Source: Octopus sinensis
Taxonomy: Eukaryota
NCBI RefSeq assembly: GCF_006345805.1
Contig: NC_043008.1
Location: forward strand, 24,242,001-24,306,000
Direction of reading: 5' to 3'
Length of the DNA stretch: 64,000 bases
In this document: one piece after another, positions 1 to 64,000 of the stretch
Numbering within the stretch: the first letter of the stretch is position 1
Layout of the letters: each line of letters opens with the position of its first letter
The notes under the pieces: generated by a model
What the model was told of the DNA's origin: nothing
The model's input: only the letters and a program-made list of their open reading frames with translations
The model's database searches: none
Made by a program: the position numbers and the translations under genes

Positions 1-172
1 TTCTGGAGCCACCTTGAGGCCATGGTGGAAGCTGAGGGTGGCTACTTTGAGTATACTGTTATCTATCAGTCGTAGTCGTTATTTTTTGATTTTTTAAAAA
101 TACTTTTATTTCTGGATGGGTATCATGTTCTCTCTTCCTTTCATGCAAACTGTCAAATTTAGCCCAAACACT
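1..172 (+). mobile_element. 3' end of a Tc1/mariner (maT/DD37D-like) transposon
   Basis: Bases 1-54 translate FWSHLEAMVEAEGGYFEY, typical of the maT transposase C-terminus (R.RLEAV..A.GG..E). A TIR-like end near 150-172 is followed by TA. Confidence 0.6.
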
Positions 173-1790
173 ATAAATTACAAAATAATACAATAGATAT
201 ATGGCTGGTAATGCTGTCATGATATTGAGAGCAAAAAAATCATAGAAAACTTAAAAAAGAAGGCACCATGATTGTATAGAAAGTTTTTCATTTTATACAT
301 GATTTCTGGGATTATATATATATGTATGTACATACAATTATATGTATATATGTAAAGAATCAATTGATGCTTCAATCAGAATTTCACACACATATAGTAG
401 TACATGTATACTTGTTCAGGCATTATTCCATAATGATAGAACTGTATTGGGTAGCACCAGCTAGACCTATTATAATTGGTCAAGCCCTGTTCTGTGGCCA
501 AATATATAGCAGGTCAGGAATATTGTTGTTAGCTACAATACTGTAGTATAAGATATATATATATATATATGGGGAAAGGGGACTCATAAAATTAATATTT
601 ATATTTACAACGATAAAAGGAAGCAAAAGAATGAGTGATAAAGATAGCTTTAGAATGTCACACAAAAATAATTGCATTCAAGGAAGACAAAGAATGAGGT
701 TCATTCCATTAACTAAAGTATATTACAGCTGTCAATTGAGCCAAGATGGATCAAAAGCAAGACTGAGTCCAGTAGGATATGGTTACCATTAGCTTTATGT
801 TCCCTATAGCATGCATTACATTTCTCACTTCTTGCTTTACACATACATAACATACACACAGATATATACATACATATGCATGTATATACATACATACACA
901 TTTATGTGTATGTGAGATTGTGCATTTGTGTATTTTGTGGTAAATGAAGATGCATGCTTATATTCAAATATTGATTGCACTTTAAATATATACACATTAA
1001 GACATACTGTCAACTTATACACATACCTTCACACATACATTAATTATATTCCACTTAGTTTATCAGTTTATAAATACATATTTTATCCAGTTATTTACAT
1101 GTAACTTACACATATATACACTTATAAACACACAAACATTCATGTACACTTGTCAATATCTAGCATTCGTAGAGCATTATTTGAACTGGAAGCAAACAGC
1201 ACAGGAGCTTCATTTTATGTTCACTTGACTTTTCTCAAAACCTATTGTGGTAACTATGTACATCCAAAATAAGTAATTCACAATAATTTCACTCGGAAAC
1301 TCCTTCAACCCACCAGTTTAAGATGATCAGATGAGGCTATAAAGCCTTAACTAACCCTTTTTTTCTACATTTTTAAAATAAAAAAAAATGATCACAAAAT
1401 AAAATTAATGCCTAGTAAAAGATCAGGATGAAAATTGACTGTGTAATATAGTTTGTGTACACTTGCATTTACATTTAAGTGTTTAATGTTTCTGCCATCA
1501 CATTGATCAAATTATGTTTTACTTTTTGTAGTTAATAACTTTGCTCTTATCTTCTTCAGCCTCTGTATTTTACATTTCTTTTAAATTAATCAAGGACAAG
1601 TGATCTGTATTTTTAAATCTTTTGAGAATGCCTGGATTGCTATTTTGATGTTTTTGTGTTCTCTTTCATAAATACAAAAAATATATAATACACCTGTGCA
1701 TGTGAGTGTGTGTCTGAATATAGGTGTATATATATATATAGATAGATATGTACATACAGATACAGAAATACGTAATGTGTGTGTGTATGT

Positions 1791-1838
<48 letters not shown>

Positions 1839-1906
1839 TAGCTGATGGTGACCCGCTCTATGCGCGGGTAAGAGTGTGGTTGTTACTTTCTGTTGCTTCC
1901 TTTCAG

Positions 1907-2209
1907 CACGTAAAAAGCACCATCCGAACATGGCCGATTGCAGCGCCGCCTTGACTGGCTTCTGTGCCGGTGGCACGTAAAAAGCACCAACTGATCGTGG
2001 CCGCTGCCAGCCCCCCTGGCACCTGTGCCGGCGGCACGAAAAAGCATCCACTACGCTCACAGAGTGGTTGGCGTTAGGAAGGGCATCCATCTGTAGAAAC
2101 ACTGCCAGATCAGACTGGAGCCTGGTGCAGCCTCCTGGCTTCCCAGACCCCAGTCAAACTGTCCAACCCGTGCTAGCACAGAAAACGGACGTTAAACGAT
2201 GATGATGAT
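1907..2209 (+). mobile_element. SINE 3' part with GGCGTTAGGAAGGGCATCC central domain and RTE-like (GAT)n tail
   Basis: Internal repeats GGCACGTAAAAAGCAC and the end ACGGACGTTAAACGATGATGATG. Homologous copies lie at 6684-6930 (+) and 9876-10050 (-). Confidence 0.8.
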
Positions 2210-2457
2210 TCTCCCTCTTTGTTTCTCTCTCACTTTCCCCACTTTCTTACTCTTCCTTTCTCTCGGACTCTCCCTCGCTTTCTCTTACTCTCTATCTTTA
2301 TCTATCTCTCTCCCATTTAGAAACAACAAAAGATCTTGAGTAAGTTGAGAAATAAAATATTTAGAAAGATCAATCATAAATATCAGGCAGTAACAACGGA
2401 AAGGTCTGCTTCAAGGCAGACAGCAAAACACTGAATAAAAATAATAAAATATTGGAA

Positions 2458-2740
2458 ACCAAAGTTTGAAGGGATAGAATCTGAGGATAGTAGAGTCACC
2501 ATGGCTGGCATTTCTTAACGATGGACAGCAACGTTTTGACAGTTTAACGGCTGGCGTAAAATTTTGAACTTGATGTAAAAGAAAATCCCTAAACACCAAG
2601 TTTTGAAGTGATTCTTTCTCACGACAGTAGACTCACCATGGCAAGCATTCAAAACTTCTTCATCATGGACGGCAACACATTGACGATTAAAAGGCTGGCG
2701 CAAATTTTTTAGCTTGATGTAACAGAGAATTCCTAAACAC
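2458..2740. repeat. Diverged two-copy tandem repeat, ~140-bp unit
   Basis: The motifs AGTAGA(G/C)TCACCATGGC, GGCTGGCG..AAATTTT..CTTGATGTAA and CCTAAACACC each occur twice about 140 bp apart. Confidence 0.7.
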
Positions 2741-3711
2741 CCGCTCCTTTAAATTTTAATCCCCTTCCAGCCCCATTTAGACCCTTTTCACATTTTGGTT
2801 AATATAACCCGATTTATAAGATGAGAAATTTTGTCCTAGAGGTGACGCCTTTCATTTGAGGGAAAAAATTAGTTGTCATGCAAACTTGCGAGCACTTTTA
2901 ACATAGGTCTGCATATTTTCAGCTCAACCGACCACATAATGCACACATTATATATATATATGTATATATGTGTGTGTGTTGGAGTCTCTCTCATACGTGA
3001 GCATTGACGCTGAATTCGACTGGTAAGCAGGTAACCTTGTCTTTGTTGAAATAGTTGTGAGCTGCTGGAATTATTTCTCCGACGGGTAATAGGAATTTCC
3101 ATATCCTCCGAGGAAATTAACTGTTGATCCAGACAATTAGAATTAATTCTAATAAAAGCATCAATATAAGAAAATATAATAAGGTAGTAAAAAATGAGAA
3201 TTTAGCACGAAAAATTTGCAGGGTTCTAAATAAATGTTAAAATGTAATAGATACGAAAAACCTACGTTATCACCAGAACATGAACGCTGGTTGGTGTGTT
3301 CTGTTTGTATTTGCTCCGTCGGTGCGTTGACAGGCAGACAATAGAATGCGATGGCGGTGGCGATCATAATTCTCTCTATGAATGCAGACAGATACATAAA
3401 AGAAGGCCGTTTGAGGAAGTGAAAGTAATGGGAATGTATGAAATAGAGTGAGTGAAAAAGTGCTGGGAAGAGAGGAAATAGCGAGAGTGAGTTGAGGAAG
3501 ACAGATACATTAAAGAACCGGAGTGGACTTGTCAAAGTGGGTTTTTGGCCCTAGCAACGACACCTTTTAAGATAGGGATTTCTAAGGTAGCCCACAGGCA
3601 TCGTCACCTCATTTTACATGTCCCTGTAAATTTTGGAGTCAATCGGACGGGATGTAGTGGCCTTGAAAGTGATCCAAGCGGTAAAAACGCATTTCAGTTT
3701 TATATATAGAG

Positions 3712-3746
<35 letters not shown>

Positions 3747-4536
3747 CATATATATTGACAATCACTAAGCTGTTCACAAACAAACATGTACATATATGCA
3801 TATGTGTATGTGTGTGTATATATATATATATGTATATATACGTATATATTGACAATCACCAAGGTGTTCACTAAGTGCACAGCCTAGCATGTTCACTGTT
3901 TCCTGTATATTGAAATATGAAGTAAGGCATAATGCATGATGATCTTGTATGTCGTAGCTTCCAAAAGCTTGCCTCACTTTGATGTATATTATGTTTTAAC
4001 CTAACATGTATATGAAGAGGTGTCATCTCAGAGAAAATCTATGGCATCATGTTATTTACTGGTGTATATAGTATGATACACAAATGACAAGATACACACA
4101 CATACACGTATGTATAGAAACACATACAATTACACAAATTCAAACACATGCATTCTTAAATATATCTATTTTTTTCTTCTTTAGACTGTAAGGCAATGCC
4201 TATGACCTATTATATATATATATATAAATTCTTTTATTTGTTTCAGTCATTTGACTGTGGCCATGCTGGAGCACCACCTATAATTATATAAAATTTCCAG
4301 GATCCAATAGAATCAAGGCATTTGTATAACAAAGGCACTAAGGTAGAGTTGGGCATAGTGTACCTATGCTCTAATAGTGAATACAGTGCTTACAAAAGTA
4401 AAAACAGATTTGTCCCTCCAGTTATGCACACATTCACAAGTATTGACCAAATACACAATGTATACACAGGAGTAAACTGTGACACCTATTCCACAGTGAA
4501 GATCCAATGCAGGGTAGGTTCTAAGTGTGGTGAATT

Positions 4537-5169
4537 ATAAACAATAACACAGATGAGTTGTTTCAGACATGTTCTTTATTGATGAATAAAACAATTACAT
4601 CATGTAAAAAGAACATTTAGGATTTTTCACACAAATAGTATATAATGTATATTACTTGTATCTCGGTTATAGCAGAGAAAGTGGATAAAGAATGCTATTC
4701 TTGGCACCCCTTTGCTGCTATTTGGTGGTGCCTTCACTTTGTTTCATCTCATCTTAATTTTATTTAGTCATTCAATCTCTCGTTTATCTTGATGTCATCA
4801 AATGAGGGACAGCCATCTTGTCCCATCGAGTGCTAGATTTTGAGACCCTTTGATATCCTTTAAGTGGATGAGAGTTTTTTCTTTTTTCATTTTCTCTCCT
4901 CTTATATTTCTCTTTTGTTGTTTAATTTATTACAAAGTATATTTACTTTGAAATAGCTTTCCCTATTCAGTCTCTCAGTTATAACTGAGATGGGAGGGTC
5001 AATACACTTTAGGTACTATTTGTGTGAAAAATTCGAAATTTTAGATTTTATTCTTAATACACCTGCAGGAAACGTTTTTTTTTTACATGATGTAATTGTT
5101 TTGTTCATCAATAAAGCACATATTTGAAATAGCTGTAATGACCCTAAGGCCATCTGTGCTATTGTTTAT
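4537..5169. repeat. Long imperfect inverted repeat (arms ~4537-4700 and ~4953-5169)
   Basis: Complementary pairs include ATAAACAATAACACAGATG/CATCTGTGCTATTGTTTAT, TTACATCATGTAAAAA/TTTTTACATGATGTAA and TTTTCACACAAATAGTA/TACTATTTGTGTGAAAA. Confidence 0.85.
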
Positions 5170-5232
5170 ATATATCTATATGTGTGTGTGTTCTAGCATG
5201 ACTGAAGTGAGTAAAAGAATGTATATATATCA

Positions 5233-5702
5233 ATTATAATTAAGGGCATACAAAGAAATTTTCTGGCCTATATGCTGAAAAATACATGCTAAATTGTCTC
5301 ACCACTTAAGAAGTCACAAATTTACACATGTTGAAATCAAAGCAACAAGTTAACAGAAATCATTAATAAAATAGATAGCCCAGAATTAGCTAATTTCTGG
5401 ATTTGCCCAATGGCTTTTCCTTCTTTAGCAGGGCACACATACAGGAAATAATGAGATGTTTATACATACAGGAAAGCAAGATGCAAAGCTATAAATACCC
5501 CAGATAACTCTTTTGTCGGGGGTATTTATGGCTTTGCGTTTTCCTTTCTTGAGGGTATGTATAAATATCTCATTTATTTCCTGTGTGTGTCCTGCTGAAG
5601 AAGGAAAAGCCATTGGGAAAATCCAGAAATTAGCTAATCCAGAGCTATCTATTTTATTAATAATTTCTGTTGATTTCTTTCTATGCCCTTATTATAATTA
5701 TA
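5233..5702. repeat. Fold-back palindrome centred near 5508 (probable inverted PLE pseudo-LTRs)
   Basis: 5351-5505 is the near reverse complement of 5512-5670. Outer arms 5233-5260 and 5672-5702 pair beyond a ~100-bp insertion in the left arm. Confidence 0.9.
5592..5642 (+). ncRNA. Minimal type I hammerhead ribozyme motif
   Basis: CTG-CTGAAGA-(stem II GGA..TCC)-GAAA-TTAGCTAA(palindromic stem III)-TC-CAG. The mirror copy in the left arm has a mutated core (CTAAAGA). Confidence 0.7.
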
Positions 5703-5926
5703 TAAATAGTTTTCCTTTAATTAGTCTTTTTCTATATGCTGGCTACTGATAAAATTTAAAAAAATAAATTATCCTTTGTTATTGCAATTGAAATATATTA
5801 TATATATATATATATATATATGCATGTATGTATTTATATATATATATATGTATGTATGGTCATACACACATGTGTGTGTATTTTATAGGATATATAATAT
5901 ATACATAATATATATATATATATAAA

Positions 5927-6330
5927 GCACAGGAGTGGCTGTGTGGTATGTAGCTTGCTTACCAGCCACATGGTTCAGGGTTCAGTTTCACTGTGTGGCA
6001 CCTTGGACAAGTGTCTTCTGCTATAGCTTTGGGCTGACCAAAGCCTTGTGAGTGGATTTGTTAGATGGAAACTGAAAAGAAGCCCATCATATATATATAT
6101 ATGTATGTGTGTGTAAATGTTTGTGTGTCTGTGCTTGCACCCCCCTACCCCCGCAACATCACTTGACAACTATTGTTGGTGTGTTTACGTCCCTGTAACT
6201 TAGTATTCCGGCAAAAGGACTGATAAAATAAGTACTAGGCTTACAAAGAATAAGTCCTGGGGTCGATTTGCCAACTAAAGGTGGTGCTCCAGCATGGCTG
6301 CAGTCAAATGACTAAAAGAAGTAAAAGAAT
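5927..6330 (+). mobile_element. Full-length tRNA-derived CORE-type SINE
   Basis: A-box/B-box-like head (TGGCTGTGTGG ... GGTTCAGTTTC), CORE-like GGCACCTTGG(G/A)CAAGTG, an internal (TA/TG)n linker and the tail GTGCTCCAGCATGGC..CAGTCAAATGACT. Many copies occur in the window. Confidence 0.85.
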
Positions 6331-6331
6331 G

Positions 6332-6369
<38 letters not shown>

Positions 6370-6683
6370 GGTATTTTGATGCAAACAGGAAAAATAAAAC
6401 TTAAAATATGAGCATTTGTATATTTTTGATAAATGCCAATGTAAGAAACTCTCAGACCTTAGTTACTCTGTTACTTCTGTTAATTCTTGATATATATATA
6501 TATCTTATAAATATCATCATTATCAGACATTTAATGATGATGATAATGATATATATTACATATATATATATATATAACACATATATACATAAATATATGT
6601 ATATATAATATATTTATATAAAACAGATATAATGGACATAAATGTATGTGTGTATATATATATATATATGTATGTATGTAAAG

Positions 6684-6930
6684 TAGGTGGCATTTGGAAG
6701 GGCATCCAGCTGTAAAAGTCATGCTAAAACTAACCTCACCTGTGCTAGTGCCACGTAAAAAGCACTGAATCCACTCTGCAGAGTGGTTGGTGTTAGGAAG
6801 GGGCATCCAGTCATAAAAACCCTGGCAAAATAGACACAGTAGTCTGGGGTGGTCTTCTACCCGGCTGGCTCCTGTCAACCATCATCCTACACATGCATGG
6901 AAGATGAATGTTAAACGATGATGATGATTA
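6684..6930 (+). mobile_element. SINE fragment, same family as 1907-2209
   Basis: GAGTGGTTGGTGTTAGGAAGGGGCATCCAG ... GTTAAACGATGATGAT. Confidence 0.75.
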
Positions 6931-9056
6931 TATACATACATACATATGGACATATATATATGTGTGTGTGTGTATATGTATTTATGTAATATATACGCAT
7001 GTGTATTTTTTTGTGTATATGTTATGTACTCATGTAATTATATATTTATACTACGTAAAGTATATGACTGGATTATTTAGTTTGAAATAATTTACTTCTT
7101 TACACATGTTTGAGCGACTATCAGAATATTCATGCAATTATCATAAACTGATTCTTACAACATCTGTAGATGAACACATGTGGAAAGTGAAGTTAAAATG
7201 TAGTGATTTTTCAACTAAAATGTAGTGCTATAGGTACTGGACTGCCATAGAATAGTAACAAGTATGCATACAGGTTATATATATTGGAATCTATTCAAAA
7301 ATTTGGAGCTGATAATTTACAAAATAAGAATAATGAAATCTGTAATCATAAAATATTGGTTTCAAATTTTGACACAAGGCCACTAATTTCGGGGGTTGGG
7401 AGCTACATGAGTACATGGAAAACAGTGTTTGACTGGTATTTATCTTATTGATCCTGAAAGGCTGAGTTACATTGGTGAAATTTGAACTCAAAACAAAGAC
7501 GGACCCCTAAGCCTTTTGCCAGGTATGCTAACAATTCTGCCAGATCAATGCCTTCTGTAATCATAAAATATTGACACAATTATAATGTAAAATTTATGCA
7601 AAAGGTAGTGCTCCAGCATGGCTGCAGTCAAATGACTGAAACGTGTAAAAAAAAATATATATATTTATAAACACACACACAAACTTACATGTGTACACAT
7701 ACACATGTGTATGTACATTCATATACATAAATATATATGTACATATATGTGTATATATATATAGATACAAACACACACATATAAATAAGGATAAGATTGT
7801 AATTTGAAATACCGATCATATTTGTCTTTTCTCCTGGTGCTCATGATGTGGTTTAAGAGCCAAGTTTTGACTGCTATCTCTAGCATGGTGATATCTTTTA
7901 GATACTCTTAATTATTATACACACACACACATATATATATATTATATATATGGAAGTATAATGTATGTGTGTGTGCAATCATATGCAAGTGTATGTGTGT
8001 ATATACATGTGTGTACAGAATTTAGTTATAAGGATTCATTAGAATCTGGGCATATTAACACAGGGTACCAGAAATGGCTTGGTATGGTAACATAGAGCTG
8101 ACAGTGAGGTGAACAACATTGAAGACATCAAGTGTTGGTAAGATACTGTAGATGTCAAATCCAATTTAGACCGTAGATCTAATTCTGAGATTGCTTCCTG
8201 GTGTGGCATAGGTATAAAAAGTAAGCAGAAATGGCATTTAAAGTTGACAACAGCTGTTTCAGTAGAATTTTATTAAGGCATTCATAAAAGACTACATCAA
8301 AACTTCATAACAATATGCCCATGTAGTCTTCCATGTACCAGTGTTAGTCATAAATTAATTTAGGTAAGTGAATTTAAACAGTGTGGTTGTTTAATTTCTC
8401 TACTTCTTCATATTTGACTGTTTCAGATATACATTTATTGCTCCTACATAAATTGGAATGAATTACTGATCCATCTTGCAATGGATTTGTCCAGATTAAT
8501 GTAAGAAATCTCACCTATTTGAATCCCACATCTTTAAAGTTTTACCTGTTGATGGAAGATTGTATGTTATGATGTAATCTTCTACGAATTCATTTATAAA
8601 ATTCTACCAAAACAGTTTTAAAGCCTTTTGTTTACTTCTCATATCTATCTATCTATCAATCATCTATATAAATACACACACTCATACATGTATGTAGGTA
8701 TATATATATATATATATATGTATTTCAAAAGGTTTAATGAAAGCACTCACATACCAGAAAGACTTCTTCCCCACAAAAGTTAGTAACGACCTCATTTTCA
8801 TAACATTTTCTTAGAAAATAATTTTTTTACAGCAATCCACTTTACACATCAAAAACTGTATTAAGTAATCATCACAGACTTTCAAATATATACAAACATA
8901 CAGGTAAATATACACATACACAAACACATATATGTATATACAAACATATATAGCACATGTATATATATATATATACATGCATACACACACACATATATAT
9001 ATACATACATATATACTTAAATATGCATATATATACACATATATATATATACACAC

Positions 9057-9091
<35 letters not shown>

Positions 9092-9249
9092 CACATATAT
9101 ATACATATATATATACACATATATATACATATATGAACAAATATATATATACACATACATATATATAAATAAATACATACATGTATCTATATATATATAT
9201 ATATACATATACACAAACACACATATATATACAATATATATACATATAC

Positions 9250-9345
9250 ATGACAGGCTTCTTTCAGTTTCTGTCTACCAAATCCACTCACAAGGCTTTG
9301 GTCGGCCTGAGGCTATAGTAGAAGACACTTGCCCAAGGTGCCACG
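9250..9345 (-). mobile_element. CORE-type SINE fragment
   Basis: Reverse complement of the 5990-6090 segment. Confidence 0.8.
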
Positions 9346-9602
9346 TATATATATGTATATATGTACATATATATGTATATAGCCGAAATTGCAAAGATAA
9401 TAAAGAACTCGACTGAGGAAAGAAAACTCTGAATGACCTGTCCTTGTTTTCTTTGTATCGTCTATCTGGATGTTTTGTTGTCCCTTTTCTGTACCACCTA
9501 ACTGTCTGGATAATTTGCATTCTTGTCCCATTTTGTATTTTGTATACATAAAACATATAGCAGCATACGTACACTTTGGTCTCTTATATGTAAGTATATA
9601 TT

Positions 9603-9650
<48 letters not shown>

Positions 9651-9657
9651 TATATAG

Positions 9658-9738
9658 CTGAAGATTGCTCTACATTTTAAATTGATATAATGTTTGCATT
9701 GTTCAATTAAAAGGAGTTGCATGAAACGATCGTACACC
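9658..9738 (+). ncRNA. Hammerhead motif in a PLE pseudo-LTR remnant, 5' strand of stem I lost
   Basis: CTGAAGA-TTGC...GCAT-GAAA-CGATCG(palindrome)-TA-CACC. The upstream stem I strand is replaced by (TA)n-derived sequence. Confidence 0.6.
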
Positions 9739-9875
9739 ATTACCTCTGGATATCCTTGTTGCTTATTTTGATTATAATCACCCCATTTTGAATTATATGG
9801 ATAATACCATACTAAATTCTGGTGCCTTTAACTTAAGTACCATATTCATCTGAATCTAAATTTTATTGAACTATA

Positions 9876-10050
9876 TCATCATCATCATCATTTAACGTCC
9901 GTTTTCCACGCTAGCACGGGTTGGACGGTTTTGACCGGGGTCTGGGGAGCTCGGGACTGCCCCAGGCTCCAGTCTAGTCTGGCAGTGTTTCTACAGCTGG
10001 ATGCCCTTCCTAACGCCAACCACTCCGCGAGTGTAGTGGGTGTTTTTTAC
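9876..10050 (-). mobile_element. SINE 3' part, same family as 1907-2209
   Basis: (ATC)n-TTTAACGTCCGTTTTCC ... GGATGCCCTTCCTAACGCCAACCACTC. Confidence 0.85.
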
Positions 10051-10613
10051 ATATCTATGTATATATATTTATATATCTGTATACATATACATACATATAT
10101 ACCTGTGTGTATATATATATATATATGTCACCACACCTCACACGACCACACCACACACAACCGCACCACACCACCCCACACAAACACTAGCATTGCCCAA
10201 TTCCCAGCACCCATACCATCATCCACAGCTACACATGCAAATTTCAAGATCACCAGCCCCCATCTCATGCACATACGCACGCACACGTTCGTTTTGGGAT
10301 TACCACTACTTTATTATCTCCGCTTCTTCCTAGCTCTCCTGTGTGACCCCTCTGTCCAGTATTTGCCATGATAGATCGCAAGCCACTAAACTTTTTTCAT
10401 TTCCTCTCTGCGTGTGCTTCTGTGTTCCTTTCTGTCGAAGAGCGTATGCTCGAAACAAAAGATTTTCTCACTTCCCGAGTGTTAAACTAATACAGCTGTA
10501 TGTTGTTTACACACCCGTCTTCGTCTTTTTTGGTAATTCTCACTATATATATATATATCCATATATTTATATTTATATATATATATAGATATATACGTAC
10601 ATATAAACATACA

Positions 10614-10713
10614 NNNNNNNNNNNNNNNNNNNNNNNNNNNNNNNNNNNNNNNNNNNNNNNNNNNNNNNNNNNNNNNNNNNNNNNNNNNNNNNNNNNNNNN
10701 NNNNNNNNNNNNN
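10614..10713. other. Assembly gap (100 N)
   Basis: Run of N characters. Confidence 1.
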
Positions 10714-12221
10714 TGTCTTGACAATGGTGTTACTCCAGAGCAGTGGAAAACTGCCAGTGTTAACCCTCTGTTCAAAAAAGGTGACCGCACATCGCCTGTC
10801 AACTATCGCCCCGTTAGTCTTACTAGCTGCATCGCCAAACTGATGGAATCCTGTATCAGGGAAACCCTCTGGAACTTCTCGAAGTCTCACAGCCTCATCC
10901 AGCCGTCACAATTTGGATTTATTCCTAACTCCAGCTGCAGTAATCAACTCATCGAGTTTCTTGAAGACGTTACCCAAATCACTGATCACGGATCCTGGGT
11001 GGATGTGGTTTACCTGGACTTTGCTAAGGCTTTTAACTCTGTGTCACACAAAAGACTTATGGTGAAGCTCTCCGCGTTGGGCGTAAGAGACGAACTCTAT
11101 AACTGGTTGAAGTCCTTTATTTTCGGCCGAAAAGAGGTTGTCACAGTTCTAGGACAGCACTCTTCACCCTATGAGGTGACATCTGGTGTACCACAGGGAT
11201 CTGTTCTTGGCCCCCTTTTATTTGTTGCATACTTAAAAGAATGCCACAGTGCTGAAATATGCAGATGACATCAAGCTGTACCTCGAAATAAAGAGGTCAG
11301 AACCTGTACACTATAGATCTCTATTGCAAGCAGACCTGGACACAATGCAGCAGTGGATCATGGACTGGCAACTCAAGCTGGCTGTGGACAAATGTACCAC
11401 CATGCATTTTGGGAGGAGAAACCCAGCGTCCACCTACTACCCCCACAACACTAATCTCAAAAAGTCTTCGTGTGAACGTGACCTGGGTGTTATTGTCGAC
11501 AGTGATTTGCGTTGGACAAAACGCATCGCTAAAATTGTCAAGAAGGCTGAGGGTGTCTTGGCATCACTCACCAAATCCTTTGTGAGCCGCTCTCCGACTA
11601 TCTATCTGCGGCTTTATATAGCTATGGTAAGACCTCACCTGGAATTTGCATCACCGGTCTGGAACCCCTATCTTGCCCAGGATATCAATCGTCTGGAAGC
11701 CGTTCAGCGACGTGCAACCAAAAGAATACCCTCCATCAGGCATTTGCCATATTCTGAACGCGTTACTTCCCTGGGCATGGACACATTGAAACTCCGATAT
11801 CTGGCAGCTGACTTGGCAGACACCCTTAAAATTATCAACCATCTTACAAACAATAACTCTGAGCACCTTTTGAAACTCCACCCGTCTAACACCCGTGGAC
11901 ATATTTACAAAGTCAGAAAACAGCACAGCTCCCATGACATTAGGAAACATTTTTTCACGCTGATAGTTGCTGAAGCATGGAACAAACTGCCGGCATCAGT
12001 TGTTAGTTGTCGGAACACTGCATCCTTCAAAACTTCCATGCTTTCTGAGATTTGCCAACACTACCCCTGATTTTCTCCCCTCCATACATACACAAGCATG
12101 TATCTGACTCATACATTGTTCGCTTTCCAGACATTTGTACATTATTGCATGTACTTTATACGCACTTTCTGACAAGTTGTGGTGCATCTGAGCACTGTAT
12201 ACAATAATTTCATTATTATTA
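10714..12221 (+). mobile_element. CR1-like LINE, reverse transcriptase and 3' end, frameshifted near 11230
   Basis: Motifs NYRPVSLT, YLDFAKAFNSV, GVPQGSVLGPLLF, KYADDIKL, ERDLGV and VRPHLEFASPVWNP. Stop at 12070, 3' UTR ending in (ATT)n; the 5' part is lost in the gap. Confidence 0.92.
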
Positions 12222-12720
12222 ACCGTTTACAAATCTTTGTGGACGTTATAGCATCTGCGCAAGTGTGCGCATTAATAGTCACAACATACCTGATTCGGTG
12301 TTGAAATGATGTTGATAATTGATGGACCGTTTTACGAGAAAGGATTATTAAGCTATATCACTTCCCCATGAAGTAAAAAAGGAGACACTCTAACCAAGCG
12401 AGACTTGAAACACAGCGAAGCACGATGGTCAGGCGGTAATATATGACGAAAACGACAGCTATTTTAGGTTGAGACTGGCTAATCTAGCTGTAACCACATC
12501 CCAGTGCCTATCATCCATTCGATAGCCACGCCTTCTTAGGTGCCAACTAGGAAGTTCACTAATTTAACTTGGTTAATTTTTTCTCCTGTCAAAAGCCCTC
12601 ATATTCTTTACAATAGTGCCTACTACATCTGTGCCTGACACCATAACGGTGACATTGTCCATATATGTCGTAACTGTTCGGTCATAGTTCGAACGGAATA
12701 TACCCGAAATACTCAAATTT
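12222..12720 (-). mobile_element. Highly decayed Tx1/L1-like RT fragment
   Basis: The minus strand gives TYMDNVT (resembles AYADDVT) and DRHWDVVTARL, with many stops. Confidence 0.4.
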
Positions 12721-13077
12721 CTGTAGTAATGATGCTCGAGTCAATACGTACAGAAAAGATAACAGATGACACAGTTTTAACAGAGCTGGCTCTTGAAATG
12801 TCTGAGGATGCTCGGAGTCAATAAGAAGGTAAACGACTTTTTGGAGAAAGCAATGAGAGTGTGGGAAGTAGAACTGACATGCGCAAATGAATTGCCTAGT
12901 AACATGGAAACTCGCAGAGGCATTTTCAAAGGAGACTCCCTCTCTCCGTTATTCTTCGTCATGGCTTGTCTATGATTTTGCCCACACCTAGATAAGAATA
13001 AATCATATATAAAAACAACCGAGACAAACCTGGATTCTCTACTCTAAACAGTGAGTGTATTCAGTAAAATATTGGAA

Positions 13078-13310
13078 GGCGGCGAGCTGGCAGAAACGTT
13101 AGCACGTCGGATGAAATGCTTACCAGTATTTCGTCAGCCGTTACGTTCTGAGTTCAAATTCTGCCGAGGTCAACTTTGCCTTTCATCCTTTCGGGGTCGA
13201 TAAATTAAGTACCAGTTACGCACTGATGTCGATGTAATCGACTTAATCCCTTTGTCTGTCCTTGTTTGTCCCCTCTATGTTTAGGCCCCTGGGGGCAATA
13301 AAGAAATAAA
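13078..13310 (+). mobile_element. tRNA-like SINE (GGCGGCGAGCTGGCAGAA family)
   Basis: B-box GAGTTCAAATTC and central GCCTTTCATCCTTTCGGGGTCGATAAA. Copies at 24297-24495 and 44175-44530. Confidence 0.85.
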
Positions 13311-14424
13311 AATACTAGAATATAATTTGGGGTAGTTAAGTGTGCAGTACTATGAAGAGAGGCCAGAAGATAAAGTCTGATGACATAAATTACTACAAGA
13401 CAACATCACTCAACTGCTGTGGAGTAATGAGGGATACAATTACCGTTGTCACTGAAAGAGTTGGATACAACTAAAGAGAAGAAACAGTAAATAAAGAACC
13501 ATACTGGCATAGAAGAATTTATGAGAAACAAAGTTCCAAAGAAATTTGGGACAAATTGATATATTGAAAAGAAGGGAATCGCAAAACGAAAACAAAAGAA
13601 TGAGACTGGAAAGAGCATATAGAATAGGAAAAAAGGGTATGATGTAACAGAGGAAGAAGTGAAGCAAAGGGTAATAGCAATGAAGGCAAAACTCGAAAGA
13701 TATAACAATAGAACAAAACAATTCAGTCAGAACAGATTTTTCGAAGCCAACCAGAAAAAACTGTTTAACGAAGTAGATGAGCTAGTGTACATGACATTGG
13801 TGCCTGATGCAGACGAAAGCAGGGTATTCTGGGGAGGAGTCTGGGATCAACCTGTAAATCATAAATGATAAAGGTTAAGAAATATAGAACGTCAAATCAA
13901 CATAAAAATAAATACAGGAATGATAAAAAGACAGTTAAGGAAAATTCCAAATTGAAAGAGCCCAGGACCGGATGATATCCAAGGTTATTGAGTGAAGAAG
14001 CTGAGAGGGCTTCATGAAAGTATAGCAGAGCAACTGGATAAGTGCTGACAGGAAGGCCCAATACCCAGCTGGATGACAAAGAGAAAGACATTATGTGCCA
14101 AGGATCTTGTAAAGGGTAATACTGTACCTAACTTTCGACAAATAACTTGTCTTCCGCAAATGTGGAAAGTATTGTCAGGTGCTTTGGCCAGTGAACTGTA
14201 TGAATGCTTTGAGAAATATGGGTTGCTACCTGCTGAACAGAAAGGGTGCTGAAAGAGGAGCCGGGGAACGCAAGATCAGCTGTTAATTGATAAGCTAATC
14301 ATCAGAAACTGCAAGAGAAGGCACAAAAATCTGAGCATGGATTGATATCTTAAAGCATAAAATTTGGCACTACGCTCTTGGATAACAAGGATTATGGAGT
14401 AGGAGAAAACATGAGGTACCTTAT

Positions 14425-14832
14425 ACTCTTTTTACTCTCTCTTTTACTTGTTTCAGTCATTTGACTGCGGCCATGCTGGAGCACCGCCTTTAGTCGATCA
14501 AATCGACCCCAGGACTTATTCTTTGTAAGCCTAGTACTTATTCTATCGGTCACTTTTACCGAACCGCTAAGTTACGGGGACGTAAACACACCAGCATCGG
14601 TTGTCAAGCGATGTTGGTCGAACAAACACAACACACAAACATACACACACATATATATATACATATATACGACGGGCTTCTTTCAGTTTCCGTCTACCAA
14701 ATCCACTCACAAGGCTTTGGTCGGCCCGAGGTTATAGTAGAAGACACTTGCCCGAGGTGCCACGCAGTGGGACTGAACCCGGAACCATGTGGTTGGTAAG
14801 CAAGCTACTTATCACACAGCCACTCCTGCGCC
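14425..14832 (-). mobile_element. Full-length CORE-type SINE inserted in the R4/Dong RT
   Basis: Reverse complement of the 5927-6330 family; LINE coding sequence resumes on both sides. Confidence 0.9.
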
Positions 14833-16593
14833 TATATGGAACATTATGAAGTGTTGGAGAACAGAACTGACAGCAGGAAACAGGTATTAGGAAAAGTGAA
14901 AATTGGGAGAGGAATCTTCCAGGGAGAGAGAGTATACTCACTGATCTTTGTGCAAGGAATGGTTCCTTTGAGTGAAATACTGCAGAAGACAAAGTTGGGT
15001 TATGATCTGGGAGGTAGTAAAAGAAAGCTTAACCACCTGCTATTCATGGATGACTTGAAATTGTTAACAAAAAATGGGGGTGGAATGGATAGTCTAGTCC
15101 AGTCTGTGAAGATTTTCTCAAATGATATCAAGACGGAACTTGGACATGCAAAATGTGTTGTAATGGTGGAGAGACGAGAAAAGCTTGTCAGTACAGAAAG
15201 TATAAGTTTATCAAGTGGTGAAATGTGGACGGCAATTGAACCTGAATTCGGATATAAATACTTGAGAATACTTGAGTCGGATGTAATACAGTATAATGAT
15301 ATGAAAGAAAAGACAAAATAGAGTTTCTGCAGCGATTGAGAAAAATATTGGATTCAAAGTTCAATGCCAGAAGCATAATTTCATAAATAGATTCTCGCGC
15401 AGTCGCAGTGGTTCGGTATAGCGTTGGAATTCTGAAAAGGACAGAGGACGAGCTAAAAAACGTGGACAGGAAGACAAGAAAGCTCCCAACAATGCATGGA
15501 GCTCACCATCGCATCGACGTGCAGATACTGATCACATGTACATGAAGAGAGAAAATGGAAGAAAGGGACTGATATGTGTGGAAGTCTGTGTGCATATCGA
15601 ATATGGGAGCTTACTGAAATATCTACCTCAAAGTAAAGTCGTGTCAGTTAGGGATAAGGGCATACTGGAAGCAGAAAAAAGGGAACAAAAGACTTGTAGG
15701 ACATGAAAACGCACTAAGCAACAAGGAACGGCACGATCAATTCAATGTAGCCACAACTGAAGTTGCTGGAGAGCATAAGTTGAACTGGCTGAAGAAAGGA
15801 ACAATGCTAGTATTGTTCTCAGTTCCGCATGAATTGATTATAAAAAGTCCTTTGATAGCATACCGCATTCAAGGATCTTGAAGACGCTGGATATCTTCAA
15901 AATTTCTCCTGTGATTTCAAACTTCCTGAAGCACAATATGACAATGTGAATGACTCACCTTCACCTCTAATGTTTTGCATAGCACTAATACCTCTTAAAA
16001 GTGAACTTAACAGAACAAGGTATGAATACGAAATTGGCGACATGAAAATAAGTCATCTATTTTATATGGATAGCTTAAAACTCTATGGCAAAGACGATAT
16101 TGAGCTTGAAAGATTATTACTTACTGTGAAAGCATTAAGAGATGACAACGGGATGGAATTTGGTCTTCATAAATGTGCCAAGGCTGTTTCCAAAAAGGGA
16201 GATTGAAGACCTAATATTCAGTGGTGTTAGATGTTGACACAGTTATAAAAGAACTCGAGCAGGAACAAACAAATACCTCGGAATAAATGAGGGCTCTGGT
16301 ACTCAGCATCCAAACATGAAAGAGATCAAGAACGTTACAGGAGAATTCGAGCAGTCCTAAAATCTGAGTTAAACGCCCGTAACAAGGTGTTAGCCATAAA
16401 ACCACCACGATTGGACTGGCCAAATATCCTAAAACATCTAACGACTGGATGCTAAAACTAATAATAACAAATAGCACTTGTAGAAAACAGCACTGCGTGG
16501 AAGCGCTTGAAAAATAAGGGGTGTTATCTTAGTTCACTGGTAGTAAACAGCTGACACCGTAGTACATCTCCAGCGTTAGAAGCTGTGCAAAGG

Positions 16594-16640
16594 CAATAAT
16601 AATAATAATAATGATGAGGATGATGATGATGACGATGATG

Positions 16641-16680
<40 letters not shown>

Positions 16681-16783
16681 TGATGTTGATGATGATGATG
16701 ATGATGACGACGATGATGATGATGATGGTGATGATGATGATGATGATGATAATAATAATAATAATAATGATAATAATAATAAT
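16594..16783. repeat. Compound (AAT)n/(GAT)n microsatellite
   Basis: Read directly from the sequence. Confidence 0.98.
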
Positions 16784-17129
16784 TATTTTTAACATTGCCT
16801 CACGGCCGTAATTTGAGTGGAAAACCAAGGAGATTATGTCACTCTTAGTCTTCAATTATTATTTTTTTAAATCTCCGAAAGGGCAAAATGTAGAAGTTTA
16901 TAATAATTATCATTATCGCTTTTTGACTTAGAATGGGTGTTATTCTTGGTAGGATTTTATAATTTCAATAATCCATCAAATGCTCAAAACACTTCAGTTG
17001 CTTTCACCTGATCCCAACAAGCAAATCCTCTGCAGACTGTCCTTTATGCAATTGCCTTTCTTGATTCTCTAACTCATGAATAATCACAGGTACAAGCTCT
17101 ATAGATTCCAGAAAATAATGTTTTACCTT

Positions 17130-17542
17130 TTAATTTGTTTAAGTCATTAGACTGCGACCGTGCTGGGTGCACCGTCTTGAATTTTTAGTTGAACGAATAA
17201 ACCCTAGTATTTACACTTTTTGAAGCCTGGCACTTATTATATTGGTTGTTTTTGCCGAACCGCTAAGTAACAGGGGCGTAAATACGCCAACATCGGTTGT
17301 CAAGCTGTAGTGAGGGACACGCACATACACTTATGTGAAACTGAAAGAAGCCCGCGTGCCTGTGTAGTAAGATGTTTGCTTCCCAACAATAAGGTCCCGG
17401 ATTCAAGGCACTTTGGGCATGTGTCTTGTATTATAGCCTCGGGCTGACCAAAGCCTTGTGAGTGGATTTGGTAGATGGCAACTGAAAGAAATCTGTCGTT
17501 TATATATATTTGTGTGTGTATGTGTGTGTGTGCGTATGTGTA

Positions 17543-17573
<31 letters not shown>

Positions 17574-17630
17574 TTCTTTGCGTTCGTAGTTGACCGCCCC
17601 CCCCACAACCGCTTGATAACTGTAACAGAG
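17130..17630. mobile_element. Two CORE-type SINE fragments in opposite orientation
   Basis: A 3' half on the minus strand (17130-17310) and a 5' half on the plus strand (17355-17630). Confidence 0.75.
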
Positions 17631-20600
17631 TACTTAAGTTTTTATCATCAAGCTTTTTTTTAAAAGTCCATCATCCAGTCAGTTATCAAGGTATGTTTCA
17701 AGACTGATGGTGGTTGTTTTAAATGACCTCAGTCACTTTGATCCCCAGGAAGATATAAACATTTAATGTCAGTATTAAGATGATGGACATTTTGTGATGT
17801 GGGATGTTTTCTGGTTTTTACATACATCCGTTTGCTGTCTTGGAGAGTCCAACTAATTGGACAAAAGAGAGGAATATTAATAACGATTTCTAATTTAGGC
17901 GCATTACCAGCAATTTTGACGAGAGAGGCTAATTGATACCACCGCGTCTAGTTTGCGGTAGGGTTGTCTATGCAACTCACATAATTAACTTCGAAACACA
18001 CACGTGTATAATTAACTTCGAAAGGTTGAACAATAAATTTCTCCACCTTCGGTTGATTGAAACTTTATGGATGTAACAAAATACCCCAGTTTAGCCATTC
18101 TGTAATTAGAAGAAAATGACGGGAAAGGAGTATTTAAGAAGTAGGATGATTATGAATACAAGAAATATCAAAATAAAAGAATAAATATAAGTTGATGTTG
18201 CTGAATACAGAAGGTATTCCATTGAAGTATAATCCATCTTCACGAAGTTGTTGTGATTGGTGGTAGTGGTGTGGAGCGCTGGAAATTTATTTGAGGTTGG
18301 GATGTGATATAAGCATTGAATGGCTGATTCTTGTTTGAAAACAGTCAACCTATTTTCATCTGAAAATAGAATATCATACATATTAATAGACATGTCTCAT
18401 ATGTCAACGTCAATAGAAAATATCAAAGCATTAAGAAATTACGTTCGTTGTGAAGCACACGTTTCTTTGTATACTTTTAGTGAATAGATATGTACTACCA
18501 AGTAGTATTTATTTTCCATTTGCTAGTTCTATACGCTAGATCTTAATCTTTCATATACACAATCATACACAAGTACACAATCATACATATTTGTACACGT
18601 AACTCACACACATGCATACATACAAAGCACTTATTTACACACGTCATACACACACACACAGCCACACGTGATTGATTTTCGATATAGACTTCTGTAAGTT
18701 GATGTTTGTAAGAAAAATATAATTGGGGTGGGGGTGGGAAGGAGTTAAGGTGCTGAAGTATTAAGCTGAAAGGGTTCAGTAAAGTGTTTAGTGCAATGTT
18801 TTTTGGGTGAGACAACCACAATTAGGATTGGCGAATAAAAGTATTGAAGTTGCATTAAGTGGTGCCCAACTTATTATTTCACGACAATCAAGTGACAGAG
18901 AAAATACACATCTAACTCTAGGATTCTGAGAGTACCACATCTGTAGTGCTGCAGAAGGATACTAACTAATAGTTTCCTAATTATACGTCGCCACCCTTCT
19001 ACAGGTCTCTGTACTATTTTTTATTTGACCTTATTAAACACATGCAATTAACACTTTTTTTTTTACTTAGTCATTGGTATAACATCAGAAGTTCATTAGC
19101 GAGCTTGTAAAATGTTTATAGCTACAAAAATTTTGTAAAATGTTTATACTTAGCGCAGCAGCTTCAGAAGAGTAAGTAAAATATACAAGTTTTACTCAGG
19201 AATAGGAAGCAATCAGGAATATATAATATATGGTGCCTGGCTTAATACAGGTATATTGTAGTGAAGTAAAAACAAGATTCTGCTACAATTCTGAAGAGCA
19301 TTAGCAATGAAGTCACTTGATAGCGTTAGATTTAAATGTAAATTAGGTGAAACAATGAAGACCTTTTATTAATTTTCGCCAAACTATATAAGAATCATTT
19401 ATTTCAAATTTCTTTGGATCTTCTAGAAAGGTTAATTGTTAACTGTTTGTAAGCCATTTTTGTATTGATGGCGAAATGATTCTGAAAGTTGTGTATATGT
19501 TCATTAGTATAAACAACCCAAATTATGTATAATTTTGAACAAGAGATTTCCAAACGTTTGGGGATCAGGATTACATTACCGAACGTTTTCCTCAACGATT
19601 GCATAACAGTTATTGAATGATCGCGTAACAGTTATTTTGTGGCATTACAAGGTCCAAAATAAAGCTTAGAGCTGAGGAAATAAATTAACTGGGATTAATC
19701 TGATATTGTAGATTTGTGACATATAGTGAACCATTCTGCCAGTCATCCAGTCTCTGTTCCAGCACATTTTTGGGCATCACATATTTACATGGTCCCTTCC
19801 TAAATCCTGTTTCAGAAAGAGAGCAACATATTCTAATAGACAGGTGAAGAGTGAATTCTATTCCAAACCATTTTCCAAGGAATTTTCGTACAGTCTCCAT
19901 ACGGTTTGAATGAATGAAGTAGAATGTGACACCTATAAAAGAATTAAGATGAAACTGATTCTCTAACGCTTCCTCCTTGACCTTTAGCTGGTTGTGTATA
20001 ATTTAGTTTATAGAAAGATTACTTTGGAACTGAGTAAATTGAATTAATTCCTATTAAAGTAAAGAGTATAGGTTATGAGCCAAAAATTATAGCAAGAAAT
20101 GCAGAAACATCTTCTTCATATAATCATAACTCGATAAAATTGTTTCATACGTGAGCTACATTAGTCTAGGGGAAGAGAAACTCAATTTCAAGTACACCAC
20201 TCAGAATTGCAATAAATTCATTTGCTTTTTTACAGCTTATAGTCGTCTCTGAGATGCTGGCTTGGTTGGCAAATATTTTCATTAGTAAACTAAGCAATTC
20301 AAAATGCCAAAATGAGGCCTATTCAAAAGCTAATACAAAATATATAATCTTCTTAGAGTGGGGGCTTTAGTATATATCGTTTTCTTTTCTTTTTTGCTTA
20401 GGCGTTTTGAAGTTGTAACAAGAAAGAATCTATCCATTTGGCTTTGAGAAACTGCGACTACAATGGTTTTTCTATTGATGTAGATGTCTCTGAATATTCT
20501 TTCTTTCCTGCATAATATAGTGAATATTGGTCTTTCACCATCCATAACTTAGTCAAAAGAACACATTTTTGGTGTTATTCTGTCAATTAATCGCCATATC

Positions 20601-22282
20601 TGCTTTCGTGTTGATTTTGATATTAGTTTTCATGAGGTAAACTTTTATTGTGGGCTAAGTTTCTTGATAACTTTCCATTTGGCGTTGAATGTACAATGTA
20701 ACATTAGACTGTTTTGTACGAAAAGTAATAATGTAAAATATACAAAGTAATAACAATATATGTGGTATAACAGTAGGTCATTAGATGTGCAAGTTAGTAT
20801 TGTATTGAGAGCCATTACATAAAAGTAAACTTTCACAAGAACTGAGTTCGCAAAAGAGTTTCTAATCCGAGTCGTTGCTTATTTCTTTAATTACACTACT
20901 GCTTTCATAGGAAATGGCATGGAAGTACACTTTTCTATAATTATAATCTAAGTGTTTGTACCAATAGGGATTTTGCTACTATAAATACTACTATATCATG
21001 GTTAGAAATTGTATGTAATCAAACCCTGTCAAGGTTTTGATGGAATGAATTTCATATTATTCTTCAGACTGCCTCAACCACATGAGATGATCATTATTTC
21101 CTTCAACCCATTTCTACTAAAATACTTAGTTATGTATTTGCACATACCCGCCAATGAATGTGCACGCGGGAGCATTTTATGATGTCCATATTAGATATGC
21201 GATGGGGAACTGAGGCTGTAAAACATCATACTTATGGTCGTTTGTGCTGAAATGAAAGACATATTGATATAGCTTGAACAATATTGTATGAATATGAACG
21301 CGATTTTTCGAGTGATCTAGATAACCTGGGACAAATTATGTATATTTTTACTATTCCACTTGTATATAATGTTTGAAAAGTGTGCCTATCTGGTTCTACC
21401 TCTTACTAAGATCATCAAGTTTTGATGGTTTCTACATAGAAATACTATTTCCAAACATTATTTACTATCGCTACACCAATTATTATAGGCATGAGTTTAA
21501 ATTTATAATTTGGCTGGTTAAGCTGTAAACTTCAAAGAAGTCTATAATTATTTTTTGCCTTACAAATTGATTTAGAAAGAAATGCTCAAATTTACCGTCC
21601 GTAACTATATATATATTTTCTTTCCTGTCACAAACAACTATGTTCTTGAAATACTTGTATGTATTCAGTGACTGAATATTTTACATGTGTGTCTTAGCGC
21701 ATCTTTTTGTTGTTAGCATCAATACTCATGTTTACAGAAAATATGTGAGTAAACCATGTTTTCCGTACACAGAATGTTTCATCACTGGGTTTTTTTCCTG
21801 GGGTACAGTAGTCTAGAAGTTCTAATATCAGTGCTTTCTGAGGAGTTACTGACTACTTCTTGAAGAGTTCACATGAACACAATTTAGTCTTATGTATTCT
21901 TTAAGTACATAGTACTAGTTGATATTTTTTCCGATTGATCTTATTCCTCCCGCCTCCTCTTTTGGCCTGATATACGGCCTGATAACATCAATATTTCTCT
22001 GGAACTTTCCATTGATGTTTGTATGTATGCGTGATTGTATGCACGCATATATGTACGATTGTACGTATACATATGGATGTGAGTGTGGTAGTATATATTA
22101 TATATGCATGATATATGTATATTTTACTTCCTTTGCAGAATTCAAACCCATCACTAACAAAGAGACAGAACCGTTTTCTTCCCATTTACCACAATTCTAG
22201 GTATTTTTGAATATATGAGTGAATTAACATATGTATATATGTGGATGTATGTGTGTATGAGAGAGAGAGGGAGAGAGAGAGA

Positions 22283-22332
<50 letters not shown>

Positions 22333-22399
22333 GATGCGTAAATATTTTCAACCCTGTGTCATGTAATTCACGCATACGTAATTGTGTGTTTATATTAAT

Positions 22400-24100
22400 T
22401 CCAGAAAATTAAAATAGTGAAGCATTTGTATATTTTACCAACCCTACCATGTCATTAAGTATAGGATTTTGAGCAAGTGAGCCATTTGCTTCGTTCCTGA
22501 TTGGAAAATCGTAGAACAATGTTGGCTTTAGAAATAATTTTCTGTGACAGGCAGAAAGTAGTGTTAAGGACATTTTTGGCCGTAGCTGATGTGATATATT
22601 CTTCACTGATGAGGCACACTCGATATTTTCTTTCACAACATTGAGTTACAGAGGTATCTTTATTACTCAGGTATTTAGTAACTGTCTCAAGTTCCTCAAT
22701 AGTGAAGCATATCCTTCAGAATGGGATGTGATCAATCACACAGAGATTAAGGGGAGGCTCTGACAATGGCCTTAGTACTCTCTAGCTTGCAAGATATGTA
22801 CCTATACATAACTGTCGACGATGACGAGTCTTTCTCCTCCACATTTTGCCTTTTAACTCGGTAACCCTATCTAAGTCAATGTTTGTCACTTGAAACAGCA
22901 TTATACTCTGAGTAATTATATTGCATTTTTTCCTGTTAGTCTCAGATTATTATACTTTTACTGTTATGTATACATGCCATATTCTCATTTCTTCTTTTTC
23001 TTTAGGAGGTTTTGTCGGTGTAACACTCTAGCACCGTTTTGAGTGACCTTATGCCCCAGCTTCCATCCTACTGTTTAATATAGGTCTTGTCACTGTTGGT
23101 TTGCATATTCCCAGTGGGGAACAGTACAACTCATGCTTTCCAAAGTGCGATCATCTACATGTCTCTAGTTTACTACCCCAACTAGGATGGCAATTTGAAA
23201 GCGATATGATGTTATACGATATGACGTTATTGAATGTAGATATTTCTAACTTCCATATTCTCCACATTCTTCTAAAGTATTCTATTGTCACTCTAACTTA
23301 TGCAATATCCTCATCAATTCTGAGATAATTGCAGAATTCATCATTGTAGTAGATAGCTGAGACAGACGCGTCATTGATATACACATTCTTCGTCTAGAGT
23401 GACGAGAAAATATCATCGCTTATACTGACCAAATGCCTTTTTTATGTTCCATGAGAGTGTTGACTCTAGTTTTAAGAGTCTCTTGGTGTAGTGAATATTA
23501 CCTTTCTATAATCTAATATATGTTTGGCTTTATAGCAGTTATTTAAGTAGTTATTGCCAGCAAGGTTGATCATGCGTACTTTGATCTTTTTTAATGAGCT
23601 CAACCATAAAAGAATTGTGGAAAGGCTCTAATATCAATGGGTGATATATAATATCAAATATATCAAATCTTTGAACTGCCTAGCTGGTTTCGAACAAAGA
23701 TACAAAGCTCCATCTTTGGATTGTAGATAACAAAAACAAGAACACATTTTGAACATGAGAAAGGTTTTTTTATATTTGTATTGTTCTGCTTGCAGACTGT
23801 ATTTGCAATGCGCGAGTTAGCTGGTTGATTTTGAAGTGATATTCACGTCAGCAGGGAGGCTGACCTCTATGACAGTACACAATTTTACTTGTCTGTAAAA
23901 AGTAATACTATCCAGCCGGTTATTAATGCACTTAAGTTTTAGTGAGAATGTTTCACCAGTATTCCTTGAGTTAATGTTTATGTATGTTTTCAATAACAGG
24001 AGGTGGGGTTCTCTATATTTATTTACGGGTAGTGATATTTACCGATGGTTTTGTATATTACTTAAGCGACAATTTCACGTCACATAGGGAGCTAGTAAAT
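22400..24100 (-). mobile_element. Ancient RTE/RTE-X-like LINE remnant
   Basis: The minus strand gives FTIEELETVTKYLSNK and SLTLLSACHRK (cf. GITLLS..K). Heavily decayed. Confidence 0.35.
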
Positions 24101-24296
24101 TTATGACATCTTTGGGCAGCTGCTGATTACATGTGTGATATATTCTATAGATCGACACTTTCAGTTGCATCTTGTTATTTTGTAACTCTCTCCTGTTTTA
24201 AAATTGCAAAAGCTTATCATTCGAAGTGCGATTTGATGTCGTGGTCACAAGTCCAAAAGCGGCTGCAGGTTATGTCAATATTATTGTCATCTTTAA

Positions 24297-24495
24297 GGCG
24301 ACAAGCTGGCAGACTCGTTAGTACGCTGGGATTTCGTCTCTCTTTACGTTCTGAGTTCAAATTCTGCTGAGGTCGACTTTGTCTTTCATTCTCTCGGGGT
24401 CGATAAAATAAGTACCAGCTGAGCACTGGGGTAGATGTAATCGGCTTACTTCCTTCCTCGAAATTGCTGGCATTGTGCTAAAACTTGAAACCAGT
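24297..24495 (+). mobile_element. SINE, same family as 13078-13310
   Basis: GGCGACAAGCTGGCAGA ... GAGTTCAAATTC ... GGGGTCGATAAAATAAGTACCAG. Confidence 0.8.
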
Positions 24496-25461
24496 ATTAC
24501 TGTCACCTTTGGAAAGCCTACACGGGCATATTTATTTGATATACTGTGATTCACATGGAGGTCTACCGACTCGTAGGATATTGTTCTCTTCGTTTATCAG
24601 GAAAGTATATGTATTTATTTTTACTGCTGTTGTTTAGCAGGTGCCCTCTGAGAGATACTATAGAACATCCGAAAGCTATCTGCACTGACCATATTTTCTT
24701 AGGTAGAGCCTGTTCTGTGGAGAACTGGCTGTTCTTTTTAGAGGACGAACGATCCTCGTCCAACATCTTGTTTTTGTTTGCTTAACGAAACCCAATTGAG
24801 CTTCTAAGGGCTAGAGATGGAGAAAACTAACCAGCTCCCTAAAGTTCTGATTAGTTTATCTATACGACGATTACAAGTTTTCAATACATAACTGTCGCAA
24901 TCACTATTTCTTTGGAAGTTTCCAGTTTATGTCTTGCGGAATTTAATGACTATAAGGTGGATTTCTTCTGCAGAACAGTCAAGCATCCTAAATGTTGATA
25001 TCAGCCCTGGTACTACAAATGCATTCTGGAATACTGTCTTGTGGTTAGAAGAGAGTTACGACTGCTATATTTTTCAAAGTCTGGTGTCATGTTCTTTGGT
25101 CACTCTATCGTTACCCTCAGTACCTCCGTATGATATGTTTTCACCAACCCTTTCTTGTGTAGAACAAGAAAAGTAGAGAGACTCTTAATGCAAGAAGTTT
25201 GTGGATGGATAGATGCATAGCTAGTTACATGGATAGATGAATAGGTGGCTAGATGGATGCAAGTATATTTGAATCCTAGAAAACCAAATTAACTATCCAC
25301 TTTACCGCTGAGTAAGTATAAAGTAGTACAGCAGTTGTACTGAATATCTTAAATTGAATAATATAATAATTACATTAGTAATAAAGCTTCTGCTGCTATG
25401 CCACTGCTGTTGCCCCTAGGACTCTTACTACTATTTTATATGTATCTTTGTACATTGGCAT

Positions 25462-25533
<72 letters not shown>

Positions 25534-25559
25534 ATATGTATGTATGTATGTATATATAT

Positions 25560-25710
25560 TCTTTAACTTGTTTCAGTCATTTGACAGCGGTCGTGCTGGA
25601 GCACCACCTTTAGTCGAACAAATCGACACTAGGACTTATTTTTTGCTCTTTTCCGAACCACTAAGTTATGGGGACATAAACACATCAGCATCAGTTGTCA
25701 AGCAATGGTG
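25560..25710 (-). mobile_element. CORE-type SINE 3' fragment
   Basis: CTTGTTTCAGTCATTTGAC..GCTGGAGCACC. Confidence 0.8.
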
Positions 25711-25730
25711 AATAGATAAATAAATGAATA

Positions 25731-26600
25731 GAGTTAACTGCAGGTGTTATTCAAATCTTAATACTTCCGACATGTTTCAAAGAAAACATTGGCATTATTC
25801 CAGAAGTAATAAAATGATGTAAACCAATGAAATCTTCTCTTCAGGAAAAAAGGGAAACAAAACGCATCAATAAGACATTTTAACCGAATGTGATTACTGC
25901 ATATGTGATGAAGGGAACGCTGGTAAGTTATTAAAAAAAAACCGTTAATAGATATAACGTCAAAGGCAATTTATAGAAAGGATGGGGGAGGAAGAAATTA
26001 GCAGAAAACTAGATGTAGAGAAATATAGTGCGATAGATAAATAGGGATAAAGATTAAAGGTGTGCAAATAGATATATTTAGTGGAAATGAATTGTAAGAA
26101 GATAGTTAAAGGTCGAATTTTATAGACTGGTAGAAATTACTTATAGGAGCTAAAGCTATGTTTTTGCCAATGTTTGCAACAATAAACGCGTTCTTTAAAC
26201 GTGTTTACAAAAGAATTCTTTGGGAATAGGATGAAATACAGTTCCTCGTTACAGAGCGAACAAAAAGATATTCCTTTATCATGAGGAAAGGACCTAGATA
26301 AAATATTCCATTCCAAATCAAATTGTTTATTATGTTTCTTTAGAGACTGAATTAATTTACTAAGCCCAGTATTGTTGCGTTTATTGATATGTCTAAATGT
26401 AGAGTAATGATTAGATAGTATTTTGGACAACTGAGATGAAAAACGACCTATATAAAAAAAGACGTTTTGTTTATTTATCTTTCCCTGATGAGAAGATTGC
26501 ATTGTTTTACATCATTGTATTCCTTCTGGAATAAAACCAATGTTTCCTTCCAAACATATGTTGGCAGTATAATGATTTGAATAACACTTGCGTTTAACTC
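25731..26600 (-). mobile_element. 5'-truncated Penelope-like element: GIY-YIG tail flanked by inverted pseudo-LTR segments
   Basis: ORF 26137-26502 contains FYIG, NH..TF, TGLSK, WNIL, CSLCNEE and CKH. 25731-25848 is the inverted copy of 26481-26600. Confidence 0.8.
25765..25848 (-). ncRNA. Type I hammerhead motif with long stem II
   Basis: Minus strand: TTTC-CTGAAGA-GAAGA...TCTTT-GAAA-CATG-TC-GGAA. Confidence 0.7.
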
Positions 26601-26603
26601 CTT

Positions 26604-26656
<53 letters not shown>

Positions 26657-26689
26657 ATCTATCTATCTATCTACTATCTATCTATCTAT

Positions 26690-27101
26690 GTTCGTCCTTC
26701 GGGTTCGAAGATGACCATTGACATCATTTGGTGGAATTACTGCTGAGACCGGAGGTGGCTGGTGAGGCCAATCCGGGCAAGAAAGCCCCTCCCACAGGTG
26801 GGGCAGAAGTGGGTAGGGGCTGTGCTATTGGTGCAGGTGGCTCTGGCTTTCCGCATCTGGCGTTTCTGTTCTGCTGACTGAATCCGTCTCTCCTCGGCTG
26901 TCTTTGCTCCTGTGGTGATTGCGCTGCGCCAGGATGAGCGGTCGGCAGCAAGTGTCTCCCAAGTCTCTGTGCCGATGGAGAAGTCTTTGAGAGAGAGACT
27001 TCGAGACTGTCCTTGAAGCGCTTCTTCTGCCCTCCGACTTTGCGTTTGCCCTGGCTGAGTTCACCGTAGAAGAGCTGTTTTGAGATGCGGGTGTCGGACA
27101 T
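26690..27101 (-). mobile_element. RTE-clade LINE 3' end
   Basis: MSDTRISKQLFYGELSQGKRKVGGQKKRFKDSL, then (frameshifted) the terminal zinc finger CPTCGRGFLARIGLTSHLR; abuts (ATCT)n. Confidence 0.88.
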
Positions 27102-27105
27102 GCAC

Positions 27106-27136
<31 letters not shown>

Positions 27137-27139
27137 CAT

Positions 27140-27305
27140 ACGACGTGGCTTCTTTCAGTTTTCCGTCTACCAAATCCACTCACAAGGCTTTGGTCGGCCC
27201 GAGGCTATAGAATAAGATACTAGCCCAGGATGCCACGCAGCGGGACTGAACCAGAACCATGTGCTTGGGAAGCAAGTTTCTTACGACACAGCCACGCCTA
27301 CACCT
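27140..27305 (-). mobile_element. CORE-type SINE 5' half
   Basis: Near-identical to 14670-14832. Confidence 0.85.
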
Positions 27306-28264
27306 ATATCTCCTGCACACACACACACATATAATCTCTCTACTTTCCTCCGTTATCTCCCTTGTACCTTTCCCTCTGTTCCTTCCACGCAATCGGTGTT
27401 CGGACAAACATGATCATTCTTAGCCCGACCGATGCCCATACAACACCTTATTTTGCTGTCTCCTGAGTTTCACCTATGTTGTGCTGCAAGGCATTCACTC
27501 TACACACCAGTTCAACTTAACTTCTTCTTATTAGTCGAAAGACACCTGTTGTAATTCTCGTGTTTGTATTTGTAATCAGGTAACATTTTCTTCAATTTCT
27601 CGTATTTCTTTTTGTCTATGTTATCGTATAATAATCGCTTGCTTTCTCCCAAAAAGGTAATGCTCTTAGCTTAGATTTTTGGGGCCTACCAATTTTGGAC
27701 AGTCTCAAGTGTAATAGGCCGAAACTGTAATGATAATTGGAAAGTTGAGTGATGAACGGAAGGCCACGAATGATCCGTCCTGGTTTTTCCTGTCCGCCTT
27801 TGTATCGTCTATCTGTCCGTTTGTTTTATTGTTATCCGTTTCGTTCTTATTTCGTTTTTTGGATTTATATATATATATCAATATGATTTCTAGTGATTCT
27901 TCTAGGCACTGCGCTGCACGAAATTCAGTATCTAGTGTTTTATTTCAGTTGCAATATGTATGGATGTGAATTCAAGGAAATTTCACTGTTAATTTTAGCG
28001 GAGACTGTCTTGTAAAATATATTTATTGCAACTGGTCAGCAAATATTGAAATCGATTTTACTGAAAATAGTTACAAATGCAAAATTCTTTGAGCATATAC
28101 CAAGTGTACGGCGAAGTTGATCAATATATCTACTAGGCATTGCATGACTTCGATTTGACCAGCGTTTGTATATTCATTACCTATAACTACATATAAAACA
28201 CTGTCCACATACCCAAAATTCACATTGCCGCAGGATTATAAAGACCAACGCATATGTATGCATC

Positions 28265-28361
<97 letters not shown>

Positions 28362-29360
28362 ATACCTATCTAACTTTATTTTTTCTATCTATATTTATAT
28401 ATCTATGTGTGCGTGTATATACATACATATGTGTATGTGTATGTGTGGGTGAGTACGTGCGTAGGCATGATGTGACCTTTCTAAAAGTGTCAGAATAGGC
28501 TATATCTCCAAGAACACAGCATATTTGGTTCAGTGAATGGATGAATATGCGATAAGTAGATTCAAAGTAGGTTATCAAAGAACATTGAAAGAGTTTTATA
28601 AAATCAATAGACGGAGAGTATAAAACCAACCGTTAGAAACTACCGTGAGAGGAAGATATTTCCTTTTTCCTTATATAGGATGTCAAGCCGGTACAGTAGT
28701 GAAATTATTGTTGTACTATATCAAAATGTTCATATTACGTTATCCAGATATTTATTCTTGAGTTTTCCACCTAACCATTCACTGATGCAAAACTACTTTA
28801 AATTTTCGGTCATATACTTTTGTTCTTTGCATACTCATATCTAATATTTTTATCTAAATTTCTGACATTCTTTCATTATAGCCTCAGGGGCCTGAATTAA
28901 AGTCAATAGAAATCCTTCCCACAACGCACATACTTGATCTTGATGAAATTTTCAAATATATATATGAAAAATTACTGTTAGTCAAAGTACGGATTCAGTT
29001 GCTATTGCGAATAGTGGTGGGTATTGATATTGGTTCAAAGTACATTCATGCTCATTCTAGCATCAAAAAGAACAAAAAATGGTATAGCAGTCAGCAGAAT
29101 GGAACAAAAATCTTCAAGGGAATAACGGCTTCATTTCCTTTGAATCACTGGTGCTTTTGCAGAAGATGTTATGCATATCAAATTTAATAAGAACAAAGTA
29201 AAATACTCTAGCCGCAGGAGAGGTGTATATTTCGGTAATGATTGTTATATTTATCAGTCGGTTACTCAGAGCTAAACAATATTTTATATTTTCGCAAAAG
29301 TTACCTACGCATATATACATATATAAAGACACGAAACATATGCACACACACACACACACA

Positions 29361-29420
<60 letters not shown>

Positions 29421-29878
29421 CCGCGCAGATGCATACATGTGTGTCTATATATGTGTATACGCACAAAATGTAGGTATCACCATCACTGAATTTTATACTT
29501 TATATATTGAATATCTCTACAGTCATAAGCTATATCTAAAATCAATATCCAATGCTAAAGTAAACAAATAAATTAAATGAAAATTATCGAAGACTTAACA
29601 TATAGTCTGCAAAATGGAATACATGAAACCTGAAAAAAAAGTGCAAATCGAACCACCAGCACGCTAACACACAGAAACACACACCTACACACATTTATGT
29701 GACGTCAGAGTGTATACACGTACATGTGTATATAGTCTACTTTATACGTGTGTGAGCCCTATATGTAGTTGTATATATTGTGTATGTACATGATGATGTA
29801 TGCGTATGTTTGTGTATATGTATAACTACGTGTTTTTGTATGTATGTATGTATGTATGTATGTATGTATGTATATATG

Positions 29879-29938
<60 letters not shown>

Positions 29939-30429
29939 TGAGAAATGTAAAAATATTTCCAATGAAACATCGTATCAATAATGAAATAAACAAGCTCCTC
30001 TCAGAGCTGGCGAACATCTAATTTTGTTGACAGACATCTCATAATATTTGTTTGACTTCTCGGTTTGCCCCTCCAATACGTTTCATACGTTTACATTGAT
30101 TCTGACTATTTATCAATTATCTAGAATCGTTTTTGGTTGAGTTAATAATATGTTAGTTTACATCAGGATGGGGTGATGCTCATAATCTATCATCGGTGGT
30201 GCTCTGTGTCAATGGTCAAAGATTTACCTGTTCCTGTCAATACCTAAATAACACTATACTGAAATACTGACGTACAGAAGTTAAAAGATACTACGAATAT
30301 TATTGTTACATAAACACGTCTTCTTTTTCACACACCAGCACATAATTATAAATGTATACACATATAAGTACATATGTGTTTGTACATATATATATATACA
30401 TACATACATACATATCTATATATACACAC

Positions 30430-31126
<697 letters not shown>

Positions 31127-31136
31127 AGACTATGTA

Positions 31137-31350
31137 GAGGCGCAATGGCCTAGTGGTTAGGGCAGCGGACTCGCGGTCGCAGGATCGGGGTTTCGATTCT
31201 CAGACCGGGCGTTGTGTGTGTTTATTGAGCGAAAACACCTAAAAGCTCTACGAGGCTCCGGCAGGGGGTGGTGATCCCTGCTGTACTCTTTCACCACAAT
31301 GGCGGTGCCCCAGCATGGCCACAGCTCAAGAGCTGAAACTGGAAAAACAA
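31137..31350 (+). mobile_element. tRNA-derived SINE (tRNA-Arg-like head)
   Basis: GGCGCAATGGCCTAGTGGTTAGGGCAGCGGACTCGCGGTC...GTTTCGATTCTC, with the tail GGCGGTGCCCCAGCATGGCCACAGC shared with the CORE-type SINE. Confidence 0.8.
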
Positions 31351-33216
31351 ACAAAAACAAAAAAATATATATATATATATACGTATATATATCTATATAT
31401 ATATATCTATATATACATACATACATATATATATATGTGTGTGTGTGTGTGTATCTATGTGTGTGAACCTTTGTGTTTGTATTTGTCTATTTGGCAACCG
31501 GTATCGGTTTGTTTACCTCCCCAACTAGCGGTTCGGCAAATTAGATCAACAGAATAAGTACCAGGCTTAAAGAAAAATAATTTATGGAGTCATTTGTTCG
31601 ACAAACCCTTCAAGGCGGTACCCCAGTGTGGACACTGTCTAATGACAGATAAATATATGATAAAAGATAAAATGTATATATAAAAATAGATGGACAATTA
31701 GTTGTGATAGTTTTCTAATTTTCCCTATTTGGTTCTAATTCTGTTGCCAGAGCTTCAAAATTTCCATAACAGCGATCTATCGTATATCTACAATTATATG
31801 TCGACACACACGAAATAGTATACAATTTGTTTTACTGTTTTTCTTTCTCTTTCGTGCTTTTCAAATATTGAAGCACACGTCTTAAGAGAATACTTTAGAA
31901 ACAAATGTTAAAAATATAGGCATATTATTAGATATATTAGATATATTTTAAACCATGGTTACATATAGTATTATTATTTTCTATTAGGGGAAAATAATAT
32001 AGTGTACGTATCTTTAAACATATAATTTTTGACATCCAGACTTTTATTTTTATAACTATTTCTGGAGCTGGAGACAGTATTTATAGGCTTATGATTGATT
32101 TAAAAAAAAAATACTTTTGCTATTGACAATCTACAAATTCAATAAGAAAGTTTCAGGTGGAAGCGAAAAGTAGCGTCTCTTGTAAAATTAAGCTACCTGT
32201 GGAATAAAATATTTCTTCTAGTAAACATAACTCTTTTTTTCTAAAAAGAACGATCATTTGTTTAGTGGAAACAATGCTGCTCAGTCGGGAGAAATTTTTC
32301 TACAGATGCTACCGTTTTATATTGATACTATGTGTTGATGTCATCGGTAGGATGAAGGTTTTGTTGCCAGTGACAAAGTGACACCATGGTAACATACGAA
32401 ACTTAAATATTTCAATATGCAATCACAGTAACGTCTTGGTCAGAACTACTTTTTTAATGCATACTATTGGAAATCTTCCCTAATCTCCTCACTTTTTTCA
32501 TGATGTTAAGTGCGCTTTGGCATCACTTAACGTTTTTTTCGACACATCAACTTTCTCTAGGTGATACGCTTGTGCGATACTTTTACTTTTTTAGAAATAA
32601 TAACCGTTGCTGTTTCCGTAGTATTAAAGGTTGCTTTGATGGTGGCAGTGGTGATGAATTTGCTGTTGCCACTATTGGTAGTGGTGGAGGTGACTGCGTT
32701 CGTTTTAGTGTTGGTATTGCTTTTTTGTTGACATTGTTATCTTTTGTTGCTCTTTTGATAGTAATGGAGGTGTTGAACTTTTTAGCAGCAGAATATTAGC
32801 TTCATATTTTTCTCATGGTGTTGTTGCTGCTGTTGCTGTTGTTACTGTTGCTGTTGCTGTTGTTGCATTCGTTACAGCTGCTTCTGTTGTGCCTGCTTCT
32901 TTTCAATTTCGCAGTTTTGTTCTGCAGATAGCGGCTGTTCTTTTCAGAAAACGAACAATCCTTCCATCATCTTTCTTTTTTGCTTAACAAAATCCCCTTT
33001 GAGCCCCTTAAGGGCTACAGGTGGAGAAAACTAACCAGCCCTCTAAAGTCCTGATTTGTTTATCTATATGAAAATAACAAGTGTTCAATATATAAAATTT
33101 GTGTAACAATAGAAATAATAACAAATTTACGGGAGCGAAGTGCAATACGTGTAGAAAGACGAACAAACAGAATAATGATGACGATGATGATAATGATGAT
33201 GATGATGATGATGATG

Positions 33217-33274
<58 letters not shown>

Positions 33275-33297
33275 CAGCAACAATACGAAACAATAGA

Positions 33298-33930
33298 TCA
33301 TCTTGTCTCGGGATGCCCTGTGCTGACAGACGAAATAATACACGATAGAGTAGGACTGTATTTACATTGGAACACTACAAAATCAACACACCTGCATACT
33401 CGTATTAACGTCATCCTGAGCCAGTCGTTCAAGGTAAAAATGCTACTATATTCTGGGATTTTCCAGTCAACACTGACAGAACGATCCAGACCAATTGACA
33501 TAATTATCAAAGACAGGGAAGAAAATACTTGTAGATTAATAGATGTAAGTGTTCCCACTGATAAAAATATATCTGTTAAGGAATTTGACAAATTAAGTAA
33601 ATATAAGGAGATGGAAATTGAAAAACGAGAACTGCTCCTGTTCTTGTAGGTGCCCTAGGTATGATAAGAAAGGGATGTCAGAAACATTTAGATAAGATCC
33701 CAGGAGAACCATGTCTCAGAGAAATCCAAGAGATTGTGCTGACAAATACTGCCCACATCCTTAGAAAAACCCTATCCATTTAAATGTATGTGTTGTATTA
33801 CACGAAGATATTTCGCTACCTCCTCTCCCCAGGCTTCCAGTAATACTGTAAGATCTTTTATCCTTCACTCGCCTAGGAAGCTGGGTGTGTCCCGGCAAGT
33901 GACTGTAACAAACAAACAGATAAAAAGTAA
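33298..33930 (+). mobile_element. R4/Dong LINE 3' end (restriction-like endonuclease) within (AAT)n
   Basis: HDRVG, RPIDIIIKD, LIDVSVP, KLSKYKE, VGALG and TAHILRKTLSI*. Flanked on both sides by AAT/GAT repeats, consistent with Dong targeting of (TAA)n. Confidence 0.88.
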
Positions 33931-34068
33931 ATAATAATAATAGCAATAACAACAACAACACCAATAATTATAATAATAATAATGATGATGATGATTATGA
34001 TGATGATGATGACGGCGACCATGACAAAAACAACAACAACAACAACAACAACAATAATAATAATAATA

Positions 34069-34545
34069 ATGGCTCTCATTGCTTCTGATCGCAAATGATT
34101 GGAAGTGTTATCAAATACAAGTTTTGTCTTGGGCTGCAGCAAAGATTCTGCTCTGTACCACATATTTCCTTGTCAGATCCGAACCAGTTGAGCATGTATC
34201 ATGGTGACTGACACTATGTGCATCTCTGATCACGAGCAGTAGTGGGGGGAATCATAGCTTTGTGTTGTGAGGAATTCTTTGGGATTTGAATAATTCACCT
34301 CTGGAAACACGGGTGTTCCGTTCAAAATCATTAAACAAACCTTATTCAGAGTCAGTTTGAGTTGGATGGGCTACTAGACCTGATGAACATTCTAACTGGG
34401 CTTCACCTGTAAGGTCATGCGCTTGTCGCACACATACGGTTGTGATGCATATGCCTGGTATACCTATATCAGACTGGTTGTCATGGGATTCGTATATTTG
34501 TACCTCAGTGTCATTTTGATGGAATTCGCTGCTCTCTCACTCAAT
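34069..34545. repeat. Interspersed repeat of unknown class embedded in (AAT)n
   Basis: Discrete higher-GC block bounded by AAT tracts; resembles a high-copy octopus repeat from memory. Confidence 0.4.
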
Positions 34546-34599
34546 AATGATAATAATAATAATAATAGCAACAACAATAATAATGATTTCATTTATTTT

Positions 34600-34770
34600 C
34601 TCCTGGGGCGAATGATGATGGGGACATTACAAAATAGATATAAAGTGTTGGGGTTTACATATATCGCAATTCCTACCCACCTTTCAATAAACTCACTCGA
34701 GAACAGCATTTCCCCCTCGACCCTCAATTTCCTTTTCAAGTAAAACTTGAAAACCTTAGCAGTCACACTT
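34600..34770 (-). mobile_element. Tx1/L1-like ORF2 C-terminal fragment
   Basis: The minus strand gives FKFYLKRKLRVEGEMLFSSEFIERWVGIA. Confidence 0.55.
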
Positions 34771-37700
34771 TTGTGTAGATTAAGTGAAAAATCACCTGAG
34801 ACAGTTTAGAATATAATTAATGTATGTTCAAAATGCTATGAGATAGTGAACTGTGTCCGAGCGTTTGTGAAGTTGGAAGACAATAATTGTATTGTTCATA
34901 AATAGTAGGGGTGTACTTCTTACTAGATATGTAAACGATAGCGGCTTTGAGAGTAGGCTTATGCTCTTCAAGCCTATGGATGGTGAAATGGAGTGTCGAG
35001 GTTATATATGAATAACCCCTATATGCTAAAAGTTAAAGGGGCTTAAATATTTGTACCATCTACAAGAAATAATTCGCAAAAGAATGAACATGAAGGCATG
35101 ACCTGCCCTTGTTGATAGAATGTGAACTGGAGGCAAGTAAAGTTTTATATAAATATTCGACCGACTGATAGGTGAGTGCTTATGCTAGTATATTCCTAAA
35201 AGTAAAGTGCTCCAATATTTAGTTTTAAAAATATTTGCAAGGCAGTAAGACTGTGTGTGAAGATAAATATTCTGAAGAGCTGAAACTTAGTAAGGTATAA
35301 AACTCATCATATAAAAGGGAGGGAAAATTAAGGGTGGGGGTTAAGATATTGAGAGATTGCCTGAGGATAACAGTTGACAAGTCATGTGCAGTGAGGATTT
35401 GGAAACAAAACCAGCAACAGGCTCATGTTAGTCGAGGAGTGTTCAGTTAGATCTGCATTACTAATAGACAATTGTCTGTAGAAAATTCTGTCGCAATTGG
35501 TTGGAAAGAAAAGCTACAATCCGTATATGAACTCCTCTTTTCTAGAAAACAGCTTACCGACATTGCTGGAATTAACACCTTGCTCTTAGAAGGTAATGGG
35601 ATCCAGCAGAAGTTGTCTTCGTCTGTATAGCAACAGCTAATCTGCAAGAGAAGTACTTGGGACTTTTGTGTAAAAGGGTTTGGCCCTTTGTGTAATAGGG
35701 ACATGAAACAATGTATATAGAAATATAACACCCACTATTTTTACGTTACAAGGATTAGAGATTAAATTCATTTACTGTCGATATGTTGTTAATATTAGTC
35801 CTCCATCAGATTTGGCATGTTAGAAGAACAATCAATGGGAAATTATTATTGAGTACTAGAAAAATGTGAGTCTACCTACCTTGATTAGGCAGTTGTCATA
35901 CCTTTCTTTTTGGGTAAAATTAGTGATTGCTAAGTGAGAAAGTTGTCAGTAGTCAATAATGCTTGAAGTATTGGCGTTTAATTAGCAACACGGTAAGGCG
36001 AAAATTCATAATGAAGTTTGGGTGTATTTCCAGTGTCATTATTATAGGAGAACTTTGACTCAAAAAGAATTGTGAGCATTGAATGAATTAATGATAATAA
36101 CTTGAAAGAGATATGAGAAGAAATTCATGACAGACTAATAAATACGCGTACAACTGTTGGCAGTTGAGGAAAAATATAAAGAAATTCGACAGAGAATAAC
36201 TAGAGATTGTTATCATGGATAGTCCACAGTAAATGCTTTTAAAATCTGCATGTTGGCTGGTTTTAAACCAAGTAGCTTACTAAATCTATCTCATGAACAA
36301 ACTGCAAGTGGTGTCAATATTAGAAGAGTTGTTTTACAAGTATACACTCATGTCCTATCTAAAAAGAAAAATTAAGTAGTCTTTTTGAGGAAAGAGACCT
36401 ACAAAAGAAGTCAATGGACGATGGTAATGCATAAATGGCAGGGTGCCCAACTAGATGACTGATAACATTACATTTTGTACTTCTCCGTTATAAGTCCAAG
36501 TCATTCTGAGGACAAATTTACATTTCATCTTTCTCGAATCCTCGGAACGACTATGGGGAATGTATTGTGGTTGTTTTATTTAACTGTGCTCTCTCATTCA
36601 AATGCGAGAATTCAATATGGTTTATGGTTGTAACAATAAGCACAACAACCATTCTAACAATAAATAGTGCAATAGCATAATTCAATAATGATATCATTAT
36701 TAGATCACATCATTTCAACCTCTCTAGCGCTATTGATCTTGCCACTTGTATTTCACTACTGCAATAAATAAGTTAGTATTCTCATCATCTATAACCACAA
36801 TTGTTTCTGTTTATAGTTAACATCGCAGTAACATGACTAACTTCCCTGCAGGCCCCACTGCACTAACGATGAAATAACCAAATTGCCACAGTTACCACAC
36901 CACTATAACTACTGCCACTAAAATTTCATCCTCCAAACTCAGACATCCTTGCAAGTAGCTACTATCAAGTATTCACATTTCAGTAATGGAGCGATCTATT
37001 TTATCATTGGTCTTCTGCCGTCAATATTATTACTGTTGTAGTTATTCCACTTAATTCTATTTGCGTACTGTAATACGTAGCGTGCCCTGGAAACTCCTCT
37101 CACCTTTCATCTTTAAATCTAATCTTAGTTTTGTTCGCCTAAACTTTGCCCTTTATCGCTGACGCAAACGATTCGACATAAATCAATTTTATTACAAACG
37201 CATTTAACAATGTTTCTCTTATCTTCAATATTTATGTAATATTTCGTTGGCTATGTTATTAACCTTGTGCCATTTACAGTCTTTAATATAATGATGATGA
37301 TAATAAAATATTAATAATAGTAATAATAATAATAACAATAATAATTATAATAATAACAATAAAAACAACAACAGCAACAACAACAATATTAATAATTTCT
37401 TTATCGTCCAAAACATACCAAAATTATTAAAAACAAAGATCAAAAACAGAACTAAAAGTAGCGATTACGAATTTTGTGTATGTAATACTAATTTAAATAT
37501 AATAATAAACAAAATAATAAGCGAAAATGTATAAATCGATCAATTTCATGAAGGATAAATTGGTGGCAACTCAGAGAGGAACACAGAACCCTGTAGCTTC
37601 CACTCAGTTACCTATGTAAAATTTAAAGACGCTTATGGTGGCTTTTATTGAAAGGGAAACGATGTATAGATTTAAATAAAACTGCATTTTTTGAAACCAA

Positions 37701-38109
37701 TTTCTCTCTGGAATGGGTTTTGTGGTCGATAAAATTCCATAACGGCTGACACCACGACCCCTACAATAGTTTTTTTCTAAATAACCTGTAATTGTAGAAG
37801 AGGGAAATGTCGATCGGCAAGTCGATAAGGTATTGAAAACAAGAAGGCCTGTTTTTATGATCTTCGTTACTTCTGTTGCAGATGAAAACAACTCTCAATC
37901 TAATCTACATAGCTCATTTACCATATTATACATAGATACCTGTTTACACACACACACGCACACATTTGCACACAGACACACATACACACACATACGACTT
38001 ACATAATGCATATATATATGTGTGTATGTTTGTGTGTATGTGCATGCATATATCTTTGTATATGTTTATATGCACAAACCGCAAGCATATATACAATGGA
38101 GTGAAACCA

Positions 38110-39815
38110 ATTAATGATAGTCTAACAACTAGAAAACCCGTGCTGCAGCTACCGATAACATCAATCGCCGAAGAATATAAAGCAGGAATGGCAAGAACAG
38201 TAATGATGCTAAGGTATTCGAAAGATCAGAACATCCGAGAAAACCCTCCAAATGTACGAACAGGGATGAAATGGAAAGCGGAAGAGGCAGTAGACAGGGC
38301 GATCGGAAAGTTAAGGCACCCCGATATAGTCGGAGCGACATAAGAAGCAAGAGCCGGTCTAGGGTCGCAGAATTTCAAATCATTTTGCATGAGCAGTATA
38401 AAAGAGAGGAAAGACGCAGTGGTGCACGAAGAGAGAAAGGAGGAAGAAGAAAGGCGTAATGTAGACAACAGGAACAGTGCCTGAGATGGAAAGAATATGT
38501 AGTCAGTCGCAGAATCTCAGGGAAGGAACTTTGGGCTTGGGGACAAGCAAGAACATCCTTTCTGATCAAGTCTATCTTCGACGTTTTACCTTCACCGGCA
38601 AATTTAGTCCGGTGGAACACACAAACAGACGAATGTAGATACGGAGAGAAAGCGACGGTGAGACATGTTCTGTCAAACTGCAGGCTAGCACTAGACAGAT
38701 ATACATGGTGTCACAATCAAGTCCTCGGTGGTATAAGCGCAGCACTCAAGGAGAAGATCGAGGGATATAATAGGGGAAAATACCCAAAAGTGGAAAAGCG
38801 CGGAAAAATATACTTCCAGAAGGAGGGAAAAGGACATAAGACCAGGTTTTTAAATAAAATGTACGAGACAGACGAAAGATGGAAAGTATACTGGGAACTG
38901 GCCGCAGATTTGGAAAGACTAAATATTTCCACTCATAAAAACAACAAAAAGACCTGACTTAATCTTATGGAACATAGAACGGAGAATTGGAATTTTGCTA
39001 GCGCTGACATCGTTAATGCAGAACATCGTTAATGCAGAGCAACAGAAGGAGAAGAGGTATGAGAAATTAGTCGAAGAGTGAGGAGAACAGGGATGGATTG
39101 TCGAGTATTACCACCTGGCAGTGGGGGCTAGAGGCTTCATTGAAAGGAAAATAACGACGTTATTTAAAAGAAAGTTTGCATTCTGGAGCTGAGAGCTGAG
39201 AAAAGTAATAAGGAGGGAGTCGAAAAAGCCAGCTTCTGTATATTGCTGAAGCGAGAAGGTCCAAAATGGCTTGAAAGCCACAACATGCCGACTGGGAAAT
39301 AGCGTCGCTAGATGAAGCTGGCTTACACATAAGCAGGATCGCTGATTGACAAGTGAGCCAAGGTAGCGGTCTCGTTCATAGCGACTCCTCCTCTGGTTCG
39401 AAGGTTTGTACCACAAAACAGCTGGTGGGCTCTGGCTGCTGGAAGTGAAACTAACACGACACTGTTGGAAGGTAGGTTTAGAGAGGGCGTGGACTAAAAT
39501 TGCGCGCCCTGCCCCTCCATTGGTCAGTTGAAACTTAGACAGTGTCACGTGACAGTTAGCTGGTGCTGGCTACTGGAGCCTACCGGCGAGTATTTAATGG
39601 GGAATTTGACAGGATGGTCAGTCGTCTGCTGACATTGGTTGACGCTGCACCGAAGAAACCAAAGGGCAGAAGAAAAAAGGAGAAAGAAGAAATGCATTCA
39701 ATACCAGAGCTGAAGACAACTCCGAAAGGAGGACTCCATCACGTCGAAAACGGTAGAGGAGTATGGGCCTAAACCTGACGTGGTTCCTCCTGATGATGCC
39801 TTTAGCCTAGTGTAT
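38110..39815 (+). mobile_element. 5'-truncated, decayed HERO-like RLE LINE (second family) with long 3' UTR
   Basis: LQLPITSIAEEYK, PPNVRTGMKWKAEEAV, FLIKSIFDVLPSPANLVRW, HVLSNCRLAL.RYTWCHNQVL, K.PDLILW and VGARGF. Colinear with, but diverged from, the element at 61090-62272. Confidence 0.88.
39709..39806 (+). ncRNA. Non-circularly permuted hammerhead-like motif (G12 mutated to T)
   Basis: GCTGAAGACA ... GGACTC..CACGTC gaaaac GGTA|GAGGAG tat GGGCC TAAACC t GACGTG g TTCCTC CTGATGA TGCCTTTAGC. Confidence 0.6.
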
Positions 39816-40039
39816 TTATAAGTTTGTGTATATATTCATACACAATTTATATAAATATTCAGACCGTGGCCAAGAAAGTGGCGGCAGCATTGGTTGGCTA
39901 GAAGCCAATAAGTGAGTGGAATATAACAACACGATTTCAAACTAAACACGGAAAAGTTACCGGAGTTCAAGTGTATTCCCCAACTGAAACTGAAGCTACA
40001 AGAGTTAATAAGCAAGATATCATCTATGATCACCCCCAG

Positions 40040-40800
40040 GTGGTGCGTAACAAAATACAGAATTACGATCTGAAGTTTGTTATTGTTGTATATGAGACGT
40101 TGTATATCAAGGATGGGAGGACCTCATGACTTTGTGAATTACACCAGTGACAATGGAGAACGAATGTCTCTATTGATTGGCCCCCACATGACTCATTGGG
40201 TGAAATATATTTCAGCAGGAGAATATCCACAAGATAACGTGGATCTCCCCAGATGGCGAGACCCAAAATTAGATCGGCTATATCTGCAATAGCAGATGAT
40301 GGTGAACATCACTGCTGGATGTTCGAAGTTACAGAGGGGCAGATATTAAATCGGACCACGATCTGAGCAACAGATTTGAAGCACTGTGTCATGCTAACGA
40401 TATTGAGGAGCAGTGGAAGTTGTTTCAACAGTTTATACCAGAAAGTGCAAGTATCACTTTAGGCAGAGACATGGACTTGTATCGATGAAATGAAGCAGGC
40501 TAAATGAAAACGTGATGAAAGAAGTCTAACCGACAGTGGAAGTTCTATTATGAAGACTATCGGAGAATTCTGCAGGAAGTGTAGGAAATGTGCAGAAGAG
40601 ACAAACAGCTCAAGTAGTTGCAAACAGAAACGACTCGTAAATTCTATATAAGGTCGTGTGCGATTTTACAAGTGCGAAGTGTAATTCCAATGAACGTATC
40701 AAGGTTAAAGATGGTAAAGAGCATACAACGGAAGAGGAACAAGCAATTTTCGTTAAGAGCATTTTCGTTAAGTGCTATATCAGCAATTCCAGCAATTACT
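40040..40800 (+). mobile_element. Decayed RTE-like apurinic endonuclease fragment
   Basis: TSLLDVRSYRGADIKSDHDL (APE C-terminal SDH motif) near 40305-40365. Confidence 0.65.
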
Positions 40801-41314
40801 TTTAAAATGGGCAATGACCCAACCAAGAATTTGTGCATGTATAAAGAGAATTAAAACAAAAGTACCCATCATAAATTTGTTAATTTTTCGTATAATACAT
40901 GTTTATTGATTTAATTAGTGTAGTTTCACTGAAGGTTTAAAAACAAAATAGAAATATGCACATTTTAAAAGAACGACAAAGACTGGAAATTAGAAAATGT
41001 ATAATGAGAAAGAAGGTCAGATGGACATTAAATGAACAGGTAAAAACATACGCATATACTCACACGTACATATGTGACGACGCGTTGGAATTTGCTAATT
41101 AGATTTCGGCTTATTTCAATTTCTGCAAAGATAAACATACACACATATGTATGTTTATACACTTATATCTATATGCATTCTTAATACCCGTTCCCATGTT
41201 TTTGCTTCAAGTATCTACAAATAATTCCATAGAATCATATAGTTAAAATTACATCTAACAGTTTTCGCTTTTTATATTATTATATCGTTATTCATTTTAT
41301 TTTCTGATATTTAA

Positions 41315-41421
41315 GATAATAATAATAATAATAATAATATAATAATAATAATAATAATAACAATAACAATAACAATAATAATAATAATAATAACAATAAC
41401 AATAATAATAATAATAATAAC

Positions 41422-41456
<35 letters not shown>

Positions 41457-41497
41457 TAATAATAATAATAATAATGATGATGATGATGATGAGGATG

Positions 41498-41580
<83 letters not shown>
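41315..41580. repeat. Compound (AAT/AAC/GAT)n microsatellite
   Basis: Read directly; similar tracts at 42563-42726 and 43014-43279. Confidence 0.98.
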
Positions 41581-41581
<1 letters not shown>

Positions 41582-42176
41582 GTCTTTAGATTTGTGCTGA
41601 AAAAAATTTCGAACATTAAAAATTTCAGAAATTCAAAAGTCTGACCTTTGAAATGTCTGAATAATTTTTGTTTTTTTATTTTTACTCTTCTGCTTTATTT
41701 TTTCTCTCACTGTTACTCCTTTCCAAGTTCTGTTCAGAGATCATATAACTTGAAGGAGTCTGGTAACGAAACCCAGGGGTAAAATTGGGAGAAAAAATTT
41801 AAATATCTTAATTTCATTTTATATTGTTCGAATATAAGTAGTTGAAATGAGAAGCAGCTGCATGATGTTGCAGACTTCAGTTTTATTTAGCTTTCACACA
41901 CTGAATATTTCGCTGGGTCAAATATGAGAAAGTAGAAAGGAGGTATATGCCTGTTTGCGATGACACATGCATTTTCATATGTAAAGTGGAGAAAATTTAA
42001 ACTCAATAATGTATGTAAATATATATCCTTAGTTTCAAGGCTTATATATATACATACATACATGCATAAATACATACATACATACATACATGCATACATA
42101 CACACATACATATGTATATACATATATGTGTGTGTATGCATTTATGAATATATATGTATATATGCACATATATATG

Positions 42177-42216
<40 letters not shown>

Positions 42217-42516
42217 AAATTAATTGGTCCCTCTTAGCGTGTTGGTATCTACGAATAGTAGTACCCTCAATATATATATATATATATATATACATATATG
42301 TATATAATGATAAATATCAAAGTGAGTTATATACAGTAGCGGTAACACATCGTGACGTATTTTTGCCATTTCTATATGGCTAACCCCTAAGGGTGGATGC
42401 TACTGTAGTTTTTAGCCCCAGGAGGACACACTCCTCCAGCTGGCCATAGACACACTTTCTGTGTCCTGTCAGTATTTGCAAAGGGAAGTCATCCTTCCCG
42501 TCTTCAACTTATGATA

Positions 42517-42561
42517 CACACGGACTCGAGTTTCGAGGTATTGACCTCTCGTCAGCGTGTG
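42517..42561 (-). ncRNA. Intact minimal type I hammerhead ribozyme
   Basis: Minus strand: CACACG-CTGACGA-GAGGT caat ACCTC-GAAA-CTCGAG-TC-CGTGTG. Stems I and II are perfect, stem III is palindromic, the core is complete, and the cleavage triplet is GUC. Confidence 0.9.
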
Positions 42562-42564
42562 ACG

Positions 42565-42598
<34 letters not shown>

Positions 42599-42666
42599 TA
42601 ATAATAATAATAATAATAATGATGATGATGATGATGATGATGAGGATGATGATGATGATGATGATG

Positions 42667-42726
<60 letters not shown>

Positions 42727-43041
42727 GTCTTTAGATTTGTGCTGAGATTTAACGTCTATGTATTGTGAAAATATGGTTGCGTGTAATTTTTATATTTTTT
42801 CTTTTATCTTTTCATACCAATTAGAATAACTTCCCTGTTATTCAACGATTTTTCATAGCGTCTATTGCCAGTAATAGCTGACGAGAATGCATCGTAGCTC
42901 TTCGCTCCGACATTCGGAATTCCGAATGATAACTTACTGCTTGTTCTAAATTATAATATACATAAGTAATCCTCTATTTATCTAATATCGAGGTCTCATT
43001 CTTTTGTTGTCACTTATTATCATTATCATTATTATTATTAC

Positions 43042-43099
<58 letters not shown>

Positions 43100-43168
43100 T
43101 TATTATTATTATCATCATCATTATCATCATCATCATCATCATCATCATCATTATTATTATTATTATTA

Positions 43169-43208
<40 letters not shown>

Positions 43209-44174
43209 TACTATTACTATTATTATTATTACTACTATTATTATTATTATTATTATTGTTATTATTATTATTATTATTAAAAATTTTTTTTTATTATATA
43301 TATATGCATGAACACACAGCAGATATATGTAATTATAAACGCGTGTGTATTTGTGCGTGAGTGTGTGAACTGAAAGTACGTAGCACTCAACACATTTAAT
43401 TTCAGTAAAATGCATGTGAGAACATTGTCTTCACTGTGTACTATGTAAAGTTTTGTGAACGTAGTACACGTCTAACTTATCACTTGTTTTGTGAGAGTGG
43501 AGAGAATTCAAAAGAAATTTAAAATGTCGTCTTGGTAATTAGGTTTCCATTGATTAGTTCAAATCATGTGTTGGCTGTTATTATTTTGTTGTTATGGTCA
43601 TGTGTTTCTTGTAGCGCAGACACGATTTTAGTAGACTTGCCGATATTCCACAGTTTGATATATTAAGAAACAGTAATTGTTTGAACTAGATACCCCATGT
43701 GTCAGCTTAGGCATGGTGTTGGTTGGCATCAGTCAGCCAATTAGTCATTACTGTGAAAGGTGTTTTACCTTAGCAGCGGCAGTGATTCTGTAGTGCAACC
43801 GATCATACGAATGATTTGCGCTTCAGCAAGCAAGATTTGTATTGCCTATCATTGTATGCCGGCCATCTAGTGTGAAGATGGTACGTCTGTATTATCAGCG
43901 GTCAAAGTTTGAAGCTTATTAACAAAGACTACCACTGGTTGCAACAATGACATAAGTATTTTTTCGTAATGATAGATATTGCTAACTGCAGTTTATCACG
44001 GATGCAATGCTGGCAGTTACGAAACTGCGGGAATTATCGAAACAACTTGCTTAACATCATATGCTGCATTCTGGACAGGGCACTTCGTTATTCACATTAT
44101 TATAATACAAATTCTTTTTCGACGAGCGAAATTTAGATGTATTAAAATTGTATTAAGTGTATGTATGACCTAAA

Positions 44175-44530
44175 ATTGCTTAACGGTATTTCGTCTGTCT
44201 TTATGTTCTGAGTTCAAATTCCGTCGAGCTCGACTTTGCCTTTCATCCTTTCGGGGTCGATTAAATAAGTACCAGTTACACACTGGGGTCGATGTATTCG
44301 ACTTAATCCGTTTGCCTGTCCTTGTTTGTCCCGTATGGGTTTAGCCCTTTGTGGGTAGTAAAGAAAATAGGTATTTCGTCTGTCATTATGTTCTGAGTTC
44401 AAATTCCGTAGAGGTCGACTCTGCCTTTCATCCTTTCGGGGTCGATAAATTAAGCACCAGTTGCATGCTGGAATTGATCTAATAACTGGCACCCTCCCAC
44501 AAAATTAAGGGACTTGTTCCTAGAGTAGAA
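44175..44530 (+). mobile_element. Two tandem partial SINE copies (13078 family)
   Basis: GGTATTTCGTCTGTC..GTTCTGAGTTCAAATTCCGT occurs at ~44186 and ~44370. Confidence 0.85.
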
Positions 44531-44571
44531 AAGAAAAGCATTTTCTTAGCATAGAAATACGTGCATATATA

Positions 44572-45037
44572 CAGGATGCGGTGAATATACTGTCGTCTAA
44601 ATTATGTAAAAAGGAAAATAACACTGACATCTCATTTTAACAGAAATATTTACCAAAATTACATTAAAATATCTTGGCTTCAATCACGGCCTGCCGACAA
44701 CTTCGGAAATTCCTGAAACTCTTCTGGGCGGTCTCCTTGTTTAAGTTGGTGAATGCTGCCATAATCCTTGTCTTAAGTTCATCTTTGGTGTTACAAGGAG
44801 TTTTTGCTCAACTGCGCCAGGCACGCAATGGGTTTGTAGTCTGGAGAGTAGGTGGCCAGATGTTAGGGGTGATCTGGTAGCAGAAATTGTCTGCTGCTTG
44901 TGTGACATTGTGCAGAGTCCTGTGGCCAGACATAAAGTTTTCCAGCAGCCATCCTCTTGACCCAGAGCAGCACTATCGCCTTCAAGCATTTTATGTAGGT
45001 GAAAAATATAAAATGGACACAATTTACCCATCTCACC

Positions 45038-45040
<3 letters not shown>
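44572..45040 (-). mobile_element. Internally deleted maT/mariner element with both TIRs
   Basis: Ends CAGGATGCGGTGAATATACTGTC and GACACAATTTACCCATCTCACCCTG, with TA on both sides. The minus strand gives PCNTKDELKTRIMAAFTNLNKETAQKSFRNFRSCRQAVIEA. Confidence 0.82.
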
Positions 45041-45085
<45 letters not shown>

Positions 45086-45095
45086 GTACATACAC

Positions 45096-45152
<57 letters not shown>

Positions 45153-45313
45153 CCAATTAAGGACTGAACACGAAAAGGTGGACAGTCAACATGCTAGATA
45201 TAGACGTCAAATCGCCATTCTCCACAAGGATTATGTTCTCAAATAAAAATAAAATTCAGCACGACCTAAAGCAATGGATGAGACAAAAGAAATATACTAA
45301 ATGGGATAATTAC

Positions 45314-45373
45314 CTACGTACTGCAGTTTCAGCTATTAATATCACAAGGATATCTGTAGCTTCATCAGCGTAG
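45314..45373 (-). ncRNA. Type I hammerhead ribozyme
   Basis: Minus strand: CTACG-CTGATGA-AGCTA...TAGCT-GAAA-CTGCAG-TA-CGTAG. Confidence 0.88.
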
Positions 45374-45662
45374 TTTGTTATGAGCATAATATGCTGTACT
45401 AGATGAAAAACGGTACCGGAGTCCCGCATGCAAAAAGTACAACCTATTACGTTCGGATGTATCTTTCGAATGCCTCTACTTTTGGCGCGCTGATAATCGA
45501 AAAACTAGCCTGCAGCCAATAATTAGCAGCAGTCAATTTATCGGTTTGAGAACATATATTTCATATTTAAAAATTAAGGGTAGAAATTGATATTAGTCAA
45601 TTAAAACCAGTGGTCTAGCACTTTATATACTTTATTTAAAGCAGCAGAAAATTCAACGAAAT

Positions 45663-45700
45663 CTGTTACTCTGAGTTTCTCGTTGCCGTTCATCAGACAG
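45663..45700 (-). ncRNA. Minimal type I hammerhead motif
   Basis: Minus strand: CTGT-CTGATGA-ACG gcaa CGA-GAAA-CTC a GAG-TA-ACAG. Confidence 0.78.
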
Positions 45701-46816
45701 TTTTTGCTAGAATGGAACCGATATATCAATTCAACCTAGACTCTTACAAACGCTACATCATTAAAAAAAAATGGACTTGTTTGATTGGCCCTTTAGAAAT
45801 AACGGTCAATCTTCGAGCGATAAACAGAAAAAGCTCAAAAATATATGTATATATATATAAAAAATTATAAAAATTATAAAATTCGAGGAAAAAACCTTAC
45901 ATTGAATAAAATACATATTGACGTTAATGAAGAAAATATAATTAATGCATAGAAATTAAAACTTATTATAAATATTACACTGCAATACATATTTATATTA
46001 AAGTGTACATATATATATCAACATACACAGAAGGATGCGTGCAAACGCCATACATATACAGACGTATAAATATAAATCTAAAATATAGACACAATGCATG
46101 CATACAAATATGCACGCAATCTATTTCGCACGCAAGTTAAAATCATCGATGTAGCGTTTCTCATTTACTGAGTAAAGCTTAAGTAAGGGGGACGTAAAGT
46201 TGTATCAGTATCAGTTAGAGGAAAAAAACGAAAGAAAGGAAGAGAGAGAAAAAGGAACGAAGAAGGGGGAGGAAAAAAGAAAAAGGAGGGGTGGTGGAAA
46301 AAAACGAAATAAGAAAAATTATGTAACAATCTGTGTAACCGCGTTATTGACATATATGGAGACAAGTATACAAATACACAAGTTCGAATGGATACATACA
46401 CATACAGTCGTGTATGTGTGTGCTTAAGCACAAACATACGCTCACTTACACATATACAGATACGCATGCTTACAAATACATATCCATGGCTATACACATA
46501 CTTATATCAAAATTCTAATTTTTGACAACATTGCTTTTTAAAAAAAGGTGAGTGCAATAATGAAAAAATATACGAAAGACATATAAAATATAACACCCTA
46601 TTTTGGATCATCTATAAATTAAAAATCAAGGTAATCCTATACAATAACATGAAATAAACAAAGCCGAAGGTTTTTCCTAATGTATATGTAGAAATATAAG
46701 ACTTTGCTATACGGAATGAAATCTGCATAGCGCGAAACAAATCCATCGTCGCGTTTACATACTAGTTCAAGAGTCAAAATCAAAATTTCAAAAATCAAAA
46801 ATACAAAATATATACT

Positions 46817-47905
46817 CTATCCATATGGTATATTTATATTTGACATTTTAAATTTGGTTGCGTGTCTACATAAGTTCATTAGCTCACTTCTTTGATTCAA
46901 AGAATTATTGTCTTTGAATAAAATGTACATTTTTTCTAATAGGCAAAGCTTGCATTTAAAATTATCTCTGTGTGCTCCATGCCTGTAAGGTGCCGCTCTG
47001 TCCAGAATGCTCCATGTCACGTTGAAAGGTGGGGTTTCCTTTTCTTTTAGTTCCCAGACATATTTTGCTAGGCTGGTCCTCTTCCTATTCTCTGGGTATT
47101 TAAATGAATTTTTATGTGAATAAAATCGTGTTTTAAATGAATTTTCTGAAGCCCCTGTGTATGTCTTGTATTCCGATGAGCCTTCTACTTGCACCTTGGC
47201 TCTATAAACTACTCCTTTCACTAGACATTTCCCTTCCAACGGACAGGAGTTTTCGTTTTTGAAATTGCATTTCTTAATGGGCTCGGCACCATGTCTAATC
47301 TCAATTAGATTCCTATTATGCTGGCTAATGTAAGAGGTGAAATTTCTGCAACAAGAATAGCTAACCTTCAGGGTTCTTCTGTTAAATATCTTATAGAACT
47401 TATGACCCTGCTTAAAATGTTTAGAGACTAATCTCAAAAATTGCTTACCTATATTAGTCTTTACGGCCAAATTGAAAGCCGGGTTGAACCACAAAACTTT
47501 CCTGGTCCTAGTTCTTCGTGCAACATTATTACCAGCATTAATCTGGTTGTACTGGATCTTCTCAGAGAATCCACTATTCTTTAATGCGCTATCGTAATAA
47601 GGTGCAGCATTATGGAATGCTGCCTCGTCCGAAGAAATTGAAGATATTCTTCTACCTACATTGCTGACTAAGTTCCTAAAGATAACTGGTGGATGGTTCG
47701 AATCTTTACTAATATACGATAGCTTTTCATTGGGCTTACGGAAAGGTTTAAATCTATCCGACCTTACATTAAAATTTACGTCTAAAAAATCTACACTATT
47801 CAGGTTAGCATCTATTGTAACCCGTAAGCCCATCCTTTGAAAGAAAGCAATAAGGTCCTTCCTATGTCTATCTGATTCATGGCCGTGACCACTCTTAAAT
47901 TTCAT
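46817..47905 (-). CDS. PLE polyprotein C-terminal part (thumb + GIY-YIG endonuclease), 5'-truncated
   Basis: Longest open PLE frame in the window, with the motifs listed above. The start is a truncation junction rather than a true initiation codon. Confidence 0.75.
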   Translation of the reverse strand: MKFKSGHGHESDRHRKDLIAFFQRMGLRVTIDANLNSVDFLDVNFNVRSDRFKPFRKPNEKLSYISKDSNHPPVIFRNLVSNVGRRISSISSDEAAFHNAAPYYDSALKNSGFSEKIQYNQINAGNNVARRTRTRKVLWFNPAFNLAVKTNIGKQFLRLVSKHFKQGHKFYKIFNRRTLKVSYSCCRNFTSYISQHNRNLIEIRHGAEPIKKCNFKNENSCPLEGKCLVKGVVYRAKVQVEGSSEYKTYTGASENSFKTRFYSHKNSFKYPENRKRTSLAKYVWELKEKETPPFNVTWSILDRAAPYRHGAHRDNFKCKLCLLEKMYILFKDNNSLNQRSELMNLCRHATKFKMSNINIPYG

Positions 47906-49110
47906 TTGTTAAACCTGCATCTATATATTTGTAGGTGGGGTTACTGCAGATCCCACATATACCATCTCCGCACTCTTTTACAAAGAATTCAGTTTTAGCT
48001 TCTGATGAGAATTTCGCCCTTGTTAGTTGTTTCTTCAGGTTTTTGTCTTGTCTACTGTTTTTTATGCAATATTTGTTTTTTATGTGTTCCATTTTGGGGC
48101 TTTGTAGGACTATTGGTCGGTTTGAATGTATGATTTGAAACATGTTGGTAACTCCAGGGTTGTGTGTGTTTATGAAAGGGATAATGTTTTCTTTGTTTTT
48201 CGTTTTGGATGTTCTGAGTTGTGCGATGTCCAGTTTCATTGCTCTTGTGATTCCATTTTTTATTAGTTTAAGGGGGTATTTTTGTTCTTGTAGGAAGTTT
48301 TTAAGTTCATCTAGTCTTATTTGGCGTGTGTGTGAGTCAGTTACTATGCTGCATATGCGTCTTGCCATACTATATGGGATGTTTCTTTTTATGTGGGATG
48401 GGTGGCAGGAGTAGAAATTTAAATATTGGTGTGTGTCGTTTTTTTTGTAGTGGATGTCTGGTGTGATGATGGAGTTGTGTATCTTGATGTTGATGTCTAG
48501 GAAGGGAAGTTCGTGGTGGCTGGTATCTATTGTGAAGTTGATAGATGGGTGCAGTGTGTTGAGGATGTTGTGGAATGTTCGTAGATCTTCTGATCTGTTC
48601 TAAAAGATGAAGCAGTCATCGAGGTAGTGTTTCCACTTTTTCTTGATGTCTTCTCTGAAGTCGTGTTTCCTTATTACATCGTATAGTTTGTTCTCAAGGA
48701 AACCTATCACCAAATTGGCATATGAAGGTGCGAATTTTGTACCCATAGCCGTGCCCTTTATCTGTCAGTATGTCTTGTTGGATGAGAATGTGTTTTCTTC
48801 AAGTATTAATTGGGTGGCTTGGGTGATAAAGTCTGTCTTGAAACGGTTTACTATGAGTTCCCTTTATTTTTCTACCGATTTTTTTTATCGCTTCTAGACC
48901 TAGGGTGTGTGGTATGTTCGTGTATAAGTTTGAGAAATCGAAGCTTGCAAGTATTGTGTTTTTCGGAATTGTATTTGGAATGTGTGTGAGGAAGTCTATG
49001 TCATCCCTTATGTAACTTGATATCTGTGGGCATAAAGGTTTGAGGAGTACATCAATGAAGTGGCTTAGTTGCTGTGTTGGCGCCTGGGGCCCTGCCACTA
49101 TTAGTCTCAT
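47906..49110 (-). mobile_element. Second Penelope-like family, disrupted RT core
   Basis: LIVAGPQAPT, SYIRDDIDFL, SFDFSNLYTNIPH, GTAMGTKFAPSYANL, YLDDCF, LPFLDI, SCHPSH and a CG...CGIC linker. Confidence 0.9.
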
Positions 49111-49267
49111 TGAATATATATATTTATACATATATACATACACACATTATATATATTATTATATAAATTATATATATATACATATATATATATATACATG
49201 TATACAAGCACAAGTAGATTCAAACGCACTCATGCTTACTACACATATCATAGTTCATTTATACATA

Positions 49268-49620
49268 CAGGGTGCAATGGGTAAATTGTCATCGTTTTAC
49301 ATTATTAATTTCGCGCATGCTCATCGTTTCGTTTTTATTTTGTCGTCTATACAGTATAATTGGGCACCATGACTCAATTCACTCTGCTAGAAATTTGGAA
49401 ACGATTTGCGGCACTGCTTGGCATTCACGCCGGAAGTGATAAAAATCCCGCCCTGAGTGAGAAAAATCGCGCTGAAATTGATAAAAAACAGGCAGAGAGA
49501 GATAAAAATCAAACATCCAGTCAGCATCCTGGTGTTTGGAGTGATCAGTAGTAATGGCGACATTATGTTTCTATTCATCCTCCACACAGCCTCACAATCA
49601 ACACGGAGGCCAACATCATA
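49268..49620 (+). mobile_element. maT/mariner 5' fragment
   Basis: TA followed by the TIR CAGGGTGCAATGGGTAAATTGTC, matching the 45040 end; KHPVSILVFGVISSNGDIM is transposase-like. Confidence 0.8.
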
Positions 49621-49704
49621 CGTGTGTATATATATATATATAGGCGCAGGGGTGACTGTGTGGTAAGTCGTAAGTAGCTTGCTTACCTAAGCGACCAATT
49701 TCCG

Positions 49705-51700
49705 CTTCAGTCATTTCTGAGTTTACCGTGCTACTAGTCAGATGTGTGTTGTCTTCGTGTTGCATTCGTCTTATATTGGATTACCTAACTGTGCCGTCCT
49801 TGTTGGATTACTGTTTGTCTTCTGGTGACTTTACGCGTTGAACTGTGTTACGCTTCCCCGTCGGGAAGGTAAGGCATTTATTATTTTACAAAAATTAAAA
49901 ACTTTTTCAAGCAGTGGTAGGCTTTTGTTTTGTCACGACTCCACGAAGGGGTGGCTGGTGCGGAATTTGAAACTGCATTTTTGTAGGTTTCCATTCAGGA
50001 AATTATAATTTTTGTGTGAAATACTATCTGAACATTTTTTGGCCATTATAGGCATATTTCTACTCCCCTCCTCAGTGGGGAAGTGTTTGAACAACTGCTT
50101 CTCAAAATAAAGTTATTTTATTAATATTGTCATCGTTAGAGGAAGTCCATTTTTTTGTATTTATTAATTTCGACCGAAGTATGTCGGTCGAAGTTATTAA
50201 AGAAAGATGTACGTTGGAGGATGAAGAAATTTGCACTGAAGGTGCTAATAAGTTTTTTGCTGCTGCTGTAGTGACGACAGAGTCGATTGGGATTTCAAAA
50301 GGAAAATTGAAGGAATACTTCAAAAGGATGAAGGAGGAGGACGGAGATATTAAAATAACACCCGCCTCCGACATCGAAACGGAAAGAAAAACGGTGCTGT
50401 TTAAAGCGTATTGCATAGAAAGCAAACACTTTAACCATTTCGAAAAAGAAATAAATAGAAAAATGCCTTATACTCTGGTGGAGGATGCCTTTCCTTCGTG
50501 TTAAACATTGCTTTTATCACCAGGGGCAAAACATATGCGTCCGTAGAGGTCCGATTTGAAACAGAAGAAATGGCCCACGGGTACCCTTGAAAACAAAGCA
50601 GATGGTACTTCTGTCAACATACATGAGGAGGCGCACTTCCAGTGTAAAAGTGACTGAAGTGCCGCCTGAAATAGACCCGAGGGAGGTGATGGCTGCTCTG
50701 TTATTCAACAGAGCAGAAAAAATAAAAGTTTTACAAATCACATGCTCTGTCCCTCAAAACTGGGTAGGACAAAACATTTCAGCCATCATCCAAAGGGCTG
50801 TGGAAGACATTGAAGCACTTCCAGATCGGGTGCTCGTGGGGTAGAACGTAGCCCTTCGAGTGCAGGTGGAGGGTAAAAAGCCCACCTGTTATGAATGTGG
50901 AAAGAAGGGACACATTCGGCTCCATTGTGAGGAGAGAAAGGAGGAGGAGAAATAAAAGGATGATAAACTTTTACAGATACCAGGCCCTACAATTGTGAAA
51001 ATAACCCCAATCCTACACACACACCAGCCCCTACAAAGACAAACATTCTCACTCATCCCTGTTGCGGTGCCAGCCTCCAAACACAAAAACAAATCGATCC
51101 AACCCCTGCAGACACAAACCTCTACGATAACAAGATCCCCCACCCCTTTGATATCTGAGGCACCCAGTGTAAAGAAAAAGACGACTCCCCCAGAAGACAC
51201 CATGGAGGTGTCCGAGGGGGAGTACACATTAGTTCGGAAACGGGCTCATGTGCCATCTCCACTCCCATCCCTCACAGGAAAAATAGCACTGCACCTCATG
51301 TTACAAGAAAGACCCCGCTCCATTACCTCAGAAGATAAAGAAGACACTGAAGTCTTAATTGAGTACAACACTAAAGACATGTATATGGACGAGATTGTCG
51401 TTAACCATTATCTCTCAGAACTTTTTCCCAAACACAGGGATTTAAATGAAAGATGTGCTTGTATAGGGGAAACCCTATACAAACAGTTAAAGGAAAGGCA
51501 TCCTGAAAACATCAGGAGTCTTGTGGCCCTGCCTGGGTACTTGAAGAGGGAAGTGAAGGAAAAAGCTGCCCTACGTGCGGTAAGGTCGGCCCCAACAGCA
51601 CCAGTCATGGGTAAGTAGAGCCCTTGCTGAGCCACGGAAAGAAAGCAAAGGTTATACTCTGGTGTAGGATGCCTTTCCTTCGTGTTAAACATTGCTTTTA
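49705..51700 (+). mobile_element. Tx1/L1-like LINE 5' UTR and disrupted gag-like ORF1
   Basis: ORF pieces at 50127-50504, 50587-50844 and 50995-51618, with the CCHC knuckle CYECGKKGHIRLHC at 50887-50928. No ORF2 follows. Confidence 0.65.
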
Positions 51701-51899
51701 GCTGCTGCTGCTGTTGCTGCTGCCATAACTACTGCTATTACCTCTGCCTCTGCTACTGCTGATAGTGATATTGCTGCTGATACTACAACTGCTGCTGCTG
51801 CTGCTGATGATGATGATGAATATTAGTGGTTGAAAATAAACATATAAAATAAACGTAGGCAAAAGAAAGAAAAATCTAATAATTTAACATTACTTGAAA

Positions 51900-54800
51900 A
51901 GGTAGTGGGTAGCGAACTTCTTCACTACTTCAGGGAGTGACGACCCTGCCTGACACGAGTTCCGGGCTCAGCTGGCTTCGGCTGACAGTACCCGGTATTG
52001 GTTAGCTACTGCCCACCTCAAGCTGGGCAGCCCCCAGTTAATAAGGTGCTGACCCGCCACAGGCCGCCTGCTCCATTGGGTGCTTGGAGCTAAGAGTATG
52101 ACTCGAAAAGCGGCCTGCAACCTCTGCACCAGGCAAGCAACTAAAAGTCAAGAAAACACCAGTTCTGCGGTTGGCAAGCTGGAATATCTGATGATCTTCT
52201 CAAGATTGAAGACACAAGGAAAACGGCCATCATTGACCGTGAACTAAAGAGGCTCAACATAGATATTGCTGGGCTGCAGGAGACAAGACTTCCCTCAAAC
52301 GGCAAACTCAAAGAGCAGGATTTCACCTTCTTTTGGCAGGGAAGCGATCCAGAAGAACCTCGTCAACATGGCGTTGGCTTTGCAGTGAGAAACTCTTTAC
52401 TCTCCTCAATAAAACAACCATCAGGAGGCACTGAGCGTATCCTCTCACTGCGCCTCTCGACTTCTTCTGGCTCAGTACATCTACTCAGCATCTATGCTCC
52501 CACTCTCTACAGCTCAGAGGAGACCAAGGACCAGTTCTACAAAGATCTCAACTGTGTCATAGAAAATATACCAACGACTGAAAATATCTACCTTCTAGGA
52601 GATTTTAACGCTCGCGTGGGATCTGACCATGATTCGTGGCCCATTTGTGTTGGACACTTTGGTATTGGCAACATGAATGACAATGGTCAGAGACTACTCG
52701 AATTCTGCACATACCACAACCTGTGTATCACAAACACATTCTTTACCAACAAGCCATCCCACAAGGCATCCTGGAGACATCCAAGATCTCACCACTGGCA
52801 TCAGCTGGATCTCATCATTACACGGAGATCCTTTCTGAATTCTACTCTATTGACCCGCAATTACCACAGCGCGGATTGTGACACAGCCACTCACTAATTA
52901 GAAGTAGGGTGAGGATTCTGCCTAAAAAAGTCCATCGCTCCAAGAAAGTGGGCCGACCACGCATCAACATCGCCAGAACCTCGGACTCTACACTGCGAAA
53001 ATGTTTTGCTGCTTCTATCAAGGTTGCCCTCAGTAGCTGCCCAACCTCTTCTGCTGAAAGTAGGTGGGACTATATCAGGGAAGCCTTGTATACGACATCA
53101 ATAGATACTTTTGGCATGAGAGAAAGGCAAAACCCAGATTGGTTCAATGCTGGGCTCTCAGAGCTGGAGCCAATTATCGAAGCAAAGCGTGCAGCTCTGA
53201 TGCAATACAAGAGTGACTCTTCTACAAAGTCACTCGAAGAACTCAGAGAGGCACGAAATAAAACCCAACTGACAGCCAGACGCTGTGCAAACAGGTATTG
53301 GCAGGAAATCTGTAAGAGTATCCAGTCAGCTGCTGACAGGGGCGACACCCGTGGGATGTATGCCGGTTTGAAGAAGGCCCTCGGTCCATCCGCAACCAAG
53401 TCAGCCCCTCTGAAATCAACTACTGGAGATCTCATCAGGGATCAAGGCAAGCAAATGGATTGATGGGTGGAGCACTACCAGGATCTCTACTCACGGGAGA
53501 CTACAGTGGTTGAGGCTGCAGTCGAGAGTGTCAAGATCTTGCCAGTCATGTGCGAACTTGACAGTCCGCCATCTATAGCAGAGCTCACCAAGGCTGTTGA
53601 CTCCCTGGCAAGAAATAAGGCTCCGGGAAAAGACGGCATCCTCTCAGGGATCATCAAAGCCGGCAAAAACACCATCCTGCTTCGGCGCCTTCATGAGCTT
53701 CTGTGTCAGTGCTGGGAAGAGGGTACAGTCCCTCAGGATATGCGGGATGCTAACATCATTACGCTTTACAAAAGCAAAGGTGACCGTGGTGATTGTAACA
53801 AATACTGTGGTATATCCCTTCTAAGCACTGTTGGAAAGACCTTTGCCCGCGTTATCCTGGCCAGGCTACAACTACTTGCTTCTCAAATCTATCCGGAATC
53901 GCAGTGTGGCTTTAGAAGAAGCAGATCAACTATCGATATGATATTCTCCATACGCCAACTTCAGGAGAAGTCCAGAGAGCAGAAAATGCCATTATATATG
54001 GCCTTCATTGATCTAACAAAGGCTTTTGACTCGGTAAGCAGAACAGGCCTCTTCATCCTGCTCCAAAAAATCGGATGTCCACCAAAGCTGCTGAGGATCA
54101 TCAAGTCTTTCCATGATGACATGCAAGGCACCATAGAGCACAACGGTTCAACAGCAGCCGCCTTCCAAATAAAAAACAGGGTAAAGCAAGGTTGTGTCCT
54201 CGCTCCTACATTGTTTGGCATCTTCTTCTCGCTCTTACTTTCACATGCCTTTCAGACATCAGATGATGGAGTGTTTCTGCACAGTAGAAGTGACGGGAAA
54301 CTGTTCAATCTCTCGCGCCTGCGTGTCAAGACCAAAATCAGAAACGTCCTGATCAAGGAGATGTTATTTGCTGATGATGCCGCTCTCCAAACGGGCTTGG
54401 GACAACAATAAGCTGACCAAGACCGCGAAAATGTAGATCTACCAGGCATGTGTACTCAGCACTCTACTGTATGGAAGTGAGACCTGGACGCTATACACAC
54501 GCCAAGAGCGTCGCCTAAACAACTTTCACCTGCACTGCCTCTGGATAATTCTCTGCATCAAATGGCAGAATCATATCCCCAACAAAAATGTCCTCAGGCA
54601 AGCAGGAATACCAAGCATGTTTGCACTCCTCACACAAAGACGTATGAGATGGCTTGGGCATGTTAGCCGTATGAAAGATGGCAGAATCCCCAAGGACGTA
54701 CTCTACGGAGAGCTTGCTAGGGGTACTAGGTCTGTGGGTAGACCGATCTTACGTTACAAGGATGTTTGCAAAAGGGACATGAAGGCCTGCAACATCAATA

Positions 54801-55100
54801 TTAGCGGTTGGGAGGCAGTTGCTGGCAACCGTGGAGAATGGCGACGTACCGTAAAAGAGGGAATACAAAGGAGTGACAGAGAGAGAGAGAGGAGAAATGG
54901 AAAGAAAAGAACAGACGTCAACAAGAAACTATGGCATTGCAACCAGCCAGGAACAGTCTTCGCTACATTTGCGGTACCTGCCAGAGGGAGTGTTTGTCCA
55001 GGATAGGACTACACAGCCACATCAGGAAATGTATCAGGACATGAAATATAAAAGACGGACTAGACTACTTTTATGCGCAACTCCATTGTCTCCAGGGACA
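51900..55100 (+). mobile_element. Near-full-length RTE-clade LINE (APE + RT), inactivated by stops, frameshifts and a deletion after FADD
   Basis: DIAGLQETR, IYAPT, GDFNARVG, HQLDLII, KAPGKDG, PESQCGFR, FIDLTKAFDSV, KQGCVLAPTLF, LFADDAAL and RWLGHV..M.DGRIPK..LYGEL. Confidence 0.95.
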
Positions 55101-55129
55101 GAAAGGATGCCAACCAACTATATATATAT

Positions 55130-55559
55130 ACTGTTGTGTTTGGGGAGAGTGATTCTCTTTTTGTGCCTTATTATTTAACACACTAACCGGTAAAATTTCC
55201 ACTAGTTTCTTATCTTTATTTTCTAAAATTTTCGTTGTGTCTCTCAACCTTTTCAATAGTCTTGACTCTGTCCGTTATTTACACTGCGTTCCCTTTTGTT
55301 TGTTTGTGCGCATGTGTGTGGGTCAGTGGGCCAGTATGTGTGTGTGCCTATACATGCATGCATGTAAGTATGTATGTGTGTGTGTGTATTTGCATGTGTA
55401 TGTATGCATATATGTGTGTGTATGCATATGTATGTGTGTGCATCTGTATGTACGTATCCTGCATATTTATGTGCATGCCTGTTCCGTGTTTGTGTATTTT
55501 CTATGTGTGTGTGAGCATGTGCTTGTATATGTATGCACCTCTGTCTCCTTGTGTGTGCA

Positions 55560-55590
<31 letters not shown>

Positions 55591-56790
55591 TATGTAACTA
55601 TGTACCATGTTTGTATGTATGGATGTGTATCTTTATATGTGTGGATCCGTGTCTCCATATGTGTCTGTTCTTGTAACCTATGTACCTATCCGTCTGTATG
55701 TTGATCTGTTTGTTTATTTACATATCTAAATGCTTACATACAGAAATAAAAAAAAGGCATGCATACATACTCACACCCACATACATACATACATTTATCT
55801 ATCTAACAATCCACTAGCTATTCTACTCTACCTGTGTAAACTGTGGGTATGGAGGTATGGCATTTATTGTGTATATTTCCTATGTAATATTGGAGAGGTT
55901 TCATTTATAAGAACGTACTCCCGTATTTGTCTGAGTGTTGGGTCTTTTGGGTGCTTGAATAAGACGTGGATGTCGAGTTGACCCAAGTTACCTCCATGGT
56001 GGTCTTTAGCATGTTGGTAGAGTATGGAGGACTGTTTTCTGTCGTCATATTGTCTTAGATGTTCATTTATCCGTTCCGCAATGCTCCTAGACGTCTCCCC
56101 TATGTACATCATGTTCATGTCCTTACAAGCACCTTCTATGCATCTTATGCTGTAAACTACATTTCGAGTTCTACAGTTAATACCAAGGCTAATTCTACAT
56201 ACCATGCAGTTACCATTGGTGCATATGGTATTCTTAAACGGGTACGTCCTACGTAGTTTTGATCTGACGGAGTTCCCTGGCTTTTCAATAATTTTAATGT
56301 TGAGTTTGGTCTCCTTCAGAACTTTTCTAAATCTACGGGCTAGTTCTCCATGGGCTGTGGCCTCTACAAACATCACTCCTTGATATTTGTCGGTTTTATA
56401 CGACGTGTTCGCCCTGTATGCTTTGTCACAAGTTCTTTGTATTCTATTCCATTCTTTGTTTCTATATCTAGGGCAGGTACCACTGGCATCATTACGTATA
56501 ATGTTATCTAATTTCTTTCTAGCCCCCCTGTATACAAGAACCCTATCTTTCTGATCATATTCAGAGAACTACATGCGGTGTATGAAGTTCTGTATATGTT
56601 TCTTCATTTCATAGGGTTCGCATAGTGGGGACACATTGTTCATTATTCTAACTAGGTCTGCTACTAGTATGTTAATTTTCATATTGTGTGACAAAGCTGA
56701 GTTCTTGTGAACAACATATTTTGAAGTTACAGGTTTCATTTAATTAGAGTGGAGGAGCTGCACTCTATTGTTCACATTCTCTAACCATAT
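55130..56790 (-). mobile_element. Third Penelope-like family, 3' part with GIY-YIG endonuclease and pseudo-LTR
   Basis: ORF 55864-56376 contains C....CMVC, CRTRNVVYSIRC, YIGETSRSIAERINEH, HAKDHH and RQIRE. Confidence 0.88.
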
Positions 56791-57009
56791 ATATATATAT
56801 ATATATATATAAGCATTTTTATAAGGATAAGATCGTTATTTTAAATACCGATCATATCAAGTGGCCAGCATGGAAACAAAAACCACTGCGATGGTATTTT
56901 GACCATATAGCACGTGGAGTTTAGACGTGCAATTAAACCGATCATGTACATACGTAAATATATACGTGTGTATACGTGCGTATATGTAAGTATTCGTACT
57001 ATATATAAT

Positions 57010-57522
57010 GAGAATTATAATGTTAATTATTTAGATGTTAATTTTAATCTAATTACAGGTAAAACACAACCATATCATAAATTTAATGAAAACCTTATAT
57101 ATATATATAAATGTTAATAGTAATCACCCACCATCAATTAAAAAATCGTTGATTAATAATATAAGTAAACGTATATCATTACTTTCTTATGATTTAGAGA
57201 TTTTTAATAAACATGCACCTTATTACAATGAGGCCCTACGAGAGGCAGGTTATAATAGTAATATTAAATTTTTTAATAAAAAGTAAAGATAATAATATTA
57301 ATAATAATTATAATAATCATGTTAGTCATATTAGTAGTAATTATAAAAATAAAAATTAAATTAAAGATAAGACAGATTTTAATATTAATTCAATAAATGT
57401 TAATTATAATTATAAATTTAATTTTAATAATATCATAAAGAAATATAATAATTGTAATGGTAATAATGATAATGGTAATAATAATAATAATAGTAATAAT
57501 AATGGGATTAATTATAATAATC

Positions 57523-57571
<49 letters not shown>

Positions 57572-58500
57572 GAATAAGAATAAGAATAATAATGATAGTA
57601 ATAATAATAATAAGAATAAGAATAAGAATAATATTTGGTTAATTGTTCCTTATGGTGCTCAGGTTAAAACTAACATTATTAAAGAGATTTTAGATATTAT
57701 TGAACAATTCATTCATGATAATCGTAAATAGAAAAATGTTCCTAGTAATAACTTTGGAGAAGGTTATTCTACCACTAATAGTGTAGGCAACATTATTTCT
57801 TCTTTTAACAAATTTAAGCTGAATAATTTTTATAAAAATAAATTTTATAATAATACCAATAATAATAAAGATAAGACACTCATTAACTGTACATGTAGAG
57901 ATAAAACTAAGTGTAAATTTAATAATAAATGTGATTTAAACGATGTAGTGTATAAATGTATAGTTACATCAATTAATGAGAATAATAGGAACAATAATAA
58001 CTTAAACTCAATATATATAGGGTCTACTTCCTCTAAAATAATATTAAGACTCGCGCAGCATATGTATTCATTTAAAAATAAAAACCTAATTAACTCTACA
58101 GGACTTAGCAAATACATTTGGGGGCTTAAATCCCAAAGTATTAAGTATGATTTAAGGTGGGAAATAATAAGTAAGGCCAAATCATATAGTATAGGAGGCA
58201 ATTATTGTTATTTATGTTCAAATGAGTTTAAAGAAATTTTATTCAATGATCATAATAATTTAGTGAATAATTTGGATGAGCGTAAAATAAAATGCAGACA
58301 CAGGTTACTTTACTTATATAATAAATTTCTAGATAAATAATGACTATATCTAAACTCTACTTTGTTCCTAATTTGTGGATATATGTACTAGTATTAATGT
58401 AAAATTTAGTATGTGATTTATAATACTTATTACAGGATTTTATATGTTATATCAAATAAGTAATTTAATATTTTAATAATTTTATAAATATATTACTTAA
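57010..58500 (+). mobile_element. Extremely AT-rich Penelope-like element 3' half with (AAT)n expansions
   Basis: VNYLDVNFNL, NSNHPPSIKKSL, APYYNEAL, VYKC..YIGST..RLAQH..TGLSKYIW, CYLCSNE and CRH. Homologous to 46817-47905. Confidence 0.85.
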
Positions 58501-58528
58501 GAATAGTAGTGTAGTGTTTCCAATTCTT

Positions 58529-58769
58529 TGGATTTGGTTAAAAAGAGACTATGAGCGATGGCTAGAAGAATATTGAGCTTAACTTCATAACCAGCTGATC
58601 TAGCAAGCGGGGCCTCATATCAGTGAGGGGGGGGGCGCATTGATGCCATCGAGAGGTAGGCCCCGAAACGGCGCGCATTCTCTCCTGATGACCCCATACA
58701 CTTGCTGGCTTCCAGTATACGGAGCTTTTGACTGGTAGCATTTGCATGTGCAAGTTGTTTTCAAGACAT
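58529..58769 (+). repeat. Upstream direct repeat (copy of the ORF end plus 3' UTR)
   Basis: TGGATTTGGTTAAAAAGAGAC ... GTTGTTTTCAAGACAT matches 62225-62455 with a few substitutions and a ~10-nt indel. Confidence 0.97.
58600..58708 (+). ncRNA. Permuted hammerhead-like motif, upstream copy (AUC triplet, one stem III mismatch)
   Basis: CTAGCAAG c GGGGCC ... GCCATC|GAGAG gta GGCCCC GAAACGGC gcgcatt CTCTC CTGATGA ... CTTGCTGG. Confidence 0.6.
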
Positions 58770-58799
58770 TTAAGACCTTGTGGTAGGTAACCACTGACA

Positions 58800-58895
58800 A
58801 ACCGGAAAGACGGTTAGGCATCTTGGAAAGACAAGAGGACTGCTCGGAAAGACGAGTGGACAATAGGAAAGACTATCGACATCAGGAAAGACTGG
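58800..58895 (+). promoter_or_regulatory. Array of five hairpins with an invariant G-GAAAGA-C loop in the 5' UTR
   Basis: Stems AACCG/CGGTT, TCTTG/CAAGA, CTGCTCG/CGAGTGG, ATAG/CTAT and TCAG/CTGG, each closing GAAAGA. Confidence 0.85.
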
Positions 58896-61800
58896 CGGAG
58901 GCTGCGGACTTACGATCCTCGCCTTTGTAATATATTGTAACAGAAATAAATGGAAATGACAGCCCCACGATTGACCGAGAGGGGGAAGTCGAGAATCAAT
59001 CAAACCCAGTCAGCACGGGAATGACCTTGGAAACGAATACGATTATTCATTCGAACAGCGAACGAAATGCAAACAACTTTAGATGCAAGCTGTGCTATAG
59101 AACCTTTGCAACTGTGAGAGGCTTGAAGATACATCAGGGAAAGACTTGTGAGAAGAGCACAGAGCAGTGTGGATCGTCAGATCGTAAAACACGTGGCAAA
59201 TCATCCCCGGACTCAAACCACAGCGGATCGATAAATGCTACAGCAGAGACCTCTTCACGGGATGAAACTACAAGTCATGAAACTGGTGCATCGGATAATA
59301 CTCAGAGGAAACCGAGGGTTTTGTGGCCTGCTGCTAATGAGAAAGTGAAATATAAAGAGTTTGAAAACAAGGTTTGTTGGGCTCTTTAGAAAATGACAGT
59401 GTAAATTATCAAGCTCAATATACGATATAGGAAAAGATTTATTTGGAGTAAAAGAGAATATCCGACTAGAGAAAGGAAAGTGTGGACCAAGCAGGAGGAT
59501 CAGAAAAATGCAGCAGTTGAGGAAGGAAAAGTCCAACTTAAGAAAGCGATGGAGATGTGCTGCACTAGATGAGAAACCTGGCCTTGCGCTGCTGTATAAC
59601 GATTTGAAGAGGAAATGTTGTTATGTGGAACGACATATCCGCCGATATGAGCGTCAAAAGGAGAGTAAAAGGACTCGGGGGCAATTTCTGAAGGACCCGT
59701 ACGAGTTTACTAAGAAGCTGTTCACTGAACCGAAGAGTGGTACTTTATCGTGCACAAAAGAAGAACTGGATGCTCATATCAAGGAAACCTACAGCGATCC
59801 GCACCGTAACCAGCCGCTGCCACCTCTACATGGACTAAATTATCTCTCAGGACCTGATATCGAATTCCAGATTGGGGACATCAGGGAGAGAGAGGTGAAA
59901 TACTTCTTAAGAAAAGCTAGAGCAAAGAGTGCCCCAGGAGGTGATGGCGTCTCATATAAAGTCTACAAGTACTGCAATCGTCTGCGAAAGAAGCTCTTCG
60001 TCCTACTCCGACAACTGTGGCGCGAGGAGACTATAGTAGAGGATTGGTGTAAGGCAGAAGGTATATACCTGCCGAAAGAGGCCAATGCAAAGACCATAAA
60101 ACAGTTTAGGCCGATATCCTTATTGAATGTGGGAAATTCTGTCGAGGAGAACAGTGACATATTTATAGAGTAACGGATATGTTGATGAATCTGTTCAAAA
60201 GGCCGGAATCCCCGGGATTCCTGGATGCGTTGAACTCTGTTTTTCGATTTGGAAAGCGATCCAAGACTCCAAACGGAACAGGAAAAGTCTGAACGTAGTA
60301 TGGCTCGACCTAGCTAACGCGTATGGTTCAGTGCCACACGAATTACTAATAACAGTCATGGACCACTTCTACATTCCTGACAAAGTGATCAGAATAATGA
60401 GGATGTACTATGACAGTTTCGAAATGAGGTTTACAGCTGGAGGTTTTACAACAGATTGGCACCGATTGGAGATTGGCATTGCTGCTGGCTGTACAATATA
60501 TGTCACGTGGTTTATCTTAGTCATGGAAATGATTTTGAAAGGTGTAGATTTTTCGGAACAAATCGCCCATATACAATCGCCTAAGAAAGCCTTCATGGAT
60601 GACGTGAAACCTCTAGCTACAGATAAACAAATCATGCAGAATGCCCTCTTGAGATTAGACGAACTTGTGAGGTGGTCAAGGATGCGATTTAAAGCAAATA
60701 AGTCGCGTAGTCTGACATTTGTTAAGGGAGTGCAGAAAGAATTTAAGTTTCGAATATCTGAAGAAAGCATTCCAACAGTCAAGGAAGAGCCCGTCAAGAG
60801 CTTGGGACGAGTATACGCTGGAACATTGTCAGACAGAAGTCGTGGGATTGAAATTATGAAACAGGCCGAGGCTGGGTTATCAGCGATTGATAATTCGAAG
60901 TTACCAGGTAACTATAAAATTTGGTGCTTGCAGTTCGGCTTGTACCCGCGACTTGCGTGGCCACTTTTAATATACGAGGTAGCATTGTCACGAGTTGAAA
61001 TCATAGAACAAAAATGTAATGTGTTCATTAGGAAGTGGCTAGGCCTACCTCGTATGTTGAACAGTTCAGCTCTTTATCGGAAAAGAGGTTCGTTGCAGCT
61101 ACCAATAGCATCAATAGTCGAAATATATAAGCTGGGGAAGATACGGACGGTCATGATGCTAAGAGAACCGAAGGATATGGAAATCAGGCGTAACCCACCA
61201 GAGGTGAAAACATCCAGGGAGTGGAAAGCAGAAGCAGAAACTGACGACGTCTTGTCTTCTCTTATACACAGAGATATGGTGGGTGCAACGCAGAACCATC
61301 GGAAAGGACTTGGTTTTGGCGCAGATCAGTTCAGACCGTTTGCAAGCATGATGCAGAGTGAACGCAGATCTGTTGTTAGCAACAGCGTCAAAACAAGAGA
61401 AGCAGAGAGAAGAGAGCTTCATTCGATCCGATGTTTTCATCAAGGTCAGATGACGAGATGGGAAGAACATGTTGTTGAGAGGAAGATAAGTTAGGATGAG
61501 ATGTGGAAATGGACGACATCTCGGCTGAATTTCCTGATTCGTTTATCTTATGATGTTTTGCCATCACCTACGAATCTAGTAAGATGGAATGTCTCAGAGA
61601 ATGACATCTGCAAATGTGGAAAGGTCGGTACACTGAAACATATTCTTTCCAACTGTTCATTAGCATTGAACAGGTATACACGGAGGCACAACTTGGTCCT
61701 TATGGTTATCTTCAATGCTATAAAGAACCAAATTCATCTCAACAACACAAAAAAACCGTTAAAAGTACCATCTAGAGATTTCGTTACCTTCGTGCGACCA

Positions 61801-62224
61801 GGTCAGCGGATCCGTTTCAAGAAGATCAAGAAACTTCCTGAGAGAAATGAAAAGTGGAACGGCTATTGGGAGGTAACTGCAGATTTACCTGGGTGCCAAG
61901 TTTTCTTTCCCATCCCAGTTACGAAAAAACCAGATATTTTGATGTGCTGTGAAAGAAAGAGAGTTGTAAATATAGTCGAGCTAACGGTTCCTCAAGAAGA
62001 TAATATGGACGCCGCTCGGGCTCGAAAATTGAACCGTTAATATAAACCTCCTCGAGGAATGTCAAGACGCAGGCTGGAAAACGGAACGTTTTCCAATCCA
62101 AGTCGGATGTAAAGGGTTCGTTGGACACCGTGTGAGACGACCGTTGTTATCGCTAGGCCTAACTCATCGTAAAGTCAATACCACCATGACTGATATCCAA
62201 TCTACAGTGGAGAAGGCTAGCCAC

Positions 62225-62455
62225 TGGATTTGGTTAAAAAGAGACAATGAGCGATGGCTAGAAGAATATTGAACTTAAATTCATAACCAGCTGATCCAGC
62301 AAGCGGGGCCTCATATCGGGGCGCATTGATGCCGTCGAGAGGTAGGCCCCGAAACGGCGCGCATTCTCTCCTGATGACCCAATACACTTGCTGGCTTCCG
62401 GTATACGGAGCTTTTGACTGGTAGCACTTGCATGTGCAAGTTGTTTTCAAGACAT
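62225..62455 (+). repeat. Downstream direct repeat
   Basis: Matches 58529-58769. Confidence 0.97.
62296..62394 (+). ncRNA. Permuted hammerhead-like motif, downstream copy with intact core
   Basis: CCAGCAAG c GGGGCC ... GCCGTC|GAGAG gta GGCCCC GAAACGGC gcgcatt CTCTC CTGATGA cccaataca CTTGCTGG. Confidence 0.7.
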
Positions 62456-64000
62456 CGACATATGAGGTTTTGTATTAGTCAATAAAAGTTATAAAATATT
62501 TTTTATTTACTTAAAGTTAGGTTATATTTAGATGTTTATTATATTACTAAATATTTAATGGTTTTAATGAATATAGATTATATGAAGGTTTTAATTTTGA
62601 ATGTATAGGACAATAATCTTTTCTTTATGTAATGTTTTTTAAAATGATAATTTATTCAATTATAGAACGATGTATTTGATCTATAGATAAATTAATTTAC
62701 CTATATAAGTAGTTTAATTTATTATTTTGAGTATTAATATGATATGATATATAATATAAATATATATTTATCTTATACTAGAGTTAAGTTTATATTTTGT
62801 TATAGTTTTGTTATAAATTTGTTAAATTAATCAATTTATATGTATTTTCTATATATTTGAAGTAGATTTATTTAGATGTTTATTTAATTAATATTATTTA
62901 ATGAACGTTATTAGAATATAGTTTTTTATATTAATTTTGTTCATATTAAAGATAATGCTTGAATTACTACTGAATTAATTTTGAATGTGTCTAATGGTTA
63001 TTTTTTAATTTTTTATTTATATTAATTTGTCTACTACGTAATTTTTTTATATAAATTAATTAAATCTTATATGATTTTTAGAGTATACACAGTAATTGGT
63101 AGTTATATTAATTATTTAATATTGAGTATTAAGTATAATTTATTGTAGTTATTTTAATAATAAATCTTATAGTATATAGTGGTTTTATTCTATAATCGTG
63201 ACTTCATTCTATTTACATTTATTGATAAATATAGCTGTTTCCATTGACAATATTTATTCACAATTTTCATTGATAAAATATATTCGTAGTTTTTCATTGT
63301 TAAAAGAATTCTTCATCTATTTATTCTATTTCTGTTAATAACGTAATTCCACGAGTATTCTTATAAACGCTTAAAATACGTTTTCCGTTTTAAAAGTTTA
63401 CTTCATCATACAGCCTTGGAAAGCTAAGTAATCTATTTCTATTTAAGATTTTAAAATTTAAAAGTTTTAAAATATTTTAATAAGTCTTATTGTATTTGAT
63501 TGTTATGTAATGATTTAGTTGTTGAAATTATGTATATAATTATGAGATTTTAACTCTACATTATTTGTAAGATATTACTTAGCCAAAGATATATATATAG
63601 ATCGTTAATAGTTATACGATTTTTTAAAAGTTAGGTTTCTGGTTTATAGTTTGATTTTAATCTTTAATTTTTTAATGTATCTCATAATTATATTATATTA
63701 ATATTTAATATTCATGTAATTAGTATTGGATTAATTAATTAATTTATTTTTCTTTATATGTCTATACATTTATTGATAGCGTAAATTTTAGTTTTTAATC
63801 ACTATATTTGTTGATAGTAATTTAGTCATTATTTTTAAATATTTTATAATTATTACATGTGTACTTAAATCTAAAATATGAATAATGACTATTTAGTTAA
63901 ATAATTTGGTAATTCAATGTTTGGACTATAACTGAGTTAAGGATATTTGGGAGTTTATTATGTTTTTTTAAGCCATATTATATATACATATATATTCATA
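62456..64000. other. Extremely AT-rich low-complexity tract, possibly the continuation of the PLE 3' region split by the HERO insertion
   Basis: Composition matches 58340-58528; no ORFs in the track. Confidence 0.45.

What the first reader, a model, noticed from the sequence alone, without database searches (positions are those of the whole stretch)
39709..39806. A second, diverged HERO-like family ends in the same permuted hammerhead fold with different stem sequences
Seen: closing helix GCTGAAGACA (39709-18) / TGCCTTTAGC (39797-806); triplet GUA (cut after 39755); stem I GAGGAG / TTCCTC followed by CTGATGA (39790-96); stem III GGT/ACC extended past a bulge by CACGTC/GACGTG. The other family shows the same bulged extension with GCGC/GCGC. 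There is an imperfect stem II (GGACTC/GGGCC), a 3-nt stem I-to-II linker and an extra TCC-GAAA-GGA hairpin. G12 is T here, so this copy is probably dead. Inference: the same element order and core with different paired sequences in two families within one window argues against chance and suggests a clade-wide motif.
Basis: partly seen in the sequence, partly recalled or inferred. Interest (0 to 1): 0.72.

Follow-up and report, generated by a model that had tools for sequence, protein, structure and literature searches.

The report
Worn copy of rewired hammerhead ribozyme
This stretch is a mutated, probably dead copy of a repeated RNA motif in the tail of an animal jumping gene; the motif carries every core part of a self-cutting hammerhead RNA in a scrambled order, and intact copies are predicted to cut themselves, as hinted by genome insertions that start exactly at the predicted cut.

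Summary
The sequence features are at the stated coordinates.

- **Position 39770.** Across 30 family copies it is G in 19, A in 10 (CpG decay) and T only in the window copy.
- **Stem II.** The commonest form pairs fully (GGCCCC/GGGGCC).

The motif belongs to a 5'-truncated copy of an R2-like LINE with a restriction-like endonuclease (family F2). It lies about 67 nt before the family's 3' end, and the window copy has lost that tail.

A second family in the window (F1, 45% protein identity) has the same order of elements and an identical core (CUGAUGA, GAAA, GUH). Its stems I, II, III and the extra helices differ by compensatory changes.

The strand order is that of the type-SGC hammerhead (Eckert 2023). 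However, the 5' strand of stem II is detached from CUGAUGA and rejoined through a four-way junction.

Cleavage has not been tested. As an indirect trace, 9 (F2) and 8 (F1) independent insertions start exactly at the predicted cut, against 0 to 2 at three control positions.

F1 5' ends are always preceded by the 3' tail (30 of 30 loci). This fits copying from circular or tandem RNA, but that is an inference.

This scan has reported the same fold many times before, in this genome and in others.

The parts
38070..39807 (+). 5'-truncated, decayed copy of LINE family F2: the C-terminal part of the ORF plus the 3' UTR. It has lost the family's last ~67 nt.
   Evidence: Other copies align to 38132-39807 with variable 5' ends. 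The ORF remnant 38460-38957 is 45% identical to the C-terminal domain of F1. The start near 38070 was judged by eye from the translations. Tail absent.
39709..39718 (+). Closing helix, 5' strand (GCUGAAGACA)
   Evidence: Pairs with 39797-39806 at 9 of 10 positions in the window and at 9-10 of 10 in 10 of the 11 other F2 rows (8 of 10 in L052). It is also part of the nested minimum-energy fold.
39719..39731 (+). Extra hairpin (family form CCUCC-GAAA-GGRGG) sitting between the closing helix and stem II
   Evidence: F1 has a hairpin in the same place with another sequence (CCUCA-UAUCAG-UGAGG).
39732..39737 (+). Stem II, 5' strand. GACUCC in the window; GGCCCC in the commonest family form.
   Evidence: Pairs with 39764-39769 at 4 of 6 positions in the window and 6 of 6 in the commonest form.
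39739..39745 (+). Helix x, 5' strand (UCACGUC). It corresponds to the helix that ties stems I and II together in type-SGC hammerheads.
   Evidence: Pairs 7 of 7 with 39777-39783. F1 has GUGCGC/GCGCAU in the same place.
39746..39750 (+). Bulge (GAAAA) between helix x and stem III
   Evidence: The bulge is AAAA in subfamily B and AUUGAU in F1.
39751..39755 (+). Stem III 3' strand (CGGU) plus A17. The predicted cut lies between 39755 and 39756.
   Evidence: U16.1 is T in 27 of 30 copies and H17 is A in 28 of 30. Insertions start at the base after this point.
39756..39761 (+). Stem I, 3' strand (GAGGAG)
   Evidence: Pairs 6 of 6 with 39784-39789. It covaries with F1, which has GAGAGG/UCUCUC.
39764..39769 (+). 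Stem II, 3' strand. UGGGCC in the window; GGGGCC in the family.
39770..39773 (+). GAAA box, mutated to UAAA in the window copy (G12 to U)
   Evidence: G 19, A 10, T 1 of 30 copies. A13, A14 and A15.1 are A in 30 of 30.
39773..39776 (+). Stem III, 5' strand. ACCU in the window; ACCG in the family.
39777..39783 (+). Helix x, 3' strand (GACGUGG). It is joined directly to stem III on one side and to stem I on the other.
39784..39789 (+). Stem I, 5' strand (UUCCUC)
39790..39796 (+). CUGAUGA box (C3 to A9)
   Evidence: Each position is kept in 28-30 of 30 copies.
39797..39806 (+). Closing helix, 3' strand (UGCCUUUAGC). It follows A9 directly.
58600..58708 (+). The same motif in family F1, in a partial upstream copy. 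The predicted cut is after 58650. This copy has G16.2 changed to A.
   Evidence: L084:1331-1439
62296..62394 (+). The same motif in family F1, in the 3' UTR of the near full-length element 58770-62455. The predicted cut is after 62346. This copy has a deletion that removes the 3' half of the hairpin and the second GGGGCC.
   Evidence: Compare the commonest F1 form.

Best explanation
Window 39709-39806 is a mutated, probably inactive copy of a ~98-nt motif from the 3' UTR of an R2-like LINE family; the motif holds every conserved hammerhead core nucleotide in a permuted strand order, and intact copies are predicted to cut themselves after GUA (39755|39756).

**Shown by the sequence.** The order of elements is: closing helix 5' strand, hairpin, stem II 5' strand, helix x 5' strand, bulge, stem III 3' strand, H17 and the cut, stem I 3' strand, UA, stem II 3' strand, GAAA, stem III 5' strand, helix x 3' strand, stem I 5' strand, CUGAUGA, closing helix 3' strand.

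This is the block order S-G-C of the type-SGC hammerhead. It includes that type's short stem I to stem II linker and its helix tying the far ends of stems I and II together. The difference is that the 5' strand of stem II is not joined to A9. Instead A9 runs straight into the closing helix. That helix, the hairpin, stem II and the core meet with no linker bases, as a four-way junction. The ends of the motif therefore lie inside block C.

**Inferred role.**
1. Transcripts that span a partial head-to-tail pair of units would be cut at two ribozymes.
2. This would give a unit-length RNA.
3. That RNA would be rejoined into a circle, or an uncut tandem RNA would be used instead.
4. The element's reverse transcriptase would copy it, starting at the 3' tail.
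5. Linear cut monomers would give only the short insertions of 118-124 nt that begin at the cut.
For: **Core.** CUGAUGA, A13, A14, A15.1 and C15.2 are each kept in 28-30 of 30 unselected copies. G12 is G in 19 and A in 10, at a CpG. The pattern TA-N6-GAAAC-N15-CTGATGA occurs 2518 times against 11 for the reversed control.

**Two lineages with covarying stems.**
- F1 and F2 are 45% identical in protein. Their core and the lengths of their elements are the same, but the stems differ.
- Stems I and III: 96.7% of cells are paired, against 48.8-64.6% when the partner is slid. Three pairs are changed on both sides (on 24 chosen rows).
- Stem II is GGCCCC/GGGGCC in F2 and GGGGCC/GGCCCC in F1.
- Helix x is CCACGUC/GACGUGG in F2 and GUGCGC/GCGCAU in F1.
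- The closing helix is different in sequence and paired in both families.

**Match to a validated relative.** Type-SGC hammerheads have a linker of about 3 nt from stem I to stem II, a helix joining the other sides of stems I and II, and in some cases a direct join of that helix to stem III. They cleave in vitro (PMC10085705, sections 13, 14 and 18 read).

**Trace of cutting in the genome.**
- F2: 10 of 13 filtered hits (9 independent loci) have unrelated DNA right up to the base after the predicted cut.
- F1: 5 of 12 such hits, plus 3 more from a second filter, giving 8 independent loci.
- F1 also has three junctions of ORF-internal sequence joined at the cut, or within 2 nt of it, and one inverted junction.
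- Controls: 2 of 14 hits at position -4, 1 of 13 at +6 and 0 of 3 at -3.
- Copies with the 19-mer after the cut intact: 994 for F2 and 638 for F1.

**Tandem or circular template.** 30 of 30 F1 loci that hold the 5' UTR have 6 to more than 260 nt of the 3' tail directly upstream. These are 16 independent loci plus one array. In F2, 2 of 30 sampled 3' ends run straight into the 5' region of another unit.
Against: - No cleavage assay exists, and no usable RNA ends were found. The runs offered were contigs only.
- A helix inserted between A9 and position 10.1 is not known in any tested hammerhead. Eckert et al. assumed that this block is never interrupted.
- Several joins have no linker bases (stem III to helix x, helix x to stem I). 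These are hard to fit to the crystal geometry. Eckert et al. raise the same puzzle for some type-SGC examples.
- The 5' strand of stem II is the most variable part. 13 of 29 unselected F2 copies pair at 4 of 6 or fewer. Many F1 copies, including an array on contig C18, have deletions there.
- A nested rod-like fold that pairs the G-run with the 5' strand of stem I competes with the ribozyme fold, at -37 to -45 kcal/mol.
- The covariation rests on only two lineages, because differences within a family are neutral decay.
- None of 16 independent full-length F1 insertions has an upstream partial copy that starts at the cut. Simple 5' trimming by the upstream ribozyme is therefore not supported.
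- The circle itself is not shown. Template jumping by the reverse transcriptase, or tandem master copies, would give the same junctions.
Confidence: 0.68

Rival explanations
1. The motif is only a structured 3' UTR element, a pseudoknotted or rod-like fold that the element's reverse transcriptase binds to start copying, as in R2. Its likeness to a hammerhead core has no catalytic meaning.
For: R2-type elements are known to use structured 3' UTR RNA. I saw only the start of the abstract of PMC12222951 in the listing. The nested fold is stable, with z-scores of -1.7 to -3.7. The motif lies close to the 3' tail where copying starts. Copies with a broken stem II are common.
Against: - A binding fold gives no reason to keep all 11 or so core nucleotides in exact register with three helices in two families that are only 45% identical in protein.
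- In the rod fold the 3' strands of stems I and II lie in a loop, yet they covary with their pseudoknot partners.
- It does not explain why insertion 5' ends pile up at the predicted cut.

The two roles could coexist.
Confidence: 0.17
2. It is a working ribozyme, but its job is to trim read-through or tandem transcripts into linear RNAs, as proposed for the hammerheads of Penelope-like elements and the HDV-like ribozymes of R2. No circle is formed. The head-to-tail junctions come from template jumping by the reverse transcriptase, or from tandem master copies.
For: The trace of cutting and the tail-to-5'UTR junctions fit this reading as well. That R2 reverse transcriptase jumps between templates in vitro is recalled knowledge and was not checked here.
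Against: If trimmed linear RNAs were the usual template, full-length copies should often carry a 124-nt leader starting at the cut. None of 16 independent F1 loci does. All 30 of 30 5' ends are preceded by tail sequence, which would need a jump in every event.
Confidence: 0.3
3. It is a chance resemblance found by a reader who was free to choose the helices.
For: CTGATGA alone is not enriched in the window (15 against 9.85 expected). No Rfam family matches.
Against: - The same architecture recurs in a second, diverged family with compensatory changes.
- The layout matches an independently validated permutation.
Confidence: 0.02

Closest known systems
Type-SGC hammerhead ribozymes (HRIMA-1 motif and variants; Eckert, Friedrich, Weinberg and Weinberg 2023, PMC10085705; outline and sections 13, 14, 15 and 18 part 1 read, plus found passages)
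   Same: - Block order: site, then GAAA, then CUGAnGA.
- A 2-3 nt linker from stem I to stem II.
- A further helix joining the other sides of stems I and II.
- That helix is joined directly to stem III in some cases.
- The core consensus is complete.
   Different: - Here the 5' strand of stem II lies upstream of the site block and is not contiguous with CUGAUGA.
- A closing helix and a hairpin are inserted between A9 and position 10.1, forming a four-way junction.
- The motif's ends therefore lie inside block C.
- The motif is found in an animal genome, in the 3' UTR of a LINE, and not in metatranscriptome RNAs linked to hairpin ribozymes.
- It has not been tested for cleavage.
Canonical hammerheads of Penelope-like elements and retrozymes (as described in PMC8557442, passages read; Lunse et al. 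2017 seen only in a reference list)
   Same: A hammerhead carried in the terminal repeat region of a retroelement that inserts as partial head-to-tail tandems. Its proposed role is to process tandem transcripts.
   Different: Those are nested type I or type III folds in elements with a GIY-YIG endonuclease. This one is pseudoknotted with a split core, in an element with an R2-like reverse transcriptase and a restriction-like endonuclease.
HDV-like ribozymes at the 5' ends of R2 and other LINEs
   Same: A self-cleaving ribozyme built into an R2-type retrotransposon RNA to define an RNA end.
   Different: A different ribozyme class, placed at the 5' junction. The cut here lies about 118-124 nt before the 3' end.

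Membership tests
Hammerhead ribozyme (catalytic core) | CUGANGA box directly 3' of one strand of stem I | tested here: met
   Window 39790-96. Each position is kept in 28-30 of 30 copies.
Hammerhead ribozyme (catalytic core) | GAAA box (G12, A13, A14, A15.1) between stems II and III | tested here: met
   In the family: G12 is G in 19 of 30 and A in 10 of 30; A13 to A15.1 are kept in 30 of 30. The window copy itself fails, because G12 is U.
Hammerhead ribozyme (catalytic core) | A15.1-U16.1 pair and an NUH cleavage triplet next to stem I | tested here: met
   GUA in F2 and GUC in F1. U16.1 is kept in 27 of 30 and H17 is A in 28 of 30.
Hammerhead ribozyme (catalytic core) | Three helices around the core, supported by covariation | tested here: met
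   Stems I and III; stem II. Only two lineages are compared. Stem II is broken in 13 of 29 decayed copies.
Hammerhead ribozyme (catalytic core) | A9 contiguous with position 10.1 of stem II | tested here: not met
   A9 is followed by the 3' strand of the closing helix. The 5' strand of stem II lies about 60 nt upstream.
Hammerhead ribozyme (catalytic core) | Site-specific self-cleavage | not testable with these tools
   There is only an indirect trace: insertion 5' ends at the predicted cut.
Type-SGC hammerhead (Eckert 2023) | Blocks S, G and C in this 5' to 3' order, each uninterrupted | tested here: not met
   The order S, G and the first half of C is met. Block C is split, and its stem II strand precedes S.
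Type-SGC hammerhead (Eckert 2023) | A short linker from stem I to stem II, and a helix joining the other sides of stems I and II | tested here: met
   UA linker. Helix x has 7 bp in F2 and 6 bp in F1, with different sequences.
   For F1, R2 proteins score E = 1.4e-9 to 1.9e-7, against 6.5e-5 for the best non-R2 chain and 6.6e-5 for LINE-1 ORF2p, and there is a Pfam RVT_1 match. The F2 copy in the window lacks this region, but its C-terminal part is 45% identical to that of F1.
   Motifs were seen by eye in the translation (C..C...H....C, RHN, KPDI, ELTVP). What defines them is recalled. There was no match in Pfam, NCBIfam or PDB sequences, and the Atlas gave only unnamed clusters.
   No reference HERO sequences were to hand.

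The most novel reading that the evidence does not exclude
An animal LINE carries a working hammerhead whose catalytic strand is split and rejoined through a four-way junction. It uses this ribozyme to cut unit-length RNAs out of partial tandems. These RNAs close into circles that its reverse transcriptase copies round and round. That would be a LINE that multiplies through a circular RNA, and a hammerhead topology outside all six block orders considered so far.
Probability: 0.3. Interest if true: 0.9.

Novelty: new variant of a known kind. Interest (0 to 1): 0.68.

Why it matters
**If intact copies cleave, three things follow.**
- Non-circularly permuted hammerheads would be found in animal genomes, in thousands of copies, and not only in metatranscriptome RNAs.
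- The hammerhead core would be shown to tolerate a helix junction between A9 and position 10.1. Earlier searches assumed this never happens, so they would have missed such motifs.
- Ribozyme use by retroelements would extend to LINEs with a restriction-like endonuclease.

**A testable replication route.** The partial head-to-tail insertions of these elements could be explained by copying from circular or tandem RNA.

**Literature checked.** None of these searches of the held library found a paper describing this motif:
- hammerhead + type-SGC
- hammerhead ribozyme + non-LTR + HERO
- hammerhead + Hero + retrotransposon + ribozyme
- hammerhead ribozyme + restriction-like endonuclease
- hammerhead + four-way junction + permut + retrotranspos

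The window copy itself is a dead relic.

Tried and rejected
**Searches that gave nothing**
- Rfam at gathering threshold on the whole window, and by E-value on 38500-41000: no ribozyme family.
- Pfam and NCBIfam on the F2 ORF remnants and the C-terminal domain of F1: no match. PDB sequence search of that domain: nothing. Protein Atlas: only unnamed clusters.

**RNA evidence**
- No RNA holder was listed. All 24 runs are kept as contigs, and their RNA status is only a guess.
- Laying contigs on an F2 copy and an F1 copy gave no starts or ends. Contigs bridge the cut site. This says nothing either way.

**Readings rejected**
- Closing helix as stem II of a normal hammerhead. No GAAA follows its 3' partner in either family.
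- A motif on the reverse strand. It has no CUGAUGA.
- A kink-turn at the bulge. The unbulged strand has no unpaired G.A partners in F1 or F2.

**Other attempts**
It was shortened to 35 places.
- I found no way to search for further families with other stem sequences. Looser patterns would be swamped by chance hits, and only 100 rows are listed.
- The full-length 5' end of F2 was not reached. Three copies extended by 7 kb upstream are all 5'-truncated. Two tail-to-5'-region junctions were seen instead.
- The DNA after the window motif shows no significant likeness to the family tail: 45 of 300 shuffles score as high.
- The '+2' patterns were meant as controls but detect starts at the cut again. 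They are reported as extra detections, not as controls.
Full report
**The observation.**
- GCTGAAGACA (39709-18) opposite TGCCTTTAGC (39797-806)
- GTA at 39753-55
- GAGGAG (39756-61) opposite TTCCTC (39784-89)
- CTGATGA (39790-96)
- TAAAC (39770-74)
- CACGTC/GACGTG flanking GGT/ACC
- a TCC-GAAA-GGA hairpin

CTGATGA alone is not unusual in the window (15 copies against 9.85 expected). No Rfam model matches.

**The repeat family (F2).**
- The stretch belongs to a repeat family. The first look found at least 512 candidates, of which 40 were scored.
- The copies have variable 5' ends and a common 3' limit against the window at 39806-39808, as LINE copies do.
- The motif is on the sense strand, downstream of an ORF remnant.
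- That remnant is 45% identical to the C-terminal domain of the other family in the window.

**The host element.**
The other family (F1) has a near full-length unit at 58770-62455.
- It has a weak C2H2 finger match and an RVT_1 domain.
- Its best solved relatives are R2 proteins (E = 1.4e-9), ahead of LINE-1 ORF2p (6.6e-5).
- Its C-terminal part shows CCHC and PD..E.K-like motifs by eye. No library confirms them.

I therefore call both families R2-like LINEs with a restriction-like endonuclease. The label HERO could not be tested.

The motif is not the very end of the element.
- 28 of 30 F2 copies continue for about 67 nt to ...GGAATTCC. One copy keeps only the last part of this tail, and the window copy has none.
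- F1 likewise runs on for about 60 nt past its motif.

In the 30 copies found by similarity, which were not selected on the core, position 39770 is G in 19, A in 10 and T only in the window copy. The A fits decay of the CpG formed with C11.1. All other core positions are kept in 27-30 of 30.

The commonest 5' strand of stem II is GGCCCC, which pairs 6 of 6 with GGGGCC.
- Of 29 copies that could be parsed, 8 pair 6 of 6, 8 pair 5 of 6, and 13 pair 4 or fewer.
- Many of the poorly paired copies carry a G-run in place of the C-run.

Both predictions hold, with that caveat.

The window copy carries several changes:
- G12 changed to U
- stem II at 4 of 6
- stem III at 3 of 4
- an A.C mismatch in the closing helix

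It is very probably dead.

**Anatomy.**
Reading the best-kept natural copies, F2 is:

GCUGAAGACA | CCUCC-GAAA-GGRGG | GGCCCC | G | CCACGUC | (G)AAAA | CGGU-A^ | GAGGAG | UA | GGGGCC | GAAA | CCG | GACGUGG | UUCCUC | CUGAUGA | UGUCUU(U/G)AGC

F1 is:

CUAGCAAG-C-GGGG | CCUCA-UAUCAG-UGAGG | GGGGCC | G | GUGCGC | AUUGAU | GCCGU-C^ | GAGAGG | UA | GGCCCC | GAAA | CGGC | GCGCAU | UCUCUC | CUGAUGA | CCCC-AUACA-CUUGCUAG

Three points follow from this layout.
- The site block, the GAAA block and stem I plus CUGAUGA are canonical and come in that order.
- A9 runs with no linker into a helix whose other strand leads through a hairpin into the 5' strand of stem II. The four arms meet as a perfect four-way junction in both families. 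In F1 this is the GGGG/CCCC pairing seen.

**Comparison with what is known.**
Eckert et al. 2023 (PMC10085705) described and validated type-SGC hammerheads.
- The blocks come in the order site, GAAA, CUGAnGA.
- A linker of about 3 nt joins stem I to stem II.
- A helix joins the other sides of stems I and II.
- In some examples that helix is joined directly to stem III.

The present motif shares all of this but splits block C. Those authors assumed that block is never interrupted, so their searches could not have found this motif.

No search of the held library found a description of this motif. Penelope-like elements carry canonical hammerheads in their terminal repeats, and Naiads are reported to lack them. 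That is context only, because the elements here are not Penelope-like.

**Covariation.**
Differences within a family are neutral decay, so the evidence lies in comparing the two families.

I built an alignment of 24 chosen rows. They are 12 of 37 F2 and 12 of 33 F1 copies listed, picked for few core mismatches. The F2 rows were also picked for a C-run in stem II, so the stem II figures from these rows are biased.
- Stems I and III are paired in 96.7% of cells, against 48.8-64.6% when the partner is slid.
- Three pairs are changed on both sides.
- Stem II swaps two G-C pairs to C-G.
- Helix x and the closing helix differ entirely between families and still pair.

These are two lineages, not many.

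**A trace of cutting in the genome.**
If the RNA is cut, reverse transcription should run off at the base after the cut. I searched for the 19-mer after the cut, preceded by bases that differ from the family. I then checked the 80 nt upstream against family references.

| Test | Filtered hits | Unrelated DNA up to the boundary |
|---|---|---|
| F2, at the cut | 13 | 10 (9 independent) |
| F2 control, position -4 | 14 | 2 |
| F2 control, position +6 | 13 | 1 |
| F1, at the cut | 12 | 5 |
| F1 control, position -3 | 3 | 0 |

- Eight of the nine independent F2 insertions run on to the normal tail end, giving insertions of 118 nt. The ninth (L068) has unrelated sequence from about 22 nt past the cut.
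- Seven of the F2 +6 control hits are a recurrent 8-nt deletion.
- F1 has one further junction of ORF-internal sequence joined at the cut and one inverted junction.
- A second filter added three more plain F1 starts, giving 8 independent loci. It also found two more ORF-internal junctions at or within 2 nt of the cut, and three starts at +2 or +3.
- The 19-mer after the cut is intact in 994 F2 copies and 638 F1 copies.

The excess is modest in number but consistent across both families.

**How the element may use it (inference).**
- All 30 loci that hold the F1 5' UTR have 6 to more than 260 nt of the 3' tail directly upstream. These are 16 independent loci plus an array on contig C18.
- In F2, 2 of 30 sampled 3' ends run straight into the 5' region of another unit.
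- The template is therefore continuous across the junction of tail and 5' UTR.
- None of the 16 independent F1 loci has an upstream part that starts at the cut. Simple trimming of a linear template is therefore not supported.
- A unit cut at both ribozymes has its tail near its 5' end. It would give only the short insertions that were observed.
- Longer copies need an uncut tandem RNA or a rejoined circle.
- I rate the circle at about 0.3. Template jumping by the reverse transcriptase would give the same junctions.

**What weighs against the ribozyme reading.**
- No assay exists, and the RNA data offered were contigs without ends.
- The split between A9 and position 10.1 is untested in any hammerhead.
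- The joins without linker bases are sterically puzzling.
- The stem II 5' strand is hypervariable.
- A stable nested fold competes with the ribozyme fold.

**Earlier notes of this scan.**
Searches show that the same fold has been reported many times in this genome and in others, with the same comparison to type-SGC. I treated these notes as leads and ran the tests above on these two families myself.

**Verdict.**
- The locus is a dead copy of a new variant of a known ribozyme class.
- Cleavage is predicted and has indirect genomic support, but it is unproven.

Noticed in passing
Loci L127, L128, L130, L131, L133, L137, L138 (F2 copies): Seven separate F2 copies share the same 8-nt deletion (ACGG|TAGGGG). 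It removes the cleavage site and the 3' strand of stem I. This is either a subfamily or repeated slippage between GTAG repeats.
   Followed up: partly
F2 and F1 copies, the stretch between the hairpin and helix x (window 39728-39738): The G-run/C-run tract that forms the 5' strand of stem II is far more variable than the rest of the motif in both families. It varies in run length, shows GGGGGC in place of GGCCCC, and has deletions. No explanation was tested.
   Followed up: partly
G000 contig C18, 3.7-5.2 Mb, and several unplaced contigs (L086-L090, L093-L097, L100, L103, L111, L113): A cluster of near-identical F1 units shares a 5' UTR variant. About half of them (8 of 14) have deletions in the hairpin and stem II 5' strand region of the motif. 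It looks like an array or a segmental duplication.
   Followed up: no
Window 52145-55700 (+): A separate LINE of the apurinic-endonuclease type (Exo_endo_phos and RVT_1 domains) lies just upstream of the F1 copies.
   Followed up: no
Window 61492-61494 and 60169-60173: The near full-length F1 unit has an in-frame TAG between the reverse transcriptase and the C-terminal domain, and a frame change at the start of the reverse transcriptase ORF. This copy is therefore itself slightly broken.
   Followed up: partly
Loci L074, L078, L114, L146: Head-to-head inverted junctions of family copies close to the motif, of the kind usually put down to twin priming.
   Followed up: no
folds of L009, L012, L101 and window 39709-39806: A nested rod-like fold pairs the purine run upstream (hairpin 3' strand and stem II 5' strand) with the 5' strand of stem I. 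It could act as an off-state of the ribozyme.
   Followed up: no
(runs X16-X20): Runs under five other species labels hold 29-57% of the sampled 31-mers of an F2 copy, so near-identical copies seem to exist in related taxa.
   Followed up: no
Tails of F1 and F2 (window 58709-58769 and 62395-62455): Both tails share GGAGCU.UUGA..GGUAGC followed by a terminal hairpin of different sequence (AACCACG-AAA-CGUGGUU against CACUUGCA-UG-UGCAAGUUG). This is probably the site where the reverse transcriptase starts.
   Followed up: no

Follow-up and report, generated by a model that had tools for sequence, protein, structure and literature searches.

A decayed octopus copy of an R2-superfamily retrotransposon with hammerhead-like motifs in its terminal repeats, from a family that probably replicates via circular RNA

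Introduction

By definition, non-LTR retrotransposons prime at the 3' end of a linear RNA, and the linear template of R2 is primed in this way. The ribozyme of R2 is an HDV-like motif at the 5' end that makes the linear template (PMC6765202). Hammerheads are found in other retroelements. Those of Penelope-like elements lie in the pseudo-LTRs, and a cycle of cleavage, ligation and more-than-unit reverse transcription has been proposed for them, but not shown (Cervera and de la Pena, 2014; PMC4209133). In animal retrozymes, which are non-coding, 170-400 nt long and carry type I or III motifs, the hammerhead-cleaved monomers are circularised, likely by RtcB, and the circles have been shown (PMC7229834). 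Plant LTR retrozymes are also among the closest systems. Besides the circularly permuted types, hammerheads of type SGC have been described from metatranscriptomes, with none in the genomes of known organisms and no mention of a link to retrotransposons; the block of CUGAnGA and stem II was assumed to be uninterrupted (Eckert et al., 2023; PMC10085705). Here we describe an octopus locus that combines features of several of these systems.

A single insertion longer than one unit

We analyzed a window of 64,000 nucleotides of Octopus sinensis (contig NC_043008.1, positions 24,242,001 to 24,306,000), in which a retroelement occupies 58529..62460 of the forward strand, to which all the features below belong. 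The insertion is about 1.06 units long. The original prediction held that the end of the element is duplicated at its beginning, and this duplication is real. The 5' repeat (58529..58769) aligns with the 3' repeat (62225..62455), whose terminus is the fixed 3' end of the family, over 231 nt with 8 substitutions and one 10-nt indel, at a spacing of 3686/3696. Both contain the final codons of the ORF (WIWLKRD...), the stop and the entire 3' UTR. The 5' copy passes into the 5' UTR at 58769/58770, within a unit junction (58764..58777) that would be an internal priming point. The element split a host repeat, the left part of which (57301..58528) is a Penelope-like GIY-YIG tail (a weak match, E 2e-4, to a protein of the window with Pfam GIY-YIG) and which resumes at 62461. 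In 11 of 11 other copies of this host repeat the sequence reads ...CCAATTCTT followed directly by TATGAGG..., joining 58528 to 62461 exactly, and the same joint appears in contigs of run X15 (the data of four sequencing runs were taken as contigs and used only for this joint). Thus, there is neither a TSD nor a target deletion. A tail is absent too, and the original prediction had noted the lack of both TSD and tail. Since the empty sites join exactly and the repeats differ from each other, a misassembly is argued against. The comparison with the empty sites also delimits five extra nucleotides (62456..62460) that repeat the terminal bases of the element and are likely the product of abortive priming.

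Five hairpins, each with a G-GAAAGA-C loop, follow one another in the 5' UTR (58798..58898); among 80 relatives, the same test detected a similar cluster in just 1. The ORF is broken into five pieces. The first (58931..59389) weakly matches a C2H2 zinc finger, with a score below cut-off (Pfam zf-C2H2_4, E 0.006), the second (59397..60173) covers the pre-RT region and the start of the RT, and the third (60169..61494) is the reverse transcriptase, with FMDD (Pfam RVT_1, E 1.9e-11). The fourth (61495..62040) contains the zinc knuckle and the restriction-like endonuclease motif (KPD...ELTVP), and the fifth (62033..62272), in a shifted frame, the C-terminus ...WIWLKRDNERWLEEY and the stop. The element thus has a broken ORF and belongs to the R2 superfamily of non-LTR retrotransposons, those with a restriction-like endonuclease. 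Actually, when the family profile was compared with PDB, R2 proteins were the closest (E 2e-43 versus 1.5e-29 for LINE-1), and among 35 aligned proteins regular expressions detected the zinc knuckle in 33 and a PD-(D/E)xK-type endonuclease motif in 31. As in non-LTR elements with this endonuclease, the 3' end is fixed and the 5' truncation variable. Membership in the Penelope-like elements was rejected, the RT being closest to R2 and the GIY-YIG motif being found in 0/35 proteins. So was the R2 clade proper: there is no 28S rDNA site (the flanks are diverse and AT-rich), Rfam has no match in the window, and the motif is hammerhead-like and located in the 3' UTR. The family may belong to the Hero clade.

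Each of the repeats contains a hammerhead-like motif with the boxes GUC or AUC, GAAAC and CUGAUGA. In the 5' motif (58600..58708; helices named by analogy with the relatives) the predicted cut falls after 58650. Its helices are IV (58600-58612/58692-58708), V (58613-58628), stem II (58629-58632/58661-58664), the I-II helix (58633-58638/58673-58678), I (58651-58656/58679-58684) and III (58645-58649/58668-58672, one mismatch), with the boxes GAAA at 58665-58668 and CUGAUGA at 58685-58691. The 3' motif (62296..62394) has its predicted cut after 62336 and an alternative stem II of 7 bp (62305-62311/62344-62350). Both are damaged. In the 5' motif, stem III has an A-C mismatch adjoining the core and stem II is shortened, whereas the 3' motif has lost hairpin V and the usual stem II strand. 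Rfam gave 0 matches in the window at the gathering score because the order of the boxes is non-canonical. Readings as HDV-like, twister or minus-strand hammerhead were dropped after comparison by eye with consensus sequences. What had been predicted as a hammerhead in each repeat therefore stands in its boxes and predicted cuts, but not as a canonical or intact motif. With its ORF in five pieces and both motifs damaged the copy is dead, and hence the 3686-nt monomer that it was predicted to release is not the active unit.

Ends and repeats of the genomic copies

Variable starts and ends had been anticipated among the copies of the family, and this was right for the 5' end alone. The 3' end is fixed and tail-less at AGACAT +/-1 nt in 59 of 59 loci, 119 nt beyond the predicted cut. 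Five other copies extend to the beginning of the 5' UTR, and every one of them runs on across this junction into 3'-end sequence. Tails are absent from all copies, and 1/57 showed a clear TSD (L054, non-repetitive); full-length copies with tails and TSDs and no redundancy, the arrangement that would contradict the original prediction, were therefore not what we encountered. TSD candidates of at least 8 nt appeared in 8/57 loci against 20/300 control pairs. The length of the redundancy in 25 independent junction copies (a count with L022 taken out and L056 put in) varies from 2 to about 985 nt; 7 of the stops precede the predicted cut, 18 lie beyond it and none is as close to it as 5 nt. Without a step at the unit boundary or at the cut, the 5' ends spread over as much as about 970 nt of additional sequence. 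L022 was removed because a foreign LINE end present in several lengths at one site was read as repeated insertion. Transduction from a linear uncleaved RNA was considered for L018, L021, the L022 group and L175 and rejected, the upstream DNA being an L1/Tx1-like LINE end. Among 30 loci picked by their last 119 nt, none had its 5' end at the cut, and 80 of the 85 copies that extend to the predicted cut site cross it without a gap. The 22-nt text of the junction was free of indels in the 40 junction copies listed.

A first look gave 2412 candidates, short 3' fragments being very common, and copies of at least two full units were not seen in stretches of 10 kb. Internal deletions with microhomology indicate frequent template switching in the family, which includes deleted derivatives of 1.1 kb. 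The 3' flanks begin with C in 31/57 (background 15%) and with CTA in 17/57 (1.7% expected), resembling the internal continuation of the element past the junction. The CTA bias may be a target preference, the match beyond 3 nt being no longer than such a preference predicts (7/17 extend).

We compared the two repeats of 12 loci at the columns that distinguish subfamilies. They agree at 111 of 114, where 65.5 were expected (0/5000 permutations), and have 30 rare variants in common versus 2.0 expected; in one locus (L043) agreement was found at 2/4 columns only. The repeats are matched in old and young subfamilies alike, and once 228 tests are corrected for, no column tells the 5' repeats from the 3' ones. 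Judging by these shared variants, both repeats of a locus are of one template lineage.

A conserved motif in relatives

In relatives that are 32-68% identical, the motif followed 33 of 47 ORF ends, in 45 of 80 loci from metagenomes. The blocks follow the order cleavage site, GAAA, CUGAnGA, i.e. the non-circular SGC, in 37 of 38 descriptor hits, so that types I, II and III (the circularly permuted CGS, GSC and SCG) were discarded. The sequence and pairing features of a hammerhead are there: CUGAnGA, GAAA, UH, the three stems I to III, as well as G10.1-C11.1. However, stem II is formed by an upstream strand, and helices IV and V sit between A9 and G10.1. The CUGAnGA, GAAA and UH boxes, which were also the selection criterion, are invariant in 30 sequences; U16.1-A15.1 was found in 28 of them and a G-C at the base of stem II in 25. 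All six helices scored above the maximum of 200 shuffles, whereas a contiguous canonical stem II did not and was rejected (mean 0.75 bp versus 1.05 in shuffles, first pair in 1/30). With the structure picked by a scan of that same alignment, double changes were seen at 32 of 34 pairs, and 82.6% of the cells were paired versus 56.9% in shuffles. By this strong covariation the 3' UTR motif is conserved across the clade, and it is predicted to self-cleave.

In the RT tree (built without L119, L148, L161 and L162, whose RT was too short) the motif is present on either side of the deepest split, and the rows that lack it are scattered and weakly clustered (25/500 shuffles as low). Ten loci lacked it behind the ORF, where each has 190 nt or more; some of them are truncated or degenerate, and the motif-less L146, L163 and L168 look like other ends. 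Contigs of fifteen relatives contain unit-spaced direct repeats of one element, although end repeats in short-read metagenome contigs may be assembly loops and prove only that the junction exists. In viral contigs, one narrow pattern gave 49 matches, 0 with stems I and III.

Discussion

Frequent insertion as slightly more than one unit makes a circular RNA template likelier than a linear one. We consider the element in the window to be a decayed copy of an R2-superfamily family that has a conserved, non-circularly permuted hammerhead-like motif and probably replicates via circular RNA. In such a cycle, a copy with a terminal redundancy of at least about 175 nt would be transcribed through both motifs, and their cleavage would release a unit-length RNA. 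Either a host ligase or the ribozyme would join its ends and so re-form the cut site. The element protein would then nick the target and prime inside the RNA, 119 nt past the ligation site, where the copies end in all 59 loci, perhaps aided by 1-6 nt of microhomology with the continuation of the RNA. Reverse transcription would halt anywhere, which is the pattern seen; most halts would leave the short 5'-truncated copies that are so common, and some synthesis would exceed one turn and leave two identical repeats. No other copies could yield a new circle. The circle and the reverse transcription past one turn of the original prediction are supported indirectly by the junction read-through in 5/5 copies, the lack of tails and (but for 1/57) of clear TSDs, the agreement between repeats and the covariation of the motif across the clade.

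Seamless junctions, repeats from the same template and a fixed 3' end would also be explained by a linear RNA with an LTR-like strand transfer, in which only the 5' motif cuts and the RT, primed at the fixed site close to the 3' end, reaches the cut 5' end and jumps to the 119-nt homology on the same or a sister RNA. R2-type RTs do switch templates (Bibillo and Eickbush reportedly described such jumps), and the microhomology deletions show that switching is frequent in this family. However, two identical motifs would have to behave differently within one transcript, and the excess of 5' ends that this predicts at the cut is found neither in the junction copies (0/25) nor in the loci selected by their end (0/30), so we regard it as unlikely. 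Slightly less credible to us is a slow or protein-gated motif that serves translation or RNA stability, the templates being uncleaved read-through RNAs of partial-tandem masters and the redundancy being occasionally renewed by end-to-end junction jumps or gene conversion. Every copy longer than 119 nt does derive from an RNA that spans the cut without a break, the SGC ribozymes described so far cleave slowly (0.007-0.19 per min; PMC10085705), and ribozymes have IRES-like roles in R2, L1Tc and RNA viruses (PMC6765202, PMC13725137). But read-through alone only erodes the redundancy, yet subfamilies of all ages keep it matched, and neither the 40 listed junctions, which lack indels, nor the lack of any column separating 5' from 3' repeats fits well with it.

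The abundance of short 3' fragments, together with a CTA that is favoured in the 3' flanks and also starts the 5' UTR, could suggest that a truncated copy inserted, by chance or by targeting, before a full one. Independent copies, however, would agree at about 65 of the 114 columns instead of 111, the junction holds no target sequence, and 25 independent loci as well as distant relatives show this layout. We find this explanation, or a misassembly, very improbable; the agreement of the repeats and the exact joint of the empty sites have largely refuted both.

The proposed circular cycle is the one put forward for Penelope-like elements, with which the family shares the partial-tandem structure, the variable redundancy and the hammerhead in the repeated end. 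The Penelope/retrozyme architecture of the original prediction thus holds for the layout, but the ribozyme is of another type: instead of a minimal type I motif that needs a dimer, there is a complete pseudoknotted motif of SGC order, a predicted ribozyme, and an R2-like RT with a restriction-like endonuclease replaces the GIY-YIG protein. Unlike retrozymes, the unit is of 3.7 kb and of autonomous type, encodes RT and endonuclease, and appears to have a fixed internal priming site. With R2, R4, NeSL, Hero and CRE it shares one ORF encoding a zinc finger, an RT, a zinc knuckle and the endonuclease, the 5' truncations and the fixed 3' end. It differs from R2 in having its motif within the 3' UTR, upstream of the predicted priming point, in the absence of rDNA site and tail, and in copies of more than one unit. 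Type-SGC hammerheads (PMC10085705) have the same order, short linker between stems I and II, and extra helix tying the other strands of these stems, but their stem II strand follows CUGAnGA (here the first pair of such a stem forms in 1/30) and is not set apart by the helices IV and V that lie here between A9 and G10.1. We found in the literature neither a description of R2-like elements with such a hammerhead-like motif nor a tested hammerhead of SGC order in which helices are placed between A9 and G10.1.

With a little less confidence than for the reading of the element itself, we favour a deep and widespread R2-related LINE clade that would have abandoned the linear cycle with its priming at the 3' end. 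In it an SGC hammerhead whose CUGAnGA/stem II block is split by two helices would give a coding circular RNA, primed at a fixed internal point. Synthesis beyond one turn would renew the repeat, a convergence with the cycle put forward for Penelope. Within this reading, the topology of the motif would be previously undescribed. As a hammerhead permutation that is non-circular and encoded in genomes, with dozens of natural examples that covary, it would overturn the assumption of an uninterruptible CUGAnGA block. R2 proteins are under development for gene insertion, and a relative working from circular templates with internal priming would be of practical interest there. If true, the circular-template model long proposed for Penelope would become testable with a single R2-type protein, and an R2-related clade that primes within a ribozyme-made circle would alter the definition of non-LTR retrotransposons.

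The inserted element and its protein

In the window, AT-rich surroundings are interrupted by a GC-richer insertion of 3.9 kb. Local alignment recovered the terminal repeat of the original prediction as a single repeat (58529-58769 versus 62225-62455, 8 substitutions and one 10-nt indel), containing the final ORF codons with the stop, followed by the 3' UTR. In 11 of 11 non-self loci fetched by the right flank, the left flank joins the right one without intervening DNA, so that the insertion spans 58529-62460. Comparison with these empty sites revealed no target-site duplication, as had also been noted in the original prediction, and 5 extra nt in the insertion copy the element's own end. The host is a repeat with weak GIY-YIG likeness. 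Two GIY-YIG/Penelope-like fragments lie nearby, at 55864-56568 (minus strand) and 57732-58340 (plus strand), the second being part of the host repeat. The C-terminal fragment of another LINE-like ORF at 54437-55006 (plus strand), which we take to be RTE-like from its resemblance, gave no Pfam match.

The element's ORF is split into five pieces, with RVT_1 as its Pfam match. The 776-aa frame of a natural copy retrieved 744 relatives among 8000 scored candidates, and the closest named relative among the matches listed was from octopus. The profile of 35 relatives had R2 proteins as its best PDB match. Using motif patterns, we found the zinc knuckle in 33, the restriction-like endonuclease (RLE) in 31 and the RT motif in all 35 aligned relatives, and the GIY-YIG motif in none. 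On this protein evidence we classify the element as an RLE non-LTR retrotransposon and rule out a Penelope identity; its clade is possibly Hero.

Anatomy of the copies

The repeat had at least 2412 first-look candidates. The window and 58 fetched loci have a fixed 3' end that carries no tail and lies 119 nt beyond the predicted cleavage site (the cut, after 58650 and after 62336 in the two window copies). Truncation at the 5' side is graded among long copies. The variation in start and end points expected around the repeat was found for the 5' start and not for the 3' end. All five copies reaching the 5' UTR start pass the junction of 3' end and 5' UTR; full-length copies lacking redundancy, which would have counted against the prediction, were not seen among them.

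A junction search added 32 loci, and the 40 junction sequences listed contained no indels. After merging of the 13 loci that are segmental duplicates of L022 or L072, removal of L022 (it is bounded by another LINE) and addition of L056, redundancy beyond one unit ranged from 2 to about 985 nt in 25 independent copies. Because these were selected for the junction, their proportion does not tell how common such copies are in the genome. None of the 25 begins within 5 nt of the cut, nor does a 5' start fall at the cut in any of 30 loci retrieved through the terminal 119 nt, several of which overlap earlier loci. Twelve of 25 values, in the set including L022, reached about 175 nt, giving room for two full motifs. 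Direct repeats more than 1.5 kb apart appeared in 17 contigs of distant relatives, 15 of which fit one unit (L104 and L144 being other cases); L167 has a repeat of 1680 nt. The 3' UTR is joined to the 5' UTR in distant relatives too, an observation whose weight is limited by short-read loops.

Several other features were seen. Nine two-ended copies (L070, L071, L073, L076, L077, L078, L081, L083, L087) carry internal deletions. In five of them a point near 59500 is fused to one around 62050-62100, the breakpoints varying between copies; the resulting units of about 1.1 kb retain motif and junction and are possibly non-autonomous minicircle derivatives. A segmental duplication cluster (G000:C18, 3.8-5.2 Mb) contains the same rearranged copy. 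Several loci (L018, L021, L022 group, L065, L268, L285, L287) contain, at one and the same nucleotide of the element (about 62103-62105), the 3' terminus of an L1/Tx1-like LINE in lengths of about 280, 1290, 1420, 1690 and more nt, and L287 shows what looks like a target duplication. At other places GGATG often follows this LINE terminus. The LINE is possibly a site-preferring one that parasitises the R2-like element. Five hairpins follow one another in the 5' UTR (58798-58898), spaced by about 20 nt and all with a GAAAGA loop; they may bind protein or act in translation, and a comparable cluster was seen in L098 alone.

A hammerhead-like motif with two additional helices

An Rfam search of the window gave no match for the motif. 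Its boxes follow the order cleavage site, GAAA, CUGAUGA. From 5' to 3' we find a IV strand, hairpin V, a stem II strand, an I-II helix strand, a stem III strand and UH with the cut, then a stem I strand, a short linker, the stem II partner, GAAA, the stem III, I-II and stem I partners, CUGAnGA and the IV partner. This strand order places helices IV and V between A9 and G10.1. The block order is that of the type-SGC hammerhead, found, according to Eckert et al. (PMC10085705), in metatranscriptomes and in no genome of known organisms; there, however, CUGAnGA and its stem II strand are treated as an unbreakable block, which is here split by IV and V. Hammerheads with additional helices are known (PMC13725137). 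The topology is apparently undescribed.

Both window copies are damaged; the two boxes, together with stems I and III, are retained in 46 of 63 motif copies from this genome. Among 80 metagenome loci picked by protein alone (32-68% identity), 45 contain the ORF end (47 ends), and GAAA followed by CUGAnGA lies behind 33 of the 47. Four of the 14 motif-less ends have less than 150 nt behind them; among the other 10, the sequence of L170 stops within the motif, the C box of L154 is changed, and L103/L104 carry a motif at another place in the locus. L168, a relative from the same sample that lacks the motif, has a conventional end 3' of the ORF, formed by an inverted repeat and a (TTTCA)n tail.

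In 28 non-redundant motifs (5 near-copies left out), mean helix lengths were 5.4 (I), 5.9 (III), 4.9 (displaced II), 7.3 (I-II), 8.9 (IV) and 6.6 (V), each above the maximum of 200 shuffles with boxes kept. A contiguous stem II was rejected (mean 0.75 versus 1.05 in shuffles). An unguided scan of a sequence-only alignment of 30 motifs recovered the same helices. Counts gave 82.6% paired cells and double changes in 32 of 34 pairs, the counted structure having been chosen on this same alignment of related sequences; none of 500 shuffles reached the real covariation, and slid controls gave 36-43%. In an RT tree of 42 rows, each side of the deepest split includes members with the motif. Intact copies very probably encode a working ribozyme.

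A deletion seen repeatedly (L001, L004, L015, L022, L023, L024) takes out hairpin V along with the stem II strand normally used, and an upstream G run could form a 7-bp alternative stem II there, possibly a natural switch or simpler variant. In L180, a stretch of 164 nt that stops right past the GAAA box is partially repeated in tandem.

A common template and a possible circular RNA

Twelve loci hold both repeats, and these match at 111 of the 114 common polymorphic columns where 65.5 matches are expected (93 of 96 without the near-identical L042); they also have 30 rare variants in common, against 2.0 expected. Both repeats of each more-than-unit copy thus come from one template lineage, which excludes the chance tandem insertion raised as an alternative to the original prediction. 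Copies longer than 119 nt read through the cut with neither scar nor pile-up and, since all end 119 nt past it, the simplest template would be a monomer closed at the cut. Strand transfer on linear RNA may instead explain the pattern; we regard it as less likely. The 3' flanks (57, omitting the duplicate L006 and L022, which has no free 3' end) start with C in 31 and CTA in 17, as the 5' UTR does, which fits priming inside continuing RNA; target preference may also produce it.

Anatomy, motif conservation and the common template were observed; transcription, cleavage, ligation, a ligase and internal priming we infer. The transcript would be cut at both motifs, yielding a monomer ending at the cut, which once closed would serve as template; if reverse transcription started at one fixed point inside it and could run for more than a full turn, the whole spectrum of copies would result. 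Two full motifs are expected only where the redundancy is at least about 175 nt. We consider this circular-RNA cycle of the family fairly probable. The same cycle is proposed for Penelope elements (PMC4209133), whereas the protein here is of the R2-type RLE class, and animal retrozyme monomers are closed by RtcB in vitro (PMC7229834). Full-text literature searches, seen as listings and abstract starts and with subscription journals and Repbase reports thinly covered, gave no account of an RLE non-LTR element that has a hammerhead, terminally redundant copies or a circular template. The feature is real and family-wide. It combines an R2-type element with the logic of Penelope elements and retrozymes, and the topology of its hammerhead is apparently undescribed.

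Follow-up and report, generated by a model that had tools for sequence, protein, structure and literature searches.

The window, a 64,000-nucleotide stretch of the Octopus sinensis genome, contains at 58770-62455 a repeat unit that belongs to the restriction-like-endonuclease (R2) group of non-LTR retrotransposons and resembles HERO elements. Its broken open reading frame (ORF) lies in five frame pieces on the plus strand (58931-62272) and encodes an N-terminal zinc finger, a reverse transcriptase (RT), and a putative CCHC motif together with a putative PD..D/E..K endonuclease. The single ORF with an RT is what is expected of the R2 group; the RT was recognized as Pfam RVT_1 within 60169-61494 (E=1.9e-11), and the N-terminal C2H2 finger gave a weak Pfam match. 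The CCHC and PD..D/E..K motifs were located by eye in the translation of 61495-62040 (CKCGKVGTLKHILSNC; KKPDIL...VELTVPQEDN), a segment without a Pfam match, whose pattern we take to be that of a CCHC motif and a PD-(D/E)XK endonuclease. An RT ORF with a downstream CCHC motif and endonuclease is also the R2-group layout set out in a section of PMC3636483. HERO elements are described there as not site-specific (PMC3636483), and copies of the family studied here lie on many chromosomes with unrelated flanks. A search among proteins of 800-2200 amino acids returned 401 homologues of the element protein, which at full length measure 1000-1200 amino acids and are at best 69% identical; the named ones come only from Branchiostoma and Diadema (44-45% identity), taxa for which PMC7650587 lists HERO elements. 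We call the element HERO-like, a label by resemblance.

The start region of the ORF (58950-58969, plus strand) contains two out-of-frame ATGs, at 58950 and 58956, ahead of the conserved start position at 58967-58969. A first-pass annotation of this DNA had placed the first ATG at 58949; it actually lies at 58950, in a frame other than that of the ORF, whose conserved start is at 58967. This start is not an ATG in the window copy. At position 58968, non-ATG letters make up most of the depth in three of four sequencing runs, and ATG holds the depth majority in one. The proteins of relatives start with M-x-DREGG. At its other end, the unit closes with a 3′ UTR module (62225-62455, plus strand) that has 10 nt fewer in a G-run than a second copy of this module lying upstream of the unit.

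In the leader, beginning 26 nt inside the 5′ start of the unit, lies an array of five hairpins that share one loop. The octamer GGAAAGAC occurs on the plus strand at 58804, 58825, 58846, 58866 and 58885, so that the array spans 58804-58892 with loops starting at 58805, 58826, 58847, 58867 and 58886, and each octamer is flanked by its own inverted repeat of 4-7 bp. Unit 1 (58795-58815) consists of the spacer TGACA and the stem AACCG/CGGTT around the GAAAGA loop at 58805-58810, and unit 2 (58821-58836) of the stem TCTTG/CAAGA around the loop at 58826-58831. Unit 3 (58837-58859) has the spacer GGA and the stem CTGCTCG/CGAGTGG, with two G.U pairs in the window copy, around the loop at 58847-58852. 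In unit 4 (58860-58876), the spacer ACA, or GGACA when the end of unit 3 is included, precedes the stem ATAG/CTAT and the loop at 58867-58872; in unit 5 (58877-58895), the spacer CGACA precedes the stem TCAG/CTGG, with one G.U pair in the window copy, and the loop at 58886-58891. All units are read on the plus strand. The five octamers, the loop starts and the stem letters given by the first-pass annotation were all found in the sequence as described. Directly ahead of unit 1 lies a further hairpin, GTGGT-AGGTA-ACCAC (58780-58794, plus strand), which aligns with a homologue in a second family (family B, below) that precedes the unit boundary.

The window contains GGAAAGAC ten times against an expectation of 1.23, a count reached in 0 of 100 shuffles. 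When the octamers were held fixed and the remaining letters of 58770-58930 were shuffled, five stems of at least 4 bp never arose in 200,000 trials. Four octamers elsewhere in the window (38408, 38912, 53833 and 54112 minus) have the closing G-C pair only. A sixth GGAAAGAC hairpin, with the stem CAGG/CTTG, lies inside the ORF (59135-59148, plus strand), where the sequence codes for QGKTC in the zinc finger; given that peptide, the hairpin may be due to chance. All five hairpins are present in the minimum-energy RNA fold of 58790-58905 (z = -3.36, matched by 2 of 200 shuffles), and for L004, another copy of the window family, henceforth family A, the array folds at z = -6.81, a value that none of 200 shuffles matched. 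With Tandem Repeats Finder, no more than 2.5 loose copies (82% match, 19-nt period) are recognized, which argues that the array is not a plain tandem duplication; a simple tandem repeat or minisatellite should show likeness of whole units, and the arms of these units are unrelated. What is seen instead, several hairpins with a common loop and freely varying stems, is the arrangement of boxB-, IRE- or MS2-type arrays. Rfam 15 holds no family for the array, with 0 matches at E≤1 over 57000-64000 on both strands.

To see how the array behaves among copies, we collected matches to 58700-58960 from the 2.7-Gb genome, which gave more than 1500 candidates, 40 of which were scored (82-100% identity). 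Among 30 aligned family A copies, 20 retain all five GAAAGA loops and 12 retain five stems of at least 4 bp; the loss of five-stem arrays in the other 18 is expected from decay and lends no support to structure. Most copies carry C at 58857 and at 58882, each of which converts a G.U pair of the window copy to G-C, and T at 58896 in the commonest subfamily extends the stem of unit 5 to the 6-bp CACCAG/CTGGTG. An older subfamily has ATGG/CTAT in unit 4, that is, a G.U pair on the plus strand where the window copy has A-U. Against structure, a subfamily of 6 of the 30 copies shares a G>C change at 58854 that puts a C.C mismatch beside the closing pair of unit 3. The number of units varies by recombination between octamers (L084 has three, and one is missing from L028). 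Family A copies are too alike for covariation to be testable within this one family. Contigs filed under other organism labels also carry the array; they are nearly identical to copies in this genome and therefore add little to the covariation test. Non-autonomous derivatives proved uninformative as a test of a role in cis: the deletion junction of L024 is common to at least seven other places (78-99% identity), including a nearby inverted duplicate, and the four inspected are 5′-truncated without the array, while for the junction of L019, 1330 candidates of which 40 were scored yielded a single instance.

A second family in the same genome, family B, has an RT about 55% identical to that of the window. 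About 110 nt upstream of its ATG lie three phased units with stems other than those of family A: GCAGG-GAAAGA-CTTGC, ATCC-A-GAAAGA-G-GGAT, and AAGCG-GAGAGA-CGCTT. Their spacings are 21 and 20 nt, and TGAC precedes every unit. The leaders of the two families can be aligned only via the GTGGT..ACCAC hairpin, the GAC spacers and the loops. Over the eight units, five from family A and three from family B, chosen by motif and phase only (a GAAAGA at L138:1627 was dropped as out of phase and stemless), 85.4% of the cells are paired compared with 53.3% (sd 5.4) in shuffles, none of 500 reaching as high, and slid controls give 27-53%. Sixteen cells have changed on both sides where 5.7 would be expected. 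The family B array folds unremarkably (z = -1.69), with three hairpins in the centroid. Eight family B loci also carry a GAAAGA-type hairpin, ACTTG/CAAGT, in the endonuclease region. Queries with the database proteins P0030, P0023 and P0050 for further families in this genome matched only the window family and the family B group at about 55%; P0030 itself is absent from this genome, where its best identity is 59-68%.

More distant relatives were sought among metagenome contigs by protein alignment, which gave 80 loci; the 45 in which the match reached the protein N-terminus were examined. Hairpins qualified if the stem had 4 bp or more and the 6-9 nt loop read GA..AG[AGT] or a close variant, and they counted as a chain if their centres were 17-24 nt apart. 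Two or more hairpins formed a chain in 11 of 42 upstream regions in the sense and in 0 of 42 in the antisense orientation; the corresponding counts for ORF windows are 3 of 107 and 0 of 107, and two of the three ORF-window chains (L253, L262) are further arrays of the type found in L201. A four-unit array in L198, found by eye, had been missed by the filter. In all, at least 12 relatives bear the array, at 38-60% RT identity to the window. Thirty of 42 upstream regions are without it, some of them on contigs that end early, and it seems absent from the six most distant loci (31-33% RT identity). The unit of the relatives consists of TGAC(N), a 4-7 bp stem, the loop and the returning stem, repeated three to six times at intervals of 19-22 nt; a GGGNY-AGCA-RCCC hairpin usually comes after the array. 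The loops are GAAAGA, GAGAGA, GAAAGG, GAAAGU, GACAGA, CAGAGA, GAUAGA, GAAUAGA and GAACAGA. Some database proteins of relatives extend upstream into the leader with N-termini that resemble translated octamers, for example in P0003, P0006, P0018 and P0030, where GKT, RKD and WKD stand seven residues apart; we regard this as a soft hint.

When 26 hexaloop units of 10 lineages were aligned, twelve units with 7-nt loops being excluded, 84.6% of the cells are paired compared with 49.9% in shuffles (none of 500 as high), a figure in which the inner pairs are paired by construction, since all units except B2 were picked with a stem filter. The same units show 56 double changes where 19.8 are expected. 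As a less biased count, we asked how many GA[AG]AGA sites are closed by a stem of 4 bp or more. In the sense orientation, such stems accompany 9 of 33 sites in upstream regions and 11 of 315 in ORFs; the reversed-motif control gives 1 of 26 and 4 of 363, and antisense sites 1 of 20 and 0 of 45, respectively. Among all upstream-region hairpins with four or more stem pairs, GAAAGA is the commonest hexaloop (7). Fold z-scores for the arrays of seven relatives are -4.22, -4.18, -2.77, -2.72, -1.28 (L201), -1.21 (L206) and +0.48 (L204), so that four of nine arrays, namely those of family B, L201, L206 and L204, fold at z above -2. The array always lies on the sense strand, between the 5′ start of the unit and the start codon. 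Stems of the 26 units contain seven G.U and two A.C pairs on the plus strand, and this excess, together with the G.U changes between lineages, weakly favours sense-strand RNA over the cDNA strand. The first-pass annotation had proposed that the stems are kept by covariation rather than by simple duplication, a claim borne out by the covariation across families and relatives. Its further proposal, that the array offers multiple binding sites to the element protein or a host factor and serves RNP assembly or cap-independent translation, is plausible. Loop and hairpin number, whose conservation it had named as the point to check, are kept as well, at three to six units, in family copies and in distant relatives of the same group. 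As read from these comparisons, selection has kept the loops and GAC spacers and left the stems to drift.

Upstream of the unit lies a partial unit (58529-58769, plus strand) that comprises the last ~15 ORF codons and the 3′ UTR module. Its 92.5% identity to 62225-62455 and its start within these codons identify it as a copy of the element's own 3′ end. Loose ends of RNA-seq reads continue into ORF 3′ sequence before 58529 and into diverse flanks behind 58768/58769; with the ends of the repeat at 58769 and 62455, they define the repeat unit as 58770-62455. Tail matches in other family copies end at 62454/62455, and 58770 on the plus strand, the 5′ start of the unit, is the end point of 5′-truncated copies seen from the other side. 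In two runs of raw RNA reads, depth is 20-50 on 58529-58769 and only 0-1 on the array, and no sites where many RNA molecules begin were found in these runs.

Full-length copies consist of a partial unit followed by a full unit, with an invariant junction. In 29 other loci with the 5′ part, the upstream piece starts, in tail coordinates, anywhere from 61490 to about 62432; the copies on C18, all starting at 62105, are probably one duplicated block. Since full-length copies carry a variable piece of the preceding unit, the sequence is continuous head to tail across the copy end point. The first spacer follows this end point at 26 nt in family A and at 2-5 nt in family B (four loci; end point at about 1268-1272 in L066), and the GTGGT..ACCAC hairpin follows the boundary in family A and precedes it in family B, an arrangement easily explained only by a template that is continuous across the end point. 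Two contigs of relatives have identical ends of 92 and 111 nt. The distance from the end point to a CUGAUGA core in the 3′ module is nearly constant, 83 nt in family A and 78 nt in family B, so the 3′ module, rather than the array, may determine where the end point falls.

The core of this module (58663-58691, plus strand) comprises CCGAAAC (58663-58669) and CTGATGA (58685-58691), blocks that family B and six metagenome relatives have as well. About 100 nt upstream of each array, a conserved GGSCCGAAA is followed after 16 to 30 nt by CUGAUGA, and the whole is closed by a long-range helix. This closing helix covaries (GGGG/CCCC in the window, AAGACA/UGUCUU in family B) and measures 6 bp in L190, 7 bp in L246, 11 bp in L234 and 12 bp in L220. 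It encloses the GGSCC helix, so that the order is nested and not interleaved, and an HDV-like fold therefore does not fit; a fit by hand failed, and no Rfam match was found at E≤1 in 57000-64000. The ribozyme that the first-pass annotation predicted upstream thus lies in duplicated 3′ sequence of the element; Rfam gives it no match, and its helix order does not fit an HDV-like fold. A pairing between the array loops and a pyrimidine stretch before CUGAUGA, sought by eye, is not conserved. By its sequence blocks, the module looks like a permuted hammerhead rather than an HDV-like fold: natural permuted hammerheads, as PMC10085705 describes them, also have GAAA ahead of CUGAUGA. The likeness to non-circularly permuted hammerheads (type-SGC and others) concerns this upstream module only, not the array.

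The array itself can be compared with several known systems. The five IREs of transferrin-receptor mRNA, lambda boxB, the MS2 and PP7 operators and the packaging hairpins of RNA viruses all combine one loop with different stems, and in such multi-hairpin sets each hairpin binds the same protein, with the number of sites giving avidity. To our knowledge, all natural sets of same-loop, different-stem hairpins, including IREs, boxB and viral packaging signals, are protein sites, and on this basis we read the array as a protein-docking platform. The present array differs from the IRE, boxB, MS2, PP7 and packaging sets in its GAAAGA/GARAGA loop (6-7 nt), its GAC spacer, its 19-22 nt phasing and its place in a LINE leader. 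The R2 5′ PBM is a pseudoknot, a single complex fold at the start of the ORF, whereas here several same-loop hairpins follow one another in phase within the leader; no resemblance in sequence was noticed, and the two are alike in position only. As characterized for R2Bm, that RNA lies near the 5′ end of an RLE-type non-LTR element and is bound there by the element's own protein, and PMC6895275 states that binding of the 5′ RNA directs the role of the R2 protein in integration. In that model, the R2 5′ PBM combines protein binding of this kind with control of second-strand cleavage. In mouse mammary tumor virus (MMTV), according to a passage of PMC8096270, purines in a loop near the RNA 5′ end serve selective binding of the genomic RNA by Gag; that system is a retrovirus with Gag, one loop and a primer-binding site, whereas the element here is a LINE without Gag and with a repeated unit. 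Penelope-like elements form partial tandems with hammerhead ribozymes in the repeat, as outlined in PMC4209133, and an extract of PMC11167929 reports that reverse transcription of such an element starts inside its RNA. They share with the present element a variably truncated unit ahead of a full one and a self-cleaving-type motif in the repeated part, but have a GIY-YIG endonuclease and an RT of the telomerase-like class, and the sections of these two papers that we drew on report no such hairpin array.

The hairpins, by analogy with these sets, are likely docking sites for a protein. Our preferred reading, held tentatively and with somewhat less than even confidence, is that together they offer the element's own reverse transcriptase-endonuclease a multivalent platform on which to dock, located beside the copy end point. 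The template RNA would be longer than one unit, or circular, and the element protein would bind the loops beside an internal start point of target-primed reverse transcription. Loop binding would both mark the element's own RNA (cis preference) and place the enzyme, and the unit number (three to six) would tune avidity. The array could also play the role of R2's 5′ protein-binding RNA. In a more specific version that we consider unlikely, the array would be the loading site, or "origin", for target-primed reverse transcription inside a hammerhead-made circular RNA, amounting to rolling-circle retrotransposition: the permuted hammerhead would make the circle, and the enzyme would run round it and lay down copies longer than the unit.

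No published description of such an array was found in a literature search outside which most subscription journals lay, and it appears to be a previously undescribed form within a known kind, the cis-acting protein-binding hairpin arrays, conserved over a wide group of animal retrotransposons. Such an array bears on how early-branching LINEs pick their own RNA, are translated without a cap, and define the start of copying. Being short, easily mutated and searchable by sequence as three to six repeats of a GAC spacer followed by a GAAAGA-type hairpin, it offers a handle for finding the binding partner and lets cis preference be tested against internal ribosome entry. It also gives access to the proposed circular-RNA or head-to-tail template, and as a natural, compact same-loop hairpin array it may serve as an RNA tag.

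The strongest rival to a docking platform for the element's own enzyme is a module for cap-independent translation, which we regard as possible, if rather unlikely. Here the small ribosomal subunit or an initiation factor would be brought by the array, either directly, with the help of a host protein that binds the loops, or by way of m6A at GAC/DRACH sites, to an RNA left uncapped or circular by ribozyme cleavage, and translation would start about 70-100 nt downstream. Its position suits this role: the array always lies in the leader, 70 nt before the ORF start in family A, about 73 nt in family B, and 64-100 nt in L202 and L206. The hammerhead-like core upstream and the copies longer than the unit make an uncapped or circular RNA plausible, and the constancy of the loops in many hosts is as compatible with a conserved partner on the host side, for example the ribosome or an initiation factor, as with the element protein. 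Unusual starts point the same way, namely the two out-of-frame ATGs between array and conserved start in family A, the non-ATG start in the window copy and in most of the depth of three of the four runs, and the lack of an in-frame ATG before the conserved ..ERGG.. motif in L004, L201, L220 and L246, the only loci used from an automated start-codon survey that took the wrong motif or frame in several others. Purine-rich, A-rich sequences can act as IRES modules. R2 RNA itself is translated by an IRES-type mechanism after ribozyme cleavage, as mentioned in a passage of PMC7650587 citing Ruminski 2011. On the other hand, ribosomes that landed on the array and scanned would be hindered by the upstream ATGs, and GAAAGA-type hairpins also occur within ORFs (59135-59148 in the window, the eight family B loci, and 11 of 315 sites against 4 of 363 in the control). 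Nor do we know of IRESs built of repeated same-loop hairpins, which further counts against a translation module.

Binding of a host RNA-binding protein, which might serve nuclear export, localisation, protection of an uncapped 5′ end against exonuclease or evasion of silencing, would draw on the same structural evidence and on the retention of loops and GAC spacer in relatives from unrelated samples. We consider it improbable: nothing indicates any particular host factor, and the array would lie at least 150 nt inside the RNA if the upstream ribozyme cuts and would then not cap its 5′ end.

Function at the DNA level, as phased sites (GGAA/TGAC) for transcription factors at an internal promoter, or in the minus-strand cDNA, as first-strand hairpins, appears very unlikely. 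ETS and AP-1 half sites do resemble GGAA and TGAC, the 19-21 bp period is about two turns of B-DNA, and the 5′ start of the unit is where LINE internal promoters lie. However, a factor on duplex DNA gives no reason for a covarying inverted repeat around each site, the loop variants GAGAGA and CAGAGA are without GGAA, and the preponderance of G.U over A.C pairs on the plus strand (7 to 2) weakly disfavours hairpins of the minus strand.

Finally, a functionless by-product, in the form of a decaying minisatellite of a palindromic 20-nt unit, is hardly credible: the loose 19-nt period reported by Tandem Repeats Finder, the unequal recombination that changes unit number in L084 and L028, and the unrelated 21-bp satellites with GGAAAGAC in this genome would suit it, but the stems are unrelated between units and each self-complementary, the design persists at 38-60% RT identity where the rest of the leader is unalignable, and the array is specific to the sense strand and the leader. 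A genome-wide search for three GGAAAGAC in array-like pattern gave 137 hits compared with 25 for the reversed control; the hits outside family A were discarded as satellites without a nearby RT, among them one of 46 units at 16.438 Mb on C25 and one of five units at 45.765 Mb on C19.

The 3' end of the retrotransposon (62225-62455) is present a second time before the full unit, at 58529-58769, so that a 'partial tandem' arrangement like that of Penelope-like elements is found here in an RLE-type LINE. Among other full-length copies, the upstream partial piece differs in length, from ~24 to ~965 nt. Within the window, 10 nt of hairpin and G-run (AGTGAGGGGG, 58622-58631) in the upstream copy are missing from the corresponding 3' copy (62257 region). 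At least nine copies on one chromosome of the same genome (G000:C18:3.78-5.16 Mb) share an identical upstream start, matching window position 62105, and are near-identical in sequence; they probably belong to a segmental or higher-order repeat and did not insert separately.

The repeated 3' end carries a conserved GGSCCGAAA...CUGAUGA module that is enclosed by a covarying closing helix. It lies at 58600-58700 in the window, at 1130-1205 in L066, a locus of the second family (family B) in the octopus genome, and at 103-235, 50-175 and 3692-3829 in the metagenome relatives L220, L234 and L246, respectively. The L220 module additionally offers two pseudoknot candidates, CCACCU/AGGUGG and GGGAG/CUCCC. 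No match to the module was found in Rfam; it looks like a permuted hammerhead. Between the window's family (family A) and family B, the copy end point is displaced by ~50 nt relative to a homologous GTGGT..ACCAC hairpin (58769 in the window versus ~1268 in L066). The distance from CUGAUGA to the copy end point is nearly constant across both families, at 78-83 nt. The metagenome contigs L246 and L190 each begin and end with the same sequence (92 nt at 98.9% identity in L246, 111 nt at 100% in L190), and both assemblies therefore close on themselves at ~3.7 kb, as would be expected for tandem or circular templates.

Five loci in the octopus genome (L013, L015, L019, L024 and L026) have suffered internal deletions with breakpoints that differ in each, and all retain the leader with its GAAAGA-loop hairpin array together with the 3' end. 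The L024 deletion junction recurs in at least seven other places at 78-99% identity, so the deleted form itself underwent copying.

In the region of the ORF start (58950-58969), two out-of-frame ATGs begin an upstream frame of 24 codons, which runs across the conserved start position. This position is not ATG in the window's copy; in other runs depth there is mixed, with an ATG majority in only one of four. A nucleotide motif at the ORF start, CCCCC..(C)CGAGAGGGGG, is preserved across lineages (58960-58985 in the window; ~330-360 in L246, ~2715-2745 in L201, ~515-550 in L220 and ~400-425 in L234). Since its reading frame seems to differ, giving DREG in the window and PERGG in L246, its retention hints that it is conserved as RNA sequence.

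Hairpins with the GAAAGA loop are not confined to the leader but are found in ORFs as well. Family A has one with a CAGG/CTTG stem within the zinc-finger codons (59135-59148), and family B has one with an ACTTG/CAAGT stem in the endonuclease region at eight loci (e.g., 4586-4601 of L070 as oriented), with CTTG/CAAG and ATTTG/CAAGT as variants at other loci. Elsewhere in the octopus genome, 21-bp satellites contain GGAAAGAC between inverted repeats within the unit, namely L061 (G000:C25:16437895-16438552; 46 units of GGAAAGACTTGTGCGCACAAA) and L062 (G000:C19:45765243-45765334; 5 units of GGAAAGACTGCACTTTTTGCA). A search for an RT near these two satellites found none within ~4 kb. They may be single array units that expanded, or chance resemblances. 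Within the window, 61094-61234 is weakly similar to 38144-38284 (68% over 141 nt), which may be a piece of another RT element, and two isolated GGAAAGAC lie close by, at 38408 and 38912.
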